Source of the DNA: Escherichia coli
Lineage (GTDB): Bacteria > Pseudomonadota > Gammaproteobacteria > Enterobacterales > Enterobacteriaceae
Length of the DNA stretch: 1,257 bases
Reading direction: 5' to 3' (one strand)
Assembly (NCBI RefSeq): GCF_003334815.1
Contig: NZ_QOWO01000102.1
Below are positions 1 through 1,257 of the stretch, piece by piece (positions within the stretch are counted from its first letter, which is position 1; each line of letters opens with the position of its first letter). The translations under genes and the position numbers were made by a program. Under the pieces are notes generated by a model, which ran no database searches, was not told the origin of the DNA, and saw only the letters and a list, made by a program, of their open reading frames with translations.

Positions 1-35
1 CTGTCGGCTTCCAGTGTCAGGGCCAGTTTCATCAT
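1..35 (-). CDS. 5' end only (11 codons, [11 protein letters not shown]...) of a downstream small gene that continues past the window edge; its position matches the YeeW-like gene that follows CbtA-family toxins
   Basis: Minus-strand ATG at 35..33 overlaps the toxin TGA stop at 34..32 (ATGA), and the frame stays open to position 1. The YeeW-like assignment comes from the conserved gene order of this cassette, not from the 11 residues themselves. Confidence 0.4.
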
Positions 36-406
36 TTCGCCTCCGGATACTTACCCAGGGTGATATTGTTCACCGTTCTGTAGTTGTGGCGGGTCATCAG
101 GCCTGTTGCCCGGCGAGCCCGGAGAATATCAATGCTGTTGATTAACTGCGACGAGGCTCCTGCGCTGAATCCCGGCTGGTCAGTTCGTACCAGTGCGTAT
201 TTTTCCACGAGAAAGTTCACTGCATCACACAGTGAAATGCCTGCCTCAATATGCTGCTCAATCACGCGTTCATCCACGAACGGTGTGTCATTCAGCGTAA
301 GGCTGTAATGCTGGCCCAGTAGTCGGGAGAGCAGAGTCTGCCAGATGGTGACGGGAGACGGGCAGCACGATACCTCCCGTACATGCGTGTCGGGTAATGT
401 TTTCAT
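32..406 (-). CDS. cbtA: CbtA/YeeV-family toxin of a type IV toxin-antitoxin system (124 aa), the cytoskeleton-targeting toxin family
   Basis: The 124-aa ORF from the track starts MKTLP and ends [11 protein letters not shown]. Its length and long conserved stretches ([80 protein letters not shown]) match the E. coli YeeV/CbtA family as I recall it. Start is ATG 406..404 with an AGGA about 11 nt upstream; stop is TGA 34..32. Which paralogue it is (yeeV, ykfI or ypjF type) cannot be settled without alignment; the length and C-terminus favour yeeV. Confidence 0.9.
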
Positions 407-495
407 ACTGAAGATTTTCCTGATATGCAGAGATAAAAAATGGGACAGTGGCGTGGTGAAAACACCAGGCCGGAGCAGAAGGTTATTCTGGTGGT

Positions 496-864
496 TTACT
501 TTTTCGTTTCAGGTGTCGGATAAACAGCCAGATAAACGTAACCACAGGAGCCGAGGGTGTCTGCTTCACAGGTCAGCCCCTTCGCATACAGTGTCACGGT
601 ATGCTGATGGCGGGGATTCAGTTCACCACTGGTGAGCATTAATTTCAGTTGTTTCATCAGCAGCGGAAAGGCCTGGTCCAGAGGGTACGCATCCGCATCT
701 CTGAACCGGCCTCTGATACCGGCACGGTCGGCAAGGTAATGCAACCGGTTACCCTCCTGCACCAGACGGGCGCCGAAACAGGGCGTCACTGTGCAGGGTA
801 GTCCCCACCAGGGATGGTCGTCATTGTCATCGGGATGCGTTGTCCCGGAAAGTGTGTCTGACAC
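496..864 (-). CDS. cbeA: CbeA/YeeU-family type IV antitoxin (122 aa from a GTG start); cognate antitoxin of the CbtA-family toxin
   Basis: The track ORF 496..972 contains the sequence VSDTLSGTT...[36 protein letters not shown]...[19 protein letters not shown], which matches YeeU/CbeA as I recall it. The GTG at 864..862 sits 7 nt after GAGGA (876..872) and gives the family-typical 122 aa; the stop is TAA 498..496. The gene lies 89 nt upstream of the toxin on the same strand, the usual antitoxin-then-toxin order. Confidence 0.88.
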
Positions 865-871
865 GATAAAA

Positions 872-876
872 TCCTC
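872..876 (-). promoter_or_regulatory. Shine-Dalgarno element (GAGGA) for the antitoxin GTG start
   Basis: The minus strand reads ctgtGAGGAttttatcGTG, putting GAGGA 7 nt upstream of the GTG at 864..862. Confidence 0.55.
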
Positions 877-913
877 ACAGAAAATCGGTGAATGATAGTT
901 TAACGATGACGGG

Positions 914-1027
914 TCAGCCGGTGCACAGACCGGCTTCGGTGAAGGTGTATTCGTTGATGAGCAGGACCTCATCCACAGCGGCGTCTGAGCTCAGCCAGTC
1001 GTACTCGTTTTCCGGGTGACGGAACAT
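914..1027 (-). CDS. Hypothetical 37-aa acidic small ORF (MFRHPENEYDWLSSDAAVDEVLLINEYTFTEAGLCTG) between the YeeT-like gene and the antitoxin; not in the supplied track
   Basis: ATG at 1027..1025 overlaps the YeeT-like TGA stop at 1029..1027 (cTGATGttc), and the stop is TGA 916..914. Hand-translated from the sequence. About 28 of 36 third codon positions are G or C and G is enriched at first positions; most codons are E. coli-preferred (CTG, CCG, GAA, AAC, TAC, ACC, GGT, CGT, TTC, ATC). There is no Shine-Dalgarno of its own, so expression would need coupling to the upstream gene. Confidence 0.3.
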   Translation of the reverse strand: MFRHPENEYDWLSSDAAVDEVLLINEYTFTEAGLCTG

Positions 1028-1248
1028 CAGTTCAGGGTGACGCTCATCAGCCGGACATACGGACCAAAACTGTCCTTACGGCGTTCTGCAAACACGGCCA
1101 GCACACCGGGAATATCCTGCACTTCACGACCGGTATACGCTTCAGCACTGCCGTGCCAGCGGTATTTGCCGGTACAGAACGGAAAAAGACGGGATGCCGG
1201 ATGCTGACGGTGAATACGCATGGCTTCGCCACGGGTGATGATTTTCAT
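1027..1248 (-). CDS. yeeT: YeeT-like small protein (DUF987 family, 73 aa) conserved immediately upstream of CbeA/CbtA modules
   Basis: The 73-aa track ORF MKIITRGEAMRIHRQHPASRLFPFCTGKYRWHGSAEAYTGREVQDIPGVLAVFAERRKDSFGPYVRLMSVTLN matches YeeT/YkfH/YpjJ-type proteins as I recall them. It has an ATG at 1248..1246 and a TGA at 1029..1027. Its ribosome-binding site and promoter lie beyond the window edge. Confidence 0.85.
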   Translation of the reverse strand: MKIITRGEAMRIHRQHPASRLFPFCTGKYRWHGSAEAYTGREVQDIPGVLAVFAERRKDSFGPYVRLMSVTLN

Positions 1249-1257
1249 AGTGGGATA

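Follow-up and report, generated by a model that had tools for sequence, protein, structure and literature searches.

The window analysed here, a stretch of E. coli DNA of 1,257 nt, is very probably a copy of the yeeT-cbeA-cbtA(-DUF5983) module of the CP4-44 lineage, in which cbeA and cbtA form, as judged from homology, a type IV toxin-antitoxin pair and the spacer between yeeT and cbeA is the scar of an old deletion of approximately 550 nt. In the explanation we favour, the module would represent the conserved distal end of P4-integrase-type islands (CP4-44, CP4-6, CP4-57 and the leuX islands), and the deletion would have taken most of a DUF8835-family gene that once stood between yeeT and cbeA. 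The cassette as such is a known system and extremely frequent in E. coli, and the DUF8835 remnant and our notes on its family are minor additions to that picture. The window is a marker of horizontally acquired island DNA in E. coli with a textbook toxin-antitoxin pair, and has little import beyond annotation.

All meaningful open reading frames in the window lie on the minus strand. Read in the direction of the genes, they are a yeeT-like gene encoding 73 aa with a DUF987 domain (1027-1248), a cbeA/yeeU-family antitoxin gene encoding 122 aa from a GTG start (496-864), a cbtA/yeeV-family toxin gene encoding 124 aa (32-406), and the 5' end of a DUF5983 (yeeW-like) gene that is cut by the window edge after 11 codons (1-35). 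The initial annotation had read the window as DUF987, a YeeU-type antitoxin, a YeeV-type toxin and an overlapping downstream gene, and this order is confirmed by the open reading frames and by the Pfam search that it had suggested, in which all three families gave strong matches: DUF987 (PF06174) with E 1.7e-40 over model positions 1-65 of 65, CbtA_toxin (PF06755) with E 9.1e-59 over positions 1-112 of 112, and CbeA_antitoxin (PF06154) with E 1e-52. Values of this size cannot reasonably be due to chance. The cassette had also been called complete, which is correct for the three full-length reading frames but overlooks both the cut DUF5983 gene and a remnant of a DUF8835-family gene at 914-1027. 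Similarly, the downstream gene does overlap the toxin gene, its ATG at position 35 sharing an ATGA with the cbtA stop codon, but it is not small, as had been assumed: intact, it encodes 163 aa, and the 11 codons in the window are identical to the start of the 163-aa DUF5983 protein of E24377A. A DUF5983 gene is annotated in all top genome matches, and in the genomes carrying the exact CbtA allele of the window it is truncated to 68 aa.

The start of the antitoxin gene deserves a comment, since the frame at 496-972 is open for 158 aa. This extended frame was considered as the antitoxin gene and rejected: the Pfam match is limited to residues 54-153, and both RefSeq, in every close relative, and K-12 begin the gene at the GTG at 864. 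Thus WP_001295723.1 is annotated with a GTG start at the coordinates equivalent to 496-864 in close relatives of the window. A GAGGA ribosome-binding site (876-872) is found 7 nt upstream of the GTG, within a leader (865-913, minus strand) that is nearly invariant across 11 alleles, and the final 34 nt of this leader, up to and into the start of cbeA, are identical to K-12 at 33 positions. CbeA matches the PDB structures of YeeU closely (2inw, E 5e-75; 2h28, E 7e-74). Between cbeA and cbtA, which follows on the same strand, is an intergenic spacer of 89 nt (407-495) that is approximately 93% identical to the K-12 spacer, while other paralogues have a spacer of 46 nt. Neither a significant RNA structure (z -1.37 against shuffled sequences) nor an Rfam match was found in the cbeA-cbtA spacer.

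The protein identities place the copy among the known elements. The product of yeeT is 97% identical to K-12 YeeT and CbeA is 89% identical to K-12 CbeA, and CbtA is 85% identical to K-12 CbtA against 61% to YkfI; the copy is therefore assigned to the CP4-44 lineage. The remaining profile libraries had little to add, with no match in NCBIfam or PADLOC for any of the proteins and PHROG matches only to families of unknown function (phrog_14887 for YeeT). When diverged alleles were compared by Nei-Gojobori counts, pN/pS was 0.03-0.12 for yeeT, showing strong purifying selection, 0.09-0.15 for cbtA and 0.17-0.42 for cbeA. It is clear from these values that all three genes are kept by selection, and that the constraint on yeeT is stronger than that on the toxin and antitoxin genes.

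A scan for promoters and terminators found no sigma-70-like promoter site and no convincing terminator on the minus strand of the window; the promoter-like sites that were detected (two, with 0.5 expected) are on the plus strand and hence antisense. Because no minus-strand promoter-like site is present, the genes are tightly packed in one direction and stop and start codons overlap at two junctions (TGATG between yeeT and the 37-codon reading frame described below, and ATGA between cbtA and the DUF5983 gene), transcription of the module probably begins upstream of the window, as part of a longer operon. At a permissive threshold Rfam gave only a chance-level match in the window, to the snoRNA sR12 (16.9 bits against a gathering score of 38), and a repeat search gave only short two-copy matches of a kind often due to chance.

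In K-12, CbtA binds FtsZ and MreB directly and independently, giving lemon-shaped cells, and CbeA, which does not bind the toxin, opposes it by stabilising the polymers; this way of acting defines the type IV mode (PMC5371832, PMC5624674). By homology, the CbtA of the window would bind FtsZ, at the H6/H7 loop, as well as MreB and so block division and elongation, and the CbeA encoded just upstream would neutralise it without contact, via stabilised target polymers. The type IV mode, growth arrest, shape change and rescue are known from the K-12 proteins only (PMC5371832, PMC5624674), and for the allele studied here the two targets have to be considered separately. Residue F65, on which FtsZ binding depends in each of the three K-12 toxins (PMC5624674), is present, and targeting of FtsZ is likely. 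Position 15 is a cysteine and not an arginine, and residues 6-15 all differ from K-12 CbtA. Targeting of MreB by the window allele is uncertain because R15C abolishes MreB binding in K-12 CbtA, whereas YkfI and YpjF carry a native C15, YpjF still binds MreB, and C15R is without effect in either of them (PMC5624674). Among the E. coli alleles collected, the N-terminus of the window type, including C15, is the common form and K-12 is the outlier. The CbtA used in the mechanistic work is thus atypical in the very N-terminal segment that holds the MreB determinant, and conclusions about MreB may not transfer to the common alleles.

Matches to the window were found in 4942 records from 4935 of the 5426 complete E. 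coli genomes, with a median of three places per genome. The closest loci are 99.6% identical to the window and none of those retrieved is 100% identical, including the loci reached through the exact CbtA and the exact 37-aa peptide of the yeeT-cbeA spacer. The exact YeeT, CbeA and CbtA sequences are already public as E. coli proteins, and identical proteins are found on up to 1000 or more contigs. Five differences separate the window from the closest genomes, one at base 562 and four clustered at 922, 925, 932 and 941; the cluster matches the leuX-island allele and has the appearance of a short tract of gene conversion from one paralogous copy to another.

As the window itself has no flanks, its context was read from near-identical copies (98.7-99.6%), and its own location in the chromosome would follow from theirs. 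All near-identical copies examined have a RadC/JAB gene immediately upstream in the same orientation, and most of them have an intact antirestriction gene further upstream, while the gene calls for L016-L020 list none; both genes had been predicted in the initial annotation. Insertion sequences, Ag43 and a YeeP-like GTPase surround these copies, and in the closest relatives the island genes next to the cassette show heavy pseudogenisation and disruption by insertion sequences. The exact CbtA allele is found at the CP4-44 chromosomal locus, where RadC and DUF987 lie upstream and the truncated DUF5983 gene and IS110/IS21 elements lie downstream, followed by tmaR, yeeA, dacD and sbcB. Other close copies belong to the leuX island, which contains, in this order, genes for a GTPase, Ag43, a YeeR-like protein, IrmA, DUF905, DUF932, antirestriction, RadC, DUF987, CbeA, CbtA, DUF5983 and DUF957. 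The integrase and tRNA attachment site that the initial annotation had proposed to look for were seen in strain B18271, where the island ends at a tRNA-Leu beside a degenerate tyrosine integrase (a pseudogene) approximately 44 kb from the cassette. In K-12, CP4-6 abuts thrW.

The 162-nt spacer between yeeT and cbeA (865-1026) carries the 3' tail of a deleted fourth gene. Its sequence can be aligned with the final 113 nt of a DUF8835 gene plus the leader downstream, and the 37 codons plus stop at 914-1027 (minus strand) are, in frame, the C-terminal tail of proteins of 214-227 aa that are intact in the copies L004, L005, L006 and L013. Compared with these, the window lacks approximately 550 nt at 1026/1027, the gap falling precisely behind the yeeT stop codon, and the ATG of the 37-codon frame arises at the deletion junction, where it overlaps that stop. 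The junction was identical in all seven deletion alleles that were aligned, including O157-type alleles that are approximately 15% diverged. A 100-nt probe across it was fully covered in 3038 genomes, so that there are at least 3038 carriers, while the deleted 550-nt segment is present in 1939 genomes; the loss seen in the window is a single old deletion common to at least 3038 genomes. An exact-match search with a 150-mer gave no match, and one with a 32-mer spanning the junction hit only a low-coverage contig of a Mesorhizobium assembly, probably a contamination. Within the yeeT-cbeA spacer we found no RNA family in Rfam and no stable fold (z -0.49 against shuffled sequences). The conserved DUF8835 motifs SQGDGACFEG and HRGRYxH both lie in the deleted part, and 37 codons compare with a full length of approximately 214 aa; 914-1027 is a gene remnant and not a member of the DUF8835 family.

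The intact gene of 214-227 aa is located between DUF987 and the antitoxin in strains SK0832, AVS0967, Ec1117 and strain 10, and RefSeq names its product "DUF8835 domain-containing", "hypothetical" or "antitoxin of toxin-antitoxin stability system". A third rearranged allele joins DUF8835 to CbeA in one reading frame, and its products are 342-343 aa long. The family comprises 2888 proteins at E <= 1e-5, with homologues of approximately 60% identity on alphaproteobacterial plasmids, where the protein is labelled an antitoxin, and of 34-39% identity in Caulobacter, Brevundimonas and Pseudomonas phages. The protein has no match in the local Pfam, NCBIfam and PADLOC libraries, its sole PHROG match is phrog_5162, of unknown function, and its fold is predicted confidently but without a solved relative. 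A large number of E. coli copies, that of the K-12 reference among them, are deletion derivatives of a longer array with an uncharacterised DUF8835 gene, which is broadly distributed on mobile elements.

The TGATG junction invites the idea that the 37-codon frame encodes a small protein with a function of its own, its translation coupled to that of yeeT; start and stop are unchanged and the frame is uninterrupted in each of the seven deletion alleles, even those that are approximately 15% diverged, and gene calls on public contigs include the exact 37-aa peptide. We regard this as very unlikely. The frame is the in-frame tail of a 214-aa protein and is without annotation in RefSeq, the window-type and O157-type peptides disagree at 12 of 37 positions, and the pN/pS of the frame, although based on few substitutions, is 0.84-3.6 in the deletion alleles, compared with 0.16-0.6 where these codons belong to an intact gene and 0.03-0.42 in the neighbouring genes. 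The remnant thus shows no sign of protein-level constraint, and because of this difference from the intact genes we take it to be a decaying fragment rather than a micro-protein. A broader proposal is that yeeT, DUF8835, cbeA, cbtA and DUF5983 form one multi-component unit, serving for example island establishment or anti-defence, with the cytoskeleton toxicity on overexpression as a side effect. Consistent with such a unit, the gene order does not vary across alleles and the junctions are short or overlapping, selection constrains yeeT more strongly than the toxin-antitoxin genes, in-frame DUF8835-CbeA fusions exist, members of the DUF8835 family on other mobile elements bear the name "antitoxin", and CbeA, YagB and YfjZ have been reported to be translocated via the F-plasmid type IV secretion system (PMC11288057). 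It is nevertheless unlikely that the genes work in this way, as CbtA and CbeA alone give toxicity and rescue in K-12 (PMC5371832, PMC5624674), DUF8835 is lost in most copies, CP4-6 and CP4-57 lack both DUF8835 and DUF5983, and PADLOC gave no match. We likewise see only a slight chance that the ancestral unit was the five-gene array, with DUF8835 acting in CbtA control or island establishment. If it was, the window-type deletion, the K-12-type deletion and the CbeA fusions would be steps by which the module was domesticated, and describing it as a two-gene "type IV" system would leave part of it out.

It could also be asked whether the cassette is still functional, or a decaying relic like much of the surrounding island, whose genes are pseudogenised and interrupted in the closest relatives. 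One gene of the array has indeed been deleted, and DUF5983 is cut to 68 aa alongside the exact CbtA allele. Yet the three reading frames are full length and cover their Pfam models, the three genes are under purifying selection, and contigs with the identical proteins number up to 1000 or more, which makes a non-functional relic quite improbable. Finally, the K-12 elements are named cryptic prophages, and the initial annotation accordingly offered "cryptic prophage or integrated element", which raises the question whether the carrier might be a phage or a plasmid. Related sequence does occur in plasmid records and in one record labelled as phage, but these amount to 62 of 72,556 plasmid records, several of the best being chromosome-sized (4.8-4.9 Mb), and to a single 3.2-kb fragment among 50,697 phage records, whereas 13,758 of the 13,765 places in E. 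coli are chromosomal. A phage or plasmid carrier is extremely unlikely. The context of the relatives upholds the second half of the earlier wording, and because only that one phage record carries the cassette, "integrated island" fits better than "prophage", which is a historical label.

The preferred reading, an island-borne CP4-44-lineage copy with an old deletion, can be compared directly with the known systems. The claim that the arrangement is that of CP4-44, CP4-6 and CP4-57 holds, the order antirestriction, RadC/JAB, DUF987, antitoxin and toxin being annotated in all three K-12 elements as it is in the relatives of the window. The closest likeness is to K-12 CP4-44, where CbtA and CbeA are YeeV and YeeU and are accompanied by YeeT and YeeW: gene order and strand relationship are the same, the cbeA-cbtA spacer is 88 nt against 89 nt in the window, and the overlap of cbtA with the next gene is alike. 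The two differ in the yeeT-cbeA spacer, which is 162 nt in the window and 73 nt in K-12 and is mostly unrelated between them. The K-12 spacer keeps the DUF8835 start codon and approximately eight codons (27 of 29 nt), the rest being lost, whereas the window keeps the 3' tail of the gene; the two deletions are therefore independent. YkfI/YafW of CP4-6 and YpjF/YfjZ of CP4-57 belong to the same Pfam families, and their toxins have C15 and F65 in common with the CbtA of the window, but the proteins are shorter and the spacers are only 18-37 nt. Furthermore, these two elements have neither a DUF8835 remnant nor a downstream DUF5983 gene, whereas the window has the remnant and the 5' end of a DUF5983 gene. 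The five-gene arrays of SK0832, AVS0967, Ec1117 and strain 10 (DUF987, DUF8835, CbeA, CbtA, DUF5983) are approximately 88-96% identical to the window at the nucleotide level over the shared parts and have the same cbeA leader, but they retain the intact gene for the 214-227-aa DUF8835 protein that is deleted in the window.

Between yeeT and cbeA the window carries the remnant of a DUF8835-family gene (914-1027, minus strand), a 37-codon ORF whose ATG is overlapped by the yeeT stop and which corresponds to the C-terminal end of a 214-aa product, encoded by an undeleted gene in other E. coli copies. Approximately 550 nt of the gene have been deleted in the window, and at least 3038 complete genomes share the identical deletion junction. 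Sequence evolution of the remnant ORF shows no constraint at the protein level. In two of the loci with an intact gene (L004 and L005), the RefSeq product names under H47 and H52 carry a propagated typo, “DUF8835 domain-containing pootine”.

The E. coli-type deletion junction was also found in a 464-nt contig with a coverage of approximately 0.74 (L008, NZ_JAFCGY010000134.1) in a Mesorhizobium caraganae assembly, with 92% identity to the window; this contig is almost certainly E. coli contamination of that assembly. Other rearranged alleles of the DUF8835 gene exist. Short deletions between the DUF8835 and cbeA genes have given rise to in-frame DUF8835-CbeA fusion proteins of 342-343 aa, represented by the protein clusters P0064 and P0081 and about 15 similar clusters from E. 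coli contigs. In CP4-44 of K-12 the gene was deleted independently of the deletion in the window, and the yeeT-cbeA spacer (L002, 15040-15112) retains the DUF8835 start codon and about eight codons (MSRIIATT...), while the remainder is gone.

Compared with its closest genomes the window differs only at positions 562, 922, 925, 932 and 941. The four clustered positions (922-941) match the allele of the cassettes in the leuX island, which suggests that gene conversion between paralogous cassettes has replaced a short tract here.

Purifying selection on the yeeT gene itself (1027-1248, minus strand), which encodes a DUF987 protein of unknown function, has a pN/pS of 0.03-0.12 and is stronger than that on the toxin and antitoxin genes. 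In a preprint YeeT and its family members YkfH and YpjJ were assayed as candidate antirepressors, and their overexpression, unlike that of Rem, caused neither filamentation nor growth inhibition.

Downstream of cbtA, the intact DUF5983 gene encodes 163 aa (L003, 19544-20035). In all genomes with the exact CbtA allele of the window it is shortened to 68 aa (L016-L021, 10372-10578) and followed by IS110/IS21 elements. In a 2026 preprint, DUF5983 and AntiFam ANF00264 are connected with programmed frameshifting that may occur beside cbtA.

Residues 6-15 of the toxin CbtA (362-391, minus strand) are completely different from the corresponding N-terminal segment in K-12, VLPGQAASSR. Position 15, a determinant for MreB mapped in K-12, falls inside this divergent segment, and among the alleles collected it is the K-12 form that is the outlier, while the form found in the window is common.

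Follow-up and report, generated by a model that had tools for sequence, protein, structure and literature searches.

The gene of a CbtA-family toxin and the DUF5983 (YeeW-like) gene behind it meet in an ATGA stop-start overlap. Overlaps of this kind are retained in many enterobacterial genera, and DUF5983 is probably produced there by termination-reinitiation, so that its synthesis would approximately follow that of the toxin. The stretch under study (the window) comprises 1,257 nucleotides of Escherichia coli DNA, and the reading given here is based on its letters and on their comparison with related loci.

All genes of the window are located on the minus strand. The co-directional block starts with a YeeT-like DUF987 gene (1248..1027, 73 aa; "DUF987 domain-containing protein" in PGAP). 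It is followed by a gene of the CbeA (YeeU) antitoxin family with a GTG start (864..496, 122 aa; Pfam CbeA_antitoxin PF06154, E 4.5e-53; coordinates after the PGAP annotation of strain 52F4) and, after a spacer of 89 nt, by the CbtA (YeeV) family toxin gene (406..32, 124 aa). The toxin domain (PF06755) and the antitoxin domain (PF06154) directly upstream on the same strand are thus both present, as in a CbtA/CbeA type IV module. The DUF5983 gene, recognised as an ORF and by homologous loci, begins at position 35 and is cut by the window edge after its first 11 codons (35..1). The window corresponds to the right-hand block of genes in islands of the CP4-44 type. Among 5,426 complete E. coli genomes 4,935 contain a match, the median being three copies per genome, and the best matches are found in strains 52F4 (99.6 % identity) and E24377A (99.4 %). 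A search of NCBIfam assigned no family to any of the four products (DUF5983, toxin, antitoxin and YeeT).

Two further frames lie in the upstream part of the block. In the mechanical ORF list the antitoxin frame reaches up to the ATG at 972 and has 158 aa. The annotation of CbeA uses the GTG at 864, which gives the 122-aa form with a Pfam domain from residue 18 onwards. Translation of the extension from 864 to 972 (minus strand), which overlaps the deletion remnant described next, is improbable. An unannotated ORF of 37 aa (914..1027, minus strand; MFRHPENEYDW...TFTEAGLCTG) shares one base of its ATG with the TGA of the yeeT-like gene (TGATG). It was considered as a conserved small gene and rejected, being the 3' remnant of a gene of about 215 aa in other loci. 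In five of the loci collected (L010, 420-1064; L136, L168, L092 and L077) this larger gene, which has no Pfam family, separates the homologues of yeeT and yeeU. The yeeT-yeeU gap of the window is as long as 162 nt because its lineage lost most of the 215-aa gene.

At the junction the minus strand reads GGAGGCGAAATGATGAAACTG / GGAGGCGAAATGATGAAA, within the wider stretch CCGGAGGCGAAATGATGAAACTGGCC. Positions 44..27 consist of GGAGG, CGAA, two successive ATG triplets and AAA. The toxin frame ends with GCG (40..38), AAA (37..35) and TGA (34..32), and the first ATG (35..33) forms the ATGA junction (32..35) with this stop. A second ATG (32..30), in frame with the first, overlaps the toxin stop by one nucleotide (TGATG), and a second TGA (31..29) in the toxin frame makes a tandem stop; comparison of the junction types indicates that this second TGA is where toxins of the family originally ended. 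Both known overlap types, −4 and −1, are therefore superimposed in the heptanucleotide ATGATGA. A Shine-Dalgarno (SD)-like GGAGG (44..40) in the last codons of the toxin lies 4 nt before the first and 7 nt before the second ATG, and its duplex with the anti-SD has a calculated energy of −9.5 kcal/mol. Counted from the first ATG, the downstream frame comprises 11 complete codons plus 2 nt up to position 1. The original prediction had given the overlap with just these coordinates (TGA 34..32, ATG 35..33, 11 codons), and the minus strand bears them out. Its wording that stop and start share 4 nt is right for the overlap between the genes, as the term is conventionally used; the two codons themselves span 35..32 and have only 2 nt (34..33) in common. 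The second ATG and the second in-frame TGA were absent from it.

That the upstream gene encodes a toxin, as had been proposed, is confirmed by the match of its residues 1-112 to CbtA_toxin (PF06755, E 9.1e-59). The protein is 100 % identical to WP_069904731.1 of strain 52F4 and 85 % identical to CbtA of K-12, which is known to inhibit FtsZ/MreB and is counteracted by CbeA without binding of the toxin (PMC5624674; PMC5371832). The C-terminal tail of the toxin (residues 113-124; 35..70, minus strand) lies outside the Pfam CbtA model, and it is this part which holds the SD and the overlap. Tails of DUF5983-linked toxins vary between genera and have diverged widely (KYPEAK, KHPGAKQ, KYSEVTR, KYSRMAG, RARREEQSH, PSRGDSPQ and others), with retention of the overlap and of the G-rich motif.

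The identity of the downstream gene is given by loci with 99.4-99.6 % identity to the window, in which the ORF is a DUF5983 gene and hence YeeW-like, as originally supposed. Over 120 nt at the junction the window, 52F4 and E24377A do not differ. In E24377A the ORF is intact with 163 codons and matches Pfam DUF5983_N (PF25638, 3e-31) and the DUF5983 C-terminal domain (PF19419, 3e-21); these domain matches belong to the E24377A homologue, the window itself carrying only residues 1-11. Neither an early closure of the frame nor a lack of relatives was found: it stays open for 64-163 codons in near-identical loci and has many homologues, 25 of which, aligned at full length, share 37 invariant columns.

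Shorter forms of the gene exist as well. The ORF of 52F4 has 67-68 codons, and behind it lie a partial DUF957 gene and IS elements; that of K-12 yeeW ends after 64 codons. The DNA homology of these forms (64-68 aa) to the intact gene stops after about 180 nt and picks up again inside the next gene, DUF957; therefore they are deletion derivatives which keep only the N-terminal domain. The replacement or deletion (52F4 locus 5223-5560; K-12 locus 3441-3700) took the DUF5983 C-terminal domain together with the 5' part of DUF957, and the short YeeW tail ending in STETPATYASPHQLL comes from about 90 nt of unrelated sequence. Segment 1..420 of the window is 100 % identical only to 52F4, thus a truncated form is somewhat more likely for the source of the window.

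The function of the YeeW-like gene had been called poorly defined, and this still holds, since literature as well as family and fold searches yielded no defined function. DUF5983 has no match among the PADLOC defence models, and in PHROGs it matches only phrog_5003, a family of unknown function (E 7e-6). A sequence profile search of the PDB gave nothing credible (E 0.2), and Foldseek with an AlphaFold2 model of pLDDT 66 gave no structural match. A glyoxalase/VOC-like fold has been proposed for the C-terminal domain (bioRxiv 10.1101/2024.01.30.577995), and a further preprint contains a note on an AntiFam region adjoining DUF5983 (bioRxiv 10.64898/2026.06.09.728211). A survey of E. coli toxin-antitoxin (TA) systems found DUF5983 always directly downstream of a CbtA toxin match (PMC10790755).

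Most likely the start codon in use is the second AUG (32..30). Junctions of other clades read GCG AAA, then CAA or CGA, then TGA AAC, with a single ATG (M-K-L...) that overlaps the TGA and aligns with 32..30 of the window; therefore the latter is the conserved start. In the clade of the window a TGA replaces CAA/CGA as the last sense codon, so that the toxin is one codon shorter (124 instead of 125 aa) and the ancestral 4-nt overlap became a 1-nt overlap. Because the codon before the new TGA is AAA, a new in-frame ATG with again a 4-nt overlap arose at 35..33. This first AUG is probably a lineage-specific by-product of the change from CGA/CAA to TGA, whereas the second has the same position in other genera and the better SD spacing (7 versus 4 nt). 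The ATG named in the original prediction exists, but it is probably the secondary one of the two. RefSeq annotates the same junction inconsistently: the second ATG is used by PGAP in 52F4 (5226 of the locus), the first by PGAP in E24377A (5223) and by the K-12 annotation of yeeW (3441). Comparative data favour 32..30, and the choice alters the product by one N-terminal Met only.

For a survey of such junctions CbtA loci were gathered from viral contigs by the toxin protein, from viral contigs by DUF5983, and from species-representative genomes by a degenerate DNA pattern. The pattern represents the toxin motif DILRAR..G.L and sits 60-90 nt upstream of the stop, hence the collection has no bias towards a particular junction. 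After removal of duplicates at least 143 toxin 3' ends remained, and behind at least 46 of them lies a homologue of DUF5983 (tblastn, confirmed by HMM). Among the matches listed, an NTGA overlap is present in 43 of the 46 non-redundant CbtA-to-DUF5983 junctions (33 ATGA, 7 GTGA and 3 TTGA). The three remaining ones are L008 with a frameshifted toxin, L105 with a deleted gene and L173, which has a 13-nt spacer and a GGAG of its own. TGA is the stop of 45/46 DUF5983-linked toxins compared to 52/97 toxins without DUF5983, again among the matches listed. The mean anti-SD pairing in the 20 nt upstream was −7.8 kcal/mol for the former (n = 46) and −1.6 kcal/mol for the latter (n = 97) in the same set of listed matches (Mann-Whitney p = 3e-19, a test that ignores the relatedness of the loci). 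The loci are indeed phylogenetically related to one another, and a few of them come from MAGs of unrelated taxa and are probably contaminants. DUF5983-linked junctions were obtained from at least 14 named genera of the Enterobacterales, including Escherichia, Hafnia, Edwardsiella, Pantoea, Cedecea, Pluralibacter, Rouxiella and Kluyvera as well as Enterobacter, Yokenella, Superficieibacter, Erwinia, Trabulsiella, Leclercia and others. Taken together, the conserved NTGA, the near-exclusive TGA stop and the embedded SD argue for selection acting on the junction.

Some loci of the collection deserve a separate remark. Five CbtA loci nearly identical to those of Escherichia (L060, L088, L095, L101 and L102) are located on MAG contigs of Segatella copri, Clostridiales, Lachnospiraceae and Collinsella and are most simply explained by binning contamination with enterobacterial DNA. 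In three others (L072, L131 and L151) long toxin tails ending in ...GKR/DKR have CGATGA at the stop and are followed by short similar frames (M-x-x-x-K-x-T-x-S-R). All of these frames are shorter than 45 codons and without a match to DUF5983; decay of a former partner or chance may account for them.

The closest described counterpart is the cbtA-yeeW pair of the CP4-44 prophage in K-12 MG1655 (b2005/b2006). It has the same gene order, yeeT, cbeA, cbtA and yeeW, its junction GGAGGCGAAATGATGA is identical to that of the window, and the coding sequences are annotated with a 4-nt overlap (cbtA 2077569..2077943, yeeW 2077940..2078134). K-12 yeeW, a 64-aa deletion form, differs from the window by the absence of four codons (K-L-A-L) behind the two for Met. 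The toxins YkfI (with YafW, CP4-6) and YpjF (with YfjZ, CP4-57) are about 63 % identical to the toxin of the window and have homologous antitoxins and the same upstream gene block. However, they are shorter, lack the SD-bearing tail, end in TGA or TAA without an overlap and are not followed by DUF5983. The genes ykfH and ypjJ were considered as YeeW homologues and dismissed, being YeeT-like DUF987 genes in the K-12 annotation; CP4-6 and CP4-57 are without a DUF5983 gene. Behind YkfI-type toxins that lack DUF5983, about 100 nt later and without overlap, a different conserved gene starting with MQTEAEVLTDHNELICSTSIERIV is found (L004, 2651-2830; also L133, L145, L148 and L167). It exceeds 260 aa in intact loci, and the K-12 pseudogene ykfN is its remnant. 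The TA survey cited above reports DUF5983 directly downstream of CbtA as in the window, but treats it as a candidate partner by adjacency only, without the stop-start overlap, its conservation or the ambiguity of the start codon (PMC10790755).

How the junction may work can be derived from gene pairs with the same architecture. In the ATGA and TGATG pairs of Huber et al. (2019, PMC6728339; 2023, PMC10666635) co-directional genes overlap by −4 or −1 and the SD is part of the upstream gene, as in the window; coupling has been measured for those pairs, whereas the pair described here, in which both overlap types are superimposed, is known from its sequence. Strict or major coupling was observed in four of five native ATGA pairs of E. 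coli, bioBF being uncoupled, and removal of the SD usually reduced reinitiation (PMC6728339). Reinitiation requires that the genes overlap or lie very close together, and among pairs of this type subunits of complexes are overrepresented (PMC10666635). The toxin and DUF5983 would be encoded on one transcript, as there is no space between them for a promoter or a terminator. A promoter-like site was sought on the minus strand within the toxin gene and a terminator-like site between the genes, and neither was found. A ribosome that ends toxin synthesis at the UGA (34..32) would rest on both AUGs (35..33 and 32..30), and its 16S rRNA could pair with the GGAGG (44..40) in the last toxin codons. 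From this position a restart on the spot appears most likely, which would keep the output of DUF5983 roughly in step with the toxin. Translational coupling, which the original prediction had taken as implied by the overlap, is accordingly a plausible reading. A search of the literature on yeeW and DUF5983 revealed no experiment on this gene pair. It counts against the proposal that the downstream gene is a deletion derivative in 52F4 and K-12, and the junction may accordingly serve a decayed gene in the window's copy.

The most serious rival to coupling is independent initiation, according to which the overlap reflects tight packing and GGAGG recruits free 30S subunits whether or not the toxin is translated; it is considered clearly less probable than coupling but well worth attention. 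Masking of the initiation region by a stable conserved RNA structure, to be opened by upstream translation, is not supported: the z-scores of the folds lie between −2.0 and +1.3, each clade shows other structures, local folds at the junction are no better than those of shuffled sequences, and the predicted unpaired probability is 0.48 for the SD-plus-start region versus 0.47 for its surroundings. De novo initiation is therefore possible at this start, the more so as the strong SD lies at 7 nt from the second ATG. E. coli bioBF behaves in this way despite its ATGA overlap (PMC6728339), and the family member with the 13-nt spacer has an SD of its own. On the other hand, an SD by itself needs neither a TGA stop nor an overlap, yet TGA and NTGA dominate the DUF5983-linked junctions listed, and the overlap is retained with GTG and TTG starts although the tails have diverged. 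A weak hairpin in the clade of the window (−8.7 kcal/mol), in which GGAGG pairs with CCCU, also speaks against free access. An inherited junction with no present role, in front of a truncated non-functional remnant or in an essentially silent operon, is regarded as improbable. The exclusive identity of segment 1..420 with 52F4, the similar deletion in K-12 yeeW and the low-level transcription of type IV TA operons in K-12 (PMC5371832) point in this direction. But the window ends at codon 11 of the downstream gene and so displays neither state, the equally close E24377A locus (99.4 %) has the intact 163-aa gene, and even the truncated form encodes the whole DUF5983_N domain behind an intact junction. 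Moreover, a decayed status would leave the working of the junction, when translated, unchanged.

A programmed −1 frameshift at AAA-UGA, yielding a CbtA-DUF5983 fusion beside the separate products, is very improbable. The DUF5983 frame is indeed −1 relative to the toxin with a stop codon in the A site at the shift, and one database protein with matches to CbtA, DUF5983 and ANF00264 is mentioned in a preprint that speculates on frameshifting nearby (bioRxiv 10.64898/2026.06.09.728211). However, a slippery heptamer is missing, for G-GCG-AAA mismatches at the first position after a −1 slip. The last sense codon varies by clade (AAA, CAA, CGA, CAG, CAT, CCA and GGA), so there is no conserved shift site, and the conserved elements are rather the start codon and the SD. 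For the one fusion entry an indel or an assembly error, as in the frameshifted toxin of L008, is the simpler explanation. Least probable of all is a chance ATGA, formed by a last sense codon ending in A before TGA in front of a frame that is no gene. As a bare tetranucleotide ATGA is common and not significant, with 16 occurrences in the window against 11.5 ± 3.2 expected, and an A precedes the stop in 39/97 CbtA-family toxins without DUF5983 among the matches listed. Its significance comes from the context, namely from the long open frame in near-identical loci and from the overlap conserved across genera. Chance is refuted by the two Pfam domains of this frame, by the alignment of its full-length homologues with their invariant columns and by the retention of the overlap in at least 14 genera. 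Coupling by termination-reinitiation remains the preferred explanation.

No spacing between bacterial genes is more common than a stop-start overlap of 4 nt. The overlap in the window is ordinary and already known, as it is contained in the RefSeq annotation of K-12 and of thousands of E. coli genomes, and taken alone it matters little. Apart from the toxin-DUF5983 junction, however, no junction of the E24377A block overlaps, the other spacers there measuring 15-162 nt. For this reason, and because the toxin-DUF5983 junction is conserved in the Enterobacterales, DUF5983 stands out as the candidate functional partner of the widely studied CbtA toxin. Experiments with cbtA expressed from its native 3' end will also express at least the start of the DUF5983 gene. 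More tentatively, and with rather low confidence, DUF5983 may belong to CbtA-type modules as a stoichiometric third component; it could be a further neutraliser, a chaperone or a target-specificity factor, for instance, that binds the toxin co-translationally. If this is true, the conserved NTGA overlap and the SD-bearing toxin tail would serve to deliver one DUF5983 per toxin molecule, and the tail-less toxins of the YkfI and YpjF type would be two-component derivatives.

Follow-up and report, generated by a model that had tools for sequence, protein, structure and literature searches.

The window analysed here, the whole 1,257-nucleotide stretch of Escherichia coli DNA, is an ordinary segment of a CP4-44-type island in which every gene lies on the minus strand. 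Its features, in the order of their coordinates, are the following.

1..32, minus strand: first 32 nt of a DUF5983 (YeeW-like) gene, downstream of the toxin (from the annotation of the best genome match, L001, CDS 7829-8032(-))
32..406, minus strand: CbtA-family type IV toxin, 124 aa plus stop (open reading frame; Pfam PF06755 CbtA_toxin, E = 9e-59)
152..160, minus strand: second variable spot of the toxin, residues 83-85 (GAS)
212..214, minus strand: codon of toxin Phe65, a conserved FtsZ-interaction determinant of CbtA, YkfI and YpjF
362..367, minus strand: toxin Cys14-Cys15 codons, TGC TGC
362..391, minus strand: toxin patch, residues 6-15, in the majority 'DTHVRE...C' form (translation)
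496..864, minus strand: YeeU/CbeA-family antitoxin, 122 aa, GTG start according to RefSeq (Pfam PF06154 CbeA_antitoxin, E = 4.5e-53)
914-1027, minus strand: 37-codon gene remnant between the DUF987 gene and the antitoxin
1027..1248, minus strand: DUF987 (YeeT-like) gene (open reading frame; annotated as DUF987 in all best genome matches; aligns with K-12 yeeT)

Matches to the whole window are present in 4,935 of the 5,426 complete E. coli genomes, where the copy number per genome has a median of 3 and a maximum of 15 (∼13,700 copies), and the same four genes (DUF987, antitoxin, toxin, DUF5983) are annotated in more than 4,700 E. coli genomes. The toxin has a DUF987 gene upstream and a DUF5983 gene downstream within a CP4-type cryptic island. 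The best genome match is 99.6% identical to the window and lies between yeeA and cobU, the place of CP4-44 in K-12, in a neighbourhood that also holds JAB/RadC, antirestriction and AIDA-repeat remnants. In that genome (NZ_CM147848.1 422233-439489) the island is heavily decayed, with IS100, IS110, IS3 and IS4 elements and truncated AIDA-repeat (Ag43-like), DUF932 and DUF957 genes, and the toxin-antitoxin pair is still intact.

The genes on either side of the pair vary between strains. The ATG of the DUF5983 gene overlaps the stop codon of the toxin (window 30-35 (-), ATGATGA context); in the alignment this start lies 12 nt earlier in the window than that of K-12 yeeW, and the gene encodes 67 aa in the best genome match compared with ∼162 aa in AR_0081, P19_598 and UTI89. 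On the other side, the 37-aa reading frame at 914-1027 (-) is the C-terminal remnant of a ∼215-aa gene, being 79% identical to its last 38 aa. That gene is intact at the same position in UTI89 (L005 259-903) and P19_598 (L007 349-996), while the window has lost ∼553 nt of it; in K-12 the sequence between yeeT and the antitoxin is different and shorter. Open reading frames that cross the patch on the opposite strand or in another frame (345-635 +, 292-384 -) were treated as mechanical.

The assignment of the toxin is clear. It matches CbtA_toxin over the full length of the model (hmmscan, E = 9.1e-59; query residues 1-112 on model positions 1-112 of 112); NCBIfam models gave no match to any of the four proteins of the window, and Pfam was used instead. 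The exact protein is RefSeq WP_069904731.1, which is present on 20 contigs in public collections and is the toxin annotated in the best genome match (100% identical). In alignments the toxin is 85% identical to K-12 CbtA, 62% to YpjF and 58% to YkfI. Phe65 is invariant across the window toxin and the three K-12 toxins and is found in 81 of 83 family sequences. A YeeU/CbeA-family gene lies on the same strand, 89 nt upstream of the toxin start; its product is 89% identical to K-12 CbeA and is annotated at the same place in the best genome match as WP_001295723.1. Residues 4-17 of this antitoxin (814-855 (-)) form a variable N-terminal segment ahead of the Pfam domain, which starts at residue 18, and the segment is absent from YafW and YfjZ.

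A strict orthologue of K-12 CbtA would carry the VLPGQAASSR tail with Arg15, and position 15 of the window toxin is Cys. Arg15, however, is not a family-defining residue: Cys15 is the majority residue (57/84) and is also found in YpjF and YkfI. Databases and the literature (Heller et al. 2017) already contain the gene and the exact protein and show that residue 15 is not conserved. We would also like to point out that many public 'CbtA' proteins of 130-145 aa (P0045, P0047, P0051, P0059, P0083 and others) start upstream or in another frame and enter the toxin frame within the patch or directly behind it. Such entries, some of them starting with ...ENITCITRAGG..., look like frameshifted copies or mis-called starts at this 5' region.

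The earlier note had described residues 6-15 as a divergent patch with an adjacent Cys-Cys pair on a conserved scaffold. Translation confirms that 362-391 (-) encodes residues 6-15, and alignment with K-12 CbtA (NC_000913.3 b2005) shows that 9 of these 10 residues are changed. The cysteine pair is present as Cys14-Cys15 (TGC TGC, 362-367). As for the scaffold, the toxin is indeed 92% identical to K-12 CbtA from about residue 16 onward, but a second divergent spot at residues 83-85 had been overlooked, where the window has GAS and K-12 has CTR and only 8 of 15 nt are identical in gene nt 241-255. In total there are 18 differences between the two toxins, 9 within residues 6-15 and 9 within the other 114 residues. 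Such clustering has a hypergeometric P of 3e-8, and none of 200,000 permutations gave any 10-residue segment with 9 differences. The same contrast is seen in the DNA: gene nt 16-45 are identical at only 11 of 30 positions, no better than unrelated sequence, whereas the first 15 nt are identical at 14 of 15, the remainder of the gene is ∼90% identical to K-12 cbtA, and almost no differences are seen in the intergenic sequence before the toxin gene. Codons 16-124 hold 29 synonymous and 9 non-synonymous differences. The clustering thus goes far beyond what chance would give and the patch is real, although it stands out solely against the K-12 reference.

How the patch looks within the family is a different matter. 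We aligned 84 distinct full-length members, drawn from 5.8 billion proteins and 1.84 billion cluster representatives, and computed the entropy of each column. The entropy of the N-terminal half peaks at residues 6-9, 11 and 14 (1.7-2.5 bits), residues 83-85 reach 2.0-2.6 bits, and the segment 16-70 lies mostly below 1 bit. Judged by this alignment, residues 6-15 are the most variable segment of the CbtA toxin family, which supports the suggestion of paralogue diversification, here among CbtA paralogues and alleles. Within this variable segment the window toxin is conventional. It agrees with the family majority at 8 of the 10 positions (D6, T7, H8, V9, R10, E11, S13 and C15) and departs from it solely at V12 (15/84, with A in 64/84) and C14 (8/84). 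Among the 84 sequences, position 15 is C in 57 and R in 23, and position 14, where variation within the tail is greatest (R, S, P, C, H, G; 2.5 bits), is R in 28, S in 23, P in 13 and C in 8.

The DNA of the patch is likewise common. The exact 60 nt that span it occur in 848 of the 5,426 complete E. coli genomes and versions at least 95% identical in 1,957, while the K-12 form of the same 60 nt is found in 3,510, more than the window form. Among the 120 protein clusters closest to the window toxin (90% identity, member-weighted), a set biased toward the query's own form of the patch, DTHVRE-type tails make up most members; the exact window patch accounts for 6 clusters with 345 members and the DTHVREASCC tail for 417 members. 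A protein with the same patch, differing from the window toxin at two residues, is on at least 1,000 contigs. The toxin tails of E. coli thus very probably come mainly in two unrelated forms: DTHVRE-x-S-x-C, carried by the window, by UTI89 and by most database clusters, and VLPGQAASSR, carried by K-12 CbtA. The idea that the window holds an unusual version of the toxin does not survive this comparison, as its N-terminal sequence is common and unremarkable in the family alignment, and the label 'divergent' is reference bias from comparison with the laboratory K-12 toxin. A full-text literature search with the peptide string 'DTHVRE' matched no paper.

The cysteine pair can be described in the same terms. 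In otherwise near-identical alleles codon 14 is TGC (window, AR_0081), CGC (P19_598) or GGC (UTI89), and codon 12 is GTA or GCA; Cys15 is also carried by K-12 YkfI and YpjF. The window tail differs from the majority form by two single-base changes, A12V (GCA to GTA) and R14C (CGC to TGC), the latter of which creates the pair beside the family-typical Cys15. On these codon comparisons, the Cys pair is Cys15 plus a one-base variant at a hypervariable codon 14.

If two unrelated tails sit on one scaffold, it is necessary to ask how they came to be there. The two forms of the patch have no detectable DNA similarity, while their flanks are ∼90-100% identical. The toxin of UTI89 is identical to K-12 cbtA at 246 of 252 nt over the 3' two-thirds of the gene and at 12 of 30 nt in the patch, which is of the DTHVRE type, and its upstream region is completely different from that of K-12. 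The window toxin combines a K-12-like upstream region with a DTHVRE-type patch and its own 83-85 spot. In P19_598 the DTHVRE patch goes with K-12-like residues 24-31 and 83-85, and strain 52F4 has a DTHVRE-type toxin at the CP4-44 locus, where K-12 carries the other form. Patch form, flanks, 83-85 spot and locus are thus combined independently of one another, a pattern indicative of recombination or gene conversion between paralogous copies. Recombination of this kind would move the two tail forms between paralogous toxin copies. Plain relaxed constraint alone does not explain the sharp boundary of the patch, which needs either ancient divergence followed by recombination, or diversifying selection.

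We found no solved structure of a CbtA relative: phmmer against PDB sequences gave only a chance match (E = 0.52), and Foldseek, queried with the AlphaFold2 model, found no PDB entry with E < 0.9. The AlphaFold2 model of the toxin, built from a 63-sequence alignment (mean pLDDT 82, pTM 0.70), consists of five helices (residues 18-34, 46-55, 59-70, 91-101 and 106-117). Before helix 1, residues 1-17 are modelled as coil, where pLDDT drops below 50 at residues 7-11, and the 83-85 spot falls within a predicted long loop, residues 71-90. In published modelling and molecular dynamics of K-12 CbtA, Q10-P16 and T75-T84 were the two most mobile segments (PMC8828653). Taken together, the predicted coil and loop and the published mobility suggest that both variable spots map to flexible, surface-exposed regions. 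There is good reason, from these models and the family alignment, to expect that residues 6-15 belong to a flexible N-terminal tail, the region under least constraint in the family. We also considered a structured 5' end of the toxin mRNA and rejected it, since the fold z-scores of the two alleles are -0.03 and 0.01. No known RNA family covers the patch, and the sole Rfam match was a chance snoRNA elsewhere (E = 0.88).

What the tail could do is best judged from work on the K-12 toxins. CbtA binds both FtsZ and MreB. The F65S substitution abolishes FtsZ binding in CbtA, YkfI and YpjF, and R15C abolishes MreB binding of CbtA; cells expressing the R15C mutant form filaments instead of becoming lemon-shaped (PMC5624674). 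Arg15 is the only known MreB-binding determinant of K-12 CbtA and is not conserved in homologues (PMC5624674). The tail is thus functionally non-inert in at least one background. YpjF and YkfI, which carry a natural Cys15, nevertheless both block elongation, and YpjF binds MreB; the C15R substitution causes no change in either, and what determines elongation inhibition by these two toxins is, according to the authors, unknown (PMC5624674). By analogy with these characterised relatives, the window toxin is most likely active. Its target on FtsZ would be the H6/H7 loop, contacted by the conserved surface that contains Phe65, and MreB would be inhibited too, as it is by YpjF with its natural Cys15.

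We favour the reading that the patch is an ordinary common variant of a hypervariable tail that has been recombined among paralogues, and we hold it with considerable confidence as the best explanation of the data. The most serious competitor is that the tail is a target-specificity module, so that DTHVRE...C tails would make an FtsZ-only, filament-inducing toxin or alter the mode or affinity of MreB binding. The window toxin is, after all, a CbtA scaffold with a natural Cys15, and a region of UTI89 carrying a DTHVRE-type toxin (with ASGC) was enriched in a screen that selected filamentous cells by flow sorting (PMC6206680). That screen, however, gave no morphology for the clone, and lemon-shaped or enlarged cells could also have been sorted. 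A docked model with a salt bridge between Arg15 and MreB E261 speaks for a role of the tail in MreB binding, but Arg15 was imposed as a docking restraint, so the model is not independent evidence (PMC8828653). Against the proposal, the behaviour of YpjF and YkfI with Cys15, and the lack of effect of C15R, indicate that residue 15 is context-dependent. Moreover, the whole tail differs in the window, beyond residue 15, and our literature search found no binding data for DTHVRE-type toxins, nor experimental data of any kind on a DTHVRE-type allele. We consider this alternative unlikely, though worth keeping in mind. Somewhat more doubtful still is its extended version, in which tails can be exchanged as modules to tune or switch the targeting of MreB, the DTHVRE...C form being effectively an 'R15C' toxin that is FtsZ-biased and filament-inducing, and recombination shuffles the forms within a genome and so diversifies the effects on the cytoskeleton.

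The remaining alternatives fare much worse. It was suggested in the earlier note that the patch could alter antitoxin specificity, and one could imagine that patch and cognate antitoxin evolve together and that the patch decides which antitoxin neutralises which copy in genomes with several paralogues. Insulation between copies could be useful where a genome has three or even 15 of them, and the antitoxin too has a variable N-terminal segment. But the type IV antitoxin CbeA is reported, as summarised in PMC6521040 from Masuda 2012, to act on FtsZ and MreB polymers and not on the toxin. Furthermore, antitoxin residues 4-17 are exactly shared by UTI89 and K-12 despite their different toxin tails, so that UTI89 joins a DTHVRE-type toxin with the N-terminus that partners a VLPGQ-type toxin in K-12, and the same antitoxin WP_001295723.1 accompanies toxins that differ elsewhere. 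With pairings that cross the tail forms, such coupling is very improbable. A similarly slim chance can be given to the idea that vicinal Cys14-Cys15 works as a redox or metal-binding switch peculiar to the window allele. Adjacent cysteines are uncommon and the variant is no singleton, with ∼760 members in the clusters of the window patch and of DTHVREASCC, and its exact DNA recurs across many genomes; yet the C, R and G variants at this most variable position are one base apart, the pair lies in a predicted disordered tail of a cytoplasmic protein, and no other conserved Cys or His cluster is nearby to complete a metal site. Finally, it is next to inconceivable that the patch arose from a sequencing error, or from the K-12 sequence by a compensated frameshift. 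A double frameshift would indeed give a short, fully divergent block between identical flanks, but translation of both alleles in three frames gave no cross-frame match, a gapped DNA alignment needs four indels and recovers only short matches, the same 60 nt recur in 848 independent complete genomes, and more distant genera have similar tails (R10-E11-A12-S13-x-C15). An origin by compensated frameshift was rejected on the first three of these grounds.

The common, recombined tail variant that we favour has one practical consequence. K-12 CbtA, the experimental reference, differs in its tail from a large fraction of the natural members of the family, and the conclusions on Arg15 and MreB may for that reason not transfer to many CbtA copies in pathogenic E. 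coli. If it were true that the tail controls MreB targeting, it would be a natural specificity module, shuffled by recombination, within a toxin that inhibits two cytoskeletal proteins. Beyond the question of Arg15, the patch matters little as it stands.

Among known systems, K-12 CbtA (YeeV, CP4-44, b2005, NP_416509.1) shares with the window toxin the length of 124 aa, the gene order yeeT-cbeA-cbtA-yeeW and Phe65, and the closest genome match to the window occupies the same chromosomal island position. It differs in residues 6-15, which are VLPGQAASSR with the MreB determinant Arg15 in K-12 and of the DTHVRE type with Cys15 in the window, and the K-12 locus is without the 114-nt gene remnant between yeeT and the antitoxin. 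Closer in the tail are the toxins of UTI89 (UTI89_C1149, WP_001094434.1), AR_0081 (WP_000854759.1) and P19_598 (WP_000854721.1), which have a window-like DTHVRE-A/V-S-x-C tail with 26-30 of 30 patch nt identical, the same Pfam family and the same neighbourhood; the patch of AR_0081 is identical to that of the window. These relatives differ by single bases at codons 12 (A/V) and 14 (R/G/C) and by other combinations of downstream polymorphisms (T27/S27, D31/G31, residues 83-85 and the C-terminus). UTI89 in addition has a different upstream region and, unlike the window with its remnant, an intact 214-aa gene before the antitoxin.

YpjF (CP4-57) and YkfI (CP4-6) of K-12 resemble the window toxin in having a natural Cys15 together with Phe65, and dual inhibition of division and elongation has been reported for them. 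They are shorter (109 and 113 aa, respectively) with a different C-terminus, and their tails, ATISQAAKPC in YpjF and AITQRAVKPC in YkfI, are not of the DTHVRE type. The laboratory mutant CbtA-R15C (Heller et al. 2017, PMC5624674) is, like the window toxin, a CbtA scaffold with Cys15. It differs in that a single substitution in a VLPGQAASS-R tail was accompanied by loss of MreB binding and by filaments, whereas in the window the whole tail is different.

Follow-up and report, generated by a model that had tools for sequence, protein, structure and literature searches.

What does the non-coding spacer between the antitoxin and the toxin gene of an Escherichia coli CbtA/CbeA-type locus hold, and could it weigh on the balance between the two products? 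The operon is reported to be autoregulated by neither CbeA nor CbtA (PMC5371832), and 89 nt separate the two cistrons in the window, a term used here for the whole 1,257-nucleotide stretch of DNA that was analysed. A first-pass annotation had read in this spacer one short segment with two possible partners, whose mutually exclusive pairings could affect mRNA processing or stability and so the relative expression of toxin and antitoxin. The answer reached here is that the spacer very probably holds one real, conserved hairpin, at 450..471, and no competing fold. The main value of the analysis is that the idea of competing stems is retired and that experiments are directed to this hairpin.

The locus and its spacer

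The window is part of an E. coli island of the CP4-44 type and all its genes are carried by the minus strand. The features that frame the spacer are the following:

1027..1248, minus strand: DUF987/yeeT-like gene
496..864, minus strand: gene of the 122-aa type IV antitoxin, cbeA/YeeU family (as annotated by RefSeq in a locus of 99.6% identity)
407..495, minus strand: antitoxin-toxin spacer, 89 nt; in K-12 this element is the 88-nt cbeA-cbtA intergenic region
32..406, minus strand: gene of the 124-aa toxin, cbtA/YeeV family (as annotated by RefSeq in a locus of 99.6% identity)
496..498 and 404..406, minus strand: antitoxin stop codon and toxin ATG, which bound the spacer
418..421, minus strand: AGGA, the likely toxin Shine-Dalgarno sequence, 11 nt 5' of the ATG, read from sequence

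The names given by RefSeq to the products of the 99.6% identical locus are CbtA family toxin and YeeU family antitoxin. The order yeeT, antitoxin, toxin, yeeW on one strand of a CP4-44-like island is that of a CbtA/CbeA type IV system, of which yeeT-cbeA-cbtA-yeeW of K-12 CP4-44 is the textbook copy. Relative to the latter (locus L003), the antitoxin and the toxin of the window show 89% and 85% amino-acid identity, respectively (tblastn). The cbeA-cbtA gap of K-12 measures 88 nt (PMC5371832), and the 89-nt length that the first-pass annotation had assigned to the spacer (407..495) was found to be correct. Its region 407..431 is identical among the loci retrieved by protein similarity.

The window has matches at 13,765 places in 4,935 of the 5,426 complete E. 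coli genomes, with up to 99.6% identity (megablast), and their annotation shows this very arrangement of genes. A search with the 5' two-thirds of the spacer, a query that does not include the 20-mer anchor described below, located it at 10,191 places, which belong to 4,666 of the same 5,426 genomes. The number of copies per genome (median 2, up to 7) tracks the copy number of the toxin-antitoxin genes. Forty rows were sampled down the ranking of these 10,191 places and all 40 correspond to the end of a YeeU-family antitoxin gene or to unannotated DNA. In view of these rows, the spacer is not a dispersed repeat of the REP/BIME kind.

The downstream junction of the toxin gene has a distinct layout. 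The toxin stop codon TGA (34..32) shares one base with the ATG (32..30) of a yeeW-like DUF5983 gene on the minus strand (TGATG). This overlap suggests translational coupling 3' of the toxin, in contrast to the 89-nt gap found 5' of it. At the other end of the locus, yeeT and the antitoxin gene are separated in many E. coli copies by an additional gene of some 550 bp (positions 2411-3054 of L002), annotated as a hypothetical protein or as an 'antitoxin of toxin-antitoxin stability system', which the window does not have (from about 865 to about 1026). E. coli-type cbeA-cbtA loci, 84-98% identical, were also found on contigs filed as Collinsella, Lachnospiraceae, Arthrobacter and Segatella (L004, L006, L072, L074, L081, L082). 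Their presence under those foreign genus names is most likely due to binning or assembly contamination.

Homologous spacers for the comparisons below come from viral and metagenome contigs. They were recognised by a perfect match to a 20-mer anchor, which belongs to the 3' part of the spacer and lies 19 nt downstream of the hairpin. The resulting set comprises 45 distinct spacers and 71 distinct antitoxin-spacer-toxin loci that are 85-99.9% identical.

Folding of the spacer transcript and the proposed alternative stem

The strings on which the two alternative pairings had been built are all present. TGGTG (454..458), CACCAG (463..468) and CTGGTG (488..493) lie exactly at these coordinates, and the loops that would separate them measure 4 nt (459..462) and 19 nt (469..487), as had been described. 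In the mRNA, which has the minus-strand sequence, they read as a shared segment CUGGUG (468..463), an upstream partner CACCAG (493..488) and a downstream partner CACCA (458..454). When the spacer was shuffled 5000 times with its dinucleotides preserved, 34% of the shuffles contained a perfect 6-bp inverted repeat, five-bp pairs occur at a mean of 2.35 per shuffled spacer, and one segment with partners on both sides is found in 3.4%. Each of the short stems, taken as first described, is at chance level.

The observation was thus correct in its strings and incomplete in its proximal stem. This stem gains the pairs GGC/GCC across a 1x1 C.C mismatch and so extends to an 8-bp hairpin that spans 450..471. 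The caution of the first-pass annotation that such short stems may be due to chance holds for the distal stem; the 8-bp hairpin of which the proximal stem is the core is above chance. The elements of the spacer fold are:

450..471, minus strand (mRNA): hairpin GGC-C-UGGUG-UUUU-CACCA-C-GCC, 8 bp interrupted by a 1x1 C.C internal loop and capped by UUUU
463..468, minus strand: 5' arm of the hairpin core, CACCAG on the plus strand and CUGGUG on the mRNA, invariant in the 71 distinct loci
454..458, minus strand: 3' arm of the hairpin core, TGGTG on the plus strand and CACCA on the mRNA, nearly invariant
476..490, minus strand: small upstream hairpin CAGAA-UAACC-UUCUG, present in the minimum-energy fold and overlapping part of the distal segment
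488..493, minus strand: proposed distal partner, CTGGTG on the plus strand and CACCAG on the mRNA, 3-8 nt past the stop codon, neither conserved nor populated

Six of the eight base pairs of the hairpin are G-C. Its free energy is -12.7 kcal/mol, with pair probabilities above 0.98 in the partition function, and it is the top 26-nt local fold on both strands of the 1257-nt window. The proximal hairpin folds better than the shuffled controls, only 0.4% of 1000 spacer shuffles reaching its energy; for the spacer taken whole, z is -2.3, and its fold is equalled by 5 of 200 shuffles. The hairpin starts 25 nt past the antitoxin stop codon, far enough for it to remain folded during ribosome termination, and lies 44 nt ahead of the toxin start. 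It is followed on its 3' side by a single-stranded U-rich stretch and then by the toxin ribosome-binding site.

The distal stem behaves differently in every comparison with the proximal one. Forcing its formation changes the ensemble free energy from -19.8 to -12.8 kcal/mol, a cost of 7 kcal/mol, and its pair probability is about 0 versus 0.99 for the proximal hairpin (partition function). It appears in none of the 45 minimum-energy folds of the distinct homologous spacers, nor is it part of their RNAalifold consensus. The cells of its alignment are 91.5% paired over the 45 variants, with no double change. The pair A492-U464 is replaced by a U.U mismatch in 20 of the 45, including the commonest variant, the K-12-type CUCCAG, and no compensating change accompanies this loss. 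The distal arm is in fact among the most variable stretches of the spacer (columns 489, 491 and 492, with A/T at 26:45 in column 492). It is also claimed by the local hairpin CAGAA/UUCUG, and a terminating ribosome would presumably cover 488..493. The distal stem is a chance match which neither forms nor persists.

The corresponding region of K-12 CP4-44 (cbeA-cbtA, or yeeU-yeeV) illustrates the point. It has an identical hairpin (GGCCUGGUGUUUUCACCACGCC) at an equal offset, and its gene order and 3' ribosome-binding region are also those of the window. It differs in its upstream segment, which is CUCCAG instead of CACCAG, so that the distal stem is already broken there. The literature searched on cbtA/cbeA mentions the 88-base gap (PMC5371832) and describes no structure in the spacer.

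A switch in which 463..468 alternates between 488..493 and 454..458, and in this way sets mRNA processing and the toxin:antitoxin ratio, is therefore largely refuted by the energetics and by the non-conservation of the distal arm, and its probability is judged to be close to nil. Several observations are in its favour. The three strings do exist, and their two-sided arrangement is rare among the shuffles. The changes in the upstream arm are mostly A-to-G or C-to-U, which keep G.U pairs and leave the high paired fraction mentioned above. In L217, where the proximal hairpin is broken, the minimum-energy fold uses ACCA/UGGU. The upstream arm is transcribed first and could be masked by ribosomes, which makes a kinetic or translation-sensing version conceivable. 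Against them stand the 7 kcal/mol penalty and near-zero probability of the distal fold, its absence from the 45 variant folds and from the consensus, the A492-U464 mismatch, the expectation of a 6-bp inverted repeat in a third of random spacers, and the competing use of the upstream arm by CAGAA/UUCUG. A search of the whole window against Rfam 15 at a permissive E-value returned only chance-level snoRNA matches (E >= 0.88), none of them at the hairpin; a weak plus-strand match to SNORA12 at 484..549 (E = 2.7) touches only the 5' edge of the spacer.

Other pairings in the window are of lesser weight. The upstream hairpin 476..490 is a weak feature: 94% of its cells are paired, no compensatory change is found, and its closing pair is lost in 11 of the 45 variants. 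For the pyrimidine tract at 441-449, 3' of the main hairpin (CUUUUCC, CUGUCCC or CUCUCCUC), the folds predict a weak pairing with the AGGAAAA region of the toxin (417-422). In the window the Shine-Dalgarno region is unpaired with a mean probability of 0.16, and its pairing with the pyrimidine tract, weak and heterogeneous, is predicted in both spacer subfamilies described below. A second intergenic hairpin, AGCCGGU-CUGUGC-ACCGGCU, is found at 911-936 on the minus strand, in the yeeT-cbeA gap (865-1026); it has 7 bp and -12.0 kcal/mol (-12.9 on the plus strand). In the 10 loci that span this gap the 911-936 hairpin is no more conserved than the rest of it (diversity 0.12 versus 0.084).

Conservation of the hairpin within and outside Escherichia

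The mean nucleotide diversity of each column class was compared over the 71 loci:

whole hairpin (450..471): 0.038
stem columns of the hairpin: 0.028
codon positions 1 and 2: 0.047-0.064
codon position 3: 0.149-0.174
codon position 3 in the toxin, close to the spacer (first 60 nt): 0.274
spacer 5' part, 472..495: 0.154

The paired segments of the proximal hairpin are thus conserved among homologous loci. Stem diversity is below that of third codon positions (Mann-Whitney p = 0.002-0.004) and also below that of the 5' part of the same spacer, values which are indicative only because the copies are young and recombining. Note that the anchor used to gather the variants could lower the diversity nearby, while toxin third positions at equal distance from it stay diverse. 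The hairpin segment ranks 79th of 770 for low diversity, which is not extreme. Its 5' arm is almost invariant and the first base of its loop is freely T or C. The change A457T, which creates a U.U mismatch in the middle of the stem, is found in 9 of the 71 distinct loci (12 copies) and belongs to one lineage, in which the mismatch is evidently tolerated.

The proximal hairpin is present in the minimum-energy fold of nearly all 45 variants and its cells are 97.8% paired. One double change, from C-G to U-A with U.G intermediates present, and four single changes of the wobble type were found. Three of the four kinds of single transition in the stem produce a G.U wobble on the mRNA strand and an A.C mismatch on the other strand. 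The RNAalifold consensus holds the hairpin with a covariation term of -0.19 kcal/mol. The covariation over the 45 variants is not significant, 80 of 500 shuffles doing as well; it is too sparse to prove the structure because there is too little divergence.

A more diverged comparison is provided by a second spacer subfamily, type B, which was found through the weakest matches. It is present in about 195 E. coli genomes and has the same 89-nt length with a diverged loop and 3' flank. The copies referred to here are:

L211 505-593: type B spacer
L214 480-568: type B spacer
L215 476-564: type B spacer
L217 481-569: type B spacer
L218 481-569: type B spacer
L216 481-570: hybrid spacer, an A/B recombinant, from O104:H4

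The type B sequence reads ...CCGGCC(U/C)GGUGC-(GCUACA/AUUACA/ACCACA)-GCACCACUCUCC... and folds into a hairpin of 5-6 bp at the equivalent position, with energies of -8.6 to -10.5 kcal/mol. A gapless alignment of types A and B contains one exchange of a U-A for a C-G pair. The best hint of constraint from the comparisons, as read from six sequences, is that a hairpin has survived while the sequence around it changed.

Outside Escherichia the picture changes. A protein-guided scan with one genome per species gave a cross-genus sample of 80 loci, in which the 88-89-nt spacer is restricted to Escherichia-type loci, namely E. coli-like contigs and E. albertii. The spacers of more than 70 loci from other genera measure 20, 24, 34-38, 54 or about 69 nt. 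They are unrelated in sequence and unstructured, their best local fold being no stronger than -3.8 kcal/mol. In K-12 itself, the paralogues ykfI/yafW and ypjF/yfjZ have 20-nt gaps and no hairpin. The hairpin is therefore lineage-specific and dispensable for the family, since related loci work with 20-nt spacers that do not carry it. A reading of the hairpin as an insertion relative to the 30-36-nt spacers of Kosakonia and Enterobacter, with which ACCTTCT and TATCAGGA are shared, was rejected, as the alignment is unconvincing.

These data bear on the alternative that the hairpin has no function: the palindrome would have arisen by chance in a spacer peculiar to this lineage, and its apparent conservation would reflect recent paralogues that recombination has kept alike. 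Copies with this spacer come without exception from Escherichia and are at least 85% identical, the covariation is not significant, a lineage with a broken stem persists, family members devoid of the hairpin are functional toxin-antitoxin pairs, and the low-diversity rank of the hairpin segment is unexceptional. Homogenisation would leave three observations to be accounted for: the stem varies less than do third positions equally far from the anchor, and less than the spacer's own 5' part; its local fold energy is reached by very few shuffles; and in the diverged type B subfamily, with its new loop and flank, a hairpin still forms at the equivalent position. Absence of function is a possible explanation, to be taken seriously, and on balance an unlikely one. 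What is observed is that the hairpin is specific to the 88-90-nt spacer of Escherichia and more conserved there than near-neutral sites.

Rearranged spacers were encountered as well. In L074 and L210 (spacers of 80-93 nt) a 4-nt insertion, CACCA-GCCA-CGCC, creates a perfect 6-bp stem CUGGUG/CACCAG; in L210 it is accompanied by an earlier antitoxin stop codon. In L194 (about 10,400-10,560, minus strand) the 3' end of the antitoxin gene has given way to an insertion-sequence-like element, which stops 2 nt before CACCAG. In L173 an unrelated ABC-transporter-like gene is joined to the spacer directly after the hairpin, a junction that is probably a chimeric assembly.

Candidate roles of the hairpin and comparison with known systems

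A conserved RNA structure located just past the antitoxin stop codon could, as the first-pass annotation had supposed for its pair of stems, affect mRNA processing, mRNA stability and the toxin:antitoxin ratio. The preferred model is that the hairpin acts on the polycistronic mRNA as a determinant of stability or processing. An endonucleolytic cleavage would take place in the single-stranded A/U-rich stretch 3' of the hairpin, and the hairpin would then bar the way to 3'-to-5' exonucleases. The antitoxin-coding segment of the mRNA would consequently be longer-lived than the toxin-coding one, and the antitoxin would be kept in excess. The features expected of a stabilising hairpin are found: the structure is stable, it lies just 3' of the antitoxin cistron, and its diversity is 0.028-0.038 versus 0.15-0.27 at third positions. 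Post-transcriptional control also fits this operon in view of the reported absence of autoregulation (PMC5371832). The model, drawn by analogy with kis-kid, is preferred but unproven. Taken as a whole, with the conserved intercistronic hairpin and the putative mechanism together, the statement is tentative and is held with somewhat less than even confidence.

A role in transcription would place the control one step earlier. The hairpin would be an attenuator or a pause site, and fewer polymerases would reach the toxin gene. A G+C-rich stable stem between two genes, with a run of six U downstream (441..436 region), is compatible with this idea, as is the finding that the stem-loop beside axe-txe is a terminator/attenuator in vitro (PMC3760812). 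The details of the sequence fit it poorly. The 8 nt that follow the stem are ACUGUCCC and include only two U, the U-run begins 11 nt past the stem and the terminator scan did not call the hairpin. An intrinsic (Rho-independent) terminator was rejected on the grounds of the ACUGUCCC tail and of the scan: the G+C-rich stem-loop is there, and the U-rich tract expected 0-2 nt after the stem is not. The spacer hairpin is not an intrinsic terminator. A study that mapped 3' ends in K-12 (PMC7815308) reports none at this place, and its supplements have no entries for cbeA, cbtA, yeeT or yeeW, which may only reflect low expression. An attenuator or pause site is considered improbable.

The conserved arms would also be explained by selection on a protein-binding site in DNA or RNA. 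TGGTG-N4-CACCA could be the site of a dimeric regulator on the DNA, for example at an internal toxin promoter, or a sequence-specific site on the RNA. The arms are indeed conserved as sequence and not through covarying pairs, subfamily B keeps them while the centre changes, and many variants have a third copy of the motif, CACC(A/G)G, upstream. The spacing between the arms is 4 nt in one subfamily and 8 nt in the other, which is hard to reconcile with a single dimeric DNA-binding protein, and the single transitions favour changes compatible with G.U pairs on the mRNA strand. The promoter scan found no sigma-70-like promoter in or near the spacer on the minus strand, and the lack of autoregulation by CbeA or CbtA (PMC5371832) also speaks against a regulatory site. 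Since the promoter and terminator scan is empty for the minus strand of the spacer, both an internal toxin promoter and an intrinsic terminator are unsupported. There is accordingly only a small chance that the arms are a binding site of this kind. A genomic-SELEX peak of PdhR is listed at yeeU>yeeV>yeeW of K-12 (yeeV region, about 2070-2444 of L003) (PMC7660256). It was discarded as an explanation of the hairpin, as no recognisable PdhR box is found and the peak is not at the hairpin.

A more elaborate proposal joins the hairpin, the ribosome-masked CACC(A/G)G and the pyrimidine tract that can pair with the Shine-Dalgarno sequence in a translation-sensing device. If this were true, translation of the antitoxin would decide co-transcriptionally between exposure of the toxin ribosome-binding site and cleavage of the mRNA, and the device would supply the missing control and activation mechanism of type IV CbtA/CbeA systems, which have no autoregulation. 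It is regarded as very unlikely. The conserved hairpin between the two genes, which about 86% of the complete E. coli genomes possess and many of them more than once, is an inexpensive candidate, open to experiment, for the control that keeps the toxin below the antitoxin.

The hairpin is an ordinary kind of element, an intercistronic mRNA stem-loop, which is confined to Escherichia and, in the papers searched, previously undescribed. Two-state RNA switches such as riboswitches and attenuator leaders resemble the spacer in that, on paper, one of its segments has two partners; they differ from it in that the two states of the spacer are 7 kcal/mol apart, only one of them is conserved and there is no Rfam match. 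Intrinsic terminators of the axe-txe type share with it a short G+C-rich mRNA stem-loop that adjoins a toxin-antitoxin gene, the differences being that the spacer hairpin has no immediate U-tract and lies between the genes rather than after the operon. The closest parallel is kis-kid (parD) of plasmid R1, where an antitoxin-only mRNA is said to owe its stability to a stem-loop just beyond the antitoxin coding region, in the passages devoted to it in PMC3920265 and PMC3760812, which cite Ruiz-Echevarria 1995. The genes of kis-kid, a type II system, overlap and are translationally coupled; the stem-loop is located inside the 5' part of kid, and the system is also transcriptionally autoregulated. 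The cbeA-cbtA operon, unlike kis-kid, is a type IV system which is not autoregulated and has an 89-nt non-coding spacer; its hairpin, predicted from sequence, lies in that spacer. Both operons encode the antitoxin first, and a stem-loop that biases expression toward the antitoxin, as these passages attribute to kis-kid, is the working model for cbeA-cbtA.

Follow-up and report, generated by a model that had tools for sequence, protein, structure and literature searches.

Where does translation of the YeeU/CbeA-family antitoxin begin when the reading frame of its gene runs on well upstream of the usual start codon? The question is raised by a stretch of 1,257 nt from Escherichia coli (contig NZ_QOWO01000102.1), hereafter referred to as the window. 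In it the mechanical ORF of the antitoxin starts at an ATG, extends from 972 to 496 and encodes 158 aa. An in-frame GTG is present at 864..862, and the 369 nt from GTG 864 to 496 correspond to 122 aa and a stop codon. The first-pass annotation of the window, made from the sequence alone, had taken the GTG as the start. We analyzed both candidate starts and the sequence between them by comparison with annotated genomes, solved structures and related loci.

The antitoxin locus

The window is an E. coli island segment in which all genes lie on the minus strand. The yeeT gene (DUF987; 73 aa; 1248..1027) was identified from the list of ORFs, from PGAP annotation (WP_000692345.1) and by PF06174. It is followed by the coding sequence of the YeeU/CbeA-family type IV antitoxin, with a GTG start and 122 codons plus stop (864..496; PGAP WP_001295723.1). 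The coding sequence of the CbtA-family toxin (124 aa; 406..32) begins 89 nt past the antitoxin stop; it was identified from the ORF list and PGAP, and PF06755 was detected on its orthologue in L035, one of the loci compared below. The window ends within the 5′ end of a DUF5983 gene (1..35; ATG at 35..33), whose PGAP CDS starts at window position 35. The ATG of this gene overlaps the cbtA TGA (34..32) as ATGA, which suggests that the toxin gene and the downstream DUF5983 gene may be translationally coupled. In locus L001, the start that PGAP gives for DUF5983 is instead 3 nt further on, which shortens the CDS.

By megablast, many complete E. coli chromosomes contain the whole window at 99.3–99.6% identity. 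At least part of it was matched in 4935 of 5426 complete genomes, and the median number of copies in a genome was 3. The neighbours in full loci are Ag43, DUF932, antirestriction, RadC-JAB, DUF987, YeeU, CbtA, DUF5983 and DUF957; the neighbourhood is a CP4-44-like island module.

A promoter scan of the minus strand of the window found no sigma-70-like site, so the gene remnant described below provides no obvious promoter for yeeU-cbtA. An Rfam search of the window returned no family, the sole match being a chance one to sR12 (E=0.88). The RNA fold of 1035..835 was not special (z = −0.97). PADLOC reported nothing for YeeU, CbtA, YeeT or the protein X introduced below.

Two candidate start codons

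The GTG at 864 is preceded by a Shine-Dalgarno sequence GAGGA (876..872), with a 7-nt spacer (871..865) between them. The 20 nt before ATG 972 (GAGCTCAGACGCCGCTGTGG) contain no AGGAGG-like core of at least 3 nt at a spacing of 3–12 nt. The 36 extra residues encoded by 972..865, MRSCSSTNTPSPKPVCAPADPSSLNYHSPIFCEDFI, include 7 serines and 6 prolines, 36% together. A separate 37-codon ORF (1027..914), which lies in another frame, shares 59 nt with the extension (972..914). All coordinates that the first-pass annotation had given for the long ORF, the GTG, the GAGGA sequence and the 122-aa product were thus confirmed, and the same applies to its description of the extension as rich in serine and proline, as lacking a ribosome-binding site and as overlapping the 37-codon ORF in another frame.

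The next in-frame stop upstream is at 993, which leaves 43 open codons ahead of the GTG. By our own arithmetic, with 3 stop codons out of 64, chance alone would leave such a stretch open in ~13% of cases; an open extension of such length is nothing unusual.

Poor codon usage had also been held against the extension. A CAI-like index, for which a genome-wide E. coli codon table was used, was 0.60 for the extension, 0.62 for yeeU and 0.64 for cbtA. Among 35-codon stretches inside the three real genes, 19% scored as low as the extension or lower. The only truly rare codon of the extension is AGG at codon 2. Since the index equals that of yeeU itself, codon usage is non-discriminating and this argument was rejected.

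Origin of the sequence upstream of the GTG codon

A tblastn search revealed that the 37-aa ORF matches the 3′ ends of ORFs of 214–215 aa. In Kluyvera, Pluralibacter, Yokenella and Serratia these separate yeeT from yeeU; in Mixta the location is between yeeU and cbtA. We refer to the corresponding gene as X. The E-values of the matches between the 37-codon ORF and the C-terminus of X in these five genera range from ~5e-6 to 3e-9. The window ORF reads MFRHPENEYDWLSSDAAVDEVLLINEYTFTEAGLCTG, and the C-terminus of P0253, an intact X of E. coli, is ...LENEYDWLTSDAAVDEALLINEYTFTEAGLRAG (also given as ...LYRQLENEYDWLTSDAAVDEALLINEYTFTEAGLRAG); the two agree at 27 of the last 32 residues.

The X family has 619 database relatives. 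Identity to the Kluyvera X query is 70–85% among the closest Enterobacterales relatives and ~50% in Alphaproteobacteria. Judged by this distribution, X is a real, widely conserved family of 214-aa proteins. It matches phrog_5162, where its function is given as unknown, and is labelled 'antitoxin of toxin-antitoxin stability system', 'DUF8835 domain-containing' or 'hypothetical' depending on the source. Neither the long ORF nor X nor the 37-aa ORF matched a family in an NCBIfam scan. A Pfam scan of X gave nothing at E <=10 in the version used, while newer PGAP names X DUF8835; a PDB sequence search for X gave no match.

We used blastn to compare the window with L035, which carries an intact X. 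In the reverse complement of the window, positions 1–231 correspond to L035 2252–2482, ending at the yeeT TGA, and positions 232–1257 correspond to L035 3033–4058. The window therefore carries a clean deletion of 550 bp (L035 2483–3032), with the junction at 1026..1027, by which the yeeT-X spacer and X codons 1–177 are gone. At the junction, the ATG of the 37-codon ORF (1027..1025) is made up of the A of the yeeT TGA (1029..1027) and the TG of the X Leu178 codon TTG, giving TGATG. In L035, X ends at 3145 and yeeU starts at 3195, and the 49-nt spacer between them has the same length as the one in the window (913..865), as the alignment of 16 copies also indicates. Only codons 178–214 of the ~214-aa DUF8835 gene, followed by its stop, are left in the window, in X's own frame (1027..914); on this comparison, X is here a remnant and not a member gene. 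The extension of the antitoxin ORF (972..865) thus consists of the last 59 nt of the X remnant and the 49-nt native spacer, both read in the frame of yeeU and not in that of X.

Of 5426 complete E. coli genomes, 3053 contain the junction and 1883 the intact sequence at this place. All remnant copies have FRHP (FRHS in L039) where intact copies have YRQL (window 1016–1026, L035:3033–3043). This corresponds to three substitutions in the 11 nt at the junction, denser than in the rest of the remnant; they may derive from a different parental X allele or be repair-associated changes at the deletion.

Fate of the X remnant

The geometry of the junction raises the possibility that the 37-codon ORF is a functional small gene, reinitiated at the yeeT stop (UGAUG) and kept for a peptide consisting of the C-terminal helices of X. 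The ATG of this ORF shares one base with the yeeT stop, which is a classic coupling geometry, and L044 retains the overlap as TAATG. In 9 of 9 remnant copies examined the ORF is open, even in the copy from O157 with its 86% identity over the stretch; it is listed by gene callers (P0018, on at least 1000 contigs), and the high frequency of the junction in complete genomes points the same way. At such low divergence, however, 37 codons are expected to remain open by chance, and a ribosome-binding site for it was not seen ahead of 1027. The substitution rates also argue against a conserved peptide: dN/dS is 0.98 among the remnants compared to 0.25 for the same codons (the last 36) in intact X, and the window and O157 copies differ with dN of 0.18 and dS of 0.065. 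Stop-loss variants of 50 aa exist (P0017, L039). An AF2 model of X, confident at pLDDT 88.6, has residues 178–214 as the end of a long helix (161–189), a second helix and a tail, with no separate domain. We consider a functional small gene very improbable. A more specific version, in which reinitiation at the yeeT UGA would produce a 37-aa peptide with a partner-binding or regulatory role in the YeeU/CbtA module, is a shade less probable again. We take the remnant ORF to be a neutrally drifting pseudogene fragment, which may be translated incidentally.

Antitoxin start in annotated genomes and solved structures

PGAP places the antitoxin CDS at 864..496 in the two closest genomes. Inspection of 14 close E. 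coli copies in which the antitoxin is intact showed that PGAP used the 864-equivalent start in every one; twelve of these, at 86–97% identity, lie beyond the two nearest genomes. In K-12, the annotated start of cbeA is the GTG of that gene, aligned with 864. In addition, 60 RefSeq records were sampled evenly down the whole ranking of a search with 870..1020, and none of the 60 had an antitoxin CDS over this interval.

A PDB search with the long ORF retrieved 2INW_A (E=4.1e-74) and 2H28_A (E=5.7e-73), with chain residue 2 corresponding to residue 38 of the long ORF. The YfjZ structures 2JN7 and 2EA9 matched at E ~2e-41; YfjZ is a protein of 105 aa with an even shorter N-terminus. The assignment to the CbeA/YeeU/YfjZ family is based on this homology, on PF06154.18, detected on P0002, which represents the cluster containing the exact 122-aa protein, and on PF06154 detected on the L035 orthologue. 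A PF06755 toxin gene is located directly downstream, and the N-terminus ahead of the W(W)GL motif is short, within the 0 to ~20 residues seen in the family.

A full-text literature search found no start-site experiment for yeeU/cbeA, and the supplements of the TRAINSPOTTER N-terminomics study mention none of cbeA, yeeU, yafW and yfjZ. From the comparisons described here we infer that GTG 864 would be the codon used by ribosomes in vivo.

Start codons and substitution patterns in relatives

Related loci with the GARLVQ motif were scanned for starts. The set contained 29 loci, two of which are cut off before the start, from E. coli and other Enterobacterales, including E. albertii, Klebsiella, Citrobacter, Enterobacter, Kluyvera, Yokenella, Kosakonia, Serratia and Mixta. 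In the relatives, a candidate start with a ribosome-binding site was found 15–30 codons before GARLVQ; GTG 864 precedes the motif by 30 codons and ATG 972 by 66. In the more distant Enterobacterales an in-frame stop is usually present 16–41 codons upstream of GARLVQ, and the long form needs 66 open codons. An AGGA or AGGAG core is located 5–9 nt from the aligned start in almost all relatives. The aligned start codon itself is GTG, ATG or TTG, with an ATG exactly at the 864 position in L006, L047 and L048. This fits an initiator codon and not an internal valine. Conserved homologues aligning across the extension, which the first-pass annotation had named as a refutation, were looked for among protein clusters, and only near-identical E. 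coli entries cover it; the refutation thus fails.

Close copies provide a view of the extension itself. One or two in-frame stops are present inside it in L034, L042, L043, L045 and the O157:H7 copy L050. In four of these (L042, L043, L045 and L050) the antitoxin is annotated from the same start, with a length of 122–126 aa; the fifth, L034, is a contig fragment without annotation that ends at the contig end. In K-12, a TAG is located 9 codons upstream of the GTG, and the antitoxin is annotated as usual.

The distribution of substitutions was analyzed in 16 aligned copies. In the first 100 codons of yeeU there are 16, 14 and 45 variable columns at codon positions 1, 2 and 3, respectively. In the 108 nt upstream, read in the extension frame, the corresponding numbers are 8, 10 and 8. 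The third-codon-position bias of substitutions thus sets in at the GTG. The dN/dS of yeeU is 0.16–0.17. For the extension frame a value of 0.34 was obtained among the few stop-free remnant copies, from 10 non-independent pairs with very few differences, so weak constraint on this frame is formally conceivable.

These data bear on the possibility that a 158-aa isoform with a Ser/Pro-rich tail is really made from ATG 972, alone or beside the 122-aa form. The frame is open from 993 with an ATG at 972, it stays open in 11 of 17 close copies (the 16 aligned copies and L050), and some database entries are 154–158 aa long. However, ATG 972 lacks a ribosome-binding site, and stops interrupt the frame in five close copies and in K-12, with the antitoxin annotated as usual wherever annotation exists. 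The stretch is the out-of-frame 3′ end of X, inside which ATG 972 falls in intact loci; it has no third-position bias, and the N-terminus ahead of WWGL is short across the family, YfjZ having a total length of 105 aa. Production of the 158-aa isoform is, in our opinion, very unlikely. A start further downstream, at GTG 789 (97-aa protein), the sole other in-frame candidate near the 5′ end, deserves practically no credence: it would drop WWGLPCTV, a segment that nearly all relatives conserve and that the solved structures contain, has only GGA at 12 nt as a possible ribosome-binding site, and is not a start codon in L006.

The antitoxin is, with high confidence, translated from GTG 864 as a 122-aa protein, and the 158-aa ORF is a by-product of the history of the locus. 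As the first-pass annotation had proposed, the extension appears spurious: annotation, structures, the starts and stops of relatives and the substitution pattern agree. In the ancestral arrangement, the 214-aa X (DUF8835) was located between yeeT and yeeU. A 550-bp deletion then took away 177 codons from the start of X together with the spacer that separated X from yeeT, leaving behind the last 37 codons, the X stop and the native 49-nt spacer. In the frame of yeeU, what is left happens to be stop-free back to 993, with an ATG at 972, so an ORF finder that takes the first start after a stop extends the gene.

Allele states of the yeeT-yeeU interval

The CbeA/YeeU protein of the K-12 CP4-44 prophage, the type IV antitoxin of CbtA/YeeV (structure 2H28; Shigella homologue 2INW), is 89% identical to the window antitoxin. 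The K-12 cbeA gene is like that of the window in its 122-aa length, GTG start and yeeT-yeeU-cbtA order, and shares with it the 24 nt upstream of the GTG, including the ribosome-binding site (AAGGA in K-12). The yeeT-yeeU spacer, in contrast, measures 73 nt in K-12 compared to 162 nt in the window. An independent deletion of ~645 bp has left K-12 with no more of X than its first ~8 codons (MSRIIATT...). Because of this deletion and of the TAG 9 codons upstream of the GTG, the long ORF cannot arise in K-12. The K-12 spacer (L003:3040–3112) contains a 16-codon ORF, MSRIIATTGPFLADFL*; the TAA of this ORF falls within the ribosome-binding site of cbeA (CTGTAAGGA).

Intact yeeT-X-yeeU-cbtA loci (for example, L035, L040, L041 and CFT073) carry the 214-aa DUF8835 gene. 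The window is 96% identical to intact loci over yeeT and 91.6% identical from X codon 178 through cbtA. The intact loci have the same 49-nt X-yeeU spacer and the same yeeU start as the window, which differs in lacking the 550 bp. There are thus at least three states of the yeeT-yeeU spacer: an intact DUF8835 gene, a 3′ remnant and a 5′ remnant. Since the K-12 deletion rejoins 24 nt before the GTG, these last 24 nt are the only upstream sequence common to all three.

Several copies of the module have changed further. The CFT073 copy of YeeU (L051:1643–1830) has an internal stop. Module decay is also seen in strain DETEC-P666, where X has an internal stop, and in ETEC1732, where an IS21-family element replaces everything downstream of nt 118 of the remnant (L047:256–900 and L049:913–1712).

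Near-identical copies (84–99% protein identity) were also found on very short contigs (L004, L005, L006, L007 and L034) of assemblies labelled Collinsella, Lachnospiraceae, Arthrobacter and Mesorhizobium caraganae. The stated coverage of the Arthrobacter and Mesorhizobium contigs is <=1.5x. These copies most likely represent E. coli contamination or mis-binning.

Over-long antitoxin calls in databases

The exact 158-aa sequence is absent from a collection of 15 billion proteins, in which the exact 122-aa form is found on at least 1000 contigs. Variants of 154–158 aa are present in clusters P0031 (98 member sequences), P0033, P0035, P0037 and P0038, with ~215 members in all. In some strains the 5′ remnant of X is in frame with yeeU, giving rise to 142-aa calls (P0036, 274 member sequences; P0040, 353). 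By our own tally among the clusters listed, forms of at least 140 aa amount to ~860 member sequences compared to >15,000 of standard length (118–126 aa). No over-long antitoxin was seen in the RefSeq/PGAP records examined. The first-pass annotation had considered the locus prone to over-long calls. Such calls do exist, as the ~215 members of 154–158 aa demonstrate, but they are a small minority against >15,000, and the claim was overstated.

In the stop-loss variant of the remnant ORF (L039:1194–1346), TGA is changed to TGC, and the resulting 50-aa ORF stops 10 nt short of the yeeU GTG. In PGAP this ORF is a hypothetical protein (WP_000488333.1); the 37-aa version was unannotated wherever we looked.

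Discussion

Generic 5′-extended 'longest ORF' calls likewise start at an upstream ATG without a ribosome-binding site and have an unconserved extension. The extension in the window differs from them in having a traceable source, the out-of-frame reading of a specific gene remnant. Its origin, a DUF8835 remnant left by a 550-bp deletion, is new here; the start itself was already annotated. The start at GTG 864 has little import beyond annotation hygiene, as it is already present in RefSeq, in the K-12 reference annotation and in the crystallised constructs. Were the remnant a micro-gene after all, improbable as this is, it would explain the presence of the junction allele in more than half of complete E. 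coli genomes. What is gained as a by-product is an explanation of the source of the misleading extension: remnants of X make ORF finders yield 'antitoxins' of 142, 154 or 158 aa, or 'hypothetical proteins' of 37–50 aa, at this locus.
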